Positions 1 through 64,000 of a DNA stretch of 64,000 nt are shown here, piece after piece. The stretch is from Dehalococcoidia bacterium. GTDB taxonomy: Bacteria; Chloroflexota; Dehalococcoidia; UBA2979. The position numbers were made by a program, and so were the translations under genes. Position 1 is the stretch's first letter; each line of letters opens with the position of its first letter. The stretch is from positions 480,001 to 544,000 of the forward strand of contig OZ219871.1 of the NCBI GenBank assembly GCA_964291495.2. Direction: 5' to 3'. The notes under the pieces were generated by a model. The model did no database searches, had not been told where the DNA came from, and was given only the letters and a program-made list of their open reading frames with translations.

Positions 1-440
1 CCCACCCCCGCCAGGGGGGAGGGGGCCGGACCGCCCTCTACAGTTCCGAGTGGGAGTGTGGGTGCGGAGCCCCCCACGGAGGGGGGCGCGGGGCGCAGCC
101 GCAGCCACTGAGGGCGAGTGGGTGGGCCGGCTGCCCTGCGAGGTATCCCTCGCGTGCATGACAGGATCGTGCGCGCGCTCTCCGCGTGCGCCTCCCTCAC
201 CCCCGCCCTCTCCCTCGGGGAGAGGGGGCCGGACCGCCCTCTACAGTTCCGAGTGGGAGTGTGGGTGCGGAGCCCCCACGGAGGGGGGCGCGGGGCGCAG
301 CCGCAGCCACTGAGGGCGAGTGGGTGGGCCGGCTGCCCCGCGAGGTATCCCTCGCGTCCATGACAGGACCGTGCGCGCGCGCTCTCCGGCGTGCGCCTCC
401 CTCACCCCCCGCCCTCTCCCTCGGGGAGAGGGGGCCGGAC
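1..440. repeat. Tandem repeat of ~203-206-bp units (about 2.2 copies visible, may extend beyond the window), each with a BoxC-like hairpin
   Basis: GGGGCCGGAC recurs with GGA at 28, 231 and 437; the ~170-bp body (CCGCCCTCTACAGTTCCGAG...) is near-identical in copies 1 and 2; CCCTCACCCCCGCCCTCTCCCTCGGGGAGAGGGGG at 194-228 and 399-434. Confidence 0.9.
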
Positions 441-458
441 TCTCCGGACCAGGCGACG

Positions 459-1346
459 CTAGGACTCGCCGTTTGCGGATCCGCCGTCCCGGGGCTCGCT
501 GCGCGCGCCGCCGGAGATGCCGGCGAGCGTGCTGCTGAGGTTGCCGGCTACGCTCGCGAGGTCCATCGGGATGATCCACTTCGTCGACTGGCCGTCGCCG
601 AGCTGCTTCATCATCTCCAGGTACTGCAACCCCATCGTGTTGGAGTCCACGCCCTGCGCCACGTCGTAGATCCGCTCGAGGCCGATCGAGAAGCCCTCGG
701 CCTGCAGGATCTGGGCCTGCCTCGAACCCTCGGCACGCAGGATCGAGGACTCGCGCACGCCCTCGGCCTCGAGGATGGCGGCCTGCTTGTTGCCCTCGGC
801 GACGTTGATCGCCGACTGGCGCTGGCCCTCGGACTCGGTGATCTGGGCGCGCTTCGTGCGATCCGCCGTGAGCAGCTGGGTCATCGCGTCCTGGATGTCA
901 TGCTGCGGCGTGATCTCGCGGATCTCGATCGATGTGACCTTCACGCCCCAGCGGATCGTCTCGGTGGCGATCTTGGTCTGCAGGCGGGTGTTGATCTCCT
1001 CGCGCCGCGCCAGCACGTCCTCCACCGTCATGTCGCCAATCACCGCGCGCAGCGAGGTCGTCGCCAGGTTGCGGACGGCGATGATGAAGTTGCTGATGTT
1101 GATCACCGCCGCCTCGGCGTCGACGACCTGCAGGAAGACCACGAAGTCGACATCGACGAGCGCGTTGTCCTTGGTGATCGAGGTCTGCTTCGGCTCCTCG
1201 ATGACGAACTCGCGCATATCGACGCGCACGCCGCGGTCGATGAAGGGAACCATGACCACGAGGCCGGGGCCCCGCGTGCCGACGTAGCGGCCGAGGCGGA
1301 AGATCACCGCCCGCTCGTACTGCCGCACCACGCTGATGAAGAACAC
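459..1346 (-). CDS. SPFH/Band 7 (stomatin-like) protein
   Basis: VVRQYERAVIFRLGR, ITKDNALVDVD, TTSLRAVIGDM, WGVKVTSIEI, AEG repeats; GTG start at 1346 after GAGGAGG; upstream part of the 728-aa ORF is antisense shadow. Confidence 0.9.
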   Translation of the reverse strand: MFFISVVRQYERAVIFRLGRYVGTRGPGLVVMVPFIDRGVRVDMREFVIEEPKQTSITKDNALVDVDFVVFLQVVDAEAAVINISNFIIAVRNLATTSLRAVIGDMTVEDVLARREEINTRLQTKIATETIRWGVKVTSIEIREITPQHDIQDAMTQLLTADRTKRAQITESEGQRQSAINVAEGNKQAAILEAEGVRESSILRAEGSRQAQILQAEGFSIGLERIYDVAQGVDSNTMGLQYLEMMKQLGDGQSTKWIIPMDLASVAGNLSSTLAGISGGARSEPRDGGSANGES

Positions 1347-1387
1347 CCGCCACCTCCTCGAAACCGTTTGCTCACCCAGCTCTATCG

Positions 1388-1393
1388 AGTATA
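1388..1393 (-). promoter_or_regulatory. Putative -10 element (TATACT) of the SPFH gene
   Basis: GGCTATACT on the minus strand ~40 bp upstream of the GTG start. Confidence 0.5.
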
Positions 1394-1487
1394 GCCGGGC
1401 GCCGGAAGGCCCATGCGCCGTGGCCGCGGCGACCTCAGGTATCATGCGCCGGGCGCAGCGTGAGCAGCGCGCGATGGAGGACCGGTG

Positions 1488-2699
1488 ATGGCCGAGACGG
1501 ACGGCAATCTGGAGCGGCGCAGCGCACCGCGGATGCTCGAGGATCTCAAGGTGATTGACCTCACCACGATGATCGCCGGGCCGGTCACCGCGCGCATGTT
1601 CTCCGAGCTGGGCGCGAACGTGATCCACATCGAGCCGCCCTGGGGCGACGACGGGCGCAACTCGACCACGCCGTTCCTCGGGACCGAGGGCGTGCTCTAC
1701 ACGGTCTCCAACCGCAGCAAGCGCGGCATCGTGCTCGACATCCGCAACCCGAAGGGCCACGAGCTGCTGCTGCGCATGGTCGAGGACGCCGACGTCTTCA
1801 TCGAGAACATGCGGATCGGCGTGCTCGACAAGCGAGGGCTCGGCTACGAGGACCTCGCGAAGCTCAACCCCGGCCTCGTCTACATCTCGATCAGCGGCTG
1901 GGGCCGCGAAGGGCCGCTCAAGTACGAGCCCACCTACGACGTGATCATCCAGGCCTTCAGCACGGCGATGCGGCGCTACGACGACTACGGTCCGCCGCGC
2001 CTCAACGGCTCGATGGTGGGCGACACCTCGACGCCGCTGCTCGCCGCCTTCGCGGCGATGGCGGCGCTGCGCGAGCGCGACCGCACGGGGCGCGGCTCGC
2101 ACGTGACGAGCTCGTTGCTGCAAGGCGCGTTCCACATGATGGCGCCTCGCAAGCTGGTCCCGGAGAACGAGACGGGGCCGCCGCACGAGCGCCAGCTGCC
2201 GGCCGGCGCGGGCGTGTTCCAGACCTCGGACGGCGAGTGGACCTTCATCTGCGCGTGGACGAACGGGCAGTTCGAGCGCTTCGCCCAGCTCGCCGGCTAC
2301 CCGCACCTCGCCGGCGACCCGGCCTACGCGACGCGCCAGCTGCGCGAGGCCGCGCAGGTGGAGCTGAACGAGCTGTTCAACGCCTGGGTGCAGCCGCACA
2401 GGCGGGACGAGCTGATCACCGCCCTGCGCGCGGCCGACATCCCCTGCTCGCCCGTCTACGGCGGCGTCCAGGAGCTGATGGCGGACGAGCACGTCCAGGC
2501 CAACGACTTCGTCGTGGGCATCGACCACCCGACGAAGGGGCGCATCTGGCAGATGGGCGCCGGCTTCGAGATCAACGGGGAGCGTCCCGAGCTGACCTAC
2601 TCGCCGCTCTTCGGCGAGCACACGGACGAGGTGCTGCGCGAGCACGGCTGCTCCGACGCGGAGATCGCCGCGCTGCGCGAGGAAGGAGTGGTCGCATGA
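1488..2699 (+). CDS. Class III CoA-transferase (CaiB/BaiF family)
   Basis: LKVIDLTTMIAGP, NRSKRGIVLD, DVFIENMR, catalytic Asp in SMVGD, GEHTDEVL; GGAGG RBS. Confidence 0.92.
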   Translation: MAETDGNLERRSAPRMLEDLKVIDLTTMIAGPVTARMFSELGANVIHIEPPWGDDGRNSTTPFLGTEGVLYTVSNRSKRGIVLDIRNPKGHELLLRMVEDADVFIENMRIGVLDKRGLGYEDLAKLNPGLVYISISGWGREGPLKYEPTYDVIIQAFSTAMRRYDDYGPPRLNGSMVGDTSTPLLAAFAAMAALRERDRTGRGSHVTSSLLQGAFHMMAPRKLVPENETGPPHERQLPAGAGVFQTSDGEWTFICAWTNGQFERFAQLAGYPHLAGDPAYATRQLREAAQVELNELFNAWVQPHRRDELITALRAADIPCSPVYGGVQELMADEHVQANDFVVGIDHPTKGRIWQMGAGFEINGERPELTYSPLFGEHTDEVLREHGCSDAEIAALREEGVVA

Positions 2700-3622
2700 G
2701 GATCGCGATCTTCGGGCAGGCCGCCTTCGGCCTGGACACCTTCAACGCGCTGCGCGAGGCCGGCGAGCAGATCGTCGGCGTCTCCACCCCTCGGACGCCC
2801 GAGGGCGGGCGACCGGACCCGCTGCGCGCCGCAGCCGAGGAGGCCGGCTTGCCCTGGCTGGAGACGCGCGCGCTGCGCCGCGAGGAGGCCTTCGAGGCGT
2901 ACCGCGCGTGGGACGCGGAGCTGATCGTCTTCGCCTTCGTCACCGACATCGTGCGCAAGAACGTGCTGGACGCCGCCGCGCACGGCGCGATCCAGTACCA
3001 CCCCTCGCTGCTGCCGAAGTACCGCGGCCGCTCGGCGATGAACTGGCCGGTCGTCAACGGCGACGCGGAGACCGGCCTGACCATCTTCTGGGTCGACGAG
3101 GGCATCGACACCGGCCCGATCCTGCTCCAGCGCACCGTCGAGATCCGGCCCGACGACACGATGGGCTCCCTCTACTTCCAGCGCCTCTACCCCCTCGGCA
3201 TCGAGGCGCTCGCCGAGGCGACGGCGCTGGTGCGGGAGGGGCGCGCGCCGCGCATCGAGCAGGACCACTCGCTGGCGACGTACGAGCCGCCGTTCGAGGA
3301 CGAGCACGCGCTGGTCGACTGGTCCCGCCCGGCGCGCGCCGTCTTCAACCACGTGCGCGGCTGCGACCCGGCCCCCGGCGCGATCGCGGCGCTCGGCGAC
3401 GCGCGGGTGCGCCTCTTCGACCCCTCGCTCGCGCCCGCCGCGCCGTCGGAGCCGATCGGCACGGTGCTGGAGCCCGACGCCGCGAGCCCGGGCGCGGCGC
3501 GCATCGCCGTGATCGGCGGCGTGCTGACCGTCGGCCGCGCGCGCGCGGACGGCGGCAAGATCGCCGCCTCGGAGGTGCTGAGTCCCGGCGATCGCCTGAC
3601 GGCCGCGACGCTCGACGCCTGA
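2696..3622 (+). CDS. Formyltransferase family protein (Fmt-like; resembles the 10-formyl-THF dehydrogenase N-terminal domain)
   Basis: MRIAIFGQAAFG, YHPSLLPKYRG, DEGIDTGPIL; ATGA overlap with the CoA-transferase. Confidence 0.88.
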   Translation: MRIAIFGQAAFGLDTFNALREAGEQIVGVSTPRTPEGGRPDPLRAAAEEAGLPWLETRALRREEAFEAYRAWDAELIVFAFVTDIVRKNVLDAAAHGAIQYHPSLLPKYRGRSAMNWPVVNGDAETGLTIFWVDEGIDTGPILLQRTVEIRPDDTMGSLYFQRLYPLGIEALAEATALVREGRAPRIEQDHSLATYEPPFEDEHALVDWSRPARAVFNHVRGCDPAPGAIAALGDARVRLFDPSLAPAAPSEPIGTVLEPDAASPGAARIAVIGGVLTVGRARADGGKIAASEVLSPGDRLTAATLDA

Positions 3623-3638
3623 GCCGCGCCGGCCCTCG

Positions 3639-4799
3639 TTACGTCGAGTCCGCCGCGTCCGCCTCGGGAGGTTTGGTCGGCGCCCAGTAGCGGGCGGCAA
3701 AGTAGGCGAGGAAGGCGGCGAGCAGCAGCGCGATCACGCCGATCACCGCGAGCACGATCACCAGCAGCCGCCCGATCGTGAGGTCCGTCGAGCCCTGCCC
3801 GATCCCGATGCCGATCGCGAACGCGAGCGCCAGCGCCGCCCCGGCCCCGAGCACGCCCCCGGTGGGCAGGAACAGCTCCAGGATCACCAGCAGCACGGCG
3901 AGCACCACGAAGGCGAGCGCGGCCTCGGCGGGCAGCAGCGTGCCGACACCGAGGAAGAACAGCAGCAGCGCGAGCGCCCCGGCGACGCCGGGAAGGAACG
4001 AGCCGGGCGCGAAGAACAGCTCCGTCGCGATGCCGGCCATCCCGATTAGCAGCAGCAGCGTGACCACCAGCGGGTCGCCGAGGAAGGCGACGATCCGCTC
4101 GTAAGCGTTGAACTCGTTCTCCACGCGCGGCGCGATCGCGAGCTGGAGCACGACGATGCGCCCGTCGATCAGCTCCACCGCGCGGCCCTCGACGGCGGCG
4201 AGCAGCTCCGACTCCGTCGCCGCCACGAGGTCGACCACGTTCAGCTCCAGCGCCTCGTTCGGGGTCGCGGAGATCGCATCGCGGACGGCGGCCTCGGCCC
4301 AGTCGGCGTTGCGCCCGTGCAGCTCGGCGACGCCGCGCGCGAAGGCGACGGTGTCGTTGGTGACCTTGCGTCCGAGGGCGCCCTCGACGTCCTCGCCCGT
4401 GGCGGTGACCGGCGTCGCCGCTCCGATGGTCGTGTTCGGGGCCATCGCGGCGATGTGGCCGGCCATGGCGATGAACGTGCCGGCCGAGACGGCTTCCGCG
4501 CCCGGCGGGCCGACCCAGGTGATGACGGGCACCTCGGAGCGCTCGATGCGCCCGACGATCTCCTTCATCGCGCCGATCTCGCCGCCCGGCGTGTCAACGC
4601 GCAGCAACACGGCGCGGCCGCGGCTGTCCTCGGCGTGGTCGATCGCGCGGTCGATGTAGCTCGCGAGCACGCCGTCCACCTGCCGCTCGATCGTGACGAC
4701 GTGCAGCGCGCGCTCGGTGCTCTCGGCGCCACAGGCCGCCCCCAGCGCCGCGAGGGCGAGCGCGAGGGCGGGCAGGACGGCGCGAGCGGTACGGATCAT
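3639..4799 (-). CDS. nfeD: NfeD family membrane-bound ClpP-class serine protease, apparently lacking the C-terminal OB domain
   Basis: Signal peptide, DTPGG, AVSAGTFIAMAGHIAAMAPNTTIGAATPV, GRNADWAE, followed by TM helices. Confidence 0.85.
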   Translation of the reverse strand: MIRTARAVLPALALALAALGAACGAESTERALHVVTIERQVDGVLASYIDRAIDHAEDSRGRAVLLRVDTPGGEIGAMKEIVGRIERSEVPVITWVGPPGAEAVSAGTFIAMAGHIAAMAPNTTIGAATPVTATGEDVEGALGRKVTNDTVAFARGVAELHGRNADWAEAAVRDAISATPNEALELNVVDLVAATESELLAAVEGRAVELIDGRIVVLQLAIAPRVENEFNAYERIVAFLGDPLVVTLLLLIGMAGIATELFFAPGSFLPGVAGALALLLFFLGVGTLLPAEAALAFVVLAVLLVILELFLPTGGVLGAGAALALAFAIGIGIGQGSTDLTIGRLLVIVLAVIGVIALLLAAFLAYFAARYWAPTKPPEADAADST

Positions 4800-4845
4800 T
4801 CGCGGGCCTCCCCTGACACGATAGCCGTACGCGCGGGCGTCCGGC

Positions 4846-5478
4846 TCACAGCTCGCGGGCGAGGTCCTCGTCGCGACCGGCGAAGACGAGCATGTCGCCG
4901 GGGCCGATCGTGCGATCGCGGACGGGGTTGAGCTCGACCTCGCCGCGCCGCACGGCGATGAGCAGCCGCCGCGTGCCGTCCTGGCTGTCGACCTCGCCGA
5001 GGGTGCGGCCGTGCAGGTGCTCCGGCGCGTCCTGGATCGCAATCCCGTAGTCGTGGCTGATCGAGAGGTAGTCCCGGGCGCCCTGCACGCGCATCAGGTG
5101 CGCGAAGCGCTCGCCTCCGTCGCGCTCCGGCTGCACCACACGGGTGACGCCGATCCGCTGGAGGATCGAGGCGTGGAGCTCGTTGGAGGCCTTCGCGTAC
5201 ACCGCGGTCACGCCCAGCGCCTGCACGTTCATCGCCGCGAGGACGCTGGCCTCGATCACGCCGGTTGCGACGACGGCGGCGTCGACGTTGCCGACGCCGA
5301 GGTCGCGCAGCGCCAGCTCGTTGGTGATGTCGGCAACGGCGGCCTTCGCGGAGTGGGGCGCCGCCCGCTCCACGCTCGCCTCGTTGAAGTCCACCGCGAG
5401 CACCTCGTGGCCGAGTTGCCCGAGTTCACGGACGATCTGCGATCCGAAGCGCCCAAGTCCGAGTACGGCGATCTCCAT
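4846..5478 (-). CDS. ktrA: Ktr/Trk potassium uptake NAD-binding subunit
   Basis: IAVLGLGRFG, HEVLAVD, VVQPERDGG; adjacent to ktrB. Confidence 0.88.
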   Translation of the reverse strand: MEIAVLGLGRFGSQIVRELGQLGHEVLAVDFNEASVERAAPHSAKAAVADITNELALRDLGVGNVDAAVVATGVIEASVLAAMNVQALGVTAVYAKASNELHASILQRIGVTRVVQPERDGGERFAHLMRVQGARDYLSISHDYGIAIQDAPEHLHGRTLGEVDSQDGTRRLLIAVRRGEVELNPVRDRTIGPGDMLVFAGRDEDLAREL

Positions 5479-5498
5479 CGTTCGCTCCTCTCGCTCTG

Positions 5499-6902
5499 CT
5501 ACCCGATGCGCACGCGCCCGTACGAGTAACGGTAGCGCTCCTGCGGGCGGTCCGGAATCGAGATCGCGACGATCAGCGGTCCGAGCCGCCCGACGAACAT
5601 CAAGGCGGTCATCAGGATGACGCCCGGCGTGGAGAGCTCACCCGTGCTGCCCATCGACCAGCCGACGTTGGCGAGGCCGGACATGACCTCGAACAGCAGC
5701 TGGACGAACGGTCCGTCCTCGAACCTCAGCAGCAGCGACAGCCCGCCGGCGAGCAGGAAGACGCCGAGCAGCGTGACGGCCGTCGCGCGCAGCACGATCG
5801 CCTGCGGGATCTCGCGCCCGAAGACCTGCGCGCTGTGCCTGCCGCGGAGGGCGGAGAGGATCACGACGAGCGAGACCATGAAGGTCCCGATCTTGATCCC
5901 GCTCGCGGTGGAGGTGGACGCGCCGCCGATGAACATCAGCGGCAGCAGCATCGCGATGGTTGGATCCTGCAACGAGGCGATTTCGATCGTCGACATGCCG
6001 GTCGTGCGGTTGACGGCGAGGAAGTAGATGTTCGCGAGCGCCTCGAAGGGGTTGAGGCCGCTGAGCGGATTGCCCGCGCGCAGCTCGATGCTCGCGAACA
6101 CCAGCATGGCGATCAGCTGTATCGCCGCCATCCCGATCACGACCAGCCGCGTGTCGAGCGACCAGCGCCGCGGGCGCACTCGCAGGTTGAAGACAGTGAT
6201 GAAGGACAGGCTGCCGAGGAAGGCGGCAGTCCCCATCACGATGATCGGATAGGGCTCGTCGACCTGCCCGCTGAACCCGCGGCCCCCGCCCATCAGATCG
6301 AAGCCCGCGCAGTTGGAGGCGGAAATGGCGTGGAAGAAGGCCCGCCAGATCGCCGGGGCGGCGTCCCATTTCGTCAGCGACCAGGGCAGCAGCAGCAGGA
6401 ACGTCACGGCCTCGAGCGTGAAGACGAACAGTGCCGCGCGGCGCAGCAGGCGGCGCACGTCGCGCTCGGCGTCCCCCATCAGCTCGATGCCGAAGAAGTC
6501 GCGGCCGCGCAGGCCGAACTGCCCGCCGACGAAGAGGATCAGCATCCCCGCGTACATCGTGACGCCGAGCCCGCCGAGCTGGATCAGCACGACGACGACG
6601 AGCTCTCCGAAGAAGCTGAACTGGTCGGCCGTGTCGAAGCGCACGAGGCCGGTGACGCAAATCGCCGAGGTCGCGGTGAAGAGGGCGTCCCAGCCGTTGG
6701 TCCACTCACCGGACTCGGAGGAGATGGGCAGCGAGAGCAGCAGCGCGCCCAGCCCGATCAGCACGGCGAAGGCGGCGGGCACCATCCAGGGCCGGGGACG
6801 GAGGTTGCGCCGCTGGATCGCGGCGACGCGCACCGTCTCCGAGCGACGCCGCGCGCGCCGGACCACCCTGTCGCCGGGGAGCCTGCCTCCGAGACGCCTC
6901 AT
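5499..6902 (-). CDS. ktrB: Ktr/Trk potassium uptake membrane subunit
   Basis: DALFTATSAICVTGL, LIQLGGLG, MFIGGASTSTASGIK, MFVGRLGPL. Confidence 0.92.
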   Translation of the reverse strand: MRRLGGRLPGDRVVRRARRRSETVRVAAIQRRNLRPRPWMVPAAFAVLIGLGALLLSLPISSESGEWTNGWDALFTATSAICVTGLVRFDTADQFSFFGELVVVVLIQLGGLGVTMYAGMLILFVGGQFGLRGRDFFGIELMGDAERDVRRLLRRAALFVFTLEAVTFLLLLPWSLTKWDAAPAIWRAFFHAISASNCAGFDLMGGGRGFSGQVDEPYPIIVMGTAAFLGSLSFITVFNLRVRPRRWSLDTRLVVIGMAAIQLIAMLVFASIELRAGNPLSGLNPFEALANIYFLAVNRTTGMSTIEIASLQDPTIAMLLPLMFIGGASTSTASGIKIGTFMVSLVVILSALRGRHSAQVFGREIPQAIVLRATAVTLLGVFLLAGGLSLLLRFEDGPFVQLLFEVMSGLANVGWSMGSTGELSTPGVILMTALMFVGRLGPLIVAISIPDRPQERYRYSYGRVRIG

Positions 6903-7049
6903 GCGCGCCTGGCCTTGTCTGCCGGCCCCCGCCGGCCTGCTCGAACCAGCCTACGCCTGCGGCGCGCTGGGCGCAGCAGTCTGAGCGGGCATCCGCGTTG
7001 ACAGATCGCCGCCGCGCGGCGACCGTGCTGCGGGCGGAGGGACAGGCAC

Positions 7050-7892
7050 ATGGGCAAGCTCGACGGACGGGTCGCGCTCGTCACCGGGGCGAGCCGCGGC
7101 ATCGGCGAATCGATCGCCGCACGCTTCGCGGCCGAGGGCGCACGCGTCGTCTGTGTCGCCCGCACGCTGAGCGAGGGCGACCACCAGCTCGAGGGCTCGC
7201 TGGAGCGCACGGTCGCCGCGATCGGCGAGGCCGGGGGCGAGGCAGCGGCCGTCGCCGCCAACATCTCCGAGGTCGACGAGTGCCGCCGCGTGGTGGCCGA
7301 GGCGGAGCAGGCCTTCGGCCCGGTCGACGTCCTCGTGAACAACGCCGCGGCGAACTATTTCGCGCCGGTCGCGGAGATCCCGGAGCGGCGCTGGCAGCGC
7401 GTCTTCGCGGTCAACGTGCACGCCCCGTTCCTGCTCGCGCAGAGCGTGCTGCCCGGGATGATCGAGCGCGGCGGCGGCGCGATCGTGAACATCGGCTCCG
7501 GCGGCGCGATCGGCCCCGGCCGCGGCCCCTACCCCACGGTCGCCGAGGGCCGCGCCGTCCTCTACGGCTCGACCAAAGCCGCGCTTGAGCGCTTCACGCA
7601 GGGGCTGGCCGAGGAGGTCGAGCGCCACGGCGTCGCCGTCTCCTGCGTCTCGCCCTCCGAGCCCGTGCGGACACCAGGCGCGCTGTTCCACCTCGAAGTC
7701 TCCGGGATGGGCGACAAGGGCGCACCCGTCGACTACATGGTCGAGGCTGCGCTGCTGCTGGCGACGGAGCCGCTCGAGCGGGTGAGCGGGCTCGTGACCT
7801 ACGACCAGCGACTGCTCAAGGAGTACGGCCTGCTCGCGGACGCGAAGGGCACCGGCGTCACGAGTCCGGGCTCGGGCTACTCGGACAGCTAG
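7050..7892 (+). CDS. SDR family oxidoreductase
   Basis: VTGASRGIG, LVNNAA, YGSTK. Confidence 0.92.
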   Translation: MGKLDGRVALVTGASRGIGESIAARFAAEGARVVCVARTLSEGDHQLEGSLERTVAAIGEAGGEAAAVAANISEVDECRRVVAEAEQAFGPVDVLVNNAAANYFAPVAEIPERRWQRVFAVNVHAPFLLAQSVLPGMIERGGGAIVNIGSGGAIGPGRGPYPTVAEGRAVLYGSTKAALERFTQGLAEEVERHGVAVSCVSPSEPVRTPGALFHLEVSGMGDKGAPVDYMVEAALLLATEPLERVSGLVTYDQRLLKEYGLLADAKGTGVTSPGSGYSDS

Positions 7893-7898
7893 GCAGAT

Positions 7899-8357
7899 CT
7901 AGCCGCTCCGCGGGCTCAGCCGCACGAGCGGGATCTCGCGCGGGTGGGCCTCCGCGATCATCTCGTCGTAGCGCGGGTAGGCGCGCGCGGCGATCGGCCA
8001 GAGCCGCTCGCGATCCTCGCCCTCGATCAGCGAGGCGAGCACGGGGATGCGACGGCGCCGCACGTAGACCCAGGCGTGCGGATCGGCGAGCAGGTTGTGA
8101 AACCAGGCGGGGTGGCGCGGGCTCCCACCGATCGAGCCGACGACGAAGTAGTCGTCGCCGTCCTCGAAGTAGAAGAGGGGCGACTCGCGCAGCTCGCCGC
8201 TGTGGCGCCCGATGCTCACGAGCAACAACGTCGGCACGTAGGGCACACCGATGCGCCTCGTGACGTGGCGGCTGAGCAGCGAGTACCCGGTGTAGCGCAC
8301 CAGCACCCGCTCCACGCGCGCGCGGATGCGGAGCAGGTCGAGCAGCGCGATCAGCAT
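7899..8357 (-). CDS. Deazaflavin (F420)-dependent nitroreductase family protein (Ddn-like)
   Basis: GRHSGELRESPL, GSIGGSPRHPAWFHNLLADP, REIPLV. Confidence 0.88.
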   Translation of the reverse strand: MLIALLDLLRIRARVERVLVRYTGYSLLSRHVTRRIGVPYVPTLLLVSIGRHSGELRESPLFYFEDGDDYFVVGSIGGSPRHPAWFHNLLADPHAWVYVRRRRIPVLASLIEGEDRERLWPIAARAYPRYDEMIAEAHPREIPLVRLSPRSG

Positions 8358-8437
8358 CCAGGCCCCTCACGCGGGTTGCGGCTATTGTGGCATGGACCTG
8401 GCCCGGGCTCGGCCCGGTACGACGATTCTGAGGCCTC

Positions 8438-8899
8438 ATGAGCAACGCCACACACTTCCGCGCACGCGCCATCGCCCGCCTGAGGGCGTCGACGATCTAC
8501 TGGATCGCGACGACGCGGCCGGACGGACGGCCGCACTCGATGCCCGTCTGGGGTGTCTGGGTGGACGGGGCGCTCTGGTTCGGCACGTATGGGCAGAAGG
8601 TCCGCAACCTCGAGCACGTCCCGTACGCCGTCGCCCACATCGAGAGCGGCGAGGACGTCGCGATCATCGAGGGGCCGGTCGAACGGCTGGATCTCGCGGC
8701 TGCACCCGCGGCCGTGGTCGCTGCCTACCGCGAGAAGTACGTCGACCCGACGACGGGCGGGCCGTTCGAGCTCGAGGCCGCGACGGAGTCGGGGGATGAC
8801 AGCTGGCTCTACATGCTCCGCCCGCGCATCGGCCACGCTTGGGTCGAGGGCGCCTACCTGGAGACGCAGACACGCTGGACCTCCGGGGACGGCTCGTAG
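8438..8899 (+). CDS. Pyridoxamine 5'-phosphate oxidase-like (split beta-barrel, probably F420/FMN) protein
   Basis: YWIATTRPDGRPHSMPVWGVW, KVRNL. Confidence 0.85.
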   Translation: MSNATHFRARAIARLRASTIYWIATTRPDGRPHSMPVWGVWVDGALWFGTYGQKVRNLEHVPYAVAHIESGEDVAIIEGPVERLDLAAAPAAVVAAYREKYVDPTTGGPFELEAATESGDDSWLYMLRPRIGHAWVEGAYLETQTRWTSGDGS

Positions 8900-8979
8900 C
8901 GACCCGGCCCTGCGAGCGCATCGACGCCCCGCGCGCCGGAGCGTAGCCTGACCGGCGCGCGGAGGGGGCGCGAGGCGCG

Positions 8980-10002
8980 ATGAAGGTCTACGCGGGCATC
9001 GGGACGCACACGCCGTTCGCCGACATCGAGGCGCACGTACGCCGCGTCGAGGCGCTCGGCTACGACGGCATCAAGGTGCCGGAGACGGTCAACGACGGGA
9101 TGATCACCGCCGCGCTCGTCGCCGAGCACAGCGAGCGGTTGCGCATCGTGACCAGCATCATCCTCGCCTTCCCGCGCGCGCCGATGCAGCTCGCCTACAG
9201 CGCCTGGGGCGTACAGCAGCTCGCCGCGGGCCGCCTCAACCTCGGCCTCGGCACGCAGGTGAAGGGCAACATCGAGGGCCGTTACGGCGTGCCGTGGACG
9301 CCTCCGATCCCGCGCATGCGCGAGTACCTGCAGCTGCTCAGTGAGATCTTCGGCGCGTTCCAGTCCGGCGAGGGCGTGCGCTTCGAGGGCGAGCAGTACC
9401 GCATCACGCGCCTGCAGCCGCGCTTCAACCCCGGCCCGATCGACTACCCGGCGCCCTCGCTCTGGCTGGGCGCGGTGAACCCGGCGATCTGCCGCCTTGC
9501 CGGCGAGCTGGCGGACGGCGTGCTCACGCACCCGACGAACTCCAGCCCTCGCTACCTGCGCGAGGTGACGCTCGCCAACATCGCCGAGGGCGCGAAGCGC
9601 AGCGGTCGCGACCCGTCGGAGGTCGAACTGATTCCGAGCCTGCAGATCCTGACCGGCGCGACGCAGGCGGAGATCGACCGGCAGCGCGAGGTGGTCCGCG
9701 ACTCGATGGGGTTCTGGTACTCGACCCCGCCCTACTGGCCGACGCTACAGATCCACGGCTGGACGGACCTCGGCCCGGAGCTGCGCGAGCTGACGCGGGC
9801 GGGCAAATGGGGCGAGCTGTCCTCGCTGATCAGCGACGAGATGATCGACACGCTGATGCCGCAGGGCACGTACGACTCGATCGCCGAGACCATCCTCGAG
9901 TGGTACGGGGACATCGCGGACGGCGTCACGTTCCCGCTGCCGGAGGATCCCGCCCGGGACGAGCAGGTCGCGCGCGTGATCGAGCGGTTGCAGGCGGCAT
10001 AG
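8980..10002 (+). CDS. LLM-class F420-dependent oxidoreductase
   Basis: AFPRAPMQLAY, LGLGTQVKGNIEGRYG, AGELADGVLTHP. Confidence 0.9.
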   Translation: MKVYAGIGTHTPFADIEAHVRRVEALGYDGIKVPETVNDGMITAALVAEHSERLRIVTSIILAFPRAPMQLAYSAWGVQQLAAGRLNLGLGTQVKGNIEGRYGVPWTPPIPRMREYLQLLSEIFGAFQSGEGVRFEGEQYRITRLQPRFNPGPIDYPAPSLWLGAVNPAICRLAGELADGVLTHPTNSSPRYLREVTLANIAEGAKRSGRDPSEVELIPSLQILTGATQAEIDRQREVVRDSMGFWYSTPPYWPTLQIHGWTDLGPELRELTRAGKWGELSSLISDEMIDTLMPQGTYDSIAETILEWYGDIADGVTFPLPEDPARDEQVARVIERLQAA

Positions 10003-10022
10003 GAAGAGGACGGAGGCAGACG

Positions 10023-10415
10023 ATGCAGCTTTCAGGGGACGACCGGACGGCGATCCAGGACCTGGTCTCTCGCTACAACATGGCGCACGACACGGACGAC
10101 GTGGACGGCTGGCTCGACACCTTCACCGAGGACGCCACGTTCATCACCGGCCGCAGCCGCCGCGAGGGCCACGGGGAGCTGCGCGACTTCTTCCTGCACG
10201 GCGGCGAGCGGCTGCCGAACGTCCGCCACATCACCTACAACTCCGTGTTCGAGCCGATCGAGGGCGAGAGCGAGCGCGTGCTGATGCACTCGGACCTGCT
10301 GGTCTTCCGCGCCGACGACCCCCCGGTGCTGGTGCTGACGCGGCGCTACCACGACACGCTGCGCCGCGACGGCGGCGAGTGGCGCTTCGAGCGCCGCGAG
10401 ATCACCGCGGACTGA
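10023..10415 (+). CDS. SnoaL-like / NTF2 family protein
   Basis: DRTAIQDLVSRY, FTEDATF, YHDTLRRDGGEWRF; GGAGG RBS. Confidence 0.85.
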   Translation: MQLSGDDRTAIQDLVSRYNMAHDTDDVDGWLDTFTEDATFITGRSRREGHGELRDFFLHGGERLPNVRHITYNSVFEPIEGESERVLMHSDLLVFRADDPPVLVLTRRYHDTLRRDGGEWRFERREITAD

Positions 10416-10484
10416 CGACCACCCTCGCCGCACGTACGCGCCGAGCTCCCTCGTATACTCCCGGGGCGACCGAGGAGGGCTGGC

Positions 10485-11312
10485 ATGTTCGCGACGATCG
10501 GGCACACCTTCGAGTTGATGAAGATGAGCTGGCGCGTCCTGATGCTGGACCGCGAGCTGATCCTGTTCCCGATCATGTCGGGCATCGCGGTGCTCGTGCT
10601 GGTCGCCGTGATGGCCGGCATCGGCTTCTCCGTGGGCACCTTCGATCGCGCCGCGGCCGAGGGGGCGGAGGAGTCGCTCGGAATCGTGGACGCTGTGCTC
10701 GGGCTGGTCTTCGTCTTCGTCTCCTCGGCGCTCGTGATCTTCTTCAACGCGGCGCTGGTCGCCGCGGCGCTCGAGCGGCTGCGAGGCGGCGACCCGAACA
10801 TCGGCTCCGGGCTGCGCGCCGCCTCCGCGCGCCTGCCGCAGATCCTCGCCTGGGCGCTGATCTCGGTGATCGTCTCGATCATCCTGCAGGCGCTGCGCGA
10901 GCGCGGCGGCATCGCCGGCCAGGTCGCATCGTGGATCGGCGGCGTGGCCTGGAGCCTTGCCACCTTCTTCGTCATCCCGGTCCTGGTCGCCGAGGGCGTC
11001 GGGCCAATCGAGGCGATCAAGCGCTCGGCCGGGCTGCTGCGCCAGACCTGGGGCCGTCAGATCGCCGCCAGCTTCGGGTTCGGACTCGTGAGCATCCTCG
11101 CCGTGATCCTCGCCATCATCCCCGCCGCGATCCTCTTCTTCGTGCATCCGATCCTCGGCATCGCCGTCGGCGTACCGCTGGTCGCGCTCGCGATCGGCAC
11201 GGTTTCCGCCCTCGAGGGTATCTTCAAGGCAGCGCTCTACGACTTCGCGAACGGCGAGACGCCGCACGGCTTCGACCGCTCGACGCTCGCGAACGCCTAC
11301 CGGGCGATGTAG
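10485..11312 (+). CDS. Conserved integral membrane protein (DUF6159-like)
   Basis: SWRVLMLDRELILFP, AWSLATFFVIPVLVAE, RQTWG. Confidence 0.75.
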   Translation: MFATIGHTFELMKMSWRVLMLDRELILFPIMSGIAVLVLVAVMAGIGFSVGTFDRAAAEGAEESLGIVDAVLGLVFVFVSSALVIFFNAALVAAALERLRGGDPNIGSGLRAASARLPQILAWALISVIVSIILQALRERGGIAGQVASWIGGVAWSLATFFVIPVLVAEGVGPIEAIKRSAGLLRQTWGRQIAASFGFGLVSILAVILAIIPAAILFFVHPILGIAVGVPLVALAIGTVSALEGIFKAALYDFANGETPHGFDRSTLANAYRAM

Positions 11313-11430
11313 CCCCCGGGAGCGACCGCTCGGCAGCCCCTCCGCCGCCGGGCGGCTATGATCGCCGCGGCTCCGCGCCGGCCCAGGGCTGCGCATCGCG
11401 AGCCGCGCGGCGAGAGGCCCCGAGGTGGCG

Positions 11431-12732
11431 ATGCAGCCCTCCACGGAGAGCGACGCCCCGGTCACGTCCGGCGCGCCCCTTGCCACCCCCGAGGACATTG
11501 ACGACGCGGCGGCCAGCGTCTCGTTGTGGGGGCCGCTGCGCAGCCGCGACTACCGCTGGTTCCTGCTCGGCGGGCTCACCTTCTCCGGCTCGCTCTGGGT
11601 CGGCATCACGGCTGTCGGCTGGGTCGCGCTCGAGCTGACCGGCTCGCCCTCGGGGGTGACGCTCGCCAGCGCTGTCTGGTTCTCGCCGTTCGTCGTGCTG
11701 GCGCTGCCGGCCGGCGTGCTCGCCGACTCGATGGACCGCCGCTGGCTGATGATCGTCCTGCGAGGGCTCTCGGCGGTGCTGATGGTCGCCGGAGCCCTGA
11801 TCGCCTTCAGCGGACAGCTGACGTACCCGCTGCTGCTGGTGCTCGCCGCCTGCAACGGCGCGCTGATCATCATCGAGATGCCTGCCCGCCAGGCTTACAT
11901 CGCGATGCTGGTGCCACGCGGCCAGCTGGTGAACGCGATGGCGATGCTGTCCAGCGAGGGCAGCGTCTCGCGCGTCGCCGGCCCGCTGCTCGCCGGCATC
12001 CTGCTCGACGAAACCGGCGCGGGCGGCGCGTTTCTCGCCTTCGCAGTGCTCTGCCTGATGATCATCGTCTTCACGTTGCGGATCCGCACCCCGGGGCGTG
12101 TCGTACGGGAGCGCGCGCCCGGAGCGGCCGCAGGCCGCATGCACCGCGAACTGATGGAGGGCCTGCGGCACCTCGCCGGGCACCCCGACGCGAGGGCGGT
12201 CGTGACGCTCGCCATCCTCGCCGGCACGGTCTCGTGGGTGTACGTCACGCTGCTGCCGGTGATGACGAAGGACGTCTTCGATGGCGACGCACGGCTGCTC
12301 GGCACGCTCAGCGCGGCGATCGGCATCGGGCAGGTGCCGTCGGCGGTGCTGCTCGCGTTCTACCGCGACTTCCGCCACACCGGCATCGCCTACATCGCCT
12401 CGATGCTCACGCTCGGCCTCGCGATCGTCGGCTACGCCGTCTCCACCTCCGTGCCGCTGACGCTGGGGCTGCTCGCGCTCACGGGGCTCACCTTCTCCAG
12501 CCAGCACATCATGCTCAACGCGATCCTGCTGAGGATCGTGGAGCCGCGCTTCCACGGCCGCGTGCTCGGCGCGATGTTCCTCCCCTGGGGGTTCAACGTG
12601 CTCGGCCTGCTCTCGGCGGGCGCGATCGCCGAGGCGCTTGGTGTGCAGCTCGCCGTCGGCATCTCCGGCGCGCTGCTCGTGACCTTCGCGTGCGGCGCCG
12701 TGCTGCTGCGCCCGCAACTGCTGCGCATCTGA
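11431..12732 (+). CDS. MFS transporter
   Basis: PLRSRDYRWF, GVLADSMDRR motif A, ~12 hydrophobic segments. Confidence 0.9.
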   Translation: MQPSTESDAPVTSGAPLATPEDIDDAAASVSLWGPLRSRDYRWFLLGGLTFSGSLWVGITAVGWVALELTGSPSGVTLASAVWFSPFVVLALPAGVLADSMDRRWLMIVLRGLSAVLMVAGALIAFSGQLTYPLLLVLAACNGALIIIEMPARQAYIAMLVPRGQLVNAMAMLSSEGSVSRVAGPLLAGILLDETGAGGAFLAFAVLCLMIIVFTLRIRTPGRVVRERAPGAAAGRMHRELMEGLRHLAGHPDARAVVTLAILAGTVSWVYVTLLPVMTKDVFDGDARLLGTLSAAIGIGQVPSAVLLAFYRDFRHTGIAYIASMLTLGLAIVGYAVSTSVPLTLGLLALTGLTFSSQHIMLNAILLRIVEPRFHGRVLGAMFLPWGFNVLGLLSAGAIAEALGVQLAVGISGALLVTFACGAVLLRPQLLRI

Positions 12733-12819
12733 GCCCGGCCCGAGGGACGCCCGAACCCGCCGCGCACGCCCTCGATGCGCTAAGGTCGCTCGCGGAGCGA
12801 ACGCGGGAGGGGACGCGCG

Positions 12820-13659
12820 ATGGATGACTTCGCGGGCAAGGTCGCCGTCATCACCGGCGCCGCGAGCGGCATGGGCCGCGCCTACGCGCGCCGCTTCTCC
12901 GCCGAGGGCATGAGCGTCGTGCTCGCCGACATCGACACGGACGGCCTCGATCGCCTCGTCGCCGAGCTGCGCGAGGCGGGGCGGGACGCCAGCGGCGTGG
13001 TCGCCGACGTGACGGACCCGGACTCCGTCGAGGCGCTCGCCGAGGCGGCGTTCGCGCGCCACGGCGGCGTGCACGTGCTGAGCAGCAACGCCGGAGGAAG
13101 CGGCGACACGCGCGGGCCGATCTGGGAGAACACGCAGGAGCAGTGGGAGTTCGTCTTCGGCCTCAACATGTACGGCGTGGTGAACGGGATCCGCTCGTTC
13201 GTGCCGCGCATGATCGCCATGGACGAGGAGGCGCACGTCGTCAACACCTCCTCGATGTCCGGAATCGTCCCCGGCGGCCTGATCTACGGGGCAGCCAAGC
13301 ACGCCGTGGTGAGCATCAGCGAGACGCTTTACCTGCAACTGCGCCGCCGCAACCTGAAGGTGCACGCGCACGCGCTGTGCCCGTGGTTCGTGAAGACCTC
13401 GCTCACCTCGCGCAGCGACGATCCCCGCGCCGTCTCCGCCTACGAGGGCGCGATCCAGCCCGAGGACGTGGCCGAGGCGGTGGTGCAGGCGCTGCGCGAC
13501 AACCGCTTCTACATCCTCCCCCAGCACGATCTCGACGAGTTGATCCTCGCCCGCGCGCAGAACATCGTGGCCGAGAGCGAGCCCGCCTCCCTTACACCCT
13601 GGGAGGCGAGCGCGAGCGTGCGCAGCGGCAGTGGCGTCAGCGACGCGATCAGGAGGTAG
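12820..13659 (+). CDS. SDR family oxidoreductase
   Basis: ITGAASGMG, NAG, NTSSMSG, YGAAK. Confidence 0.92.
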   Translation: MDDFAGKVAVITGAASGMGRAYARRFSAEGMSVVLADIDTDGLDRLVAELREAGRDASGVVADVTDPDSVEALAEAAFARHGGVHVLSSNAGGSGDTRGPIWENTQEQWEFVFGLNMYGVVNGIRSFVPRMIAMDEEAHVVNTSSMSGIVPGGLIYGAAKHAVVSISETLYLQLRRRNLKVHAHALCPWFVKTSLTSRSDDPRAVSAYEGAIQPEDVAEAVVQALRDNRFYILPQHDLDELILARAQNIVAESEPASLTPWEASASVRSGSGVSDAIRR

Positions 13660-13661
13660 CG

Positions 13662-14099
13662 ATGAGCGAGTACATCCCGAGCCCGCGCGACTGGGTCGCC
13701 GAGCAGGTCGAGGTCTACGAGGGCAGCAACGGCCGCGAGGGCACGACGCTGCGCGAGACCGGGCTGCCCTGCATCATCGTGACGTGCCGAGGGCACAAGA
13801 CCGGCGCGATTCGCAAGGTGCCGCTGATGACGGTCGCCGACGGCGACGGCTACGTGCTCGTCGCCTCGGTCGGCGGCGGGCCGAAGCACCCGCTCTGGTA
13901 CTACAACCTGCTCGCCGACCCGGAGGTGGAGATCCGCGACGGCGAGCGCGTGCAGCCGATGCGGGCGTGCCTCGTCGAGGACGCGGAGGAGCGGGCGCGC
14001 CTCTGGGAGATCGCAGTCGCGGCCTACCCGCCGTACGAGGAGTACCAGGGGCGCACGGAGCGCGTGATCCCCGTCTTCCGCGCTGAGCCTGTCGGGTAA
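13662..14099 (+). CDS. Deazaflavin (F420)-dependent nitroreductase family protein
   Basis: YIPSPRDWVAEQVEVYE, TGAIRKVPLM, ASVGGGPKHPLWYYNL; AGGAGG RBS. Confidence 0.9.
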   Translation: MSEYIPSPRDWVAEQVEVYEGSNGREGTTLRETGLPCIIVTCRGHKTGAIRKVPLMTVADGDGYVLVASVGGGPKHPLWYYNLLADPEVEIRDGERVQPMRACLVEDAEERARLWEIAVAAYPPYEEYQGRTERVIPVFRAEPVG

Positions 14100-14189
14100 C
14101 GCAGGGCGCGGAGTCAGGGCGAGTCGCGATCCTCGATACTGGATCCGCCGGGCCGCGGGCAGTCTCGCGGCGCTGAGACGAGGCGCGAG

Positions 14190-15599
14190 ATGAGCGGCGC
14201 GATGAGCCTCCTCGACACGGTCTACCGCCAGTTCGATCAGGCGGCGAGCTTCACGGACTACGAGCCCGGCCTGCTCCAGCAGATGCGGGACTGCAACGCC
14301 GTCTACCACCTGCGCTTCCCCGTCGAGATGGACAACGGCCACGTCGAGGTGATCGAGGCCTACCGCGCGGAGCACAGCTACCACCGCCTGCCCACCAAGG
14401 GCGGCATCCGCATCAGCCCGCACGTCAGCGCCGACGAGGTGGTCGCCCTCGCGACGCTGATGAGCTTCAAGTGCGCCCTCGTCGAGGTCCCCTTCGGCGG
14501 CGCGAAGGGCGCGATCGTGCTCGACCCGCGCAGCCCCGAGGACGTTCGCAGGCGCGTGATCCGGCGCTACACGGCGGAGCTGTCGCGCAAGAACTTCATC
14601 GGGCCCAGCGTGGACGTGCCCGCCCCCGACTACGGCAGCGGCGAGCAGGAGATGGCCTGGATCGCCGACACCTACCGCCACCTCAACCCCGACGAACTCG
14701 ACCACTGGGCCTGCGTCACCGGCAAGCCGGTCACGCTGCACGGCATCCCCGGCCGCACCGAGGCGACGGGCCTCGGCGTCTGCGACGGCATCATGGAGGC
14801 GCTCGACCACCTCGACGACATGCAGAACCTTGGCCTCACGCGCGGCCTCGCGGGCAAGCGCGTGATCGTGCAGGGCCTCGGCAACGTCGGCTCCAACGCC
14901 GCCAGTCACCTGCAGGAATGCGGCGCGCGCGTCGTCGGCGTCGCCGAGTACGAGGGCGGGCTCTACACAGAGCGCGAACTCGACGTCGACGCAGTGCTGG
15001 CCTACCGCGCCGAGACCGGTTCGCTGCACGGCTTCCCCGGCGCCACCTGGATTCCCAGCTCCGCGGAAACGATCGAGCAGGACTGCGACATCCTGGTCCC
15101 CGCCGCGATCGAGGGCGTGATCACCTCGGAGAACGCGGCCCGCATCCAGGCGAAGGTGATCGCCGAGGCATCGAACGGCCCGGTCTACCCGGACGCAGAG
15201 CCGATCCTCGCCGAGCGCGGCACGCTGCTGATCCCGGACATCTACCTCAACGCCGGCGGTGTCACCGTCTCCTACTTCGAGTGGCTGAAGAACCTCTCGC
15301 ACGTCAGCTTCGACCGCATGTACAAGCGCTACGAGGAGATCTCGACGCGCCGCCTGCTGATGGCGACCGAGCAGCTCGCGGGCGGCCGCTTCAACCCCGA
15401 CCAGCTGGCCGATCTCACGCGCGGCCCCTCGGAGATCGACTTCGTGCGCACCGCGCTCGCGGAGACGATGTCCGAGGCCTACCGCGAGATGCACGAGACC
15501 TGGCGCGAGCGCGACCTCCCGGACCTGCGCACCGCCGCCTTCCTGATCGCGATCGAGCGCATCGCCTCGAACTACCTCGCCCTCGGCATCTTCCCGTAG
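14190..15599 (+). CDS. gdhA: Glutamate dehydrogenase (Glu/Leu/Phe/Val family)
   Basis: PTKGGIR, VPFGGAKG, DVPAPD, QGLGNVG, NAGGVTVSYFEW. Confidence 0.93.
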   Translation: MSGAMSLLDTVYRQFDQAASFTDYEPGLLQQMRDCNAVYHLRFPVEMDNGHVEVIEAYRAEHSYHRLPTKGGIRISPHVSADEVVALATLMSFKCALVEVPFGGAKGAIVLDPRSPEDVRRRVIRRYTAELSRKNFIGPSVDVPAPDYGSGEQEMAWIADTYRHLNPDELDHWACVTGKPVTLHGIPGRTEATGLGVCDGIMEALDHLDDMQNLGLTRGLAGKRVIVQGLGNVGSNAASHLQECGARVVGVAEYEGGLYTERELDVDAVLAYRAETGSLHGFPGATWIPSSAETIEQDCDILVPAAIEGVITSENAARIQAKVIAEASNGPVYPDAEPILAERGTLLIPDIYLNAGGVTVSYFEWLKNLSHVSFDRMYKRYEEISTRRLLMATEQLAGGRFNPDQLADLTRGPSEIDFVRTALAETMSEAYREMHETWRERDLPDLRTAAFLIAIERIASNYLALGIFP

Positions 15600-15814
15600 G
15601 GGACCGTTGCGAAACCCTCTCCTCAGGGCAGCGAGCGCATCCCCTCCGGTCCCCTCTCCCCGAGGGAGAGGGTTAGGGTGAGGGAGGATCCGCTCTCTGA
15701 GTTTCGTTGCGCCTTCGGGGCTCTCGGAGGGGCGCGCGAGTCCTCCCCCTCACCCCCGCCCTCTCCCCAGGGAGAGGGGGCCGGATCGGGCTTGTGGGAG
15801 TTCGCAGGGGGCTC
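15600..15814. mobile_element. Degenerate MITE-like element, copy 1, with two inverted BoxC-like hairpins
   Basis: Closely similar over its whole length to 22303-22519; ends GGGACCGTTGCGAAACCC ... GAGTTCGCAGGGGGCTC; lies between convergent genes. Confidence 0.8.
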
Positions 15815-15838
15815 CGCGCGGGCCGCGCCCCGCGCCGC

Positions 15839-16498
15839 CTACAGCGCCATCTCGCGCAGGTCCGGTGCGCGGCTGAGCGGGGCCGCCGTGGCCGCCTCTA
15901 CCTGCTCCGGCGTGACGCCGGGCGCGACCTCGCGCAGCAGCAGGCCGTCCCCGGTGACCTCGATCACTGCGAGGTTCGTGACCAGCAGGTCGACGCACGC
16001 GCTCGCCGTCAGCGGGTAGCTGCAGCGCTCGAGGATGCGCGGGCGGCCATCGTGCGTGGTGTGCTCCATCGCCACGATCAGCCGCCGCACGCCTACCGCC
16101 AGGTCCATCCCGCCGCCGATGCTGCCACCGCCCCGCTCCGGGATCGACCAGTTCGCCAGGTCGCCGCGCGCGGAGACCTCGAGCGCTCCGAGGATGGCGA
16201 CGTCGACGTGCCCGCCGCGGATCATCCCGAAGGAGTCGCTGGTGTGGAAGAAGCTCGCGCCGGGGCGCAGCTCGACCGACTGCCCGCCGGCGTTGATCAG
16301 GTTCGGGTCGAAGCCGCCGTCCTCGCGGATCGCGCCGTAGCCGAGGATGCCGTTCTCCGCCTGCAGCAGCACGCCGTGGTCGGGCGGCAGGTAGTTCGAG
16401 ACCAGCGTCGGGATGCCGATGCCGAGGTTGACGACCATCCCGTCGCGCAGCTCGCGCGCCACGCGCAGCGCCATCAACTCGCGTGTCAGCCCGGCCAC
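15839..16498 (-). CDS. scoB: 3-oxoacid CoA-transferase subunit B (family I)
   Basis: VVNLGIGIPT, LQAENG (catalytic Glu), RGGHVDVAILGA, GGGMDL. Confidence 0.9.
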   Translation of the reverse strand: MAGLTRELMALRVARELRDGMVVNLGIGIPTLVSNYLPPDHGVLLQAENGILGYGAIREDGGFDPNLINAGGQSVELRPGASFFHTSDSFGMIRGGHVDVAILGALEVSARGDLANWSIPERGGGSIGGGMDLAVGVRRLIVAMEHTTHDGRPRILERCSYPLTASACVDLLVTNLAVIEVTGDGLLLREVAPGVTPEQVEAATAAPLSRAPDLREMAL

Positions 16499-16499
16499 G

Positions 16500-17243
16500 C
16501 TAGATGCCCTCCAGGCGGACCTCGATCGGGTCGCAGCGCACGATGCGGTCGACATACACGGCCGGCGTGCCGACCGTCTCGGGGTCGAGCTCGCCTGTCT
16601 CGACGATCTCCGAGACCTCGGCGATCACGAGGTCGGCGGCGGTCGCCATCAGCGGATTGAAGTTGCGCCCGGACGCCCGGTAGACGAGGTTGCCGAGCCG
16701 GTCCGCGCGCTGCGCCTGGATCAGCGCAACATCGGCGCGCAGCGGCGTCTCCAGCAGGTAGTCGACGCCCTCCACCTCGATGCGCCGCTTGCCCTCCTCG
16801 ACGATCGTGTCGAGGCCGGTGCGGGTAAGCACGCCGCCGAGGCCGGAGCCGCCCGCGCGGATGCGCTCGACGAGCGTGCCCTGCGGGACGAGCTCGAGCG
16901 TCACCTCGCCGCGGTGGTACTGCTCCTCGAAGCGGCTCCATTTCGAGGTGGAGGCGCGGATCGCGAAGGACGCGATCATGTGAGCGATCTGGCCGTGCTC
17001 GCAGAGGATGTCGAGCTGGTCGCCGAAGCCGATGTTGTTGGCGATCGCCGTCAGGCCGCGCGTCCCGCGGCGCTTGAGCGCATGGATCAGGTTCGTCGGC
17101 GTTCCCGCCGAGACGAAACCGCCGACCATCACGGTCGCGCCGTCCTCGATGCCTTCGAGGGCGGCGTCGGGCGTCTCGAAGATCTCGGCGACCAGCGTCC
17201 GGCTCCGTTCAGCGGCGCCCGTGCGCGAGCGCGCGGCGATCAT
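16500..17243 (-). CDS. scoA: 3-oxoacid CoA-transferase subunit A (family I)
   Basis: DGATVMVGGF, ELVPQGTLVERIRAGG, GNLVY..RNFNP; start codon uncertain. Confidence 0.88.
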   Translation of the reverse strand: MIAARSRTGAAERSRTLVAEIFETPDAALEGIEDGATVMVGGFVSAGTPTNLIHALKRRGTRGLTAIANNIGFGDQLDILCEHGQIAHMIASFAIRASTSKWSRFEEQYHRGEVTLELVPQGTLVERIRAGGSGLGGVLTRTGLDTIVEEGKRRIEVEGVDYLLETPLRADVALIQAQRADRLGNLVYRASGRNFNPLMATAADLVIAEVSEIVETGELDPETVGTPAVYVDRIVRCDPIEVRLEGI

Positions 17244-17311
17244 AGCCGGGCGGCGGGCGGCGCTGCGCTATCATCGCGGCGCGGCCCGCGATCGAGCCGG
17301 AGGTATCGAGG

Positions 17312-18430
17312 ATGACTGCGAATTCCGGTCAGGCGAACCCGCTGCACACCCGGCTCTGCGAGGAGTACGGCTGCGAGTACCCGATCGTCGCCTTCTCGCA
17401 CACGCGCGACGTGGTCGTGGCGGCCTCGAACGCGGGCGCGATCGGCATGCTCGGCTGCAGCACGCACACGATGGACGAGCTGCGCGCCGACCTCGCCTGG
17501 ATCAAGGAGCGCGTCGGCGACCGGCCCTTCGGCTGCGACATCACCCTGCCCTCCTCCTATGTGCAGGGGAACCGCGAGGAGCTGGAGGAGCAGATCCCCG
17601 AGGTGCATCGCGAGTTCGTCGAGGACCTGATGCGCGAGCACGAGATCCCGGAGCCAAAGACGCCGGGGCCGTGGGGCACGACGCGGCTGCGCAGCCTGGC
17701 CGACACGCGCGCCAAGCTCGAGCTGTTCATGAACGAGCGGATCCCCATCTTCGCCTCCGGGATGGGCAGCCCCGCCTTCGTGCTCGACGAGATGCACGAC
17801 GCCGGGGTGAAGGTCTGGGGCCTAATCGGCCTCGGCCGCCAGGCCGCACGCGAGCTGGAGGCGGGGATCGACCTGATCATCGCCCAGGGGCAGGACTCCG
17901 GCGGACACACCGGCCGCATCGGCACCTTCTCGATCGTCCCCGAGGTGGCGGAGCTCGCGAGGGCGTACGACACGCCGATCGTCGCCGCCGGAGGCGTGAC
18001 GACGGGTCGGCACCTCGTTGCGGCGCTCTCTCTTGGGGCGGTCGGCGTCTGGACCGGCACGCTCTGGCTGGCCACGCACGAGAACGGGCACCTGGAACCG
18101 TGGCAGAAGCAGAAGGTCGTCGAGGCGCGCACGCAGGACGCCTGGGTGACGACGGCGCTGGACGGCAAGCGCGCCCGAGGGCTGCGCGACTCCTTCGTCG
18201 AGGCGTGGGAGCAGCCCGAGGCGCCACGCACGCTGCCGATGCCGCTGCAGGGGCTGCTCGTCGGCAAGCTGCTCCAGTCGGCCGAGGACTGGGACCGCCG
18301 CGACTGGATTCGCACCCCCGGCGGGCAGGGCGTCGGGTTCGTGCGCGAGATCAAGCCGACCCGGCAGGTGATCTTCGACGTGATGGAAGAGGCCTGGGAC
18401 GCCCTCGACGCCGTCCAGCTCGCCGAGTAG
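17312..18430 (+). CDS. Nitronate monooxygenase family flavoprotein
   Basis: YPIVAFSH, IAQGQDSGGHTG, VAAGGV, GVWTGTLWL. Confidence 0.88.
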   Translation: MTANSGQANPLHTRLCEEYGCEYPIVAFSHTRDVVVAASNAGAIGMLGCSTHTMDELRADLAWIKERVGDRPFGCDITLPSSYVQGNREELEEQIPEVHREFVEDLMREHEIPEPKTPGPWGTTRLRSLADTRAKLELFMNERIPIFASGMGSPAFVLDEMHDAGVKVWGLIGLGRQAARELEAGIDLIIAQGQDSGGHTGRIGTFSIVPEVAELARAYDTPIVAAGGVTTGRHLVAALSLGAVGVWTGTLWLATHENGHLEPWQKQKVVEARTQDAWVTTALDGKRARGLRDSFVEAWEQPEAPRTLPMPLQGLLVGKLLQSAEDWDRRDWIRTPGGQGVGFVREIKPTRQVIFDVMEEAWDALDAVQLAE

Positions 18431-18449
18431 CCGGGAAGCGATCGAGACG

Positions 18450-20879
18450 ATGGCGCAACCCGGCGAGGGCGGCGCACTGTCCGGCCTGCGCGTGCTCAAC
18501 CTCGGAAGCTCGCTCTCCGCGGCCTGGTGCGCGCGGACGCTCGCCGAGTACGGCGCGGAGGCCACGATCGTCGAGCCCCCCGGCGGCGCTGCGCTGCGGA
18601 GCCTCGGCCCGCACGGCCCCGAGGGCGAAAGCACCCCCGCCGCCTACGCGCTCGCCAACCAGCGATCGCTCGTCCTCGATCTCACGCTCGCGGCGGACCG
18701 CGCCGCGCTGCGCCGCCTCGCCTCGGACAGCGACGTGGTCATCGAGAGCCGCGCGCCCGGCGCCCTCGAGGAAGCGGGCGCGAGCTTCGAGGAGCTGCGC
18801 GCCGAGCGGCCGGGGCTGATCCTCGCGGCGCTGACGCCGCACGGGCTGATCGGGCCGCGCGCAGGGCAGCCGGGCAACGACCTGACAGCCTTCGCGCGCT
18901 CCGGCTGGGCGGCGATCAACGGTCGCGCCGAGCCGCCGCTCAAGGGCGCACGCCACGTCGCCTCGCTCTACGCCGGACTGACGGGCGCGGCGGCGGTGCT
19001 GGCGGCGCTGCGCGAGCGCGCGGCGAGCGGGCGCGGGCAGCTCGTCGACCTCGCGGAGACGGACGCCCTCGCCGCGACGTTCGCCTCGGTGGCCTCGCAC
19101 GCGCAGTACCAGGGCGAGCTGGAGCAGCGCAACGTCGTCTGGTTCCGCGACCCGCTGCGCGGGCCGCTGCCCGCCGCCGACGGCTACTTCCACCTCATGC
19201 TCGGCCGCAGCGACTTCTTCCGGCTGGCGCTGCACATCCTCGGGCTGCCGGAGCTGGCCGAGGACACGCGCTTCGAGGGCCGCAGCGCGAGGCTCAAGCT
19301 GGCGGACGAGTGGGTCCCCGCCGTGTGGGAGCGCGTCGCCGCGCGCAAGAAGCTCGAGCTGTTCGAGGCGCTGACGACGGCGCGCGTCGTCGCCGGGCCG
19401 GTGCTGGACGCGGCGGAGCTCGCCACGAACGAGCACCTCGAGGCGCGCGGCTTCTTCGTGCGCCCGGAGGGCGGCGGACCAAGAATGCCGGGCCCGGCCG
19501 CGCGGCTCTCGGCGACGCCTCCCCGTCTGCGCCGTGCGGCTCCGGCGCCCGGCGCAGACGGCGCCTCGGTGCTCGGAGAGGAGCGCGAGCGCCGGGCGGC
19601 CACACCGCCGCCCACCGGCGGCGCGCGATCGAGGCCGCTCGAGGGCGTGCGGGCGCTGGCGCTCACGCAGGTCTGGGCGGGCGCGCACTGCGCGCAGCAC
19701 CTCGCGCTACTCGGGGCGGAGGTGATCAAGGTCGAGGCGCGCCGCCGTCCCGACACCTGGCGCGGCGGCTACGAGATGCGGATCCTCAGCGCGCTGCGGG
19801 ACCGCCCGACGGCGCGGCGCGGCTGGAACTGCCACCCCTCCTTCAACTCCGGCAACCTCAACCAGCTCGGCCTCACGCTCGACCTGCAACGGCCCGAGGG
19901 CGTCCGGCTCCTGCGCCGCCTGCTGCGCTCGACCGACGTCGTCGTCGAGAACTTCACGCCGCGCGTCCTCGGCAGCCTCGGGGTCGGCTACGAGGCGATG
20001 CGCGAGGAGCGGCCGGACGTGATCCTCTGCTCGATCAGCGGCTTCGGCGCGAGCGGGCCGTACCGCGACCGCCCCTCGAACGGCGGGACGATCGAGCCCG
20101 CGTCCGGCATGTCCTCGCTGCTCGGCTTCCCCGGCGGACCGCCGCGCAACTCCGGCGCGACCTTCCCCGACCCGCTCGCGGCGATGACCGCGACAACCGC
20201 GATCCTCGCCGCGCTCGAACACCGCGCCCGCACGGGCGAGGGCCAGCACATCGACGTCTCGATGCAAGAGGCGACGCTCGCGCTGGTCGGCGACGCGGCG
20301 CTGGAGCACGAGCTGACCGGGCGCACGCCGGGGCCGCAGGGCAACCGCCACCCGGACATTGCGCCGCACGGCATCTACCCCGCGAGCGGCGAGGACCGCT
20401 GGATCGCCCTCGCCGCCGACGACGAGGCGCAGTGGCGGCGGCTCGGCGCGGTCGCCGCGCGCCCCGATTGGGCGGCCGACCCGCGCTACGCGACGAACGG
20501 CGCCCGCAAGGCCAACGAGGACGCCCTCGACGCCGAGATCGCCGGGTGGACCCGCACGCAGCCACGCGACGCGCTGGCCGATCGTCTCGCGGCGGCCGGG
20601 CTACCCGCCGCGCCGGTGCTGAACCCCGGCGAGCTGCCCTCGGACGCCTCGTTCCGCGAGCGCGGCGTCGTCGCCGAGGTCGAGCACCCGGAGGCCGGCG
20701 TGTGGCCCTACGTCGTCGTCCCCTACCGCCTCACCGAGACCCCGTTGCGCGTGACCGCGCCCGCCCCCTGCCTCGGCGAGCACTCCGCCGAGGTGCTCAC
20801 CCGCCTCGCCGGCGTCGACGCCGCCGGCTACGAGGAGCTCGTGCGCCTCGGAATCAGCGGCGAGGATCCGCCGGAGTAG
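18450..20879 (+). CDS. Double-domain class III CoA-transferase (CaiB-CaiB fusion)
   Basis: Two CaiB repeats (LSGLRVLNL... and LEGVRALALTQVWAG...); catalytic Asp only in the second (ATFPDP). Confidence 0.9.
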   Translation: MAQPGEGGALSGLRVLNLGSSLSAAWCARTLAEYGAEATIVEPPGGAALRSLGPHGPEGESTPAAYALANQRSLVLDLTLAADRAALRRLASDSDVVIESRAPGALEEAGASFEELRAERPGLILAALTPHGLIGPRAGQPGNDLTAFARSGWAAINGRAEPPLKGARHVASLYAGLTGAAAVLAALRERAASGRGQLVDLAETDALAATFASVASHAQYQGELEQRNVVWFRDPLRGPLPAADGYFHLMLGRSDFFRLALHILGLPELAEDTRFEGRSARLKLADEWVPAVWERVAARKKLELFEALTTARVVAGPVLDAAELATNEHLEARGFFVRPEGGGPRMPGPAARLSATPPRLRRAAPAPGADGASVLGEERERRAATPPPTGGARSRPLEGVRALALTQVWAGAHCAQHLALLGAEVIKVEARRRPDTWRGGYEMRILSALRDRPTARRGWNCHPSFNSGNLNQLGLTLDLQRPEGVRLLRRLLRSTDVVVENFTPRVLGSLGVGYEAMREERPDVILCSISGFGASGPYRDRPSNGGTIEPASGMSSLLGFPGGPPRNSGATFPDPLAAMTATTAILAALEHRARTGEGQHIDVSMQEATLALVGDAALEHELTGRTPGPQGNRHPDIAPHGIYPASGEDRWIALAADDEAQWRRLGAVAARPDWAADPRYATNGARKANEDALDAEIAGWTRTQPRDALADRLAAAGLPAAPVLNPGELPSDASFRERGVVAEVEHPEAGVWPYVVVPYRLTETPLRVTAPAPCLGEHSAEVLTRLAGVDAAGYEELVRLGISGEDPPE

Positions 20880-20885
20880 CGACCG

Positions 20886-22196
20886 CTACCGGCTCGCGGC
20901 CTGCGGGGGGCGCGCGTAGGCGGAGGACTGGAAGGCGCGGATCGCGTCCACGTGCACCACGCGGACCGCGGGTGGGGCCTCGACCGTGCCGGTGTAGTCC
21001 ACGATCGTGCGCACGCCGGCGGCGGCGAGGCGGTCCGCGACGCCCTGCGCGTAGCGCGGCGGCACGGCGACGATCGCCGCCGCGATGCCCGAGGCGGCGA
21101 GGGCGTCCTCGAGGCCGTCGACGGACTCGACGGTGAGGCCGCGGATCGCGTGGCCGATCTGGCGCGGGTCGGCGTCGAAGGCGGCGGTGATCTCGTAACC
21201 GGCTTGCGCGAGCTGCTCGCTCGCCAGCGTGGGGCGGCCGAGGCGGCCGCAACCAACGAGCGCGAGCGGGGCCAGCGGCTCGCCCTCGAACGCCGCACGG
21301 AACGCCTCGGTGATGGCCCGCGGGCCGCGTTGTTCCTCGATCAGCCGGCCCTCGCGCACGAGGTAGTGGAGGTGGGCGTTGGTCTCCCAGATCGCCATGT
21401 TGCGCGTGTCGGCGTTCATCTCCTGCCACGTGCCCACGTTCCAGCTGATGCGCGCCGCGATGCCCGCGGCGCTGCGCGGGCCGTCCGCGGCGGCCGCGAG
21501 GATCTCCTCGTTGCGCTCGTGGTGGTGCTCGATGATCTCGTCCACCCGCGCCCGCAGATCCTCGAACGAGTACTCGTGGGCGGGGTGGACCATCGCCACG
21601 TTGAGGTCGGCGAGCGCGCGATGGCCATCGATGAAGTCCTGCAACGGGTTGCCCGTGTCGGTCGGGTAGCGGCTGACGTTCGGGGTGGTGACGGGCAGCA
21701 CGTGGTCGCCGGAGAAGAGCAGGCGGCGCCTGCGGTCATGGACGCAGGTGTGGCCGGGCGTGTGTCCGGGCGTCCAGATCGTCCACAGGCCGGAGCCGGG
21801 CACGAGCTCCTCGCCGCCCTCGAGGAGCACGTCCACCTCGGGAGGCCCGGCGTCGGCGTCGAAGGTCAGCACGTAGGGGTTGGTGGCGTCGGCGCGGTGG
21901 ATGGCGATCGGTGCGCCGGTGAACTCGCGCGCCTTCGCGGCGAGGCCGAAGTGATCGTTGTGGCCGTGCGTGACGACGATCAGCGAGAAGTCGCGCGGGG
22001 CGAGGCCCGCCTCCGGGATCTGGCGGCGCAGCGCCTCGAGGCCCTGATCGCTCTCCATCCCGGCGTCGACCATGACCCAGCCCTCGGAGGTCTCGATGGC
22101 GTAGACGAGCGTGTAGCGCTCGCGGCTGCTGGGCCGGATCTGGTTCGGCGGCATGGGGATGCGGAACTGGTAGACGCCCTCGGCCGCTGCCTGCAC
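20886..22196 (-). CDS. MBL-fold metallo-hydrolase fused to a winged helix and a Rex-like NAD(H)-binding Rossmann domain
   Basis: THGHNDH, TPGHTPGH, FSGDHVL, HPAH; ETNAHLHYL wHTH; LVGCGRLG...AAFDADP..IG...AIVAVP...AQGVADRL...GVRTIVDY like the Rex C-terminus. Confidence 0.8.
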   Translation of the reverse strand: MQAAAEGVYQFRIPMPPNQIRPSSRERYTLVYAIETSEGWVMVDAGMESDQGLEALRRQIPEAGLAPRDFSLIVVTHGHNDHFGLAAKAREFTGAPIAIHRADATNPYVLTFDADAGPPEVDVLLEGGEELVPGSGLWTIWTPGHTPGHTCVHDRRRRLLFSGDHVLPVTTPNVSRYPTDTGNPLQDFIDGHRALADLNVAMVHPAHEYSFEDLRARVDEIIEHHHERNEEILAAAADGPRSAAGIAARISWNVGTWQEMNADTRNMAIWETNAHLHYLVREGRLIEEQRGPRAITEAFRAAFEGEPLAPLALVGCGRLGRPTLASEQLAQAGYEITAAFDADPRQIGHAIRGLTVESVDGLEDALAASGIAAAIVAVPPRYAQGVADRLAAAGVRTIVDYTGTVEAPPAVRVVHVDAIRAFQSSAYARPPQAASR

Positions 22197-22302
22197 GCGC
22201 TGCCTCCCACCCGGCTCGGTCCGTGCCTGGCAAGCCTAGCCGTCACGCGCAGTCGAAGGCCACGGCTGGTGCGAGAACGAATCCGGTCGCGTATTCCAAA
22301 CC

Positions 22303-22519
22303 GAGACCTTCGCGTAACCCTCACCTCGGGGCAGCGAGCGCATCCCCTCCGGTCCCCTCTCCCCGAGGGAGAGGGTGAGGGTGAGGGAGGAGCCGCCCTC
22401 TGGAGTTTCGTTGCGCCGTCGGGGCTTCGAAGGGGCGCGGGAGTCCTCCCCCTCACCCCCGCCCTCTCCCCGAGGGAGAGGGGGCCGGATCGGGCTTGTG
22501 GGAGTTTCGCAAGGGTCTC
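22303..22519. mobile_element. MITE, copy 2 (217 bp), with imperfect 18-bp TIRs and AAACC target-site duplication
   Basis: Left end GAGACCTTCGCGTAACCC, right end (rc) GAGACCCTTGCGAAACTC (14/18 match); AAACC at 22298-22302 and 22520-22524; two inverted BoxC-like hairpins inside. Confidence 0.85.
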
Positions 22520-22550
22520 AAACCGCGGGTCGAACGACCCCATTTCACAG

Positions 22551-22566
22551 TGTGATTCAGGTCACA
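22551..22566. promoter_or_regulatory. TGTGA-N6-TCACA operator (Rex- or CRP/FNR-type)
   Basis: TGTGATTCAGGTCACA upstream of the coxG extended -10 (TGCTATCAT, 22609-22617). Confidence 0.7.
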
Positions 22567-22640
22567 AGGCATGGCCCCGACGCGTCGCGGCAAGGGGCGT
22601 CGCATCGGTGCTATCATCCGCCCGCGCGAGGGGGTGAGGC

Positions 22641-23102
22641 GTGCGCATCGACGGCGAGCACCGTTTCGCGCTTCCCCGATCCGTGATGTGGGAGCACCTG
22701 CTCGACCCCGCCTCGCTGCAAGGCGCGATCCCCGGCTGCACCGCGTTCGACGAGGTCGCCCCCGATACCTGGGAACTCACCGCCCAGGTCGGCGTCGGGC
22801 CGGTGCGCGGAACCTTCACGGGCCGCGTCGAACTGCGCGACCGGCAGCCCGAGTCGCGCTACACGCTGATCGCCTCGGGACAGGGGCGGCCCGGTGGCGG
22901 CCAGGGCGAGGCCGTGATCGACCTGACGGACGACGGAGAAGGCACGCACCTGCGCTACGAGGCGGACGTGACGGTCCGGGGCGCGATCGCTCGCGTCGGC
23001 GGCCGCTTGCTGACGGCCTCGGCGCGCACGATGGCGCGCCAGTTCTTCGATGCGATCGAGCAAGAGGCAAAGACGGCGACAGAGAGGAGTGCGGCGACAT
23101 GA
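22641..23102 (+). CDS. coxG: CoxG/SRPBCC carbon monoxide dehydrogenase accessory protein
   Basis: [39 protein letters not shown]. Confidence 0.88.
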
Positions 23103-23566
23103 GCGTACCGATTTCGGTAACCGTGAACGGACGGGCCCACGAACTGGAAGTGGAGCCCCGCATGCTGCTGGTGCACCTCCTGCGGGAGGAGCTGAACCTC
23201 ACCGGCACGCATGTGGGCTGCGACACGAGCCAGTGCGGGGCCTGCACCGTGATCGTCGATGGCTCGTCCGCCAAGTCCTGCACCGTGCTGGCGGTGCAGG
23301 CCGACGGCGCGTCCATCACCACGATCGAGGGCCTCGCCCAGGACGGCGAACTGCACCCGCTGCAGGAGGCGTTCTGGGACGAGCACGGCCTGCAGTGCGG
23401 CTATTGCACGCCGGGCATGATTATGTCCGGTATTGACCTCCTCGAGCGGCACCCCGACCCGTCCGAGGCCGAGATCCGGCGCGGGTTGGACGGCAACCTC
23501 TGCCGCTGCACCGGCTACGAGCACATCGTGAACGCCATGCAGGCCGCGGCGGGAGGTGCATCATGA
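23099..23566 (+). CDS. coxS: Molybdenum hydroxylase/CODH small 2Fe-2S subunit
   Basis: [30 protein letters not shown]. Confidence 0.93.
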
Positions 23567-25935
23567 CCATGGCCGCAACCCCAGGCCAGCTTGTCGGACA
23601 GCGCGTCCGGCGGCGCGAGGACCCGCGCCTGGTGCAGGGCCACGGCACCTACGTCGACGACGTGAAGCTGCCGGGCATGCTCCACCTCGCCTTCCGGCGC
23701 AGCGACGTGGCGCACGGCATCATCCGCTCGATCGACACCAGCGCCGCCGAGGCGATGGATGGCGTCGAGGCGGTCTACACCGGCGCCCAGATCGCCGACA
23801 TAGTGCCGCCGATGCCCGTCGCGACGCCGTTCCCGGCGCCCGACCACCACTCGGTGGCCCCGGAGCGCGTCCGCTACGTCGGCGAGCCCATCGCCGTTGT
23901 CGTGGCCACCGACCGCTACCTGGCGGCCGACGCCGCCGACGCGATCGAGGTCGACATCGAGGAACTGCCCGCGGTGATCGACCCCGAGCGGGCGATGGCC
24001 GGTGAGCCGACCACGATCTACGACGACTTCGAGAACAACCTCGCCGTCCCGATGGCCCCCGCCGGCACCGGCGTGGGCGCCGACGGCAGCATCGAGGACA
24101 ACTCGGCGCTCGACGAGGCGTTCGAGAAGGCCGACGTGGTGATCTCGCAGCGGATGATGAACCAGCGCCTGGTCCCGAACGCGATGGAGCCGCGCGGCAT
24201 CCTCGCGCACTACGAGCCGGGCAAGGAGGAACTGACCGCCTGGTCGACGACGCAGAACCCGCATATCGCGCGCACGCTCCTGGCGGCGATCCTCGGGATG
24301 GGCCAGCACCAGGTGCGCGTCATCGCCCCGGACGTGGGCGGCGGCTTCGGCAGCAAGATCAACGTCTACGGCGAGGACTTCGCCGCGGCCGCGATCTCGC
24401 GCGACCTCGGCCGCCCCGTGAAGTGGATCGAGGACCGCTCCGAGGCGTTCATGACCACGATCCACGGCCGCGACGTGATCGGCTACATCGACCTCGCCGC
24501 GACGGGTGAGGGCAAGGTGACGGCCGTCAAGATGCGGCTCATCGCCGACATCGGCGCCTACGAGATGGTGCTGACGGCGGCGATCCCCACCCTGGTGGCC
24601 TTCATGATCAGCGGCGTCTATGACATCCCCGTCGTGCGCGCCGAGCTGACCGAGGTCTTCACCAACAAGATGCCGACCGACGCCTACCGCGGCGCCGGAC
24701 GGCCCGAGGGCATCTACTTCCTCGAGCGCGCCATGGACATGCTGGCGTCCGAGCTGGGGATGGACCCCGCCGACGTGCGGCGCGTGAACTTCATCCAGCC
24801 GGACCAGTTCCCGTACACCACCGCCGGGGGCATGGTCTACGACTCCGGTGAGTACGAGCGCCTGCTCGACCAGGCCCTCGAGAACGCCGGCTGGGAGCAG
24901 ATGAAGGCCGACCGCGACGCCGCGCGCGCCGAGGGTCGGATCGTCGGGCTCGGCATGTCGTTCTACACGGAGATCTGCGGCTTCGGCCCCTCGGCGGCGA
25001 TGCCGACCGTCGGACTCTGGGAGCACGCGAGCGTAAGCGTGGAGCGCGACGGCAAGGTGATCGCCTCGAGCGGCGCGTCCTCGCACGGCCAGGGCCACGA
25101 GACGACGTTCGCGCAGATGCTGGCGGATGACCTCGGTATCCCGATGGATGACATCTCGATCATCCATGGCGACACCGGGCAAGTCCGCGAGGGCACGGGC
25201 ACCTTCGGCAGCCGCTCGCAGGTGGTGGGCGGCACCGCGCTGCTCATGGCGAGCGGCAAGGTCAAGGACAAGATGCGCAAGTTCGCCGCGCAGATGCTCG
25301 AGACCCAGCCCGCCGACCTCTCGTTCCGCGAAGGGATGATCGGACCGACGGGGCAGGAGGACACCGGCGTCGCCTTCGCCGAGGTCGCCGGCTTCGCCTA
25401 CATCCCGATCCCGCTCCCGCCGGACACCGAGCCCGGCCTGAGCGAGGAGGCGTTCTGGGAGCCCGAGGGCTTCACCTGGCCCTTCGGCTGCTACATCTCG
25501 CAGGTCGAGATCGACCGCGACACGGGCGAGCTGGAGCTGCAGCGCTTCGTCGGCGTGGACGACTGCGGCAACGTGGTCAACCCGCTGATCGTCGCCGGGC
25601 AGATCCACGGCGGCATCGCCCAGGGCGTCGGCCAGGCGATGACCGAGGAGGCGGTCTATGACGAGGAGAGCGGCCAGCTGCTGAGCGCCTCGTTCATGGA
25701 CTACGCGATCCCGCGCGCGCGCGACCTGCCACGCTTCGAGCTGGACCACACCGTGACCCCCTCCCCGCTCAACCCGATGGGCGTGAAGGGCATCGGCGAG
25801 GCCGGCACGATCGGGTCGACTCCATCGATCGTGAACGCCGCCGTCGACGCGCTCAGCGGGCACGGCGTCGAGCACATCGACATGATGCTGCGTCCGGAGA
25901 AGCTCTGGCGTCTGATCCAGGGAGGCGACGCATGA
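23563..25935 (+). CDS. coxL: Molybdopterin-binding large subunit, form II (putative) CO dehydrogenase / xanthine oxidase family
   Basis: [17 protein letters not shown], form II signature [23 protein letters not shown]. Confidence 0.92.
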
Positions 25936-26777
25936 TCCCCTCAGCGTTCGATTACCAGCGCGCCGGCTCCGTCGAGGAGGCGATCGCGCTCAAGCAGGGA
26001 GCAGAGGGCGACGCCCGCTTCATCGCCGGCGGTCACAGCCTGATCCCGCTGATGAAGCTGCGCCTCGCCGAGCCCTCGCTGCTGATCGACATCAGCGGCA
26101 TCCCCGGGCTCTCCGGGGTGAGCGAGGACGGCGGGCGGATCTCGATCGGCGCGCTCACCACCCACGCCGAGTTGGAGGACGACGCGGTGCTGCTCGCCTC
26201 CGCGCCCGTCGTCGCCGAGGCGGCGGGCGAGATCGGCGACCAGCAGGTGCGCAACCGCGGCACCATCGGCGGCAGCCTCGCGCACGCCGACCCGGCGTCC
26301 GACCTGCCGGCGGTGGTCGTCGCGCTCGACGCCTCGATCCACATCGCCGGCTCGGGCGGCGAGCGCACGGTCGCCGCGGGCGACTTCTTCAGCGGGCTGT
26401 TCGAGGTCGACCTGACGGAGGACGAGCTGATCACCTCGGTCAGCTTCGACGCCCCCTCGCAGGCGGCCTATGCGAAGCTCCGCCACCCGGCCTCGCACTT
26501 CGCGATCGTCGGCGTTGCGGCCTCGCTGACCGTCGAGGGCGGCGTCTGCACCGGCGCCCGCGTCGCCGTGACGGGCGCCTCGACGCACGCGCAGCGGCTG
26601 GGGGCGGTCGAGGAGGCGCTGACCGGCTCGTCGCTCGACGACGACGCGATCGCAGCCGCCTCCGCGGCAGCCGCCGTGGACGACGTGAACGCGGACCTGG
26701 CGGGCTCGGAGGAGTACCGGCGGGCGATGACGCAGGTCTTCACCGGCCGCGCGATCGCCGCCGCCGCCGGCCGCTAG
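25932..26777 (+). CDS. coxM: FAD-binding medium subunit of molybdenum hydroxylase/CODH
   Basis: [40 protein letters not shown]. Confidence 0.92.
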   Translation: MIPSAFDYQRAGSVEEAIALKQGAEGDARFIAGGHSLIPLMKLRLAEPSLLIDISGIPGLSGVSEDGGRISIGALTTHAELEDDAVLLASAPVVAEAAGEIGDQQVRNRGTIGGSLAHADPASDLPAVVVALDASIHIAGSGGERTVAAGDFFSGLFEVDLTEDELITSVSFDAPSQAAYAKLRHPASHFAIVGVAASLTVEGGVCTGARVAVTGASTHAQRLGAVEEALTGSSLDDDAIAAASAAAAVDDVNADLAGSEEYRRAMTQVFTGRAIAAAAGR

Positions 26778-26820
26778 TCGGAGGCGCGGGCGCGCGCCTC
26801 GGGCGAACCTGTACGCAAGC

Positions 26821-26849
26821 CTCGCGCCGGGACCGGTTCCCGGCGCGAG
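26821..26849. terminator. Strong GC hairpin after the cox operon
   Basis: CTCGCGCCGGGA-CCGGT-TCCCGGCGCGAG, 12-bp stem; no clear U-tract. Confidence 0.45.
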
Positions 26850-26882
26850 TGTTCTCGCCGCAGACAACGCGAGGGGGCAGCG

Positions 26883-27821
26883 ATGCGCGGAGTAGGAGTC
26901 ATCGAGTTCGGCGGCCCGGAGGCCCTCGAGGTCGTCGCGCTGCCCGAGGTCCACGCCGGGCCCGGCGAAGTGCGGATCCGCAACCACGCCGCCGCGGTCA
27001 ACCCGACGGACACGATGCTGCGCAACGGCTCGCGTGCCGATGCGCTGCGCGACGTGCTGTCGCCTCATGTCCCGGGCATGGACGCCGCCGGCGTCATCGA
27101 CGAGATCGGCCCCAACACGGATACCGACCTCGCGATCGGCGAAGCGGTCATGGCGATGGTGATCCCGCACAGCAGGCACGGCGCCTACCGGCAGAGCATC
27201 GTGCTCTCCGCCGACTCCGTCGTGCGCGCCCCGGCCGGCGCCGGCCATGTCGAGGCGTGCACGCTGCCGATGAACGCACTGACCGCGCGCATGTCGCTCG
27301 ACCAGCTCGCGCTGCAGCCCGGCCAGACCCTCGGCGTGACGGGCGCCGCCGGCTGCTACGGCGGCTACGTCGTGCAGCTCGCGAAGGCCGAGGGCCTGCG
27401 CGTCGTCGCCGACTCCTCGGAGGCCGACTGGGGACTGGTCCGCGAGCTCGGGGCCGACATCATCGTGCCGCGTGGCGACGACGTCGCCGCGCGGATGCGC
27501 ATGGCCGTGCCCGGTGGCGTCGACGGGCTGGCCGACGGGGCGGTGCAGAACGAGCTGGCGGTCGGCGCCGTCCGCGACGGCGGCTCGTTCGCCGCGGTGC
27601 GCGGCTGGACGGGCACCGGCGAGCGCGGGATCAACTTCCACGTCACGATGGTGCGCAACTACGACCACCGCGCCGACCTGCTCGATACGCTTCGCCAGCA
27701 AGTCGAGGACGGCGTGGTCAGCCTGCGGGTGTACGACACCTACACGATGAACCAGGCGCCGGACGCCCACGCCCGCCTCGAGGCGGGAGGCGCACGCGGC
27801 CGCTGCGTGATCCTGTTCTAG
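26883..27821 (+). CDS. NADPH:quinone reductase-like MDR oxidoreductase
   Basis: [32 protein letters not shown]. Confidence 0.9.
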
Positions 27822-27849
27822 CGCCCAGCACCGCACAGGGGAACGCTCG

Positions 27850-28611
27850 ATGACCACGACCGCCGGCGCCTTCGCCTTCCTCGGCGAGGCCGCGGTCGAA
27901 GGCCGCGTCGCCGAGCGCCGCTTCGAGGTGCAGCGCGGCGGGGAGTCGATTCCCGGCATCCTCTGGACGCCCGCGGCGGTGAGCCGCGCCGTGCCGCTGG
28001 TGCTGCTGGGCCACGGCGGCAGCGGGCACAAGCGCAGCGACCGCATGCTCGAGCTCGGGATTCGGTTCGCCCGCGATCGCGGCTTCGCGGCCGCGGCGAT
28101 CGACGGCCCCGGCCACGGCGACCGCGGCGGGCTGACCTCGACGGACGACCCCGCCTACCGCGCGATCTGGCAGCGACCCGGCACCGTGCCGGATATGGTG
28201 GCCGACTGGCAGGCGACGCTCGACGCGCTGAGCGAACTGGAAGCGATCGACGCCGCCCGCGTCGGCTACTGGGGCCTCTCGATGGGCACGATGTTCGGGC
28301 TACCGTTCGTCGCCGCGGAGCCGCGGATCCGGGCGGCCGTCCTCGGCAAGGCGGGGCTCACCGGCAGCAGCGTCGACCGCAGTGGCATCGCGCCGCACCT
28401 GCGCGCGGCGGCTCCTCGCGTCACCTGCCCCACGTACTTCCACGTGCAGTGGGACGACGAGCGGTTCGACCGCTACGGCTCGCTGTTCCTCTTCGACCAG
28501 ATCGCGGCCGTCGAGAAGGAGCTACACACCTTCCCCGGCCTGCACGCGGTCATGACGCCGCAGGCGCTTGAAGGCTCAATCGCCTTCCTCGCCCGCCACC
28601 TCGCGGCCTGA
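27850..28611 (+). CDS. Alpha/beta hydrolase
   Basis: LLGHGGSGHK, IDGPGHG, nucleophile elbow GLSMG, PGLH. Confidence 0.85.
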   Translation: MTTTAGAFAFLGEAAVEGRVAERRFEVQRGGESIPGILWTPAAVSRAVPLVLLGHGGSGHKRSDRMLELGIRFARDRGFAAAAIDGPGHGDRGGLTSTDDPAYRAIWQRPGTVPDMVADWQATLDALSELEAIDAARVGYWGLSMGTMFGLPFVAAEPRIRAAVLGKAGLTGSSVDRSGIAPHLRAAAPRVTCPTYFHVQWDDERFDRYGSLFLFDQIAAVEKELHTFPGLHAVMTPQALEGSIAFLARHLAA

Positions 28612-28986
28612 GCGAGGCGGCGAGGCGTCGTAGCCGGCCTCCTCCTCGGCGACCACGAGCGAGTTCCCGCCGCCGATCCGCAGCGGGATGGCCGTCTCCG
28701 TCTCGCCGTCATCGAAGAGGGCGACGATCCGCAGCCGGGCGCCGAGGCCTTCGAGATACCGGCGCAGCGAGGACAGCCGGATATCCTCGCCGCGCTCGAG
28801 CTGCGAGACCGCGGGCTGGCTGCTGCCGAGGCTTAACGCAAGCTCGGCCTGCGAGCGGTTGAGCGCCCGGCGGAGCTCGTGCAGGCCGACCTCGGCCAGG
28901 GTGGCCTCGCGCAGCGCGGCAAGCCGCTCGGGCGCGCCGGGGCGGGCCACGACCTTCCCGTGGAGCTCCCGATAGTTCCTGGCCAT
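28576..28986 (-). CDS. higA: XRE-family HTH antitoxin (HigA-type)
   Basis: LHELRRALNRSQAELALSLGSSQPAVSQLERGEDIRLSSLRRYLEGLG; downstream of the toxin. Confidence 0.85.
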   Translation of the reverse strand: MARNYRELHGKVVARPGAPERLAALREATLAEVGLHELRRALNRSQAELALSLGSSQPAVSQLERGEDIRLSSLRRYLEGLGARLRIVALFDDGETETAIPLRIGGGNSLVVAEEEAGYDASPPRSGREVAGEEGD

Positions 28987-28999
28987 GATCCCGACTCCT

Positions 29000-29374
29000 C
29001 TACCGGGCCTCGTTCCCGAGCAACCCCTCCGCGCGCAACTCCTCGAGGTGGGCGTCGTACAGCGCATCCGCCTCGGGAATCGCTCGCCGGTACCACGCGT
29101 TCCACTGACCCGACTTGTCACCACCCAGCAGCAGGATCGCGTGCCGGCGCGGGTCGAACGCGAACAGCACGCGAAGCGCACCGCCCCGTGACGCCCTCAG
29201 CTCCTTCATGTTGGCGTGCCGTGAGTTCGTGATCGTGTCGACCACCGGCCGCCCGAGCCCCGGACCAATCTCCGCGAGCAGCATCACCCGATCGTCGAGC
29301 GCCTCCTGCTGTTCGATGCTGAGGTCTTCCCACCAGCCCCCGAACTGGTCCGTGTACTCCACTTCCCACGCCAT
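29000..29374 (-). CDS. higB: RelE/ParE-superfamily toxin (HigB/Gp49-like)
   Basis: WEVEYTDQFGGWW, GPGLGRPVVDT, MKELR, LRVLFAFDPRRHAILLLGGDK. Confidence 0.9.
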   Translation of the reverse strand: MAWEVEYTDQFGGWWEDLSIEQQEALDDRVMLLAEIGPGLGRPVVDTITNSRHANMKELRASRGGALRVLFAFDPRRHAILLLGGDKSGQWNAWYRRAIPEADALYDAHLEELRAEGLLGNEAR

Positions 29375-29375
29375 G

Positions 29376-29410
29376 AGTATAAGTCCTATCTACTATAAGT
29401 CAAGACTAAT
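29376..29410 (-). promoter_or_regulatory. AT-rich TA promoter/operator with direct and inverted repeats
   Basis: TATAAGTC at 29378 and 29394; AGTCAAGACT palindrome at 29398-29407; TTGACT, TATAGT and TATACT on the minus strand. Confidence 0.6.
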
Positions 29411-29427
29411 GTTGGAGGGCGTCTCGG

Positions 29428-30453
29428 CTACGCGTCGACCCGCACGAACTTCTGCAGCGCACGCGAGCCGCGGTCGATGCCGCGGTAGGTCTCCGCGAGG
29501 TCGCCGACGTAGATGCTGCCCTGCGAGTCGACGGCGAGGCCGTGCGGACCGATCACCTGCCCCGCCGTCTGCTGCTCCGCCGGGCAGGGCGGGATCGGCG
29601 GCTGCTCCGGGCAGGTGCAGCCCTCGTCGCCCCAGCCGGCGAGGCGCTCGCCCCCGGGGCTCCAGATGCTGATGCGGTGCAGCAGCTCGGCGACGTAGGC
29701 GTTGCCGTCCGGGCCCCAGGCGATGTCGTCCGGCAGGTTCACGCCGGACCACTCCTCCTCGTACTCGCCGTCGGCGCTGAAGACCTGGATGCGGCGGTTG
29801 GAGCGATCGCAGACGTAGACGCGGCCATCGGGCCCGATGCTGACGGCGTGCGGGTTGGAAAACTGCCCGGGGCCGGAGCCGGGGCTGCCCCAGCCGAAGC
29901 GGTACTCGCCGTCCGGACTGAAGACGTGGATGCGCGCGTTGCCGTAGCCGTCGCTGACGTAGAGGTCGCCGTTGGCGGCCACGGCCACGCGCGTCGGCTC
30001 GTTGAACGGGTCGCCGCCCATGCGCGGCGCGCTCTGGTGTGGCGTGCCGAGGCTGAGCAGCGGTTTCCCGTCGGGCGTGAACTTGCGCACGGTGTGGTCG
30101 CCCGTGTCGGCGAGCCAGACGTTGCCCTCGGCGTCGACGGTGATGCCGTGCGCCGTCGTGGTCACGTCGTCGCCCCACCAGTCGAGGAAGAAGCCGTCGC
30201 GGTCGTAGACCTGCACCGGCCGCCGCGATCGCGAGAAGACGAAGACGCGGTCCTCGGCGTCGACGGCGACTCCGGCGACATCGATCCACGCCCAGCCCCG
30301 AGGCCGGCGCGCCCAGTTGTCGACGACGTAGTAGCTGTGCTCGCCGGAGCCGAGCGCCTCCTCGACGATCCCTCGGGAGCGGGTCGCCGGGGCGCCCCAG
30401 CGCCCGTCGCTGTTCGCCCAGCCGTGGTGCTCGAGCCGCGTCACGTTGACCAT
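29428..30453 (-). CDS. NHL-repeat beta-propeller, peptidyl-alpha-hydroxyglycine lyase (PAL)-like, paralog 1
   Basis: AHGITVD, FNEPTRVAV, YVSDGYGNARIH, GPGQFSNPH, VCDRSNRRIQVF. Confidence 0.85.
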   Translation of the reverse strand: MVNVTRLEHHGWANSDGRWGAPATRSRGIVEEALGSGEHSYYVVDNWARRPRGWAWIDVAGVAVDAEDRVFVFSRSRRPVQVYDRDGFFLDWWGDDVTTTAHGITVDAEGNVWLADTGDHTVRKFTPDGKPLLSLGTPHQSAPRMGGDPFNEPTRVAVAANGDLYVSDGYGNARIHVFSPDGEYRFGWGSPGSGPGQFSNPHAVSIGPDGRVYVCDRSNRRIQVFSADGEYEEEWSGVNLPDDIAWGPDGNAYVAELLHRISIWSPGGERLAGWGDEGCTCPEQPPIPPCPAEQQTAGQVIGPHGLAVDSQGSIYVGDLAETYRGIDRGSRALQKFVRVDA

Positions 30454-30475
30454 CGAGAGCCCCGCCTTCCGGCCG

Positions 30476-31396
30476 CTACCTCCCGGGCCACGGCACGCGG
30501 CGATGATCGAAGTCCGGGCCCAGCTCCGCCGGCACGCGCTCGATCAGCGCGTCCAGCGTCCACGGCCCCTCGCTGTGGATGTGCCCCACCCACTCGCGGT
30601 GGTTGAGGAGGTAGACCCCCCGCCCGACCGCGCCGAAGACCTGCCCGTTGATCGAGGCGGCCTCGTCGGTCAGCAGGTAGGCGACGATCGGCGCCACGTT
30701 GGCCGGGTCCATCGCGCCGCCGATCGCCTGCTCGCTCGGCAGCGGGTCGTCCTCGCCGACCTGCCCGGTCTGCTGCGCGACGATATCGTGCATGCGCGTC
30801 GCGCCGACGGGGACGATGCAGTTCGAGGTGATCCCGAGCGGCTTCAGCTCCTCGGCGAGGCTCAGCGCGAAGCCGATCACGCCCGCCTTCGCGGACGCGT
30901 AGGCGACGCGCACACCCGAGCCCGCCAGTGCGGTGCTCGAGGAGAAGGAGATGATGGTGCCGCTGCCCTGCTCGCGCATGACCTCGGCGGCTGCCCGTGC
31001 GCAGGAGAAGTGCCCGCGCAGATGCACGGCCATCGCCCGATCCCAGGCGTCCGGGCTGACCTCGAGCAGGCCGCCCTCGAGGAGGATGCCGGCGCAGCAG
31101 ATCATCGCGTCGAGGCGCCCGAAGTGCTCGATGGCCGTCGCGACGATCTGCTCGCCGCCCTCTATCGTCGAGACGTCGGAGCGGCTCGCGGCGGCCTCGC
31201 CGCCGGCGGCGATGATCTCGTTCGCGACGACCTGGGCGACGTCCGCCTCGGGCCCACCGGCGCCGTCGACGGGACCGCCGTAGTCGGCGACGACGACCTT
31301 CGCGCCCTCGGCGGCGAGGCGCAGCGCGATGCCGCGGCCGATGCCGCGCCCGGCGCCGGTGACGGCGGCGACCTTGCCCTCGAGTGGTTGTGTCAT
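30476..31396 (-). CDS. SDR family oxidoreductase
   Basis: VTGAGRGIG, VHLRGHF, YASAKAG; TAGTAT 7 nt before the ATG (leaderless-type). Confidence 0.9.
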   Translation of the reverse strand: MTQPLEGKVAAVTGAGRGIGRGIALRLAAEGAKVVVADYGGPVDGAGGPEADVAQVVANEIIAAGGEAAASRSDVSTIEGGEQIVATAIEHFGRLDAMICCAGILLEGGLLEVSPDAWDRAMAVHLRGHFSCARAAAEVMREQGSGTIISFSSSTALAGSGVRVAYASAKAGVIGFALSLAEELKPLGITSNCIVPVGATRMHDIVAQQTGQVGEDDPLPSEQAIGGAMDPANVAPIVAYLLTDEAASINGQVFGAVGRGVYLLNHREWVGHIHSEGPWTLDALIERVPAELGPDFDHRRVPWPGR

Positions 31397-31431
31397 GGAC
31401 GCCATACTAGAGAAGTGCGCGGTGCCGCGTA

Positions 31432-31481
31432 CGTTCACCCCTAGGTTGACGCGTTCACCCTTGGGTAGTACGTTTCGTCGT
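31432..31481 (+). promoter_or_regulatory. higBA promoter (TTGACG-17-TACGTT, leaderless) with CGTTCACCC direct repeats
   Basis: TTGACG 31446-51, TACGTT 31469-74, GTG start 7 nt later; CGTTCACCC at 31432 and 31452. Confidence 0.6.
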
Positions 31482-31775
31482 GTGGAGATTCGCTTTCGTA
31501 ACCGGCGGTTGCAGCGGGCCTTCGAGCAGCGCAATCGCGCGATTCGAGAATGGGGGCCTGTCGTAGGGGAGCGGTACACTGAGCGAGTGCGGACGCTGCG
31601 GCGCACCGAGCGTGTCGAGCATCTCTACGACATCCGCCCACTTGACTTCCACCCGCTGAGCGGCGATCGGAGAGGGCAGCACTCGATCCGGCTGACGGGA
31701 CGGACGAGGCTGATTGTGACTGTCGAAGACGAGAGAACGGTCACTGTCGAGGAAGTGGTGGACTACCATGAGTGA
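31482..31775 (+). CDS. higB: HigB toxin (plasmid-maintenance killer family)
   Basis: EIRFRNRRLQRAF, FHPLSGDRRGQHSIRL, RLIV. Confidence 0.88.
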   Translation: MEIRFRNRRLQRAFEQRNRAIREWGPVVGERYTERVRTLRRTERVEHLYDIRPLDFHPLSGDRRGQHSIRLTGRTRLIVTVEDERTVTVEEVVDYHE

Positions 31776-32064
31776 GCAGACGTACCCCTATGTGGAACCG
31801 GACTATGTCTCCCACCCCGGCACGTTGCTCGCGGAGGAGCTCGAGGTCCGGGGGATGTCGCAGCGCGAGCTCGCGCGACGCATCGGGCGGCCATACCAGG
31901 TAGTCAACGAGATCGTTCGCGGGCGTAAGGCAATCACCGCCGAAACCGCTCTGCAACTCGAGGCCGAGTTCGGGACGCGGGCCTACATCTGGCTCGGTCT
32001 CCAGGCCGACTATGACCTCATGATCGCCAAGCAGAAGATAGAGCCGGCAGCCCGCGCGTCGTAA
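31768..32064 (+). CDS. higA: HigA antitoxin
   Basis: SHPGTLLAEEL, SQRELA, NEIVRGRKAITAETAL, WLGLQADYDL. Confidence 0.92.
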   Translation: MSEQTYPYVEPDYVSHPGTLLAEELEVRGMSQRELARRIGRPYQVVNEIVRGRKAITAETALQLEAEFGTRAYIWLGLQADYDLMIAKQKIEPAARAS

Positions 32065-32089
32065 CCGCCGGCAAGAGACGAGGACGCCG

Positions 32090-33007
32090 ATGAGCCTGAA
32101 GCTGGGCATCCACACCGGGCCGCAGGATCTCTCGATGGAGGAGCTGCTGCGGGTCTGGCGGCGCGCGGACGAGGCCGGGTTCCACTGGGCCTCGGTCTGG
32201 GATCACTTCTACGCCAATCCCCTGAACCTGCGCGAGGACCCCTGCTTCGAGGGCGTCGCCTCGATGGCGGCGCTGGCCGGGGCGACCAGCAACATGCGCG
32301 TCGGCTGCCTCGTCTTCTGCGCGCTGTTCCGCAACCCCAGCCTGCTCGCCAAGGCGGCCGTCACGATCGACCACCTCTCCGGCGGGCGGGCAGAGATCGG
32401 CATCGGCGCCGGCTGGTTCGAGGAAGAGTTCCGCGAGTTCGGCTACGACTTCCCGCCGCTCGGCCAGCGCTTCGAGCAGCTCGAGGAGACGTTGCAGATC
32501 GTGCGCTCGCTGTGGCGCGATCCCGTGACGAACTTCGAGGGCAAGTACTACCGGCTCCCGGGCGCGGTCGGCAGCCCCAAGCCGCTCAACCCGAACATGC
32601 GCCTCTGGGTCGGCGGCAACGGCCCGCGGCGTACGCCGCGCCTCGCGGCCCAGTACGCCGACGGCTACAACGTCCCCTACCAGCCGCCCGAGGTCATCCG
32701 CGAGCGCCTCGACGCGCTCGGGCAGGCGTGCGAACGCCTGGGCCGCGACCCCGCCGAGATCGAGACGAGCGTCAACCTCCGCTTCCACATGCGCGCCCAC
32801 GCCGGCGACAGCGACGCCGATCCGCCCGACAACTACGTTCCCGGCTCGATCACCGGCACGGCGCAGCAGGCCGTCGACCGCATCGGCGAGTACGTCGAGA
32901 CGGGCGTCGGTGGCGTCAACATCGCCTTTCGGCCGCCGATCAACTGGGACGCCTACGAGGCCTTCATCGAGGACGTCCTGCCGGTCTTCCACACGGCGAG
33001 CGCCTGA
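32090..33007 (+). CDS. LLM-class F420-dependent oxidoreductase
   Basis: VWDHFY, FRNPSLLAKAAVTIDHLSGGR, GIGAGWFEEE. Confidence 0.9.
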   Translation: MSLKLGIHTGPQDLSMEELLRVWRRADEAGFHWASVWDHFYANPLNLREDPCFEGVASMAALAGATSNMRVGCLVFCALFRNPSLLAKAAVTIDHLSGGRAEIGIGAGWFEEEFREFGYDFPPLGQRFEQLEETLQIVRSLWRDPVTNFEGKYYRLPGAVGSPKPLNPNMRLWVGGNGPRRTPRLAAQYADGYNVPYQPPEVIRERLDALGQACERLGRDPAEIETSVNLRFHMRAHAGDSDADPPDNYVPGSITGTAQQAVDRIGEYVETGVGGVNIAFRPPINWDAYEAFIEDVLPVFHTASA

Positions 33008-33019
33008 GAGGCTGGACTG

Positions 33020-34102
33020 ATGCTTGAACGGTTCCACGTCCCCTCGGAGATCGAGGTCCGCGTCGATCCCGGGGTGATGCGCGCGACCGTCGAGGACCTG
33101 TTCGTCGCCCTCGGCATGCCGCGCCATCACGCCGAGCAGTCGGCGGACGTGCTGCTCTACGCGGACGTCCGCGGGATCGACTCGCACGGCGTCTCGAACA
33201 TGCTGCGCCGCTACGTCGAGTCGATTCGCGACGGCAACACGAACCTTGAGCCGCGCTGGCGCATCACGCACGACAGCCCGGCCGCCTGCACGATCGACTC
33301 GGACGGCGCGCACGGCGGTGTGATCGGGCCCGAGGCGATGCGCATCGCGATCGGGCGGGCGCGCGAGTACGGCATAGGCTCGGTCGCCGTCTACAACGGC
33401 GGCCACTACGGCGCCTCGGCCTACACCGCCGCGATGGCCCTCGAGGAGGACATGATCGGCGTCTCGATGACCGCAGGCGGCGTCAATGTCACGCCCACCT
33501 TCGGCGCCGAGCCGCTGGTCGGCCTCAATCCGATCGCGATCGCCGTACCCACCCGCGAGGAGCCTCCGTTCATCTTCGACGCCTCGATGAGCTCGGTGGC
33601 GGGCAACAAGATCCGGCTCGTGCAGCGCCTCGGCGCCAACACGTTGCCCGGCTGGATTGCCGACGAGGACGGCGCGCCCATCATGGAGGAGCAGCCGATC
33701 CCGGAGGCGCACATGATGCTGCCCCTCGGCGGCACGCGGGAGATCGGCTCGCACAAGGGCTACGGCCTCGCCGTGATGATCGAGGTGCTGACGAGCCTGC
33801 TCTCGGGCGGAGCGGCGGGGCCGGACCGTCGCGCCAGGCAGGCGCACCACCTGCTCGCCTACCGCATCGACGCGTTCACGGACCTCGAGGGGTTCAAGGA
33901 CGACATGGACGCCTACCTGCGCCGCCTGCGCGAGGCCAGGACCGCGCCCGGCGAGGAGCGCGTCTACTACGCCGGCCTGCCCGAGCACGAGGAGGAGGCG
34001 TTCCGCCGCGAGCGCGGCATCCCCTACCACCCCGAGGTCATCGAGTGGTTCCGCGACATCCTCGCCGAGCTGGGCATCGAGGACCGCCTGCCGGCGTCGT
34101 AG
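33020..34102 (+). CDS. Ldh_2 family (malate/L-lactate/sulfolactate dehydrogenase-like) oxidoreductase
   Basis: ADVRGIDSHG, GHYGA, GLNPIAIAVP, HKGYGL. Confidence 0.9.
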   Translation: MLERFHVPSEIEVRVDPGVMRATVEDLFVALGMPRHHAEQSADVLLYADVRGIDSHGVSNMLRRYVESIRDGNTNLEPRWRITHDSPAACTIDSDGAHGGVIGPEAMRIAIGRAREYGIGSVAVYNGGHYGASAYTAAMALEEDMIGVSMTAGGVNVTPTFGAEPLVGLNPIAIAVPTREEPPFIFDASMSSVAGNKIRLVQRLGANTLPGWIADEDGAPIMEEQPIPEAHMMLPLGGTREIGSHKGYGLAVMIEVLTSLLSGGAAGPDRRARQAHHLLAYRIDAFTDLEGFKDDMDAYLRRLREARTAPGEERVYYAGLPEHEEEAFRRERGIPYHPEVIEWFRDILAELGIEDRLPAS

Positions 34103-34113
34103 CTTCCTGCCCG

Positions 34114-34917
34114 TCAGCGGCCGGTGTACTGCGGGGGGCGGTTCTCCTCGTAGGCGCGGATCGCCTCTTTGTGGTCCTCCATCTGCAGGGAGAGCCACTC
34201 CAGCGACGAGGCAGGCAGCTGGCCGAGCAGCACCTCCTCCTCCAGCCGGCGGTTGAGCGACATCTTCGTCCAGCGCACGGCCAATCGCGGGTTCGCCGCG
34301 ATCCGCCTCGCGAGGTCGAGCACGCGTCCCATCAGCTCCTCGCCCGGCACGACCTCGCTGAACAGGCCGATGCGCTCGGCCTCGGCGGCGTCGATCAGGT
34401 CGCCGGTGAGCAGCAGCTGCTTCGCCTTCTGCAGGCCCAGCAGGTGCGAGAAGATCACGGTGCCGCCGTCGCCGGGCACCATCCCCAGCTTGATGTGCGA
34501 GTCGCCGATGCGCGCCGTGTCGCTGGCGATCACGATGTCGCAGAACAGCGCGAGGGTCGCGCCGGCGCCGACCGCGACGCCGTTGACCGCGGCGATGATC
34601 GGCGGTTCGAGGGCGAGCAGGCCGCGGATGATGTCGTGGCGTCCCGGCTTCGGGATCGCCCAGGCATGGTCCTCGTCGCCGGTGTTGCGGTCGGACATTG
34701 CCTTGATGTCGCCGCCGGCGCAGAAGGCCCGTCCGGCGCCCGTGAGCACGACGACGTGCACGGCCGGGTCGCGGTTGATGTCGTGGAAGATGCGCTCGAG
34801 CTCGTCGAGCATCGGCGGGTGCGTCGCGTTCAGCCGCTCAGGGCGGTTGAGGGTGATCGTGAGGATGCCCTCGTCGTCGAGCGCGATCTTGAGGAACTCG
34901 TAGCCCTCGTAGTCCAT
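34114..34917 (-). CDS. Enoyl-CoA hydratase/isomerase family protein
   Basis: LNRPERLNA, AFCAGGD, VNGVAVGAG, PGDGG. Confidence 0.92.
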   Translation of the reverse strand: MDYEGYEFLKIALDDEGILTITLNRPERLNATHPPMLDELERIFHDINRDPAVHVVVLTGAGRAFCAGGDIKAMSDRNTGDEDHAWAIPKPGRHDIIRGLLALEPPIIAAVNGVAVGAGATLALFCDIVIASDTARIGDSHIKLGMVPGDGGTVIFSHLLGLQKAKQLLLTGDLIDAAEAERIGLFSEVVPGEELMGRVLDLARRIAANPRLAVRWTKMSLNRRLEEEVLLGQLPASSLEWLSLQMEDHKEAIRAYEENRPPQYTGR

Positions 34918-34945
34918 GGTCGCGGCCTCCCGTCTGCCGGGACGC

Positions 34946-35974
34946 TCAGTCCACCCGCACGAACTTCTGGACCGCGCGGGAGCCGCGGTCGATGCCGCGG
35001 TAGGTGTCGGGGAGGTCGCCGACGTAGATGCTGCCCTCGGAGTCGAGCGTGATGCCGTGCGGGCCGATCACCATCCCGGCGTCGAGGCTCTCCGCCGGGC
35101 ACTGCACGAGCGGCAGCGCGTTCTCCGGGCACTCGCAGCCCTCGTCGCCCCAGCCCGCGACGCGCTGGCCGTCCGGGCTCCAGATCGTGATCCGGTGCAG
35201 CAGCTCCGCGATGTAGACCGTACCGTCCGCGCCGACCACCAGGTCGTCCGGCAGGTGCACGCCGGGCCACTCCTCGAGGTACTCGCCGTCGAGGTTGAAG
35301 AGCTGGATGCGGCTGTTCATGCGGTCGCAGACGTACACGCGCTGATTGTGGTCGATGAAGATCGCGTGCGGCGTGCTGAACTGGCCGGGCCCGTCTCCGG
35401 GGCTGCCGAAGGTGAACTTGTGGTCGCCGCCGGCGTCGAAGACGTGGATGTGGCTGTTGCCGTAGCCGTCGCTGACGTAGAGGTCGCCGTTTGCGGCGAC
35501 GGCCACGCGCGTCGGCCGGTTGAACGGCACTCCGCCCTGGTCCGGCATGTTGATATGGCGCCGGCCGATGGCGAGCAGCAGCTTGCCGTCCGCCGTGCAC
35601 TTCTTGACGAGGTGGTCGCCGGTGTCCGCCAGCCAGACGTCGCCGGCCTGGTCGATCGTGATGCCGTGCGGGGTGGTGTGCTCGTCGTCGCCCCACCAGT
35701 CGAGGAAGTCGCCGTCCTTGTCGTAGATCTGGATCGGGCGGCTCGAGCGGTTGTAGACGAAGAGGTTGTCGGCGGCGTCGACGGCCACGCCGGCGACGTC
35801 GCCGAGCGACCAGCCGCGAGGGCGCCGCGCCCAGTTGTCGATCACGCGGTAGCGGTGCGCGCCCTCGCCGAACACCGTGTCCGGCGTGTGGACCCAGCGC
35901 GTGAACGGCTCGGTGAGCTGGCCGGGTACGGCGGCCGAGCGCTCCCACGACGCCTTCTGCACGTCAAGACTCAC
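34946..35974 (-). CDS. NHL-repeat PAL-like beta-propeller, paralog 2
   Basis: Same motifs as 29428-30453; GTG start after GGGGAGG. Confidence 0.85.
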   Translation of the reverse strand: MSLDVQKASWERSAAVPGQLTEPFTRWVHTPDTVFGEGAHRYRVIDNWARRPRGWSLGDVAGVAVDAADNLFVYNRSSRPIQIYDKDGDFLDWWGDDEHTTPHGITIDQAGDVWLADTGDHLVKKCTADGKLLLAIGRRHINMPDQGGVPFNRPTRVAVAANGDLYVSDGYGNSHIHVFDAGGDHKFTFGSPGDGPGQFSTPHAIFIDHNQRVYVCDRMNSRIQLFNLDGEYLEEWPGVHLPDDLVVGADGTVYIAELLHRITIWSPDGQRVAGWGDEGCECPENALPLVQCPAESLDAGMVIGPHGITLDSEGSIYVGDLPDTYRGIDRGSRAVQKFVRVD

Positions 35975-36072
35975 GGCCCGCAATCCTCCCCCTGATCAGC
36001 GCGGCGCACGCCGGCAAGTCCCGGACGTGCGCCGCGTGATGACCGTCCGCGCTGTCCGCGCGGCGGCTAGTC

Positions 36073-37884
36073 CTACGAGTCCTCGACCCAGATCTCCTCG
36101 AAGAGATGGGCCTTGACGTTGCCGCCACCGGCGAGACCGAAGCGGAACCCCTTGACCCTGTTCTTCCAGAACATGAAGCCCTGACCGCGCAGGCCGGGTG
36201 CGATGTACATGTTCTGCAGGATGTGGATCTCGATGGCGTGGTACACCTCGCGCCGCGCCTCGAGGTCGAGGATGCCGCGCTGCTGGTCGATCATCTCGGT
36301 CAGCACCGGGTCGTCGATGCCGTAGGGGTTCTGCGACCCGCCGGGGTGGAAGGTCTGCAGGAACGAGTGGTCCACCGTGTCGCCGCCGCCACGCGTCGTC
36401 GACTGGAAGACGAAGTCCTCGTTCGCGTCGGCGTGCTCGGTGGAGATGATGCCGCCCCTGGGCAGGATCTTGAGCTCGGTCTTGATGCCGATCCCGGCGA
36501 GCTCCGCTTGCAGCACTTCGTTCTGCGTCACGTAGAACTCGCCCGTGTGCTGGGGCACCTCGAGCTCGCCGCCGACCGCAGCCTGCACCAGCTGGGCGGC
36601 CGCCGCGATGTCCTCCTCCTTCTCCGGGCGGAAGCCCGGCTGCTGGAGGATCAGCTCGTCCGGGAGGGTGAAGTACGGGTCGCGGCCGCCGGGAGTCGAC
36701 AGCGAGGCGAAACCTTCGTACTGGAACTGGGCGAGCGCCTGGCGGTTGAACACCAGGTGCACGGCCTGGCGCAGCCGGATGTCGTTGAACGGCTCCTTCT
36801 GGACGGCGAAGACCACGCCGCTGTAGCCGCGGAAGTCGCCGCTGGAGTTCCAGACCGTGAGGTCGTCCTCCTCCTTCAACTGGATGCCGAAGCTGTTCGG
36901 CCAGACGCGCGCCGGCCCATCGATCTCACCCGCCTTGAAGAGGCCGAACTGTACCGAGTCGTCCGGGATGATCCGGTACTCGACAGCGTCGAGGTAAGGC
37001 CGGCCGGCGCGCCAGTAGTCCGGGTTCCGGACGTAACGTCCGCCGACGCCCTCCTCGTGCGACTCGGAGAGGAACGGCCCGGTGCCGATCAAGGCCCGCG
37101 GGTCGTTCAGGTCGTCCCCGGCGAACCCGATGACCTCGGGCGCGACCATCGCGTTGTAGAGCGAGGCCAGCGCGTCGAGGAAGTTCGCATCCGGCTGTGT
37201 GAGGTTGAACTGGATTGTGTTGTCGTCGACGGCGTCGACGCTCTCGAGCGACGAGAATATGAAGGCACGAGGCGACCAGTCCCTGAAGGCGATGCGCTCC
37301 ACGTTGAGCTTGGCGTCCTGGGCCGTGAACGGACGTCCGTTGACCGGCGGGAGGTTCTGCCACTTCGCGGCCGGGTCCAGCCTCGCAACGAGCGTGGTGT
37401 CGCCCGTCCACTCCCAGTCGACGACGAGATCGCCGGAGGCGAGCAGCGTCTCCGGATCGGGCACGAACAGGCTGTTGCCGACCAGGCCCCAGTGGTCCTG
37501 CGTCTGGATCGGCGATGTCGCGCGATGCGGGTCCCACGAGGTGCGGGAGCGGAAGAAGACCGTGACGATCTCGCCTCCCCGCTTCGCCGCGTCGGGGTCC
37601 GGCGTCGGCGTGGGCGTGGGAGTTGGCGTTGGCGGCGGCGTCGCGCGCGTGGGTGGGGGCCTCGGTGTGGCCGTCGGTGTGGCGGCCGCCTCCGTGGGTG
37701 TCGCCTCAGCCGTCGCAGCGGCGGCCGTTGGCGCAGGCGTGGCCGGCGCGGGCGCCGGCTCGTCGTCATCGTCGTCGCAACCGATGAGCGCGGCCGTTGC
37801 GAGCCCGGCGGCGCCGATCGCGCCGCCTCGCAGCAGCGCGCGGCGGCTGAGTATTCCTCGCATCTCAAACAGGCTGTCTGGCAT
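36073..37884 (-). CDS. ABC transporter substrate-binding lipoprotein (family 5, Tat signal)
   Basis: SRRALLRGG...ALIGC, poly-D and PT linker, IGTGPF, RNPDYW. Confidence 0.9.
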   Translation of the reverse strand: MPDSLFEMRGILSRRALLRGGAIGAAGLATAALIGCDDDDDEPAPAPATPAPTAAAATAEATPTEAAATPTATPRPPPTRATPPPTPTPTPTPTPDPDAAKRGGEIVTVFFRSRTSWDPHRATSPIQTQDHWGLVGNSLFVPDPETLLASGDLVVDWEWTGDTTLVARLDPAAKWQNLPPVNGRPFTAQDAKLNVERIAFRDWSPRAFIFSSLESVDAVDDNTIQFNLTQPDANFLDALASLYNAMVAPEVIGFAGDDLNDPRALIGTGPFLSESHEEGVGGRYVRNPDYWRAGRPYLDAVEYRIIPDDSVQFGLFKAGEIDGPARVWPNSFGIQLKEEDDLTVWNSSGDFRGYSGVVFAVQKEPFNDIRLRQAVHLVFNRQALAQFQYEGFASLSTPGGRDPYFTLPDELILQQPGFRPEKEEDIAAAAQLVQAAVGGELEVPQHTGEFYVTQNEVLQAELAGIGIKTELKILPRGGIISTEHADANEDFVFQSTTRGGGDTVDHSFLQTFHPGGSQNPYGIDDPVLTEMIDQQRGILDLEARREVYHAIEIHILQNMYIAPGLRGQGFMFWKNRVKGFRFGLAGGGNVKAHLFEEIWVEDS

Positions 37885-38013
37885 AGAGCCCCCCTCTGAG
37901 CCAACTGGTCTGGCGACAGTCCTGCCGTAGCAGCCCCGGATGGCGTGGCTACGACACGGACGTGATGGGCAGAATCCTAGCAGGTTCGCCAAGCGTCCGT
38001 TGGCAGCACCACC

Positions 38014-38047
38014 TCACCCGCCGCGCAACCGCGGATCGAGGACGTCG
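38014..38047 (-). pseudogene. Remnant of a dppC-type permease 3' end (DVLDPRLRGG-stop); direct repeat of 40329-40355
   Basis: CCGCGCAACCGCGGATCGAGGACGTCG (38021-47) vs CCGCGCAGCCGCGGATCGAGGACGTCG (40329-55), 26/27 identical, followed by in-frame TGA. Confidence 0.7.
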
Positions 38048-38062
38048 TGGTGCGCGCTCCGC

Positions 38063-40291
38063 TCACCCCGCCTGGTCCGGGTCGCTCTGGTCGTCCCCAA
38101 GCTCGAAGTCCACATGGTGGATGGTGCCGCCGAACGGGAACGGCGAGCGGTAGAGATCGCTCACGGCGGTCTTCGAGTCCTGGCCGATGTCCAACCCCTC
38201 GATCGCAACCAGGCCGGCGAACGTCCCGGCGATGGAACCGCCGCCGACGAGGGCGCCGTCGACGTAGAGGCTCGCTTCGCCGGTCAGGTCTCCGCTCTTC
38301 TCGAACCGCATGCTCACGCTGGCGCGGCCGGGGGGCACGTCCGTTTCGGAGACGATCCGGGTGCGTCCGGGCTGGTGGTTGTACTCGAAGATCAGGCGAC
38401 CGTCCTGGATGAAGAAGCTGTAGCCCCCCGTGATCCCGCCGCGTGCCACGATCACGCCTTCGTCGTCCGCGGTCCGTCGCTCGATCGCCGCCGTAATCGT
38501 GTACGAGCGGTTACGAGTATCCGGAGCCGCGTTCGACGGGATATGAGCAATGCCCGCGTAGCAACGGAAGCGGCTCTGTTCGGCCGGGGTGCCCGGGGGC
38601 GCGGGCAGCGACAGCGTACCGTCGAGGCGGGTGTCCAGCGGCAGGATGTCGTAAAGACCGGCAGCAACCCACCAACGCTCCACCAACTCCCGGAGCTTCG
38701 GCGGGTACTCCACCGCGAGATCCTGACTCTCCGAAAAGTCCTCGTCCAGGTGGTAGAGCTCCCACTGGTCCTCTTCGAACTCCGTGGCGGGGTCGTGGTA
38801 GGCGACGGCCTTCCAGCCCTCGTGCCAGATGGCGCGATGGCCCGCCGTCTCGAAGTACTGCGTGCGCTTCCTGGTGGGTGCGCGCGGATGATCGAACGTG
38901 TACGCCATGCTGGTGCCATGGATCGGCATCTGGCGGGTTCCCTGATGCGTGGTCGGCGCCTCCAGATCGAGGAGCTCCATGATCGTCGGCGTGACATCCG
39001 TCATGTGATGGAACTGGCTGCGTGTCTCTCCGCCGTCCTTGATCCGCGCCGGCCAGCTGACGATCATCGGAACGCGGACGCCGCCCCCGTGCGTGTTGAT
39101 CTTGTAGCGCTTGAGCGGCGTGTTCCCGACCTGAGACCAGCCGTACGCCGAGAAGGAGTGGGAATCCGGCCCGCCGATCTTGTCGATGTTGGGCAGGTTC
39201 ACCGAATGATCGACCGGGATCTGGTTGTAGTTCACGAGGAACGTGCCGGTCGGCGATCCTGCCTTGGCCCCATTGTCGGACACAAGGATCGTGAGCGTGT
39301 TCTCGAGCTCGCCGATCGATTCGAGGTAGTCGAGCAGTCGTCCGATTTGCGCATCGGTGTGGTCGAGCATCGCGGCGAAGGCTTCCTGGAAGCGCGCGGA
39401 GACACGCTGGTCCTCGGCTGAGAGCTCGTCCCAGGGGAGCACGTCGTCGTTTCTGGGGGCGAGCTCGGTGCCGGTGGGGATGATCCCCATCGCCAGTTGT
39501 CGCTCGTAGACCTCCTGCCGTTCTACGTCCCACCCCCGGTCGAAGCGCCCGCGGTACTTCGCCAGCCACTCCGGAGGCGCCTGCAGCGGGGCGTGGCAGG
39601 CGCCGAACGCCAGGTAGAGGAAGAACGGCTTGCTGGGCATGAGCGAGTGCTGGTTGCGGACCATGGAGATGCTCTGGTCCACCAGATCCTCGCTCAGGTG
39701 GTAGCCCTCGCCCTCCGGCCGTGGCCGGGGATGGTTGTCCTCCGTCAGCACCGGCTCGAAGTGGTCGGTGAGGGAATCGAGGAATCCGTAGTAGCGCTCG
39801 AAGCCCTTCTGCAGCGGCCAGTTATGGAAGGGCCCAACCGCGGACGTCTCGGCGATCGGGGCCTGGTGCCACTTGCCGACCGCGAAGGTGCTGTACCCGT
39901 TGGACTGCAGCAGCTGCGCCAGGGTCGCCGCCGCGGGCGAGATCGCGCCGCGGCCGCGGGGGAAGCCCGAGTTCCAGTTCGGATTGTTGCCCATCCCGAC
40001 CGAGTGGTGGTTCCGCCCGGTCAGCAGGCTCGCCCGGGAAGCGGCGCAGACCGGCGGCACGTGGAAGTTCGTGTAGCGGACGCCCGCCTCGGCGAGCCGG
40101 TCCATGTTCGGCGTCTCGATCGCCGACCCGTAGCAGCCCAGGTGGGCGAAGCCGACGTCGTCCAGCACGATGATCAGGAAGTTCGGGCTTCCCGGCTCGG
40201 CCTCTACCGGGCGCGGCCACCACGGTATGGACTCGTGCAGGTAGCGACCGATGACGCCCTCGAACGCCGCGTCAGATCCCGCTTCTGACAT
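38063..40291 (-). CDS. Arylsulfatase (formylglycine-dependent S1 family)
   Basis: PNFLIIVLDDVG, CAASRASLLTGR, GKWH, SDNG; no signal peptide seen. Confidence 0.92.
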   Translation of the reverse strand: MSEAGSDAAFEGVIGRYLHESIPWWPRPVEAEPGSPNFLIIVLDDVGFAHLGCYGSAIETPNMDRLAEAGVRYTNFHVPPVCAASRASLLTGRNHHSVGMGNNPNWNSGFPRGRGAISPAAATLAQLLQSNGYSTFAVGKWHQAPIAETSAVGPFHNWPLQKGFERYYGFLDSLTDHFEPVLTEDNHPRPRPEGEGYHLSEDLVDQSISMVRNQHSLMPSKPFFLYLAFGACHAPLQAPPEWLAKYRGRFDRGWDVERQEVYERQLAMGIIPTGTELAPRNDDVLPWDELSAEDQRVSARFQEAFAAMLDHTDAQIGRLLDYLESIGELENTLTILVSDNGAKAGSPTGTFLVNYNQIPVDHSVNLPNIDKIGGPDSHSFSAYGWSQVGNTPLKRYKINTHGGGVRVPMIVSWPARIKDGGETRSQFHHMTDVTPTIMELLDLEAPTTHQGTRQMPIHGTSMAYTFDHPRAPTRKRTQYFETAGHRAIWHEGWKAVAYHDPATEFEEDQWELYHLDEDFSESQDLAVEYPPKLRELVERWWVAAGLYDILPLDTRLDGTLSLPAPPGTPAEQSRFRCYAGIAHIPSNAAPDTRNRSYTITAAIERRTADDEGVIVARGGITGGYSFFIQDGRLIFEYNHQPGRTRIVSETDVPPGRASVSMRFEKSGDLTGEASLYVDGALVGGGSIAGTFAGLVAIEGLDIGQDSKTAVSDLYRSPFPFGGTIHHVDFELGDDQSDPDQAG

Positions 40292-40321
40292 GCCGTAGCC
40301 CGTCCTCCCGCGCGTTCGCGA

Positions 40322-41212
40322 CTACTCCCCGCGCAGCCGCGGATCGAGGACGTCGCGCAGCGCGTCCCCGAACATGTTGAAGGCGAACACCACCAGCGTG
40401 AGCGCCATCCCGGGGAACAGCACGAGCCAGGGATTGCTCGCGAAGTAGAAGCGCGATTCCTCGCCGCCGATCATGCGCCCCCAGGAAGGCGTGGGCGGCG
40501 GGACGCCAAGGCCGAGGAAGCTGAGCGCGCCCTCCGCGAGGATGACGCTGCCGAGGCTGACGGTCGCGATCACGATCAGGGGCGAGACCACGTTCGGGAA
40601 GATGTGCCGCACGATCACGCGCGGCGTGTTGGCTCCCACAACCCTCGCCGCCTCGACGTAGGTCGACTCCTTGACCGCGAGGGTGGAGCCGCGAACCACG
40701 CGGGAGTTGGCCGCGATCATCAGCACGCCGAGTACGAGCGTGACGTTGAGCGCGCTCGGCCCCAGCACGGCGACCGCCACCAGCGCAAGCACCAGCGGCG
40801 GATAGGCCATCACGCCGTCTACCACGCGCTGGATGACCATGTCGGCCTTTCCGCCAACGTAGCCTACCCAGAGCCCGAGGATGGTGGCCGCCCCGGTGCC
40901 GATCGCGACCGCCCCGAAGCCGATGAACACGGAGAGTCGCGCGCCGACGATGATGCGGCTGAACTGATCGCGTCCGAACGCATCCGTCCCGAAGGGGTGG
41001 TCCAGCGTGGGGCCGGAGAGGCGGGGCCCGACGGAGATCGCCGACGTCTCATACGGCACGATGTACGGACCGATCGCGCCGAGCACGATGAACAGCCCCA
41101 CGACCGCGGCGCCAAAGGAGCCCAGCGGTTGCTTGCGCAGAAAGCGCCACAGATTCCGGCGCAGCGAGAGCACGCGCCCGCGCGGACGGGAGAGGCTCGC
41201 CGCAGCCGTCAT
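40322..41212 (-). CDS. ABC peptide/nickel transporter permease (DppC/OppC-like)
   Basis: HPFGTDAFGRD, YVEAARVVGA, PSWG, GDALRDVLDPR. Confidence 0.92.
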   Translation of the reverse strand: MTAAASLSRPRGRVLSLRRNLWRFLRKQPLGSFGAAVVGLFIVLGAIGPYIVPYETSAISVGPRLSGPTLDHPFGTDAFGRDQFSRIIVGARLSVFIGFGAVAIGTGAATILGLWVGYVGGKADMVIQRVVDGVMAYPPLVLALVAVAVLGPSALNVTLVLGVLMIAANSRVVRGSTLAVKESTYVEAARVVGANTPRVIVRHIFPNVVSPLIVIATVSLGSVILAEGALSFLGLGVPPPTPSWGRMIGGEESRFYFASNPWLVLFPGMALTLVVFAFNMFGDALRDVLDPRLRGE

Positions 41213-41263
41213 CGCCAGTCGCCCATCGCTCTCACCGTCCCTGCCGCCCGGCTCGTGCGCCGC

Positions 41264-42211
41264 TCATCCGTAACGGATCTGCGGGTTGAGGAACCCGTAC
41301 AGGAGGTCCACTCCCAGGTTGACGAGCATCACGAACACGCCAAAGAGGAGGACCACGCTCTGGATCATCATGAACTCGCGCTCGTGGATCGACTCCAGCA
41401 TGAGGCGCCCCAGCCCAGGCAGCCCAAAGATCGACTCGATGATCACGCTCCCGCCGAGCAGGGTGGCGACCGATAGCCCGATCACCGTGACCACGGGGAT
41501 CGCCGCGTTCCTGAAGGCGTGCCTCGTGACCACGCGGTACTCGGTCAGGCCCTTCGCGCGGGCCGTCCGCACGTAGTCCGCGCGGATCACCTCCAGCATC
41601 TCCGAACGCACCATGCGCATCACCGTGGCGCCCAGCCGGAGCGAGAGCACCAGCGCGGGCAGGAGCAGGAGCTTGATGTTCTCGATGGGCTCCTGGTCGA
41701 ACGGGACGTACGGGCGCAACGGTGTCCACCCCCACCAGATCGCCGGCAGTACGATCAGCAGCGTCGCCAGCCAGAAGTTGGGGATCGACAGCCCGCCGAT
41801 AGCGAGCGAGCGGACGGTCAGATCGATTAATGAGCCCGGCTTCAGCGCCGAGATCAGGCCCGTGGGGACGCCGAGGATCACCGCGAAGAGGATCGAGAGC
41901 ACGTCGAGTTCGACCGTGACCGGCAGCGCACGCCAGACGCGCTCCCGCACGCTCTCCTTGCTGAAGATGGAGTCGCCGAGGTCGCCCCGTACCAGCCCGC
42001 CCATCCAGTCGAGGTACTGCTCGAGCAGGGGCCGGTCGAGTCCCAGCTCGGCACGGATCTTTGTGCGATCGTCCTTCGGCACGCCAGCCTCGGCCAGCCG
42101 GTCGTCGAGGGCGTCGCCCGGCAGCAGCCGGATCGAGCCGAAGACGATCAGCGAGATGATGAACACCGTGGGCGGGACCAGGAGCACCCGCCGCATCACG
42201 TATTCGTTCAT
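41264..42211 (-). CDS. ABC peptide/nickel transporter permease (DppB/OppB-like)
   Basis: LLPGD, LGLDRPL, DYVRTARAKGL, ESIFGLPGLG. Confidence 0.92.
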   Translation of the reverse strand: MNEYVMRRVLLVPPTVFIISLIVFGSIRLLPGDALDDRLAEAGVPKDDRTKIRAELGLDRPLLEQYLDWMGGLVRGDLGDSIFSKESVRERVWRALPVTVELDVLSILFAVILGVPTGLISALKPGSLIDLTVRSLAIGGLSIPNFWLATLLIVLPAIWWGWTPLRPYVPFDQEPIENIKLLLLPALVLSLRLGATVMRMVRSEMLEVIRADYVRTARAKGLTEYRVVTRHAFRNAAIPVVTVIGLSVATLLGGSVIIESIFGLPGLGRLMLESIHEREFMMIQSVVLLFGVFVMLVNLGVDLLYGFLNPQIRYG

Positions 42212-42356
42212 GGACACACTCCGGGCGCGTACGCCGCCCGACTATACACGCGCATCGGCAGCGCCATGCCGCGCGCGAACCCGGCGCGCTGCCTGCCCTC
42301 TCTGCTATGAATGGCCCCAGCCACGGTCGAGGCTGGCACGACGGAGGAGCAGCGCC

Positions 42357-43235
42357 ATGCCCATGCCCAGCGACATCGGCGTCGTCGACACGCTGCTCGG
42401 CATCCCCACGCCCGGCCGCAAGGCCTACACCGCGTTCCGGCCGCTGCTGCGCGATCACGAGTCGCTCGAGGTCTTCGACTATCCGGTGGCGTACCAGTAC
42501 CGCAATCGGCCGGACATCCCGCAGGCCGGCAGCCTCGAGGAGATGGTCGCCTTCACGCTGGCGGAGCTGGACAAGCACGGCATCTGGCGCGCGCTCGTCG
42601 ATGTGACCGACGAGGACAGCGCCGGCCGGCGCGCCATCGAGCTGTACCCGGACCGCTTCAGCGGCACGTTCACGGTCGACCCCAACGAGGGCGTCCCGGC
42701 GCTGCGCCGGCTGGAGCAGGCGGTCGAGGAGCTGGGGGTGAAGGCGGCGAACGTGACGCCCGCCTTCGTCGTCCCGCAGGTGCCGATCAACGACAAGCGG
42801 GCCTACCCCGTCTACGCGAAGTGCGTGGAGCTGGACATCGCGGTCACGGTCACCTCGGGCGTGCCGGGCCCGCGCGTGCCGATGCAGGCGCAGGACGTGG
42901 CGCTGATCGACGAGGTCTGCTGGTTCTTCCCGGAGCTGCGCTTCGTGATGCGCCACGGCGGCGAGCCGTGGACGGCGCTGGCAGTGAAGTTGCTGCTCAA
43001 GTGGCCGAACCTCTACTACTCGACCAGCGCCTTCGCGCCTCGCCACTACCCGCGGGACATCATCGACTTTGCGAACACGCGAGGCGCGGACAAGGTGATC
43101 TACGCCGGCTACTTCCCGACGGGCCTCTCGCTCGATCGGATCTTCGAGGAGCTGGCGGATGTGCCGTTCCGCGACCGTGTCTGGCCGAAGTTCCTGCGCG
43201 AGAACGCGGTGCGCGTCTTCAAGCTCGAGGAGTAG
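42357..43235 (+). CDS. Amidohydrolase_2 family protein
   Basis: YPVYAKCVELD, RHGGEPW, WPNLYYSTSAFAP, ENAVRVF. Confidence 0.88.
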   Translation: MPMPSDIGVVDTLLGIPTPGRKAYTAFRPLLRDHESLEVFDYPVAYQYRNRPDIPQAGSLEEMVAFTLAELDKHGIWRALVDVTDEDSAGRRAIELYPDRFSGTFTVDPNEGVPALRRLEQAVEELGVKAANVTPAFVVPQVPINDKRAYPVYAKCVELDIAVTVTSGVPGPRVPMQAQDVALIDEVCWFFPELRFVMRHGGEPWTALAVKLLLKWPNLYYSTSAFAPRHYPRDIIDFANTRGADKVIYAGYFPTGLSLDRIFEELADVPFRDRVWPKFLRENAVRVFKLEE

Positions 43236-43263
43236 GCGCGCCGACTGGGTGCGCCCTCGCGGC

Positions 43264-46200
43264 TCACGCCCAGGACTTGCCTGACGGCATCGGCAGCGCG
43301 CCCGCCGGGACGATCTCCTCGAGGGCGTCCGCGATCAGCGTGCGCTGCTCGCCGGCGCGCTCGTCGAGCACGCCGCGCGTGCGCACGAAGGCCGCCGTGC
43401 GCACGATGTCGCGCCGTTCCTCGGCCAGCTCGCGCCGCACGAGGATGTTCATCAGGCCGTACTCGTCCTCCAGCAGCAGGAAGATGATCCCGCGCGCGGT
43501 GAGCGGGCGCTGGCGGCAGACCACCAGCCCCGCGACCTCCACCGTGCGCCCCGCCGGCAGCGAGTGCAGGTGGCGGCTGGAGGCGACACCCTCGCCGAGC
43601 GCGCGGCGCAGAAGCGCATCGGGTGGCGGTCGGGCGAGAGGCCGATCAGCGCGTAGTCGGCGGCCATCCGCTCGTAGGGGCCGAAGTCGGGCAGCGTCAC
43701 CATGTCCTGCACGGTCGGCAACTCGAGCCGCAGCTGGCGCCCGTCCGCCTCCGCCGAGGGCGCGCCCGTCGCTCCGGCGACGGCTCCGCCCGTGAACAGC
43801 CCGAGCTGCCAGAGCAGCTCGCGGCGCTGCAGACCGAAGCCGTCGAAGGCGCCGACCTGGATCAGCCGCGCCGCCGGCTGCCGGCCCAGCCCAGTGCGCT
43901 GCACGAAGTCGAACAGCGAGCGGTACTCGCCGGCGCGCTCGCGCTCCTCCTCGATGCGCTCGGCCCAGGCCTCGCCGAGGCCGCGCACGTAGCCGAGGCC
44001 GACGCGAATCGCGCCCGGCAGCTCGACCGTGCAGCGAGCGGCGCTGACGTTGATGTCGGGCCGCTCGACGGCGACGCCGTGGCGCTTGGCGTCGTTGGTG
44101 AGCACGTGCGGGGGGTAGAAGCCCATCGGCTGGTTGTTGAAGAGCGCGCAGAGGAACTCGGGGGCGTAGCGCTGCTTGAGCCAGCTCGACTGGTAGGCGA
44201 GCAGGGCGAAGGCGGCGCCGTGGCTCTTCGGAAAGCCGAACTCCGCGAAGCCCGCGAGGTTGCCGAAGACTTTTTCCGCCACCGCGGGCGGCACGCCGCG
44301 CTCCGCCGCACCGACGAGGAAGCGATCGCGCCAGGCCTCGAGCTCCTCGTGCGCGCGGCGGCGGCCCAGCGAACGGCGGAAGCGGTCGGCCTCGCCGGGC
44401 GTGAAGCCGCCCATGTGGCGGGCGACCTGCAGCACCTGCTCCTGGAAGATCACCACGCCCAGCGTCTCGTCCAGCACTTCGCGCACGCACTCGTGCGGCG
44501 GGGCGGGGCGGTAGCGCGGGTTGCGGCGCTGCAGCTCGCGCCGCCGCACGTAGGGGTTCACCGCGCCGCCGACGATCGGCCCCGGCCGCACGATCGAGAC
44601 CTGCACGGTGAGGTCCTCGAGGTTGCGCGGCTGCGTCCGCGGCAGCATCGCGATCTGCGCGCGGGACTCGATCTGGAAGACGCCGACGGTGTCGCCGCGG
44701 CAGATCGCGTCGTAGACCGCCTCGTCCTCGAAGTCGATGCGCGAGAGGTCGACGATGCGCCCGCGGCCGTCGGCGATCAGGTCGATCGTCTCCTCGACGA
44801 CGGAGAGCATGCCGAGCGCGAGGAAGTCGATCTTCACCATCCGCGCGTCGTCGACGGAGTCCTTGTCCCAGTGGCAGAGGTAGCGGCCCGCCATCGCCGC
44901 CGGCTGGCAGGGCACGCAATCGATCAGCGGCCCCGAGGCGATCACCATCCCCCCGGAGTGCTGCGAGAGGTGGCGCGGCACGCCCGCCAGCTGCGGCACG
45001 AGCGCGGCCAGCTCGCGCCAGCCGCGCGCCTCGGCGCGGTCGCGGAACTGCGGCGATCGCGCCAGCTCCTCGGGCAGCTGTCCGGGCCCGGCGTAGGGGC
45101 CGGACAGCCCGGCGAGACGGTCCAGCTCCGCCGGGGGCAGCCCCAGCGCCTTGCCCACGTCGCGGACCGCGCTGCGCAGCCGGTAGGTGGCGAAGGCGGC
45201 GACGAGCGCGCTGCGCTCGCGGCCCCAGCGCGCGTGGACGCGCTCGATCAGCTCGGCCCGGATGTCGCGCGGGAAGTCGAGGTCGATGTCGGGCAGCGAG
45301 TCCATCTCCTCGTTGAGGAAGCGCCCGACGAAGAGGCGGTGGCGAATCGGATCGATGTGCGAGAGCCCGATCAGGTAGCAGACCAGCGAGGAGACCGAGG
45401 AGCCGCGGCCGCGGCCGGGCGGCAGGTTGGTGACGCTGCGGGCGGCGCCGGGTCCTCGCACCTCGCGGGCCACCTCCTGCGCCAGCAGGAAGATCTCGTG
45501 GTAGATGAGGAAGAACCCGGCGAGGTCGTGCAACTCGATCAGCCGCAGCTCCTCGGCCAGCTGCGCCTCGGCCCGGGCGCGCTCGTCCGCCGAGCGGTAG
45601 CGCTCCCCCAGCAGCTCGCGGCAGATCCGCTCCAGCTCCTGCAGCGGCGTGACGCCCTCGGCCAGCGGCGGTGAGGGCAGCCGGTAGCCGAGGTCGGCGG
45701 TGAGGTCGAAGGGGCAGCGGCGCGCGATGCGCACGGTGTTCGCCGCCGCCTGCGGGTGGTAGCGCGCGAAGCGCTCCGCCTGCTCCCGCGGGCTGCGCAG
45801 CCAGAACTCGGCGTTCGGCCGGCGCTCGGCATGGCACTCGTCGAGGCTGGCGTTGTGGCGGATCGCCACCAGCACGTCCTGCAGCCGGTGCCGCTCGCGC
45901 ACGTGGTAGTGCACGTTGCCGGTGCCCACTACCTCCACGCCCGCCTGCTCCGCGAGGGCGACCAGCGCCTCGTTGCGCGGGCGGTCGCCGTGCACGTCGT
46001 TGTCCTGCAACTCGACGAAGACCCGGTCCACCCCGAACCAGCCGACGAGGCGATCGAGCGCCGCGGCCGCCTCGGCGCGCCGTCCCGCCTGCACGAGGCG
46101 AGGGATGCGGCCCTCGCGACAGCCGGTCAGCACGATCAGCCCGTCCGCGTGCCGCTCGAGGTCGGCGAGCGGCAGGACCGGGTCGAGCCGCCGGGCCTCC

Positions 46201-46709
46201 TGCGCGCGGCGCTCCGTCTCGCGTAGCCCGAAGGCATGGCTGGAGAGGCGGCAGAGGTTGGCGTAGCCCTGCCGCGTCTCCGCCAGCAGCGTGAGGTGCG
46301 AGCGCACCTCGCCGCCCTCGGCGTCCCTGTCGCCCTCCGCGGCCGGCTCGGAGACGGTCAGCTCGAGGCCGGTGATCGGCCGCAGCCCGGCCTCGCGGGC
46401 GGTGCGCGCGAACTCCATCGCGCCGAACAGGCCGTCGTGATCGGTCAGCGCCAGCGCGGTGTGGCCCTGCTCGATGGCGGTCTCCACCAGCTCCCGTGGG
46501 CTCGAGGCGCCCTCCAGCAGCGAGTAGTGGCTGTGCGCGTGCAGCTCGACGTAGGGCACGCCCTCGAGCGTGTCGCCATCGAGGGGCGCGACGGGGTCGC
46601 GCGGCGCGCGGGAGCGCGGGGTGTCCTTCTCGGCCCGCGCCTGGCGGGCCTCGAACTCGTCCCAGCGCTCCATGTAGCCGGGCTGCTGATCGCGGCGTGT
46701 GCGCGCCAC
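43264..46709 (-). pseudogene. dnaE2: Error-prone DNA polymerase DnaE2 (ImuC) with a one-base frameshift at ~43610 (real lesion or assembly error)
   Basis: PHP YVELHAHSHYS, GRGSSVSS, PDIDLD, FQIESRAQ, FGFPKSH, NNQPMGFY; OB domain (VAGLVVCRQRP..LEDEYG) continues in another frame after HPMRF. Confidence 0.88.
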
Positions 46710-46733
46710 GGCGTCACCCCCATTCGCCGCGTC

Positions 46734-46773
46734 GGCGCATGGTAACAGAACGCACGTTCTGTTACCATGCGCC
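46734..46773. promoter_or_regulatory. 40-bp palindrome containing the LexA box GAAC-GCAC-GTTC and symmetric extended -10 elements
   Basis: GGCGCATGGTAACAGAACG-CA-CGTTCTGTTACCATGCGCC; box at 46748-46759; TGTTACCAT on both strands. Confidence 0.88.
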
Positions 46774-46795
46774 AGCCTCTTGGCGGGGGTGGAAC

Positions 46796-47998
46796 ATGAG
46801 GACTCGACATCCGCGGATCGCGTGCCTGCTCGTGCCCTCGCCGGCGCTCGCCGTCGAGCTGGCGGCGCGGCCGCAGCTACAGGGCCGGCCCGTCGCCGTC
46901 AGCGACGACGCCGCGCGCCGCGTGGCCGAGGCCAGCAAGGCCGCCGCGGCGCGCGGCGTGCGTCCGGGCCAGCCGCTCAGCGAGGCGCTGGCCTGCTGCC
47001 CCACGCTCGCCGTCCTCGAGGCGCGCCCGGCGCGCGTACGGCGCGCCGCCGCGCAGCTCGTCGAGGCCGCCGCCTCGGTCAGCCCGCTGGTCGAGGCGGC
47101 GGCGCCCGGTGAGGTCTACGCCGACCTGCGCGGCCTCGAGGGGCTCTACCGGGACGAGGACGCGCTCGCGCGGGCGCTGCTGGAGGCGACGCCGGGCGGG
47201 CTCGGGACGCGGCTGGGGGTGGCGGACGGCCGCTTCACGGCGCGCGTGGCCGCCTTCGCGGCGCGGCCGGGGGCGTGGCTGCGCGTCGGCCGGGACGAGG
47301 CGCGCGCCTTCCTCGCGCCGCAGCCGACCGCGCTGCTGCCGCTGGAGGAGGCCGCACGGGAGTGGCTCGCGCTGCTCGGCGTCGCCACGCTCGGCGACCT
47401 CGCGGCGTTGCCGCGGCACGCCGTCGAGGCGCAGCTCGGGACGGCGGGCGGCCTCGCCTGGCTGGCCGCGCGCGGCGAGGATCCGACGCCCCTCGCAGCG
47501 CTGCCGCACCGCGAGCGGGTGCTGGAGCGCGCGCAGGCGGAGCCACCGCTGATCGGCCGTGAGGCGCTGCTGCACAGCTACGGGCAGCTGCTCGGGCGCG
47601 CGCTCGCCCGGCCCGTGGCGCGCGGCCGCCTCGTGCGCGCCGTCCGGCTCAGCGCCGTCACCGAGGACGAGCGGCTCTGGGAGCGCCGGCGCGTGCTGAC
47701 CGAGCCGACGGGCGACCGCTCGCGGCTGTGGACGGCGCTTCAGCCCTCGATCGAGACGGCCGAGTTCGGCGGGCCGGTGGCCGAGCTGGCGCTGGAGCTG
47801 GGCGGCCTGACCGCCGAGCGCGGCCGCCAGGTCCGGCTGCTGCGCGAGGGCGGGGCGCGACGCCGCGAGCAGCTCGACGAGATGGCCCGCCACCTGCGGC
47901 TGCGCTACGGGCGGGCGGCATTGCGCCGCGTCGTCGCCCTCGCGCCGCAGAGCCGCATCCCCGAGCGCCGCTACGCCCTCGCTGACTACGACCCGTGA
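46796..47998 (+). CDS. imuB: ImuB-like Y-family DNA polymerase homolog
   Basis: RIACLLVP, GVRPGQPLSEALACCP, SPLVE, LGVATLGDLAALP, RIPERR; SOS box; next to dnaE2. Confidence 0.85.
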   Translation: MRTRHPRIACLLVPSPALAVELAARPQLQGRPVAVSDDAARRVAEASKAAAARGVRPGQPLSEALACCPTLAVLEARPARVRRAAAQLVEAAASVSPLVEAAAPGEVYADLRGLEGLYRDEDALARALLEATPGGLGTRLGVADGRFTARVAAFAARPGAWLRVGRDEARAFLAPQPTALLPLEEAAREWLALLGVATLGDLAALPRHAVEAQLGTAGGLAWLAARGEDPTPLAALPHRERVLERAQAEPPLIGREALLHSYGQLLGRALARPVARGRLVRAVRLSAVTEDERLWERRRVLTEPTGDRSRLWTALQPSIETAEFGGPVAELALELGGLTAERGRQVRLLREGGARRREQLDEMARHLRLRYGRAALRRVVALAPQSRIPERRYALADYDP

Positions 47999-48288
47999 GC
48001 GCGCAACCGCAGCCGGCGGACGGCACTCTCACCCCGCTGGGACTGCCGCGGCCGCTCGAGGTGCAGACCGGCCCCGGCGGCGAGCCCCGTGAACTGCGGC
48101 GGCCTCGGCGCGCACCGCTCGCCGTGGAGTGCGTCCTGGAGGCGTGGCGCATCGCGGACGAGTGGTGGCGCGAGCCGCCACTCAGCCGCAGCTACTACCG
48201 CGTCGTCCTCGAGGGTGGCGGCACGCTCACGCTGTTCCACGACGAGACGCAGCCGCTAGCGCTCGGGTGGTACGAGCAGCACTACTGA
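47995..48288 (+). CDS. Small mutasome-associated protein (DUF6504-like)
   Basis: AWRIADEWWREPPLSRSYYRV, GWYEQ; GTGA overlap with imuB. Confidence 0.75.
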   Translation: MSAQPQPADGTLTPLGLPRPLEVQTGPGGEPRELRRPRRAPLAVECVLEAWRIADEWWREPPLSRSYYRVVLEGGGTLTLFHDETQPLALGWYEQHY

Positions 48289-48374
48289 GCCAGTCCTGTG
48301 CCCCTATGCGTCATCCCTGTTGCCGGAACAATCCAGCCGAGTGCGCATGTGTCACGCCAATCCGGCGTCGGTGT

Positions 48375-48392
48375 TGTATACATAGTCATACA
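48375..48392. promoter_or_regulatory. Putative MarR operator TGTAT-N8-ATACA
   Basis: TGTATACATAGTCATACA in an AT-rich patch upstream of marR. Confidence 0.5.
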
Positions 48393-48478
48393 CAGCCGGG
48401 CGGCTTGCGTTGGATACGCGCCGCCGGGACGGTAGCTGATCCAGGAGGCCGCCGCAAAGGCGGAACGTCACGCGAACG

Positions 48479-48982
48479 GTGAGCCAGATGGAGAACGAGA
48501 GCAGGCACGACCTCGGCAAGCGGCTGATCGCGGTGGCCGAGGATCTGAATCGCCGGTTGCATACCGGTCGCCTCGACGTGTGGGAAGGGCTGGACCTGAC
48601 CACGGCCCAGATCAAGACACTGGTGCTGTTGCAGGGTTCCGGTCCCCTGCGGATGGGCGCCATCGCGCTTCACCTCGACAGGGCGCTCTCCGGCACGACC
48701 ACTGTTGTGGACCGCCTGGTCGAACGAGGTCTGGTCGAACGGATCTCGGATCCCGGCGATCGGAGAGTCGTGCTCTGTCAGTTGACCGTCGGCGGAGAAG
48801 AGGCGATCACCCAGTTCTGGGGTATCGGCCGGGAGCGCCTCCAGCTGGCGGCGGAGCAACTGTCCCTGGAGGATCTGCAGAACGTGGTGCGGGGACTGGA
48901 GACCATCCAGCGGGTGCTCGCGGACATTCAGATCACCATCGAGTCAACGGAGACAGCGGCGCTCCCCGTCGAGCCCGTCTGA
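48479..48982 (+). CDS. MarR family transcriptional regulator
   Basis: LTTAQIKTL, TTTVVDRLVERGLVERISDPGDRR. Confidence 0.9.
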   Translation: MSQMENESRHDLGKRLIAVAEDLNRRLHTGRLDVWEGLDLTTAQIKTLVLLQGSGPLRMGAIALHLDRALSGTTTVVDRLVERGLVERISDPGDRRVVLCQLTVGGEEAITQFWGIGRERLQLAAEQLSLEDLQNVVRGLETIQRVLADIQITIESTETAALPVEPV

Positions 48983-49043
48983 GGCCCAACCGCAGGATCC
49001 TGCCCCGAGACTCGCAGCGAGGCTGTGAGCGCCCGGTCTATCG

Positions 49044-50279
49044 ATGACACGCCCGGCCTTCAGCGCCGTCTGCCTGGTCCTCGCCTTCGCGTTGACGAGC
49101 TGCGGGGGCGGCGAGGTGGAGCCGGCGCCCGCGCCGGCGGCCACGCCCACGCTGGTCGCCACGCCCGTAGCGGCCACGACTCCCACTCCGTCGGCGACGC
49201 TTGCGCAGGCCGCGACGCAATCCCCGCCGCCCACGGCCACCCCAACCGACACGCCCGTCCCGGCGCCGACGCCGGAGCGCGAGCTCGAGGGGCTGACGAA
49301 CTGGCTCAACAGCGAGCCCGTGACGATCGCGGGATTGGTCGCGCGGAACCGCGTCGTGCTCGTCGACTTCTGGACCTACACCTGCGTCAACTGCATCCGC
49401 ACCCTGCCGCGGCTGCGCCAGTGGCATGAGCGCTACGCCGCGCATGGGCTCACGATCATCGGCGTCCACGCTCCGGAGTTCGACTTCGAGCGCGAACCGG
49501 ACAACGTCGCCGAGGCGGTCGCGCGGCTCGGGATCGCCTACCCCGTCGCGCAGGACAACGACTACCTGACGTGGCAGGCGTTCTACAACTGCTGCTGGCC
49601 GGCCAAGTACCTGATCGGCGCCGACGGCGCCCTCGCCTACCGCCACGTCGGCGAAGGCGCCTACCAGTCGACCGAGCGTGCGATCCGCGAGGCCCTCGAG
49701 GCAGCCGGCCACGACCTCAGCGGCGTCCCGCCCGGCGCCGACGACGATCCGCGCTTCGACCCGGTGGCGACGGCGCAGACGCGCGAGCTCTACGGCGGCT
49801 ACGCGAGGAACTACGCGCCGTTCGGCGCCTACGCGGGCCAGGAGGCGTACTACGCGGGATCCGACGAGGTCCGCGACTACGTCGACACGGGCGAGCGGCT
49901 GGACGGCATGTGGTACCTGCAGGGCCTGTGGCGCAACGAGCGCGAGGCGATCGTGCACGCCCGCACCACCGAGGATCTGGCGGACTACTTCGCGTTCACG
50001 TTCCTCGCGCGGACGGTGCACATCGTGCTGCGGCCCCAGCGGGCCGAGCCGTTCGACATGGTCGTCGAACTCGACGGGCGGCCGCTGCGCCCGGACGAGG
50101 CCGGCGCGGACGTGACGTTCGACGAGCAGGGGCGCAGCGTCGTCCGGGTCGAGGAGCCCCGGATGTACCGCGTGGTCGACCTGCCGCAGTGGGGCGAGCA
50201 CGAGCTGCGGGTGCGCTCGGACTCGGACAACCTCGCGATCTTCGCGGTCACCTTCGGTTCCTACGCGGAGGAGCCGTAG
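49044..50279 (+). CDS. Redoxin-domain lipoprotein, similar to the DipZ C-terminal region
   Basis: Lipobox LTSC, PT linker, WLNSEP, DFWTYTCVNC, GVHAPEF, QTRELY, FAVTFG. Confidence 0.85.
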   Translation: MTRPAFSAVCLVLAFALTSCGGGEVEPAPAPAATPTLVATPVAATTPTPSATLAQAATQSPPPTATPTDTPVPAPTPERELEGLTNWLNSEPVTIAGLVARNRVVLVDFWTYTCVNCIRTLPRLRQWHERYAAHGLTIIGVHAPEFDFEREPDNVAEAVARLGIAYPVAQDNDYLTWQAFYNCCWPAKYLIGADGALAYRHVGEGAYQSTERAIREALEAAGHDLSGVPPGADDDPRFDPVATAQTRELYGGYARNYAPFGAYAGQEAYYAGSDEVRDYVDTGERLDGMWYLQGLWRNEREAIVHARTTEDLADYFAFTFLARTVHIVLRPQRAEPFDMVVELDGRPLRPDEAGADVTFDEQGRSVVRVEEPRMYRVVDLPQWGEHELRVRSDSDNLAIFAVTFGSYAEEP

Positions 50280-50341
50280 CCGGCTCGTCCGCCCACAACG
50301 GCTATGATGGCCTCACGAGGAGGCGTTCCGAGGGGGTCGCG

Positions 50342-50764
50342 ATGTCAGAGCATCCGAATGTAGCGCTCGTGCGGCGGGGCTACGAGGCGTTCGCCAACGG
50401 CGACGCGGAGACACTCGCCGAGCTGATCGCGGAGGACGCCGTCTGGCATGTCGGCGGGCGCAACCTGTTCACCGACACCTACCGCGGGCGCGAGGCGGTC
50501 TTCACCTACTTCCGCAAGCTGCGGGACTTCACGAACGAGACGATCAAGGTCGAAGTGCACGATGTGCTCGCGAACGACGAGCACGCCGTCGCGCTCGTCG
50601 TCATGACTGCACAGCGCGCGCGCAACGAACTCGATTCGCTCGCGACCACCAGCTTCCACCTCCGGGACGGGCAGGTGGTGGAAGCCTGGACCTTCCACGA
50701 GAACCAGTACGCGGCGGACGAGTTCTTCTCCTACCGCAAGCACAGCCAGGGCCGCATGCCCTGA
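50342..50764 (+). CDS. SnoaL-like / NTF2 family protein
   Basis: HPNVALVRRGYEAF, DAVWHVGG, HDVLANDEH, DEFFS. Confidence 0.88.
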   Translation: MSEHPNVALVRRGYEAFANGDAETLAELIAEDAVWHVGGRNLFTDTYRGREAVFTYFRKLRDFTNETIKVEVHDVLANDEHAVALVVMTAQRARNELDSLATTSFHLRDGQVVEAWTFHENQYAADEFFSYRKHSQGRMP

Positions 50765-50800
50765 TCGCCTTCGCGGCCGCCGGGCGCGCCCGGCGCGGGC

Positions 50801-52483
50801 TCAGTAGCCCATGTCGCGCAGCTGGCTGACCGTCCGCCCCATCTGCCGCTCTTCCGGGTCGATCGCGACGTCGATCAGCGCCGCCCGACCGGCGCCGAGG
50901 GCGCGCTGCAGCGCGGGCCCGATCTCCTCGGGCCGCTCGACATGCTCGGCGTGGCCGCCGAAGGCCTCCATCACCTTGTCGTAGCGCGCCTCCGGCACGT
51001 ACATCCCGACGCGCTCCGGGTAGTCGTCGCCGAAGAGGCCCTGCTCAAGCGTGCTGCCGAGGATCCCCTGGTTGTTGTCGACGATGAAGATGACCGGCAG
51101 GTTGTGGCGCAGCGCCGTCTCGATCTCCATGCCGTTGAAGCCGAACGCGCTGTCGCCGTTCACGCTGATCACCGTGGCCTCGGGCCGGGCGAGTTGCGCG
51201 CCGATCGCGAACGGCACGCCCGTGCCGATGCAGGCGTTGGTCCCGGAGTTGAGGCGCGTGGCCGGCCCGAAGCTCTGCAGCACCTGGCGCGCGGTCGCCA
51301 TCGTGATCTCGCCGTCGACGGTGATGATCGCGTCGCGCGGCGCGGCGTTGCGGATCTCGTTCATCAGCCGGTAGTGCGAGATCGGCATCTTGTCCGAGGC
51401 GAGCAGCGGCGCGAGGCGCTCCGCGTTCCGCGCGAGCGTCTCCCGCAGCTCGTGCCGCCACGGCGACTCGGCACGCTGCTCGGCCAGACCTTCCGTGCGG
51501 CCCTCGAGGGCTTCGCCGAGCTGCCGCAGCACGTGGCCGACGTCACCGGCGATGCCGACATCGACGTCCTTCTGGAGGCCGATCTCCTCGGCGTCGATGT
51601 CGACCTGGATCAGTTTCGCGTCGGGGGCGAAGCCCTGGCCCATCTGGAACATCCAGTTGAGCCGCGCGGCCAGCACCACCACCACGTCCGCGCCGCGCAT
51701 CGCCTGGCTCCGCGCGGCGGCGACGTTGAGCGGGTGGTCGTCGGGGATGAAGCCGCGCCCCATCGGCGAGGTGAGGAACGGGACGCCGAGGTCGTCTACG
51801 AGCTGCTGCAGATCGCCGAACGCCTCGTCGCCGCCCCAGCGCACGCCCTTGCCGACGATCAGCAGGGGGCGCTCGGCGTTGAGCAGCAGCTCGGCCGCCT
51901 CCTCGATCAGCAGCGGGTCGCCCTGCGCCTTGGCGGGCGGCGTGCTGCTGATCGCGCGGCGGATCTCGATGTCCTCGACCTCCTCGCGCAACACGTCGAG
52001 GGGGAGGTCGATGTAGACGGGACCGGGCCGGCCGCTCAGCGCCTTGTGGTAGCCCATCGCGATCAGCTCGGGGATGCGCTCGGCGCTGTCCGCCTGGATC
52101 GCCCACTTCGTGATCGGCTGCATCATCGCGACCGAGTCGGCCTCCTGGAAGGTCATCCGCCCGCGCTGGTGCAGCGCCGCCGAACCGCCGAGGACGAGCA
52201 GCGGGTAGCCGCTGTCCCAGGCGACGTGGACGCCGGTGACCGTGTTCGTGACGCCGGGGCCGGAGCCGGTCATCGCCACGCCGACCCTGCCGGCGACGTA
52301 GCCGTGCGCGATCGCCATGAACGAGGCGCCCTGCTCGTGGCGGACGCCGATCGGCCGCACGCCGATCTCGCCGCAGGCGCCGATCACGTTGGTGACCGGA
52401 CCGGCGACGATCGTGAAGATCGCGTCCGCTCCCTGGTCCTGGAGCGCCCTCGCAACCAGCATGCTCCCGGGGGTTCCCGACAT
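50801..52483 (-). CDS. ThDP-dependent enzyme, oxalyl-CoA decarboxylase / 2-hydroxyacyl-CoA lyase family
   Basis: GVRHEQGA, FQEAD, GRPGPVYIDLP, ARLNWMF, GDSAFGFNGMEIET, NN. Confidence 0.88.
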   Translation of the reverse strand: MSGTPGSMLVARALQDQGADAIFTIVAGPVTNVIGACGEIGVRPIGVRHEQGASFMAIAHGYVAGRVGVAMTGSGPGVTNTVTGVHVAWDSGYPLLVLGGSAALHQRGRMTFQEADSVAMMQPITKWAIQADSAERIPELIAMGYHKALSGRPGPVYIDLPLDVLREEVEDIEIRRAISSTPPAKAQGDPLLIEEAAELLLNAERPLLIVGKGVRWGGDEAFGDLQQLVDDLGVPFLTSPMGRGFIPDDHPLNVAAARSQAMRGADVVVVLAARLNWMFQMGQGFAPDAKLIQVDIDAEEIGLQKDVDVGIAGDVGHVLRQLGEALEGRTEGLAEQRAESPWRHELRETLARNAERLAPLLASDKMPISHYRLMNEIRNAAPRDAIITVDGEITMATARQVLQSFGPATRLNSGTNACIGTGVPFAIGAQLARPEATVISVNGDSAFGFNGMEIETALRHNLPVIFIVDNNQGILGSTLEQGLFGDDYPERVGMYVPEARYDKVMEAFGGHAEHVERPEEIGPALQRALGAGRAALIDVAIDPEERQMGRTVSQLRDMGY

Positions 52484-52505
52484 CGGATCGTCCCTTCCCG
52501 TGTAC

Positions 52506-53705
52506 CTAACCGGCGGCGGTCACGCGCTCATCGTGCAGCCGCTCGATCTCCTTCCAGTCGTAGCCGAGGGCCAGCAGCACCTCCTCGGTGTGCTGGCCGA
52601 GCTCCGGGGCCGGGCCCTGCACCCCGCCGGGCGTCTCGCTGAAGCGGACGGGCACGCCCACCGAGAGGTACTCGTCAAAGTGGGGGTGCTCGACCTCGAC
52701 GATGTAGCCGTTGTCCCAGAACTGCGGCTCGTCGAGGACCTCCGCGTACTCCAGCACGGGGCCGCAGGGCACGCCCTCGGCAAGCATACGGTCCAGCCAG
52801 TACTGACGTGGCTGGGTGAGCAGCGTTCCCTTCACCTCCTGCAGGAGCCAGTCGGCGTGCTCGCGGCGCGCGAAGGCATCGGCGCTGCGCTGATCCGTGA
52901 TCAGGTCATCCCGCTCGATCGCGCGGCAGAGGCCGGGCCAGTCCTTCGGATCGAGGACGCCGACGGTCAGCCACTTGCCGTCGCCCGCCTCGTGCCAGCC
53001 GAAGGCGGCCTGGTTGTAGCCGCCGGCGCCCTCGCGCACCTCCTGGTGCTTGGTGTGCAGGAAGTTCGCCAGCGTCAGGTTCTGCACGGTCATCATGCTG
53101 CCCAGCAGCGAGGCGTCGACGCGCTGGCCCGTGCCGAAGCGCTCGCGCGCGACGATCGCGGCCATGATCCCGTAGGCGAAGATCATGCTGCCCGACTGGT
53201 CGGCCAGGCCCCACTGCACGGCCTGCGGCTCTTGGCCCGGTCCCCCGCCCTGGGCGATCAGCGCGCCGCTCATGCCCTGCGCGATGTGATCGAAGGAGGC
53301 GCGCTGCGACCACTCGCCGATCGGGCCGAAGCCGGTCGTCGAGCCGTAGATCAGCCGCTCGTTGTGCGTGCGCAGCTCCTCGTAGCCAAGTCCGAGGGCG
53401 TCCATCACGCCGCTCCGGAAGTTCTCCATGACCACGTCGACCTGCGGCACGAGCTTGTAGATGATCTCGCGCGCCTGCGGCTTGCGGAGGTCGAGCGTGA
53501 TGCTGCGCTTGCCGCGGTTGTTGCCCTCGAAGTAGGAGCAGAACCCGTCCGGCAGGCGGCCCAGCGAGCGCCCCGGGTCGCCGTTGCCCGGCACCTCCAC
53601 CTTGAGGACGTCGGCGCCCATATCGGACAGCATCGCCGTGGCGTGGGGGCCGTTCTGGTAGCGGGTGAAATCGAGGATGCGAATCCCATCGAGCGGTCCG
53701 GGCAT
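52506..53705 (-). CDS. Class III CoA-transferase (formyl-CoA transferase/CaiB family)
   Basis: PLDGIRILDFT..NGP, NRGKRSITLDL, MENFR, GLADQ, LGQHT. Confidence 0.92.
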   Translation of the reverse strand: MPGPLDGIRILDFTRYQNGPHATAMLSDMGADVLKVEVPGNGDPGRSLGRLPDGFCSYFEGNNRGKRSITLDLRKPQAREIIYKLVPQVDVVMENFRSGVMDALGLGYEELRTHNERLIYGSTTGFGPIGEWSQRASFDHIAQGMSGALIAQGGGPGQEPQAVQWGLADQSGSMIFAYGIMAAIVARERFGTGQRVDASLLGSMMTVQNLTLANFLHTKHQEVREGAGGYNQAAFGWHEAGDGKWLTVGVLDPKDWPGLCRAIERDDLITDQRSADAFARREHADWLLQEVKGTLLTQPRQYWLDRMLAEGVPCGPVLEYAEVLDEPQFWDNGYIVEVEHPHFDEYLSVGVPVRFSETPGGVQGPAPELGQHTEEVLLALGYDWKEIERLHDERVTAAG

Positions 53706-53747
53706 GGCGTGCCTCCTTTCGGACCTCGCTGGTGCGTCAGCGGGGGG

Positions 53748-54683
53748 CTACTCCGCGCCGCGCAGCCGCGGATCGAGGACGTCGCGCAGTGCGTCGCCGA
53801 ACATATTGAGCGAGTAGACGGTGAGCGCGATCGCCAACCCGGGGAAGAGCGCGAGATAGGGATGCTGCTGCATCCCCGCCTGCGCCTCCTGCAGCATCCG
53901 GCCCCACGAGGGGAACGGCGGCTGCACCCCGAACCCGAGAAACGACAGCGTCGATTCGATCAGGATCACGAACCCGATCTGGATCGAGATGTTGACGATG
54001 ATCACCGTCACCACGTTGGGGAAGATGTGCCGCGCCAGGATGCGCAGGTCGGACGCGCCGAGCGCCTGTGCCGCCTCCACGAAGTCGTTTTGCTTCGTCG
54101 AGATCGTCTGGCTGCGGACCACCCTCGAGGCGCCCGCCGTGAAGAGGATGCCAATCGTCACGATCAGGCTGATCTGGCTGGCGGTGGAGTCGCGCGGCAC
54201 CGTGGAGGTGATTACGGAGATGATGAAGATCACGAAGATCAGGCCCGGGAACGCCTGCCAGGCGTCGATCAGGCGCTGCGCGAACAGGTCGAACGTCCCT
54301 CCGTAGTAGCCGGAGACGATGCCGATGATGCTGGACCCGATGGTGGCGATGACGACCGCGCCGAGACCGATGATCACGGAGGCGCGCGCCCCGAAGATCA
54401 CGCGGCTCAGCACGTCGCGGCCCTGATCGTCCGTGCCGAAGGGGTGCTCGGGCGTCGGTCCGACGAAGCGGTTGAACACGTCGATGTCGGCGTAGTGGAA
54501 CGGCGCCACCAGGTTTCCGAACAGCGCCAGCAGCAGCAGCACCAGCATGATCAGGCCGCCGAAGGCGCCGAGCGGCTTGCGGCGCACGAAGCGCAGCACG
54601 CTGAGCAGCGCACGAAGCGGGCGCGCGCGTTCCTCGCGGAGCCCTGTCGCCCGGGCGGCCAGTGCGGCGCTTGCGTCCGCCAT
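53748..54683 (-). CDS. ABC permease (DppC/OppC-like)
   Basis: HPFGTDDQGRD, FVEAAQALGA, GDALRDVLDPR. Confidence 0.92.
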   Translation of the reverse strand: MADASAALAARATGLREERARPLRALLSVLRFVRRKPLGAFGGLIMLVLLLLALFGNLVAPFHYADIDVFNRFVGPTPEHPFGTDDQGRDVLSRVIFGARASVIIGLGAVVIATIGSSIIGIVSGYYGGTFDLFAQRLIDAWQAFPGLIFVIFIISVITSTVPRDSTASQISLIVTIGILFTAGASRVVRSQTISTKQNDFVEAAQALGASDLRILARHIFPNVVTVIIVNISIQIGFVILIESTLSFLGFGVQPPFPSWGRMLQEAQAGMQQHPYLALFPGLAIALTVYSLNMFGDALRDVLDPRLRGAE

Positions 54684-55639
54684 CAGCCGTACCTGATGCG
54701 GGGATCGATGATCGCGTAGGAGAGATCGACGATCAGGTTGCTGAGGACGACGACGATAGCGGAGAGCAGCACCACCGCCTGCACGGCCGGGTAGTCGCGC
54801 TGCTCGAGCGAGGTGAGCAGGAAGTTGCCCATCCCCGGTATCGAGAAGATGCGCTCCAGCACCACGGTGCCGCCGACCAGCAGCCCGACCTGGAGACCGA
54901 TCACCGTCACCACGGGAAGCGCGGCGTTACGCAGCGCGTGGCGGATGATCACGTGGCGCTCCTGCAGTCCCTTCGCGCGCGCCGTCCGCACGTAGTCCTG
55001 GCGCAGCACCTCCAGCATCGTCGAGCGCGTGAGCCGCATCACGGAACCGGCGAGGGCGCCGCCGAGGATGATCGCCGGGACCCAGAGGATCTGGAGGTTG
55101 GTGATCGGCTCGTCCCAGATATTGCGGTACTGGATCGGCGGAACCCAGCCGAAGAACTGGAAGCCGTAGACGATCGCCATCAGCCCCAGCCAGAAGCTGG
55201 GCACCGCGAGCAAGAGGATCGCGAGGCTCCTGGTGACGTAGTCCACCCAGGTGTCCTGCCAGACGGCCGAGGTGACGCCAACCGGGATCGCCATGGTGAT
55301 CGAGAACGCCATCGCCATGATGCCCAGTTGCATGCTGATCGGCAGCTTGCGCCTCACGTCCTCGAAAACCGGACGATCGGTCAGGAAGGACTGCCCGAAG
55401 TCGCCGGTGACGATGCCGAGCAGCCACTCGGCGTATTGCTGGGGGATCGCGGTATTGAGGTTGTACTTGTGCGCGACCTTCGCCCGGAACTCCGGATCGA
55501 TCGCGCCGTCCTCAAGCTCCGAGGCCATCAGGTCGATCACGTCTCCGGGCAGGAAGCGCACGGCCATGAAGACGAAGAGCGTGATGAAAAACAGCGTCGG
55601 GACGAGCAGCAGGACGCGGCGGATGATGTACGTCTGGAT
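54683..55639 (-). CDS. ABC permease (DppB/OppB-like), apparent non-canonical ATC start
   Basis: In-frame xQTYIIRRVLLLVPTLF upstream of the tracked ATG (55567); FLPGD, DYVRTARAKGL, IDPRIRY. Confidence 0.88.
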   Translation of the reverse strand: MQTYIIRRVLLLVPTLFFITLFVFMAVRFLPGDVIDLMASELEDGAIDPEFRAKVAHKYNLNTAIPQQYAEWLLGIVTGDFGQSFLTDRPVFEDVRRKLPISMQLGIMAMAFSITMAIPVGVTSAVWQDTWVDYVTRSLAILLLAVPSFWLGLMAIVYGFQFFGWVPPIQYRNIWDEPITNLQILWVPAIILGGALAGSVMRLTRSTMLEVLRQDYVRTARAKGLQERHVIIRHALRNAALPVVTVIGLQVGLLVGGTVVLERIFSIPGMGNFLLTSLEQRDYPAVQAVVLLSAIVVVLSNLIVDLSYAIIDPRIRYG

Positions 55640-55689
55640 GGCCCGTGCCCCCAGCCTACCGAGGCGCTGCCCTCAACCGCGGGCGAGCC

Positions 55690-55720
55690 GGGGATGCCGG
55701 GCGTTTCCGCCCGGCTCCCC
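55690..55720 (-). terminator. Intercistronic hairpin after the SBP gene (stabiliser/attenuator)
   Basis: GGGGAGCCGGGCG-GAAA-CGCCCGGCATCCCC on the minus strand. Confidence 0.55.
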
Positions 55721-55794
55721 AACGCCCCCCTGCTGCTGCGTCGTGCGGCCCCGGACCGCGCGACGAATCGGACGGTTCTTCGTTGCCTCCGTCG

Positions 55795-57732
55795 CTACTT
55801 CTCGATCCAGACGTCGGTGTAGCGCGTCTGGTAGCCGCTGTCGCCGCGGGCGGTGAAGTGCGCCTCGGCGACGTTCATCCGCGGGCTGTAGGCGCCCCAG
55901 CCGAGCTGCCAGCCGACGCTCGGCACGTACCACATCGGCTCGACGAGGAAACGCTGGATGTCGCGGATCTTCTCGTTCCGCACCTCCAGGTCCAGCTCGC
56001 TGAGGATGTCGTTCACCTTGTCCACGATCACCGGATCGTGGATCTGGCTTTGGTTGCGGTTCGAGGGCAGCCGGTAGTTGAGCGAAAGCAGCAGCCCCAT
56101 GTCCGGCGCGACGTTGAGGATCATCGCAAGCCCGTTGAAGTCGCCCTGCGTCGTCATCGGCGTGTAGACCGAGGAATGGTCATCGACGTTGATCTTGAGA
56201 TCGATCCCCGCCTCGCGCACGATCTGGGCGATCAGTTCGCCCTCGAGCCTCCACTCCGCGCCGTAGGCGCCGGTGTAGTGGAACTCCGCCGAGAAGCCGT
56301 CCGGGTAGCCGGCGGCGGCGAGCAGCTTCTTCGACTCCGCCACGTCGTGGCGGATCCACTTGCCGGTCACCTCGTCCGTGCGCGGGTCGATCGACTGGCC
56401 CGGGATGCCGGCCGGCATCATGTTGTGCCAGGAGACCGCGTCGCTGACGTTGAAGCCCTCCGCGTCCAGTTTGGAGACGTTGTAGACCGCCTCGAGCAGC
56501 GCGTCCCGGTCGATCGCGAGCGAGACGGCGTGGCGCACGCGGTCGTCGCTCCAGGGCGCGTCGCCGTTGCCCAGCCAGGAGCGCGGCTCGCCGAAGGCGA
56601 GGTAGCTCCAGCCGAGGCGCTTGGAGGCGAAGATGAAAGCGTTCGGCATCTCCTCCCGCAGCGTGAGCAGCTCGTTCGCGCTGAACCTCGGGAGCTCGTC
56701 CAGGTTGCCGGCCTTGAACTGCACCAGCTGGTTGGCGCTGCCGGAGATGACGGAGATCTCGATGCCGTCGACGTAGGCCCGCTCCGGGCCGCCCCACCAC
56801 TCCGGATTGCGCTTCAGCTTGTAGTTGACGCCGGGATCCTGGCCGTCCCAGAGGAAGGCGCCGGCCCCGATCATCTCGACACCGGGGTCGAAGGCGGTGC
56901 CCGCCTCGCGAGGCATGATCACCATGCTCCAGAGGTCACCGAGGTCGAAGAGGGCGCGCGGGTTGGGGCGCACCATCTTGATCACCGGCGTGTCCGGGTC
57001 CGGCGTCTCCACGGTGTCCACGAAGTCCAGCGAGCTCGCGTTCGGCGCGCCCGAGGGCAGCGTGGCGTGCGGCTCCGGCCGGCCGGTGAAGCGCTGCACG
57101 GAGAACTTCACGTCCTCGGAGTCCAGCTTGCGGCTGATCGGCGCCGAGATCATCGCGTTCGGCTGCAGCGTGCCGGTGAGCTGGAGGCCGTCCGGCGTCA
57201 GCTCCCAGTCCGCCATGAGGCCGGCCTGCATCTCGGCGATCGGATGGTCCGCGAGAGCCGCGGGCTGCTGCCGGAAGAGCGTCCCGTAGACGGCCTCGCC
57301 CATCGGCTTGCCGCGCGTGTCCATCGAGGCGTGCGGGTCCAGCTGCTGCGGGCCGGTCGAGTTGGACTGGCGGAAGGTGCCGCCCATGACCGGCTCGCCG
57401 CGGTTGCCTCCGCCAAGCCGCGCGACCTCGGCGGGTGGCGGAGGCGTGGCCGTGGGCACGGGCGTCCGCTGCACCGCGGCCTGGGTGGGCGTGGGCGTAG
57501 CCGTGGGGACAGGGGTGGCCGGCGCAGCCGTGGCCGTCGCGGCCGCGGCCTCCGTCGCCGCCGGGGCCTGCGTGGCCGCGGGAGCCGCCGGTGCATCGTC
57601 GTCATCGTCGTCGCCGCAGCCGATCAGCGCCGCTGCGGCCAGCCCGGCGCTGCCCATTGCGGCGCCGCGCAGCAGCGATCGTCGTGTGGTGAGCACCCTC
57701 ATGAGCCGTGCGAGCTCGCGTTCATCATTCAT
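55795..57732 (-). CDS. ABC transporter substrate-binding lipoprotein (family 5, Tat signal)
   Basis: TRRSLLRG...ALIGC, poly-D and PT linker, LDPH, RNPEWW, RVRHAVSLAIDR. Confidence 0.9.
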   Translation of the reverse strand: MNDERELARLMRVLTTRRSLLRGAAMGSAGLAAAALIGCGDDDDDDAPAAPAATQAPAATEAAAATATAAPATPVPTATPTPTQAAVQRTPVPTATPPPPAEVARLGGGNRGEPVMGGTFRQSNSTGPQQLDPHASMDTRGKPMGEAVYGTLFRQQPAALADHPIAEMQAGLMADWELTPDGLQLTGTLQPNAMISAPISRKLDSEDVKFSVQRFTGRPEPHATLPSGAPNASSLDFVDTVETPDPDTPVIKMVRPNPRALFDLGDLWSMVIMPREAGTAFDPGVEMIGAGAFLWDGQDPGVNYKLKRNPEWWGGPERAYVDGIEISVISGSANQLVQFKAGNLDELPRFSANELLTLREEMPNAFIFASKRLGWSYLAFGEPRSWLGNGDAPWSDDRVRHAVSLAIDRDALLEAVYNVSKLDAEGFNVSDAVSWHNMMPAGIPGQSIDPRTDEVTGKWIRHDVAESKKLLAAAGYPDGFSAEFHYTGAYGAEWRLEGELIAQIVREAGIDLKINVDDHSSVYTPMTTQGDFNGLAMILNVAPDMGLLLSLNYRLPSNRNQSQIHDPVIVDKVNDILSELDLEVRNEKIRDIQRFLVEPMWYVPSVGWQLGWGAYSPRMNVAEAHFTARGDSGYQTRYTDVWIEK

Positions 57733-57793
57733 GTGATGCCCCCTTTGCGGCTTGGTCCCTTGTCGTGCTCCGTTCGCCGTTCGGCTGTTGCGA

Positions 57794-57822
57794 GGCGGGG
57801 CGCCCTTGAGAGGCGCCCCGCC
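57794..57822. terminator. Intergenic GC hairpin
   Basis: GGCGGGGCGCC-CTTGAGA-GGCGCCCCGCC, 11-bp stem. Confidence 0.45.
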
Positions 57823-57834
57823 AGCGGTCAGCGG

Positions 57835-59046
57835 CTAGTAGTCGAGGTTGTATACGCGCGCGGCGTTGTCGTGGAGGATCTTCTGCAGCGTCTCTCTCGG
57901 CAGCGAGCTGAGGTTGCGCTCGATGAAGTCCTTCGGCTTGTCCGCGACCGAGGCCGGACCCGGCGACATGCTCGTCGGATGCGGGAAGTCCGTCTCGTAG
58001 AGCACGTTGTCGGGAATCATCTCGATCGTGTGCAGCGCCACCTCGCGCTCGAACCAGAAGCAGGCGTAGACCTGGCGCCTGAAGTACTCGCTCGGCAGCA
58101 GGTCCATCTCCGGGTGCTCGTCACGCCCTCCGGCGTTCAGCCACTGCCAGTCGACCGCCTCGAGGACGTACGGCACCCAGCCGATGCCGCTCTCCACGGA
58201 GACGAAGTTCAGGTTCGGGTGGCGGTGGCAGATGCCGGAGATCAGGATCTCCATGATCCCGTTCATGTTGTCCATGAAGAAGCGCACCGTGCCCGCCGAG
58301 TAGTTCGCCTGCTGGCCGTTGCCCTCGTAGCCGCCGTGCACGTCGACCGGGTTCCCGGAGCCGATGTGGAAGTTGATGCTCAGGCCCAGGTCCTCGGCGG
58401 TGTGCCAAACCGGGTTCCAGTGCGGGTCCGCCAGCATCGGCGAGTCGCCGAAGAGGTGCGGCTGCTGCGGGAAGAGCACGCCCTTGTGGCCCAGCTTCGC
58501 GCAGCGCTCGATCTCCTTGACCGTCTCATCCACGTCCCAGAAGGGGACCGCCATGATCGGCAATAGCCGGTCCGGGTTGAGGCCGCACCACTCGTGCAGG
58601 AAGTCGTTGTAGGCCTGAACACAGGCCAGCATCAGCTCCGGGTCCTCGAGCTTGAGGAAGTTCTGGTTCCCGAAGCCGGCCACGTTCGGGTAGATGACGT
58701 GGGCGTACATCCCGTACTCGTCCATGCGCTCCAGGCGCTTCTCCGCGTCGTAGGCGCCGGGGTCGAAGTCCTCGATCGTGGAGGGGTGCGCCGGGGGCCA
58801 CTCGCGCCAGCCGGCCATGGTCGTGATCCCGATCGGCGAGGAGGGCTTGCCGTTGAGGATCCAGATGTCGCGCGGCATGTCCGGGTCCGCGCTCGGATCC
58901 CAATGCCTCGCCGTGTCCCAGGGGATGGTCCGTACATGGGGCACCATGTCGCCCCACTTCTTGGTCGAGACTCGCGAGGTGAAGAGGTCGTAGGGCTCCG
59001 TCACGTGCGTGTCGACATCGATGACCTTGATCTCGTCGGTGATCAT
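57835..59046 (-). CDS. Amidohydrolase_2 family protein
   Basis: IDVDTHVTEP, AYNDF, NFHIG, VESGIGW, ETDFPH, NAARVY. Confidence 0.92.
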   Translation of the reverse strand: MITDEIKVIDVDTHVTEPYDLFTSRVSTKKWGDMVPHVRTIPWDTARHWDPSADPDMPRDIWILNGKPSSPIGITTMAGWREWPPAHPSTIEDFDPGAYDAEKRLERMDEYGMYAHVIYPNVAGFGNQNFLKLEDPELMLACVQAYNDFLHEWCGLNPDRLLPIMAVPFWDVDETVKEIERCAKLGHKGVLFPQQPHLFGDSPMLADPHWNPVWHTAEDLGLSINFHIGSGNPVDVHGGYEGNGQQANYSAGTVRFFMDNMNGIMEILISGICHRHPNLNFVSVESGIGWVPYVLEAVDWQWLNAGGRDEHPEMDLLPSEYFRRQVYACFWFEREVALHTIEMIPDNVLYETDFPHPTSMSPGPASVADKPKDFIERNLSSLPRETLQKILHDNAARVYNLDY

Positions 59047-59185
59047 GTTGCCTCCAACACGAGGCCATCGCCGGGGGAGGGGTCAGCCTCGCAAACGTGC
59101 CGGACCGGGGAGCAGGTCCACTGGGTGGGATGGTGGCGGGCCACGCTGAGAGCGCCGCGTTCCCCCTCGCCATTACTCATGGCAT

Positions 59186-59225
59186 ATCACTAACGTGACT
59201 ATAGATTGGGGCCTACGGTTGTCAA
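59186..59225 (-). promoter_or_regulatory. Sigma70-type promoter TTGACA-16-TATAGT with a downstream TCAC-N4-GTGA palindrome
   Basis: TTGACA 59225-59220, TATAGT 59203-59198; TCACTAACGTGA at the predicted start site. Confidence 0.65.
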
Positions 59226-59317
59226 GGAAGCGCGGGCTCCCGGGCCCGACGGCTGCGCCGGCTTGAGGCCGCCACCAGCCGGCGCGCGAGCAATCGAGGG
59301 CGGGGGCGAGCCGATCG

Positions 59318-60532
59318 CTACCCGGGCGTGTTGTCGTATCCGGCCGTGATCGGCTGGTCCGTGCGCTGGCCGCTGCTGCCCGCCGGGCTGAAGCGCTCGA
59401 CCACCTCGCCCAGCTCGTCTCGCCCCGCCGCGGCCGGCGCCTCGGCGGGCTGTCCGGGCAGCGAGGCGACGTGCAGCGTCTGCGTCGGGAACGCGAACTC
59501 CACGCCCAGCTCCTCGGCCAGCCGCATGATGTCGAGGTTCAGCACATGCCGCGTGCGCAGCTCGGCGTTCCAGTCCGGCGCGGTGATGAAGCAGTAGACG
59601 AGGATCTCGAGCGATGACGCGCCGAAGTCGACGAACTCGACGATGTAGTAGTCCTTGCGCATGTCGGGGTTGGCGCGGACCAGCGCGCGGATGCCCTCGG
59701 TGAAGGCCTGTATCTGGTCGGGCGTGGTGTGGTAGGCGACGCCGAGGGTGGTCCGGTAGCGCCGCCACTGCCGCAGGCCCATGTTGTCCACCGAGGTGTC
59801 GACGATGCGCGCGTTCGGCACGGTCACCACTGAGTTGTAGAAGGTCCGCACCCGCGACGAGCGGAATCCCACGTGCTCGACCGTGCCCTCGAGATCACCG
59901 ACGACCACCCAGTCGCCCACCTGGAACGGGCGGTCGGCGAAGATCGTGACGCCTCCGAGGAGGTTGCGGAACGTGTCCTGCGCGGCGAGCGCCACCGCGA
60001 GCCCGCCGAGCCCGAGCCCGGCCACGAGCGATGTGATGTTCACACCGAGGTTCCCGAGGATGAAGAGCACGCCGATCACGAGCGTGGCCACCTTGAGGGT
60101 GGTGTTCGTGATCGGCACCAGTTGATCGTCGAGGCGGCTCTCGGTCAGCTCCGCGCGTCGCTCGAGCACGTCCGTGAAGATGTCGACGCCTCGGAAGCCG
60201 AGCAGCACGAGCGCGCCCGCGCCGAGCAGGCTCGCGAGTTGCTCGACGATGTCCTCGACGGCGACGGGGAAGTCGAGGGCCGGGAAACCCAGCAGGAACG
60301 TGACGGCCACGGCCAGCGCCCACAGCGCGCGCCCGAGGCGCCCGCGCTCCTCTTCCCAGAATCGGTGGTCGTCCTCGTCGAAGCGCGTCCGCACATAAAG
60401 CTTGAGCACCTGGTTGACGACCACGTAGGTGAGCGCGGAGACGGCGACCAGGATGACGAGCCCGAGGTACTGCTCGACCTCGATCCCGAGGTAGGTGTCC
60501 TGGAACCAGGCTGGTGCGAGGAAGGGGGGCAC
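59318..60532 (-). CDS. mscS: Small-conductance mechanosensitive channel (MscS family)
   Basis: AGLGLGGLAVALAAQDT, DRPFQVGD, GTVEHVGFRS, VPNA, FAFPTQTL. Confidence 0.9.
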   Translation of the reverse strand: MPPFLAPAWFQDTYLGIEVEQYLGLVILVAVSALTYVVVNQVLKLYVRTRFDEDDHRFWEEERGRLGRALWALAVAVTFLLGFPALDFPVAVEDIVEQLASLLGAGALVLLGFRGVDIFTDVLERRAELTESRLDDQLVPITNTTLKVATLVIGVLFILGNLGVNITSLVAGLGLGGLAVALAAQDTFRNLLGGVTIFADRPFQVGDWVVVGDLEGTVEHVGFRSSRVRTFYNSVVTVPNARIVDTSVDNMGLRQWRRYRTTLGVAYHTTPDQIQAFTEGIRALVRANPDMRKDYYIVEFVDFGASSLEILVYCFITAPDWNAELRTRHVLNLDIMRLAEELGVEFAFPTQTLHVASLPGQPAEAPAAAGRDELGEVVERFSPAGSSGQRTDQPITAGYDNTPG

Positions 60533-60684
60533 GGCGACCTCCGGCGCCCTCAGCCTAACATTCGATGATGCGCATGCGCACCTTTGCAGATACGCCGTGC
60601 CCGAGCACGGAGCGGCGACGCGCTATGATCGCGCTCGCCATGCGGACCGGAACGAGTCCGCACCGTGCGAGGAAGGCTGATCGC

Positions 60685-61623
60685 GTGAGCGCTCCCCTGC
60701 GCGTACTGACCTGGATGCCGCCCGAGATGACCGAGCGCATCAACGAGGTCGAAGGCGTCGAGTTGATCCACATCCCGGCGCGCGGACCGTTCCCCGAGGA
60801 CGCGAACGGCGACGTGCTGCTGGTCGGCGCGCGCAGCGTGCCCGTCATGGAGGAGGCGCTGAGCAGCGGCGTCCGCTGGATCCACATCTACGGTACCGGC
60901 GTCGACGGCTTCCCGATCGAGCGGATCGAGGGCGATCAAATCCTCAGCTGCTCACGCGGGGCGAGCGGCGTGCCGATCGCCGAGTGGGTGATGGCGACGC
61001 TGCTCGCCTTCGAGAAGCGGCTGGAGGAGACGGCGATCCACGAGCCCTGGGATCGCCGCCGCGACCCCGGGCTGGGCACGCTCGAGGGCAAGACACTGGG
61101 CCTCGTGGGGCTCGGCGGCATCGGCCTCGCCCTGGCCGAACGGGCGCTGCCGTTCGGGATGCGCGTGCTCGCCCTGCGCCGTCACCCGCGACCGAGCGAG
61201 GTGCCCGGCGTCGAGATCGCGAGCGACCTCGGCGAACTGCTCGCCGAGGCGGACCACCTCGTGCTCGCCGCTCCGGCGACCGCCGCGACGCACCACCTGA
61301 TCGACCGTGAGGCCCTCGGGCGGGTGAAGCCGGGCGTCCACCTGGTCAACGTTGCGCGCGGATCGCTGGTCGACAACGACGCGCTGCGCGAGGCGCTCGA
61401 CGACGGGCGCATCGCGATGGCCTCGCTCGACACGATCGAGCCGGAGCCGCTGCCCGCCGGACACTGGCTCTACTCGCACCCACAGGTGCGGGTGACCCCG
61501 CACCTCTCGTGGAGCATGCCGGCAGGCCGCGATCGGATCGTCGACATCTTCGTCGCGAACCTGCGGCACTTCATGGCGGGCGAACCCCTCGAGGGCGTCG
61601 TGGACGTCGAGGAGGGCTACTAG
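60685..61623 (+). CDS. D-isomer-specific 2-hydroxyacid dehydrogenase family
   Basis: GTGVD, GLVGLGGIG, VNVARG, EPLP, TPHLS. Confidence 0.9.
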   Translation: MSAPLRVLTWMPPEMTERINEVEGVELIHIPARGPFPEDANGDVLLVGARSVPVMEEALSSGVRWIHIYGTGVDGFPIERIEGDQILSCSRGASGVPIAEWVMATLLAFEKRLEETAIHEPWDRRRDPGLGTLEGKTLGLVGLGGIGLALAERALPFGMRVLALRRHPRPSEVPGVEIASDLGELLAEADHLVLAAPATAATHHLIDREALGRVKPGVHLVNVARGSLVDNDALREALDDGRIAMASLDTIEPEPLPAGHWLYSHPQVRVTPHLSWSMPAGRDRIVDIFVANLRHFMAGEPLEGVVDVEEGY

Positions 61624-62543
61624 CCGCGCAGGTAGCGGGCGGCTGCGCTCGCGGCGGAGACGGCCTCGCCGACGGCTTCGGCCACGTGGCCGCCGTAGCC
61701 GCGCCGCACGGCGCCGGCGGCGAAGACGCCCGGCAGTGAGGTCGCGAACTCCGCATCGGTGACGACGTAGCCGTCCTCGCACGCCACCTCGGGAGGCAGG
61801 AACTCGCTGTTGGGGATCGAGCCGATGAAGGGGAAGACGGCCTTGCAGGCCAGCTCGCGGACGCTGCCGTCCCCGACGCCGCGCAGCCGCACGCCCTCGA
61901 CCGCGCTGCCTCCGAGGACTTCGTCGACGACGCTGCTCCAGACGAACTCGACGTTGTCGAGCCGGGAGAGCCGGTTCACGTAGTCCGGCTTCGCCCGCAG
62001 CGGGCTGCGCGCGACGACATAGACCCTGCGACAGAAGCCGGCGAGGACCAACGCCTCCTGCGCAGCGGCGTCCCCGCCCCCGATGACCGCGACGTCCTCG
62101 CCTCGGTAGAGGTGGCCGTCGCACCAGGCGCACTGCGAGACGCCCTTGCCCAGCAACTCGCGCGCGCCGGGCGCCTCAAGCGGCCGGAGCCGCGCGCCGG
62201 AGGCCACGACGACGGCGCGGGCGCGCTGTCGCTCGCCCGCGGCGAGAGCGGCCAGGCCCCCACCCCCAACGGTGAGCGACTCGATCGCAGCCCGGTGGAA
62301 CACGACGCCGAGCGAGCGGCAGCGCTCGACGAGGTCGACGGCGAGGTCGACGCCGGAGAGCGGCCCGACGGCCGGGTAGCCGTCGAGCAGCTCGACGGTC
62401 GCGATCTGCCCGCCGAACAGCGGCTCGCCCTCGATCAGGGCCGTGCTGAGGCCGGAGCGGGCGGCGTGCAGCGCGGCGGTCAGGCCGGTGACGCCGCCGC
62501 CGATGACGAGGACGTCGTACCTGCCGTGGCGCCGGCTCACCAT
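61620..62543 (-). CDS. Thioredoxin reductase-like FAD/NAD(P)H oxidoreductase
   Basis: VIGGGVTGLTAA, GGQ, GKGVSQCAWCDG, GGGDAA, TSLPGVFAAG. Confidence 0.85.
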   Translation of the reverse strand: MVSRRHGRYDVLVIGGGVTGLTAALHAARSGLSTALIEGEPLFGGQIATVELLDGYPAVGPLSGVDLAVDLVERCRSLGVVFHRAAIESLTVGGGGLAALAAGERQRARAVVVASGARLRPLEAPGARELLGKGVSQCAWCDGHLYRGEDVAVIGGGDAAAQEALVLAGFCRRVYVVARSPLRAKPDYVNRLSRLDNVEFVWSSVVDEVLGGSAVEGVRLRGVGDGSVRELACKAVFPFIGSIPNSEFLPPEVACEDGYVVTDAEFATSLPGVFAAGAVRRGYGGHVAEAVGEAVSAASAAARYLRG

Positions 62544-62562
62544 CGTCGGGCTCGTGCGGCCG

Positions 62563-64000
62563 TCAGCGCGTCCGCGCCTCGGCGAGCCGCGCGTCCCAGT
62601 CGGCGGGGAGCTCGATCTTCTTCGCGACCGGGTAGCCGAGCCTGCCGTTGTGCGAGAAGGTGATGGCGTTGTTGCGCAGCGGGTCGCCCGCGACCGCGAC
62701 CATGAAGTCGTCGGGCTCGAAGACAATCGGCACCAGCCGGTTCGGGTCGTCCGATTCGAGGAACACGCGCGGGATCCGGCCGAGGTTGACCTCCGCCTCG
62801 AGCGAGCGGATCACGTGGTCGGTCCAGTCGCCGAGGTAGCGCTCGAACTCCCACGCGGGCAGCCTCGCGTGGTCGAAGAGGTACTGCTTCACGTCCTGCT
62901 TGCTCCAGCCGGCCTTCGCGATCGTCTGCGCGAGGATCGGGCTGAGCACCAGCAGCGGGCGCAGCGAACCCATCGACTTGCCGACGGTGAAGATCAGCTG
63001 CCAGGTGTTCTGCTTGAGCACCGCGTCCGCGATGTAGGGCAGCACGCGCTCCGGCGTGTCGCCGTAGACCGAGGCCATCATGTCGCCGCCGGTGTAGCGC
63101 GCGATGGTGACGGTGTTGTCGCCGGCCTCGAAGCCGAACTCGGCGCTGGTGGGGGGCCAGCCGATCCCGGCGAGGACGTCCTCGTTCTCCGCCAGCACGA
63201 CGCGCCAGGTGTTGCCGAAGGTGGCCTTGTCGTTCTTGTGCAGCAGGAAGCCGGCGACGTTGCGCAGGTAGAGGCGCCAGAAGCGCCCGACCGAGCTGTT
63301 CGCCTGGAAGCCGTCGCGCAGCACGCCCTGCTCGTAGTTGAACCCGAGCTCCTTGATGATCGGCCCGTTGAGCGTGATGAGGGTCTCCGCGCCGGGCGTG
63401 TTGCCGCTGTGTTCGACGCCGTACTCCGGGTCGGCCATCGCCTCGGCGAGAGCGACCAGCACCGGCATGTACTCCGGCCGGCAGCCCGCCATCACCCCGT
63501 TCACCGCGATGCTCCAGATCGTGACGGCGCGGTTGTCCGCGAGGATTACGCCGATCACCTCGTCCGGATCGCGATCGGTGAAGGCGAGGAACTGCTCCAC
63601 CTTCTCGATCGTCGGTGGGACGATCGGCAGGCCATCGCTCCACTCGCACTCGGTGAAGTGGCGATTGACGTCCTCAAAGCTGCCCTCGAAGACAATCTCG
63701 CGCGGCGAGGGTTCGTCGAACGCCGGCGCGTCCTCGGGGGATTCGAGGAGATTGGCGACGACGGCGTCGAGCGTCACCTCGAGGACGTTCCGCTTCATCT
63801 CCTCCTCGCTCTGGTTGCCGACGTGGCCGGGCACGAGCGCGAGCGGCAGGTTCGGCAGCCCGAGGCCGGCCGAGGTCGTGCCGGCCTGGCCGATGAAGCC
63901 CTCGCAGACGAGCGAGGAGGTCGGCACGCCGGCCAGCTCGCACGCTGCGCTTGCCCGCATCACGGCGGGCGTGCAGCTGCCTCAGCAGCCCATCCCGGAG
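62563..64000 (-). CDS. UGSC-family (seleno)protein fused to a conserved unknown domain; 5' end outside the window; in-frame TGA at 63984-63982
   Basis: TCC GGG ATG GGC TGC TGA GGC AGC TGC ACG CCC = S-G-M-G-C-U-G-S-C-T-P, in frame with the 466-aa ORF (WSDGLPIVPPT, AVNGVMAGCRPEY). Confidence 0.8.
63944..63981 (-). promoter_or_regulatory. Putative bacterial SECIS element
   Basis: 11 nt after UGA: GCCCGC-CGUGAU-GCGGGC stem-loop, with a lower GCUGC/GCAGC stem. Confidence 0.65.

Follow-up and report, generated by a model that had tools for sequence, protein, structure and literature searches.

Rex is known as a DNA-binding repressor, and its sensor domains have been joined to an unrelated output protein in the engineered NADH reporters Peredox, Frex and SoNar. 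In T. maritima (Tma) Rex, residues G89/91/94, D115, P154, V153 and I161 contact the ADP part of NAD (PMC8836258). Tyr100 of this protein stacks against the nicotinamide ring, forms a bond with the Asp of the final helix and transmits the NADH signal (PMC8836258). Rex dimerises via its Rossmann domain and its swapped last helix, and F201 in this helix of the Tma protein packs on the N-domain (PMC8836258). The operator consensus is given as TTGTGAA-N4-TTCACAA (PMC2883068). The second group of relatives comes from the metallo-β-lactamase (MBL) superfamily. TTHA1429 is described as having no known function (PMC6267482), and the branch with LACTB2 includes an RNase (PMC4770246).

The window analysed here, a stretch of 64,000 nucleotides from a sponge-associated Chloroflexota bacterium, holds a gene that joins these two groups. 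Its 436-residue product consists of an MBL core, a TTHA1429-type helical/winged-helix domain and about 140 Rex-homologous residues (Table 1). An uninterrupted ORF of this length had been claimed in an earlier sequence-only reading of the DNA, and it is present with a GTG start. The ribosome-binding site, GGGAGG or GGGGGG, is conserved in three orthologous loci. The GC content of the gene region is 70-77% and spurious ORFs are abundant there; however, the coding-type GC1/2/3 of the orthologues (~0.72-0.75/0.49-0.50/0.94-0.95) and a dN/dS of 0.19 for the whole gene place the fused ORF beyond chance. A promoter scan of the region found no sigma-70-like promoter, a terminator scan gave one terminator-like site within the gene on the opposite strand, and an Rfam scan returned nothing near a gathering score. 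In one RNA-library run (X2), of a kind that may contain DNA, short contigs covered 20800-20982 as well as four stretches within 21426-22298, and none crossed about 20983-21425; this pattern counts neither for transcription nor against it.

Table 1. Features of the fused gene, numbered from the first letter of the window
Feature	Position	Strand	Basis
Whole fused gene	20886..22196	(-)	436 codons + stop; ORF list, translation
Stop codon	20886-20888	(-)	
GTG start	22196-22194	(-)	
Ribosome-binding site GGGAGG	22203..22208	(-)	Read from sequence; about 6-7 nt 5' of GTG
MBL core, residues 1-213	21558..22196	(-)	Pfam Lactamase_B; five metal-site motifs
HGHNDH metal-binding motif, residues 77-82	21951..21968	(-)	Translation, family alignment
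Insert site between residues 111 and 112	21861..21866	(-)	Unfused sister MBLs have a ~33-45-residue insert here
MBL-type helical/winged-helix domain, residues 214-290	21327..21557	(-)	Model secondary structure; structural matches 2zo4, 5u8o, 4ad9
Rex-derived module, residues 291-436	20889..21326	(-)	Linker helix + Rossmann fold + C-terminal helix
GCGRLG dinucleotide-binding loop, G315/G317/G320	21237..21254	(-)	Aligned with Tma Rex G89/G91/G94
Asp341, end of strand 2	21174..21176	(-)	Aligned with Tma Rex Asp115, which bonds the ADP moiety
Ser326, position of the Rex sensor tyrosine (Tma Tyr100)	21219..21221	(-)	Alignment
Residues 415-430 (HVDAIRAFQSSAY...)	20907..20954	(-)	Homologue of the last, domain-swapping Rex helix; B. 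subtilis Rex 2vt2 alignment

Pfam Lactamase_B (PF00753) matched residues 27-207 with E = 1.5e-28 and 100.5 bits against a cut-off of 22.7. The motifs quoted in the sequence-only reading were all found, both in the MBL core (HGHNDH, 77-82; GHTPGH, 144-149; GDH, 163-165; PAH, 205-207) and in the Rex-like part (GCGRLG, 315-320; AAFDADPRQIG, 338-348; IVAVPPRYAQGVADRLAAAGV, 375-395). The NCBIfam model for Strvi_7410 family MBL hydrolases (NF053820), a family name not found in the literature searched, scored 186.9 bits (E = 6.6e-55) against a curated cut-off of 525 bits. By this profile score the fused protein is a relative of that family, not a member.

The predicted model has a pLDDT of 87.6 and a pTM of 0.82, which suggests a defined interdomain arrangement. 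It superimposed on TTHA1429 (2zo4_A, Z 29.7 over 271 residues) and on 5u8o_A (Z 29.6 over 285 residues), and in both comparisons the C-terminal helical domain of the model was covered. The earlier assignment of a winged helix is thus supported by structure, and the Pfam model PF21221 reached only E = 0.12 on this domain, below threshold. The fused-family profile matched 2zo4 through residue 305. TTHA1429 and the Burkholderia MBL proteins 5u8o, 5i0p and 6ao1 share the MBL core and helical domain with the fused protein (profile E = 2e-36 to 4e-30), whereas they end after the helical domain, carry a longer insert past the HR.DA strand and have no Rossmann module. Human LACTB2 (4ad9, Z 25.5) and PqsE (2q0j, Z 23.4), a thioesterase, were model-based neighbours of the MBL and helical part. 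Their identity to the fused protein is only 15-22% and they lack a Rossmann domain, and their chemistry is not transferable.

The C-terminal part is homologous to Rex over residues ~291-430 (T. maritima 5zz5, B. subtilis 2vt2, T. aquaticus 1xcb). Pfam CoA_binding (PF02629), the family that contains the Rex C-domain, matched residues 312-402 (E = 1.5e-14), and the NCBIfam Rex models aligned residues 309-429 with Rex positions 84-205 (E = 1.1e-26). Searched with the fused-family profile, solved Rex sequences gave eight distinct hits (E = 3e-25 to 2e-18) that covered profile positions ~293-429, and model residues 307-423 superimposed on Rex 5zz5_A with Z 18.7 and an rmsd of 2.1 Å over 114 residues. 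The Rex C-terminal domain proposed from sequence therefore holds on the NCBIfam score, the Rex structures and the 5zz5_A match. The junction near 21290 corresponds to residue ~303, which the model places within the linker helix (291-302) ahead of the first Rossmann strand. The terminal helix (415-430) falls to a pLDDT of 56-79 in the monomer model.

The nearest relatives of the N-terminal 290 residues are unfused Chloroflexota MBLs of about 337-340 residues (P0023 and P0027), with about 49-53% identity. They share the metal motifs and the helical domain with the fused protein. They differ in carrying the ~33-45-residue insert with a W...G[VM]P.EE motif, and they end a few residues past the wing. 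The insert is missing in all four fused representatives aligned, and matches between fused and unfused proteins break into two stretches offset by about 41 residues.

Residues H77, H79, D81, H82, H145, D164 and H207 were invariant in 20/20 fused proteins, and judged by these residues the MBL metal site is intact. In the Rex-derived module, G315/G317/G320, D341 and P379 were present in all 20 and V378 and V386 were kept in at least 90%. In the alignment these positions map onto Tma Rex G89/91/94, D115, P154, V153 and I161, respectively, the ADP contacts described above. Residue conservation thus shows that, of the Rex NAD(H) pocket, the fused family keeps the ADP-binding half intact, and NAD(H) binding by the fused protein is plausible from its sequence. 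The nicotinamide half is unlike that of every characterised Rex: the sensor-tyrosine position holds S/I/V/N/Q in 20/20 fused proteins, never an aromatic, and the equivalent of Tma Ala96 is Pro in the fused proteins of the genus. The genus sequences have no aromatic residue within 321-333. In the terminal helix, D417 (Tma D191) is Asp in 17/20, Y427 (Tma F201) is Tyr in 16/20 and Q423 is invariant among the 20.

The module thus shares with Rex the GxGxxG loop, the ADP-binding Asp, the Val-Pro strand and the Asp that starts the last helix. It differs from Rex in that it has no Rex N-terminal DNA-binding domain and is preceded by a whole MBL enzyme, in the loss of the sensor tyrosine throughout the family, in the lack of any conserved operator found, and in the separate clade formed by its C-domains. 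Peredox, Frex and SoNar were built in the laboratory and retain the sensing residues, whereas the fused gene is a natural enzyme fusion without the sensor tyrosine.

The fused protein is most likely an enzyme that carries its own nucleotide-binding module for control or pairing, not a gene regulator. With moderate confidence, we read it as a cytoplasmic two-metal hydrolase joined to the sensor half of Rex; the protein would bind a dinucleotide, is probably dimeric and would not be a DNA-binding repressor. An accessory cytoplasmic two-metal hydrolase from the TTHA1429/LACTB2-like branch of the MBL superfamily would have kept the helical/winged-helix domain of its own branch, and in one ancient event it would have gained at its C terminus the linker helix, Rossmann fold and terminal helix of Rex. 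The Rossmann module would bind an adenine dinucleotide, most likely NAD(H), and would pair two chains in the manner of Rex. Ligand occupancy would be relayed to the hydrolase through the terminal helix and could change the accessibility of an active site lacking the insert of its unfused relatives. Repression through DNA binding would not be part of its role. With no Rex sensor tyrosine, the protein may respond to the amount of NAD(H) present and not to the NADH/NAD+ ratio. Thioesters, esters/lactones and phosphodiesters are possible substrate classes, and nuclease action would be just one among several conceivable chemistries. A more specific scheme is speculative and unlikely in this form. 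In it, NAD(H) bound at the dimer interface would shift the terminal helix, and the Rossmann domain would stand in for the lid insert and gate the MBL site, possibly in a thioesterase releasing CoA as reduced cofactor accumulates. The host genomes to which this scheme refers are CoA-transferase-rich and catabolic.

The module may instead be a dimerisation scaffold only, with or without a permanently bound nucleotide, that passes on no signal. Pairing of Rex through the Rossmann domain and swapped helix (PMC8836258) is compatible with this role, as are the missing sensing tyrosine and an insert in the unfused sisters that could have been structural before the fused family lost it. However, the ADP-contacting residues are invariant or nearly so across proteins only 48% identical, and a pure scaffold would not need them. 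The dN/dS of the Rex-like part (0.22) is also close to that of the remaining regions (MBL 0.14, helical 0.26; 45 pairs from 10 orthologues), and by these ratios purifying selection acts on all three regions. A homodimer prediction for residues 286-436 scored 0.00 with controls not run and counts neither way on dimerisation. A role restricted to scaffolding is improbable.

A second alternative is that CoA or an acyl-CoA, not NAD(H), is the ligand of the Rossmann module and that the protein hydrolyses acyl-CoA or another thioester beside the many CoA-transferases of these genomes. MBL-fold acyl-CoA thioesterases are known, for example MBLAC2 (PMC7949124). The matched Pfam family is CoA_binding, PqsE is a structural neighbour, and the missing nicotinamide-stacking tyrosine would suit a changed ligand. 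An Asp that closes strand 2 of a Rossmann fold usually binds ribose hydroxyls that are free, and in CoA a 3'-phosphate occupies this place; the invariant Asp341 therefore argues against this ligand. The domain also scores as Rex with the Rex-specific terminal helix included, and every top-scoring named model and solved structure is a Rex.

The genetic context bears on the same alternative. A family III CoA-transferase gene adjoins or neighbours the fused gene in several configurations. It is a convergent double gene in the window and three other genomes (G009, G001, G005), is represented by different paralogues in G011, G012 and G014, and occurs as three co-directional genes just upstream in the metagenome locus L099. 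No CoA-transferase immediately flanks the fused gene at L098, G010 and G004 in the available sequence. The genome contains 132 CoA_transf_3 (PF02515) matches in 3.08 Mb, which makes the adjacency weak as functional evidence, and its 21 family-5 solute-binding protein matches likewise weaken adjacency to such genes. The gene context as a whole is variable and offers no specific partner. A CoA ligand is an unlikely reading.

The sequence-only reading had offered a redox-gated hydrolase or nuclease or, alternatively, a Rex-like regulator. The former may hold yet is weakened by the tyrosine loss in 20/20; the latter, a transcription factor that would bind DNA with the MBL winged helix, sense NAD(H) with the Rossmann domain and use the MBL core for additional input or enzymatic function, is disfavoured and quite unlikely. 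The order of winged helix, linker helix, Rossmann domain and terminal helix does parallel Rex, and the equivalent of Tma F201, which packs on the Rex N-domain, is the Tyr kept in most of the family. The Rex DNA-binding domain (PF06971) had no match in the fused protein even at E <= 1, however, and Rex chains superimposed on model residues 307-423 only. The helical domain has a net charge of -4 here and of -12 to +1 across 20/20 family members, the unfused MBLs possess the same domain, and the catalytic metal site is invariant.

The fused gene is divergent from a cox-like operon in seven genomes of the genus, and a perfect TGTGA-N6-TCACA palindrome lies between the two in the window (22551-22566). 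However, the operon was also found in 6/8 genus genomes without the fusion, and co-occurrence was rejected since its large subunit is present in 17/19 genus genomes and the fusion in 11/19. The palindrome was absent within 1 kb upstream of the fused gene in 14/14 other loci, and at least one match at up to one mismatch appeared in 39/100 shuffles, so it is expected by chance and was rejected as a conserved Rex operator. It adjoins a repeat insertion specific to the window. The genome encodes a canonical Rex of 222 residues on contig C6 (PF06971, E = 8.3e-20) with the sensor Tyr kept, so the fused protein is not a Rex replacement.

The fusion was found in 11/19 genomes of the genus, with full-length orthologues in 10 beyond the window's own. 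Nineteen further fused protein clusters with 93-48% identity came from JGI, ENA, Logan and NCBI, and a more distant fused member (P0138) is 43% identical. Among 80 loci examined, two metagenome loci (L098 and L099) carry the fusion at ~59%. Outside metagenomes, in a sample of 401 genomes at class level and 401 at phylum level, it was confined to the window's genus. The fused family is rare, comprising the window's genus and a few metagenome lineages. A search of the ESM Atlas, which covered clusters of at least 50 members, gave only MBL clusters as leads (score 0.85) and none with the fused architecture. No MBL-Rex fusion was described in the literature searched, in agreement with the sequence-only reading, which knew of no such protein. 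A word-based search of proteins of 239-763 residues gave no other N-terminal partner for the fused-type Rex-like domain. Two candidate free-standing helical plus Rex-like proteins (P0169, P0194) were rejected as edge fragments starting mid-domain on contigs of 1.1 and 1.8 kb, and one candidate fused locus (L101) was an ordinary 212-residue Rex.

In a tree that included 86 canonical Rex, a branch with SH-aLRT 99 set the 22 fused C-domains apart. The fused Rex-like domains thus form one clade separate from ordinary Rex, so the fusion had a single origin, and no free Rex found exceeds 45% identity to them. Eight of the 19 genus genomes have neither the gene nor a remnant, so the gene is dispensable. 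Three copies are broken: one has an in-frame TAA at residue 306 (G005), one a frameshift after residue 245 (P0016), and one is split on a single contig (P0020 + P0284). These copies might suggest an error of assembly or annotation, or a pseudogene in decay, but that reading is refuted: ten orthologues in the genus are intact, independent contigs cover the junction, every part shows purifying selection, members as distant as 43% identity keep the fusion, and the breaks lie at three different places. The junction is crossed by contigs from two studies, including a 3486-base contig from the second that covers 20703-22272. The doubts raised with the sequence-only reading, namely a chimera, an accident of a single genome or a C-domain unlike Rex, all fail against the count of genomes, the independent contigs, the Rex-scoring domain and the selection.

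The ecological weight of the fused family is probably small. A natural, selected enzyme fusion would nonetheless show that a module known from a repressor has been rewired in evolution to a non-transcriptional output. It would offer a small, testable model of nucleotide control over an MBL-fold hydrolase. With the tyrosine lost and the ADP pocket kept, the family is a natural experiment on which parts of the pocket serve binding and which serve redox discrimination.

The ORF is a single 436-codon frame with a GTG start preceded by GGGAGG. Its length alone is no proof of a gene, because the region is 70–77% G+C and long spurious ORFs are present in every frame. Pfam matched Lactamase_B to residues 27–207 (E = 1.5e-28) and CoA_binding to residues 312–402 (E = 1.5e-14). 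NCBIfam aligned residues 309–429 with positions 84–205 of the Rex model (E = 1.1e-26), in agreement with the sequence-only reading of the C-terminal part as Rex-like, and every MBL and Rex motif quoted in that reading was found. Codon-position G+C of the orthologues has the pattern of a real gene, and dN/dS values (Nei-Gojobori, 45 pairs from 10 orthologues) were 0.14 (MBL core), 0.26 (helical domain) and 0.22 (Rex-like part). The domain matches, codon pattern and motifs identify the ORF as a real gene.

The fusion is not an artefact. The gene is spanned end to end, junction included, by contigs of two studies, and a chimeric assembly is not borne out; the contig from one study has 0 differences to the window and may be the source sample, and the 3486-base contig from the second has 99 differences and 3 gaps over 20703–22272. 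A single-genome accident is excluded by the presence of the gene in 11 of 19 genomes of the genus (8 lack it; one copy lies at a contig end and one has an internal stop) and by a word-indexed search across 5.8 billion proteins, which yielded 19 additional clusters of identical full-length architecture (93–48% identity; JGI, ENA, Logan and NCBI). One more fused member, P0138 (43% identical), and two edge fragments came from an exhaustive HMMER search over 1.84 billion representatives. Two metagenome loci, L098 and L099, also carry the fusion at ~59% identity. No copy was found in 22 relatives outside the genus; the 4 matches in a 401-genome class sample are all genus members, and the sole match in a 401-genome phylum sample is the window's genome. 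The orthologue in genome G005 (L010/L019) contains an in-frame TAA at residue 306, inside a ~20-residue locally shifted stretch that falls exactly on the MBL/Rex junction. In the NCBI annotation the part after the stop is a protein of its own (P0283, hypothetical, 130 aa). Either a sequencing error or a genuine split could explain the stop.

An AlphaFold2 model from the 20-sequence alignment had a mean pLDDT of 87.6 and a pTM of 0.82. Residues 1–290 match TTHA1429 (2zo4; Z = 29.7, 271 residues) and Burkholderia protein 5u8o (Z = 29.6), followed by Bacillus paraoxonase 8zxg (26.1), human LACTB2 4ad9 (25.5) and PqsE 2q0j (23.4). The winged helix is therefore the MBL branch's own, as expected from its earlier description as typical of this subfamily. 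TTHA1429 itself has no assigned function (PMC6267482); precedents in neighbouring MBL branches include thioesterase, esterase/lactonase and RNase. Rex chains superimpose on residues 307–423 only (5zz5_A, Z = 18.7, rmsd 2.1 Å, 114 residues; 3keo_A, Z = 16.5). Pfam detected no Rex DNA-binding domain in the fused protein, whereas the genome's canonical Rex (222 aa, contig C6) has both the PF06971 DNA-binding domain and CoA_binding.

Nucleotide contacts of Thermotoga maritima Rex, as given in PMC8836258, were transferred to the fusion through a HMMER alignment. In that account the NADH form of Rex has Tyr100 stacked against the nicotinamide ring and bonded to Asp191. None of the 20 fused proteins has an aromatic residue at the Tyr100 position. 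The ADP-holding half of the site is therefore conserved and the nicotinamide-reading half is not.

Nucleotide-pocket positions of T. maritima Rex and their equivalents in 20 fused proteins
T. maritima Rex	Fusion	Conservation
G89/G91/G94	G315/G317/G320	20/20
Ala96	P322	Pro in 6/7 close relatives (>80% identity), Ser in 1/7; Ala or Ser in other 13
Tyr100	S326	S/I/V/N/Q; aromatic in 0/20
Asp115	D341	20/20
Lys120	Q346	Q in 19/20
Val153-Pro154	V378-P379	P invariant
Ile161	V386	at least 90%
Asp191	D417	D 17, E 2, N 1
Phe201	Y427	Y in 16/20

A tree of 108 Rossmann modules, built after removing 11 of 97 Rex-bearing loci (4 partial, 7 with a stop in the match), separated all 22 fused modules from the rest by a branch with SH-aLRT 99; Rex proteins of the genus itself cluster with other Dehalococcoidia Rex. 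Among free-standing proteins, the module's nearest relatives share ≤45% identity with it and are ordinary Rex. The nearest unfused MBL sisters keep a ~33–45-residue insert after the HR.DA strand, whereas all four aligned fused representatives lack it and pass into the Rex module at precisely the point where the sisters stop. The simplest history is a single fusion event that went along with loss of the insert.

The sequence-only reading also offered a Rex-like regulator. The net charge of the helical domain is -4 in the window protein and -12 to +1 across the family. A perfect operator-like TGTGA-N6-TCACA palindrome (TGTGATTCAGGTCACA) is present 75 bases ahead of coxG, but it occurs in 0 of 14 other fused-gene loci; orthologous loci read CGTGACCTGTG-CGCAC or similar at this stretch. 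It adjoins a ~215-base copy of a dispersed repeat, a window-specific insertion in this intergenic region. Rex-like repressor function thus appears unlikely from the domain charge and a non-conserved palindrome beside a window-specific insertion. The repeat has internal hairpin-like arms (GGGGAGAGGG/CCCTCTCCCC) and its insertion is absent from the orthologous loci compared. It has 64 matches in the genome, about 40 near full length at 85–95% identity; one copy lies near the canonical rex gene, and Logan contig depth across the repeat is up to thousands. The ~60 bases directly upstream of coxG (GATGATAGCACCGATGCGA...GCGACGCGTCGGGGCC) are almost invariant in four genomes, and the remaining spacer has diverged; this stretch may serve the cox-like operon as a leader or a regulatory element.

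Coordinates of features at and around the fused gene
Feature	Location	Strand or orientation
Double family III CoA-transferase gene	18450–20879	convergent with fused gene
Fused gene	20886–22196	minus
Dispersed repeat insertion	22303–22519	
Palindrome	22551–22566	
Conserved stretch	22580–22640	
cox-like cluster (coxG, small subunit, coxL-like, coxM)	22641–26777	divergent from fused gene
Putative small-subunit gene	about 23099–23566	
Repeat copy near rex	C6:632669–632919	
RNase_H_2/helicase gene, genome G010	L181:9330–12860	

coxG is directly upstream of the fused gene in 7 genomes of the genus. Three others have an SBP_bac_5 ABC-transporter cassette in between that runs in the direction of the fused gene; the CoA-transferase genes downstream of it are different paralogues there. 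In L099 the fusion is preceded on its own strand by genes for an enoyl-CoA hydratase and three CoA-transferases, and in L098 the only neighbour seen is a solute-binding protein. These neighbours are weak evidence because the window's genome has 132 CoA_transf_3 (PF02515) and 21 SBP_bac_5 matches in 3.08 Mb. Its family III CoA-transferases are extremely expanded, many as tandem double-domain genes like the one beside the fusion. In G010, a 1176-aa RNase_H_2 and superfamily-1 helicase (AAA_11/AAA_12) gene lies 19 bases beyond the fused gene near a contig end; it may belong to the mobile or defence type and mark the edge of the variable segment. Presence of the fusion does not track that of the cox-like operon across the genus genomes, and in 4 genomes without the fused gene similarity to the window stops just before coxG is reached, leaving no remnant. 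The fused gene is thus accessory and part of a catabolic island of variable content. In genomes without the fusion the large subunit is 94–96% identical (96–100% over the matched first 35–56 residues) and coxG only 66–72%. This contrast points to a recombination breakpoint within the operon. The window's large subunit contains AYRGAGR, which we take to be the form II CoxL-like signature and not that of carbon-monoxide-oxidising form I.

No description of an MBL-Rex fusion was found in the literature searchable in full text, although JGI automatic annotation of P0021, a fused protein, names both halves. Both domains are well known; what is new within the literature searched is that they are combined and that the sensor residue is lost. 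In the fused protein the two-metal hydrolase site is intact, the terminal helix is retained, all parts are under selection, and the Rossmann domain, of Rex fold, has a conserved pocket of the ADP type. Without the tyrosine, discrimination between NADH and NAD+ may be weak or reached differently. The Rossmann module would bind NAD(H) or a close analogue, would pair two chains and could influence the hydrolase, perhaps by occupying the space of the lost insert.

Follow-up and report, generated by a model that had tools for sequence, protein, structure and literature searches.

A UGSC-family selenoprotein fused to a conserved partner domain and encoded beside a thioredoxin reductase-like flavoprotein in a Dehalococcoidia bacterium

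INTRODUCTION

The GOS data include 255 selenocysteine (Sec) forms of UGSC proteins, which rank with the most abundant selenoproteins of aquatic metagenomes (PMC2398784). The text of the same survey (Zhang and Gladyshev 2008) prints UGSC joined to a conserved domain that it leaves without a family name ("Unknown_1"), which has a conserved Cys and also occurs free-standing (PMC2398784). In its passage on bioinformatically found selenoproteins, a 2026 review describes their biological functions, those of the UGSC type included, as largely uncharacterized (PMC13188914). The literature that pairs "UGSC" with "selenoprotein" consists, judged by title and abstract, of bioinformatic surveys. The family has models in Pfam (PF24696) and NCBIfam (NF041046) and shares with the protein described here the U-G-S-C motif, TGA-encoded Sec, and the minority status of Cys forms. 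Another Sec center lies in mammalian thioredoxin reductase, which ends in a C-terminal Gly-Cys-Sec-Gly.

Here we analyze a locus from a Dehalococcoidia bacterium, in a window of 64,000 nucleotides (contig OZ219871.1, positions 480,001 to 544,000). An earlier reading of this DNA, made from the letters alone (the sequence-only reading), proposed a hidden selenoprotein with a large fused domain and an adjacent reductase. The UGSC family and its fusion to its usual partner domain are already known, and the locus is no new kind of system; the novelty implied by that reading was overrated, since the fusion was printed in 2008, both databases hold UGSC models, and a Cys directly before Sec is usual. 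What the locus offers is a probable and testable reductase module from an abundant selenoprotein family.

RESULTS

A 580-codon gene with an in-frame UGA

All features are on the minus strand:
62563..64000, minus, selenoprotein gene, in-window part: residues 103-580 and the TGA stop codon (62565-62563)
63754..64000, minus, in-window part of the UGSC domain (residues 12-184), with a predicted Rossmann/flavodoxin-like alpha/beta fold
63984-63982, minus, UGA codon for Sec (U108), flanked by Cys107 (63987-63985) and Cys111 (63975-63973)
63944..63977, minus, SECIS-like hairpin: upper stem 63970-63965/63958-63953, hexaloop 63964-63959, lower stem 63977-63971/63950-63944
62566..63738, minus, C-terminal partner domain: residues 190-580, with motifs including DGLPIVPPT and NGVMAGC
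63481..63483, minus, codon of Cys275, a near-invariant Cys of the partner domain
61620..62543, minus, thioredoxin reductase (TrxR)-like flavoprotein gene: 307 amino acids, CxxC codons 62132-62130 and 62123-62121

At the window end the frame reads S-G-M-G-C-TGA-G-S-C-T-P-A-V, which places three chalcogen ligands within five residues (C107-U108-G-S-C111). The sequence-only reading held that the ORF continues upstream through this TGA, and extension into the genome contig bears this out: upstream of the TGA the frame stays open for 107 further codons, and the ATG that begins it lies 305 nt outside the window (extended coordinate 64305; contig position 544305). The whole gene has 580 codons, of which the first 102 lie outside the window. 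Orthologues that cover residues 1-580 with a single in-frame TGA are found in 10 of 18 same-genus genomes.

The concern that the upstream frame might not be homologous fell away: the Pfam UGSC profile aligns, over positions 2-168 of its 172, to residues 12-184, on both sides of the TGA (103.4 bits against a gathering cutoff of 25; E 1.9e-29). This match also agrees with the original assignment to a UGSC-motif family. The NCBIfam equivalog model (UGSC_fam) scores 50.9 bits, below its cutoff of 125, so we claim membership at the level of the Pfam domain only and regard the protein as part of a divergent, fused subfamily. Its UGSC domain diverges furthest among the five of Sec type in the genome (99.9 bits versus 132.6 to 159). 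That gene callers would split such genes was correctly foreseen: 104 of the best 120 database relatives are 398 to 470 amino acids long and start after the TGA. Most database entries for the UGSC/partner protein are in this way truncated at the Sec codon, an annotation fault.

Selenocysteine decoding and conservation of the Sec site

The Sec machinery and the conserved Sec/Cys column, which the sequence-only reading had named as checks, are both present. The genome contains tRNA-Sec as well as selA (523.6 bits), selB (301.7 bits), and selD (368.3 bits), each above its curated cutoff; selD itself has one TGA. Cys occupies the U108 column in all 15 full-length database homologues, which are single proteins of 570 to 607 amino acids, and in 28 of the 29 rows that cover this column in the family alignment (Gly in the other). 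Among 80 distant orthologous loci from many phyla, 78 have TGA at this position, one has TGC, and one is truncated. The sole TGC locus uses other codons and is without the hairpin.

A vicinal Cys had been pointed out as an extra feature of this protein. Cys107 is indeed present and differs from the bare family motif, but it is no peculiarity: Cys directly precedes Sec at 72 of 79 TGA sites of the orthologue group, and the tetrapeptide GCUG (residues 106-109 here) is the commonest form (50/79). Ala or Ser replaces Cys107 at 7/79 TGA sites and in 10 of the 15 Cys forms, which argues that the C-U-C triad is not required.

The SECIS-like hairpin

A stem-loop starting 11 nt after the UGA, with a supporting lower stem, had also been described from the letters, and both parts are there: the upper stem pairs GCCCGC with GCGGGC around the loop CGUGAU, and the lower stem has one A.C mismatch. 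As in the E. coli fdhF-type SECIS, the hairpin lies within the coding sequence, its upper stem begins 11 nt past the UGA, and its loop contains G and U; unlike the fdhF type, it pairs perfectly over all 6 bp of the upper stem and lacks a bulged U.

Conservation speaks for this element. Of 85 distinct orthologous stretches, 83 to 85 retain each of the five inner pairs, and 88.2% of the hairpin cells are paired, versus 23.6 to 51.2% in slid controls. We also compared third-position entropies at 109 conserved fourfold-degenerate codons in 74 Sec-form genes; the lowest are those of codons +5, +6, and +7 after the UGA (0.18 to 0.21 versus a median of 1.30). With its codons the three most constrained synonymous sites, the hairpin behaves as a SECIS element despite an unremarkable folding energy. 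The minimum free energy, -27 kcal/mol, compares with an average of -28.8 for shuffled sequences (z +0.60), and 138 of the 200 shuffles fold equally well or better; the genome is ~71% G+C. We set folding energy, computed on this sequence alone, aside as evidence. Covariation was likewise discarded in favor of the synonymous-site constraint: two pairs have double changes, a number matched by 390 of 500 shuffles. G-C to A-U double changes are confined to the closing pair (7/85), and neither pair nor type counts exceed those of the shuffles; the stem varies too little to yield much covariation. An Rfam search of 701 bases around the UGA (E ≤ 10) returned no SECIS family, only six chance-level matches (best E 0.096).

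On the evidence of its sequence, the locus encodes a single 580-residue selenoprotein of the UGSC family, with UGA 63984-63982 read as Sec with the aid of the hairpin.

The UGSC domain is a distant relative of the Sec segment of GrdB-type proteins

In the predicted model, U108 sits between a strand and the N terminus of a helix, and residues 31-193 match generic alpha/beta (Rossmann/flavodoxin-like) folds in a VIA structure search (Z 9 to 11); the text of the 2008 survey, in contrast, speaks of a "likely Trx-like fold" (PMC2398784). Profile comparison (hhalign) aligns the UGSC domain with GrdB-like proteins at a probability of 91.7% (E 7.8e-7, 95 columns), with residues 81-181 against their residues 322-421 and U108 on the Sec column. 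We conclude from this alignment that the UGSC domain and the segment that bears the Sec in GrdB-type reductase selenoproteins are distant homologues, and the analogy to glycine and proline reductases that had been drawn loosely at first thereby gains a basis. The PrdB model TIGR04483 also matches residues 88-183 weakly (17.1 bits against a cutoff of 300; E 0.0028).

Both groups have a UxxC-type Sec center behind a beta-strand ("GVDAVI..."), and both point to thioredoxin-type reduction: same-phylum GrdB-like operons include thioredoxin, and the locus here has a TrxR-like gene. The differences are substantial. The protein lacks the ~320 residues that make up the N-terminal part of GrdB, and Pfam GRDB (PF07355) has no match either in it or in its own genome (93.7% complete). 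Unlike glycine reductase and PrdA systems, the locus has no GrdE/PrdA pyruvoyl proenzyme, and no GrdA, GrdC, or GrdD was seen nearby; the neighbors scanned include no Gly_reductase family. We ruled out the partner domain as a GrdE-like proenzyme, since hhalign finds no similarity between the two (probability 4.8%).

The partner domain

The sequence-only reading correctly recognized a fusion to a large conserved domain but put it at ~350 residues; it spans ~390. It matches no Pfam or NCBIfam model and belongs to a large family of 4,230 clusters. Of 87 aligned family members, 85 have Cys at position 275 and two have Ala; in the predicted model, Cys275 lies between helices 263-272 and 277-291. 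Each of D224, T232, N269, C275, N336, R341, N349, and E373 is shared by 83 to 86 of the 87 sequences. With these eight near-invariant residues in its favor, we infer that the domain may be an enzyme.

The domain is confidently predicted, yet comparisons with solved structures gave little. A sequence search with the family profile found chance-level matches only (Hsp104, E 0.013). With the full-length model, Foldseek returned generic weak matches (TM ≤ 0.20), and a wide VIA search returned Rossmann/flavodoxin-like matches only, for residues 31-193. For the partner domain alone, the best hit of a wide VIA search reached Z 5.4 (7xky_A; rmsd 5.2, 186 aligned residues), with none of 48,161 chains at Z ≥ 8, and the best Foldseek match was class I fumarate hydratase (E 9.8e-4, TM 0.24). 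As modeled, the partner domain is without a clear solved relative, which does not in itself prove a new fold.

The two domains recur together within this genome, fused in three further copies and encoded by adjacent genes, in either order, in two. One partner-domain copy in the genome carries an AhpC-TSA thioredoxin-fold domain instead of UGSC, and Atlas neighbors of the partner domain bear automatic thioredoxin/AhpC names. The architecture, the conserved Cys, and the non-fused occurrence fit the text description of the 2008 fusion, and going by that description the partner domain may be "Unknown_1" (PMC2398784).

A thioredoxin reductase-like neighbor

The adjacent reductase noted at first sight is the TrxR-like gene, which starts 19 nt past the selenoprotein stop codon. 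Its product matches Pyr_redox_2 and scores 243.8 bits with the TrxR equivalog model TIGR01292, below the cutoff of 343.45; the other TrxR-like gene of the genome likewise falls short (282.9 bits). The CxxC cysteines C138 and C141, like the dinucleotide-binding glycine motifs (G15/G17; G155/G157/D158), do not vary among 29 aligned TrxR-like neighbors. All 11 same-genus loci have a TrxR-like gene within 4 kb, as do 28 of the 80 distant loci. It was not found within 4 kb in the other 52, some of which are short; a general thioredoxin system may therefore be the donor elsewhere.

The G-C-U-G tetrapeptide is shared with mammalian thioredoxin reductase. Here, however, it is internal, followed by S-C, and set in another fold; part of the family does without the vicinal Cys; and the flavoprotein is a separate protein, a paralogue of the low-molecular-weight bacterial-type TrxR.

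DISCUSSION

Judged from sequence, the function is most likely that of an NADPH- and flavoprotein-driven selenol reductase. In the path that we propose, the TrxR-like flavoprotein would take electrons from NAD(P)H and hand them, through its CxxC, to the oxidized selenenylsulfide of the UGSC domain. The UGSC selenolate would then reduce the C-terminal catalytic site, either Cys275 itself (oxidized or substrate-linked) or a substrate held there, which could be a small molecule or an oxidized-sulfur compound. By this path the pair would work as a self-contained reductase, and we consider it probable, with some reserve, that the 580-residue selenoprotein and the TrxR-like protein form one. The Sec decoding, the GrdB-like alignment of the Sec, and the TrxR-like neighbor all support the Sec-dependent reductase that the sequence-only reading had envisaged.

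More tentatively, the partner could be the catalytic subunit of an undescribed class of Sec-dependent reductases. Its fold without a solved relative, the dedicated TrxR paralogue, the GrdB-derived Sec domain, a wide spread among aerobic aquatic and soil bacteria, and a chemistry outside the known families would be the marks of such a class; species-representative genomes contain relatives in no fewer than 604 matched stretches. The chemistry, proposed jointly with this tentative class and no more firmly, might be a reductive bond cleavage or the reduction of an oxidized sulfur or selenium compound.

An unlikely alternative is chemistry of the GrdB/PrdB type. The U108 selenolate would attack a substrate bound in the C-terminal domain, at a carbon or another atom, cleaving a C-N, C-S, or C-X bond reductively; C111 or C107 would resolve the selenium adduct, the TrxR-like protein would reduce the selenenylsulfide, and Cys275 would contribute to binding or catalysis without being a redox partner. 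The position of U108 on the Sec of GrdB-like proteins, the weak PrdB match, and the thioredoxin in same-phylum GrdB-like operons are consistent with this, as are transporters and catabolic genes near distant loci (TRAP/ABC transporters, TauD, PhyH, luciferase-like monooxygenase, CoA-transferase, aminotransferase, oxoprolinase parts) and SDR-like ORFs, named by reading their sequences, at 16 of the 80. Yet the catabolic genes vary by locus, the partner is unrelated to GrdE, and neither the GrdB N-terminal part nor any GRDB match accompanies the Sec segment.

We regard as improbable a role of C-U-x-x-C in trafficking or detoxification, in which it would bind or carry selenium, sulfur, or a soft metal without turning over a substrate, with the C-terminal domain as acceptor or scaffold. 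Its closely spaced chalcogen ligands would suit such a role, and in its remarks on Cys/Sec motifs the 2026 review suggests that those of some prokaryotic selenoproteins may serve as metal ligands (PMC13188914). However, a dedicated NAD(P)H flavoprotein next door and partner fusions to a thioredoxin fold point to redox cycling, and apart from selA/selB beside the module in 6 of the 80 distant loci, no metal or selenium metabolism genes recur alongside.

That the UGA simply ends a 107-residue peptide, with the 466-codon ORF from GTG 63963 a separate gene, is hardly credible: database entries that begin after the TGA and a hairpin energy no better than chance would agree with it, but a single Pfam domain crosses the TGA, the ORF start would fall within a helix of the modeled UGSC domain, Cys forms are one chain, TGA and hairpin are kept across phyla, and the Sec machinery is complete.

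Under the preferred reading, a selenol reductase driven by a flavoprotein, the locus presents the system in its most compact form, with Sec domain and partner in one chain and the presumed reductase directly downstream. Cys-form orthologues do not need Sec machinery for their expression, and with them the locus provides a defined two-protein set for biochemistry and structure determination. Upstream of the selenoprotein gene are SnoaL-like and DegT-like genes, each found at 5 of 91 loci; they are conserved within the genus only, and we do not count them as parts of the system.

Gene extent and Sec decoding

At the window end, the minus-strand frame reads S-G-M-G-C-TGA-G-S-C-T-P-A-V-M-R-A. On the contig beyond the window, the frame stays open for 125 codons 5' of the TGA, confirming the in-frame TGA and open upstream frame proposed in the sequence-only reading. 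An ATG lies 107 codons 5' of the TGA, 305 nt past the window end; taking the TGA as selenocysteine (Sec) from this start gives a gene of 580 residues with Sec as U108.

63984-63982, minus strand: UGA (Sec) codon of U108, from the frame reading at the window end
62565-62563, minus strand: second TGA, the gene stop, from translation with the first TGA as Sec

The Pfam UGSC family (PF24696) matches residues 12 to 184 (103.4 bits, E 1.9e-29). This match runs across the TGA, bearing out both the proposed family membership and the homology of the upstream frame. The NCBIfam model UGSC_fam scored 50.9 bits, under its equivalog cut-off of 125, and PrdB (TIGR04483) gave a weak match to residues 88 to 183 (E 0.0028).

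The Sec machinery sought in the genome (93.7% complete) is all present: one tRNA-SeC with anticodon tca, selA (523.6 bits), selB (301.7 bits), and selD (368.3 bits; G000:C5:1608812-1609747, locus L011, outside the window). The selD match holds one in-frame TGA; therefore, the selenophosphate synthetase of this genome is probably itself a selenoprotein.

A word-indexed protein search returned 4995 relatives at E ≤ 0.001 among 8000 scored candidates. Of the 120 top-listed relatives, 104 have 398 to 470 aa and cover 69 to 80% of the query. Their gene calls begin just after the TGA, the split by gene callers that had been anticipated. Another 15 are full length (570 to 607 aa), and the remaining one has 861 aa. 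Each of the 15 has Cys in the U108 column, as expected for homologs of a Sec protein, preceded by Ala in 10 and Cys in 5. Of 18 other genomes searched in the genus, 10 have a full-length orthologue with a single in-frame TGA. In a scan of species-representative genomes, at least 607 stretches matched, at least 604 of them encoding a relative. We kept the best 80, which represent Alpha-, Beta-, and Gammaproteobacteria, Acidobacteria, Acidimicrobiales, Nitrospinota, Methylomirabilota, Chloroflexi, Verrucomicrobiia, and Binataceae; the Sec column is TGA in 78, TGC in one (L097), and beyond the end of one (L107). By these genomic comparisons, the gene is decoded with Sec.

A conserved hairpin follows the UGA

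The hairpin reported earlier, with its lower stem, is present.

63970-63965, minus strand: 5' stem GCCCGC, beginning 11 nt past the UGA
63964-63959, minus strand: loop CGUGAU
63958-63953, minus strand: 3' stem GCGGGC
63977-63971 with 63950-63944, minus strand: lower helix, with one A.C mismatch

Judged on this sequence alone, the hairpin does not exceed chance: its minimum free energy of -27 kcal/mol lies above the mean for 200 shuffles (-28.8; z +0.60), 138 of which fold as well or better. An Rfam search around the UGA found nothing relevant. We then aligned, without gaps, 85 distinct stretches, each running 66 nt from the TGA. The inner five pairs (CCCGC/GCGGG) are retained in 83 to 85 of them; at the closing position, 64 have G-C, 7 have A-U, 1 has G-U, and 13 do not pair. 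Paired cells make up 88.2% of the total; shifting the 3' side by 1 to 3 columns lowers this to 23.6 to 51.2%. Covariation counts are no higher than in shuffles because the stem scarcely varies, and we therefore measured synonymous constraint. The set comprised 74 Sec-form genes (the window gene and 73 distant loci), excluding same-genus loci, genes with <430 codons after the Sec codon, and genes with N. Of the 109 columns scored, all conserved for a fourfold-degenerate residue, codons +5, +6, and +7 past the UGA (Pro CCC, Ala GCC, and Val GTG, each in 72 of 74) show the lowest third-position entropies, 0.18 to 0.21 bits versus a median of 1.30. Comparison across genes thus offers strong evidence for the predicted hairpin. 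The sole Cys-form locus (n = 1) reads ACC CCG GCG GTT CTG CGT there and lacks the hairpin.

The Escherichia coli fdhF element has a like UGA-to-stem spacing and a loop containing G/U. The hairpin described here fits it in both features but lacks its bulged U.

The UGSC domain is related to GrdB

AlphaFold, with a 79-row alignment, models the full-length protein confidently (pLDDT 95.3, pTM 0.94). U108 is predicted to sit between strand 100-106 and helix 111-124, and residues 31 to 193 resemble many Rossmann/flavodoxin-like alpha/beta proteins (Z 9 to 11). In this model, the UGSC domain does not have a thioredoxin fold.

In GrdB-like genes of the same phylum, the TGA lies at most one codon from where the Pfam GRDB match ends (7/7 examined), in the context GVDAVILTST-U-GTST. 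The Pfam model ends before the TGA, so GRDB matches themselves contain no stop. We compared the profile of the orthologue alignment with that of seven GrdB-like proteins read through the TGA: residues 81 to 181 aligned with GrdB 322 to 421 (probability 91.7%, E 7.8e-7, 95 columns), placing U108 on the GrdB Sec. Because the profiles align Sec on Sec, we regard the UGSC domain, by sequence, as distantly homologous to the segment of reductase selenoprotein B that bears the Sec. The other ~320 residues of GrdB are absent from it.

Glycine-reductase-like genes cluster in two other Chloroflexota loci: GrdE-like, GrdB-like, DUF5940/ACP_syn_III, and thioredoxin genes at L140:3726-8216, and GrdE-like, GrdB-like, and DUF5940/ACP_syn_III genes at L141:4699-8600.

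The partner domain

Pfam and NCBIfam scans found no family matching residues 190 to 580. Searched exhaustively with phmmer, 1.84 billion cluster representatives yielded 4230 partner-domain clusters with E ≤ 0.001, of which 2652 reach ≤1e-10 and 639 reach ≤1e-30. Of 87 aligned rows, 85 have Cys at position 275 (C275) and 2 have Ala; D224 is retained in 83, T232 and N269 in 85 each, and N336, R341, N349, and E373 in 86 each. Modeled alone, the domain also gives a confident fold (pLDDT 94.8, pTM 0.93). A VIA search of 48161 chains gave zero matches at Z 8 or above; the top match was 7xky_A, the alpha subunit of a class I fumarate hydratase (Z 5.4, rmsd 5.2, 186 aligned). The top Foldseek match had E 9.8e-4 and TM 0.24. 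As modeled, the domain has no clear solved relative, which is not proof of a new fold. Profile comparison with the GrdE proenzyme detected no relation (probability 4.8%). Atlas neighbours of the domain bear automatic thioredoxin/AhpC names.

The gene belongs to an already known kind. Zhang and Gladyshev (2008; PMC2398784) describe UGSC proteins as one of the major GOS selenoprotein families, counting 255 Sec and 21 Cys forms, and report their fusion to a conserved domain, "Unknown_1," that also exists free-standing. Reviews from 2022 (PMC9312934) and 2026 (PMC13188914) name the family, and the latter, where it treats such bioinformatically identified selenoproteins, calls their functions largely uncharacterised. 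By title and abstract, the literature pairing "UGSC" with "selenoprotein" in full-text search consists of surveys throughout; "UGSC" full-text searches found no paper on the flavoprotein neighbour or the GrdB relation.

A flavoprotein gene recurs beside the selenoprotein gene

From 62543, minus strand: thioredoxin-reductase-like (TrxR-like) gene, 307 aa (TIGR01292, Pyr_redox_2)
60565-61623, plus strand: 352-codon ORF converging on the TrxR-like gene

The adjacent reductase gene was correctly recognized: it begins 19 nt after the selenoprotein stop, matching Pyr_redox_2 and TIGR01292 (243.8 bits, under the cut-off of 343.45). All 11 same-genus loci and 28 of the best 80 distant loci contain a homologue, immediately upstream or one gene downstream; its CxxC (C138, C141) and its glycine motifs do not vary among 29 sequences. 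A dedicated flavoprotein neighbour thus recurs.

A second, free-standing partner copy accompanies the fusion gene in 30 of the best 80 distant loci, mostly right after it (33% identity to the fused copy, E 4e-46); this locus has none in the window's genus. The Sec domain and the partner domain are tightly linked by evolution. selA or selB is found in 6 of the best 80 distant loci. At L040:17-5803, from a Novosphingobium sp. MAG, selA, selB, the TrxR-like gene, and the fusion gene follow in that order; therefore, this organism may keep its Sec machinery mainly for the fusion selenoprotein.

A Betaproteobacteria MAG locus (L037) carries two Sec-type fusion genes, at 4001-5728 and 7500-9300, with S-U before GSC in one and A-U in the other. 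The 352-codon ORF is conserved beside the TrxR-like gene in 10 of 11 same-genus loci. It shows weak similarity to an ORF in locus L102, which Pfam calls a D-2-hydroxyacid dehydrogenase.

Possible mechanism

The interpretation as a Sec-dependent reductase system is supported. NAD(P)H electrons would pass to the FAD/CxxC of the TrxR-like protein, then to a selenenylsulfide of the C-U-x-x-C centre, and finally to a pocket around Cys275 in the partner domain. The main alternative uses these parts for a direct attack of the selenolate on a bound substrate, the chemistry of glycine/proline reductases; we consider it unlikely, at perhaps one chance in a few. A carrier or metal-binding role fits the data poorly and is improbable. 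The two-gene reading, with the TGA as a stop, also fits poorly and merits hardly any credence. The locus presents the UGSC/partner/reductase system in compact form and documents an annotation truncated in most database entries.

Further copies in the genome

The genome holds five further UGSC domains, four with TGA and a fifth without Sec and the resolving Cys, and six further partner domains (L133 to L138). A genome search placed the copies on contigs C2, C5, and C6.

C2:41492-43114; C6:241434-242897; C6:572710-574137: fused UGSC/partner copies
C5:176758-178316; C2:104444-106030: UGSC/partner pairs as adjacent genes, in either order
C5:614730-615557: solitary partner domain

The copy at C6:572710 has C-H-A-G-V in place of C-U-G-S-C and keeps the partner Cys. 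In the C2 pair, the partner paralogue (L133:414-1982, plus strand; G000:C2:103913-105481) bears an N-terminal AhpC-TSA thioredoxin-fold domain with CPTC (30.1 bits), and a separate Sec-codon UGSC gene follows it.

A better-scoring TrxR-like gene (282.9 bits) lies at L139:686-3217, minus strand (G000:C5:171185-173716), ~4.6 kb from the split pair at C5:176758-178316; the match falls within a long ORF with a glutaredoxin domain ahead of the reductase part.
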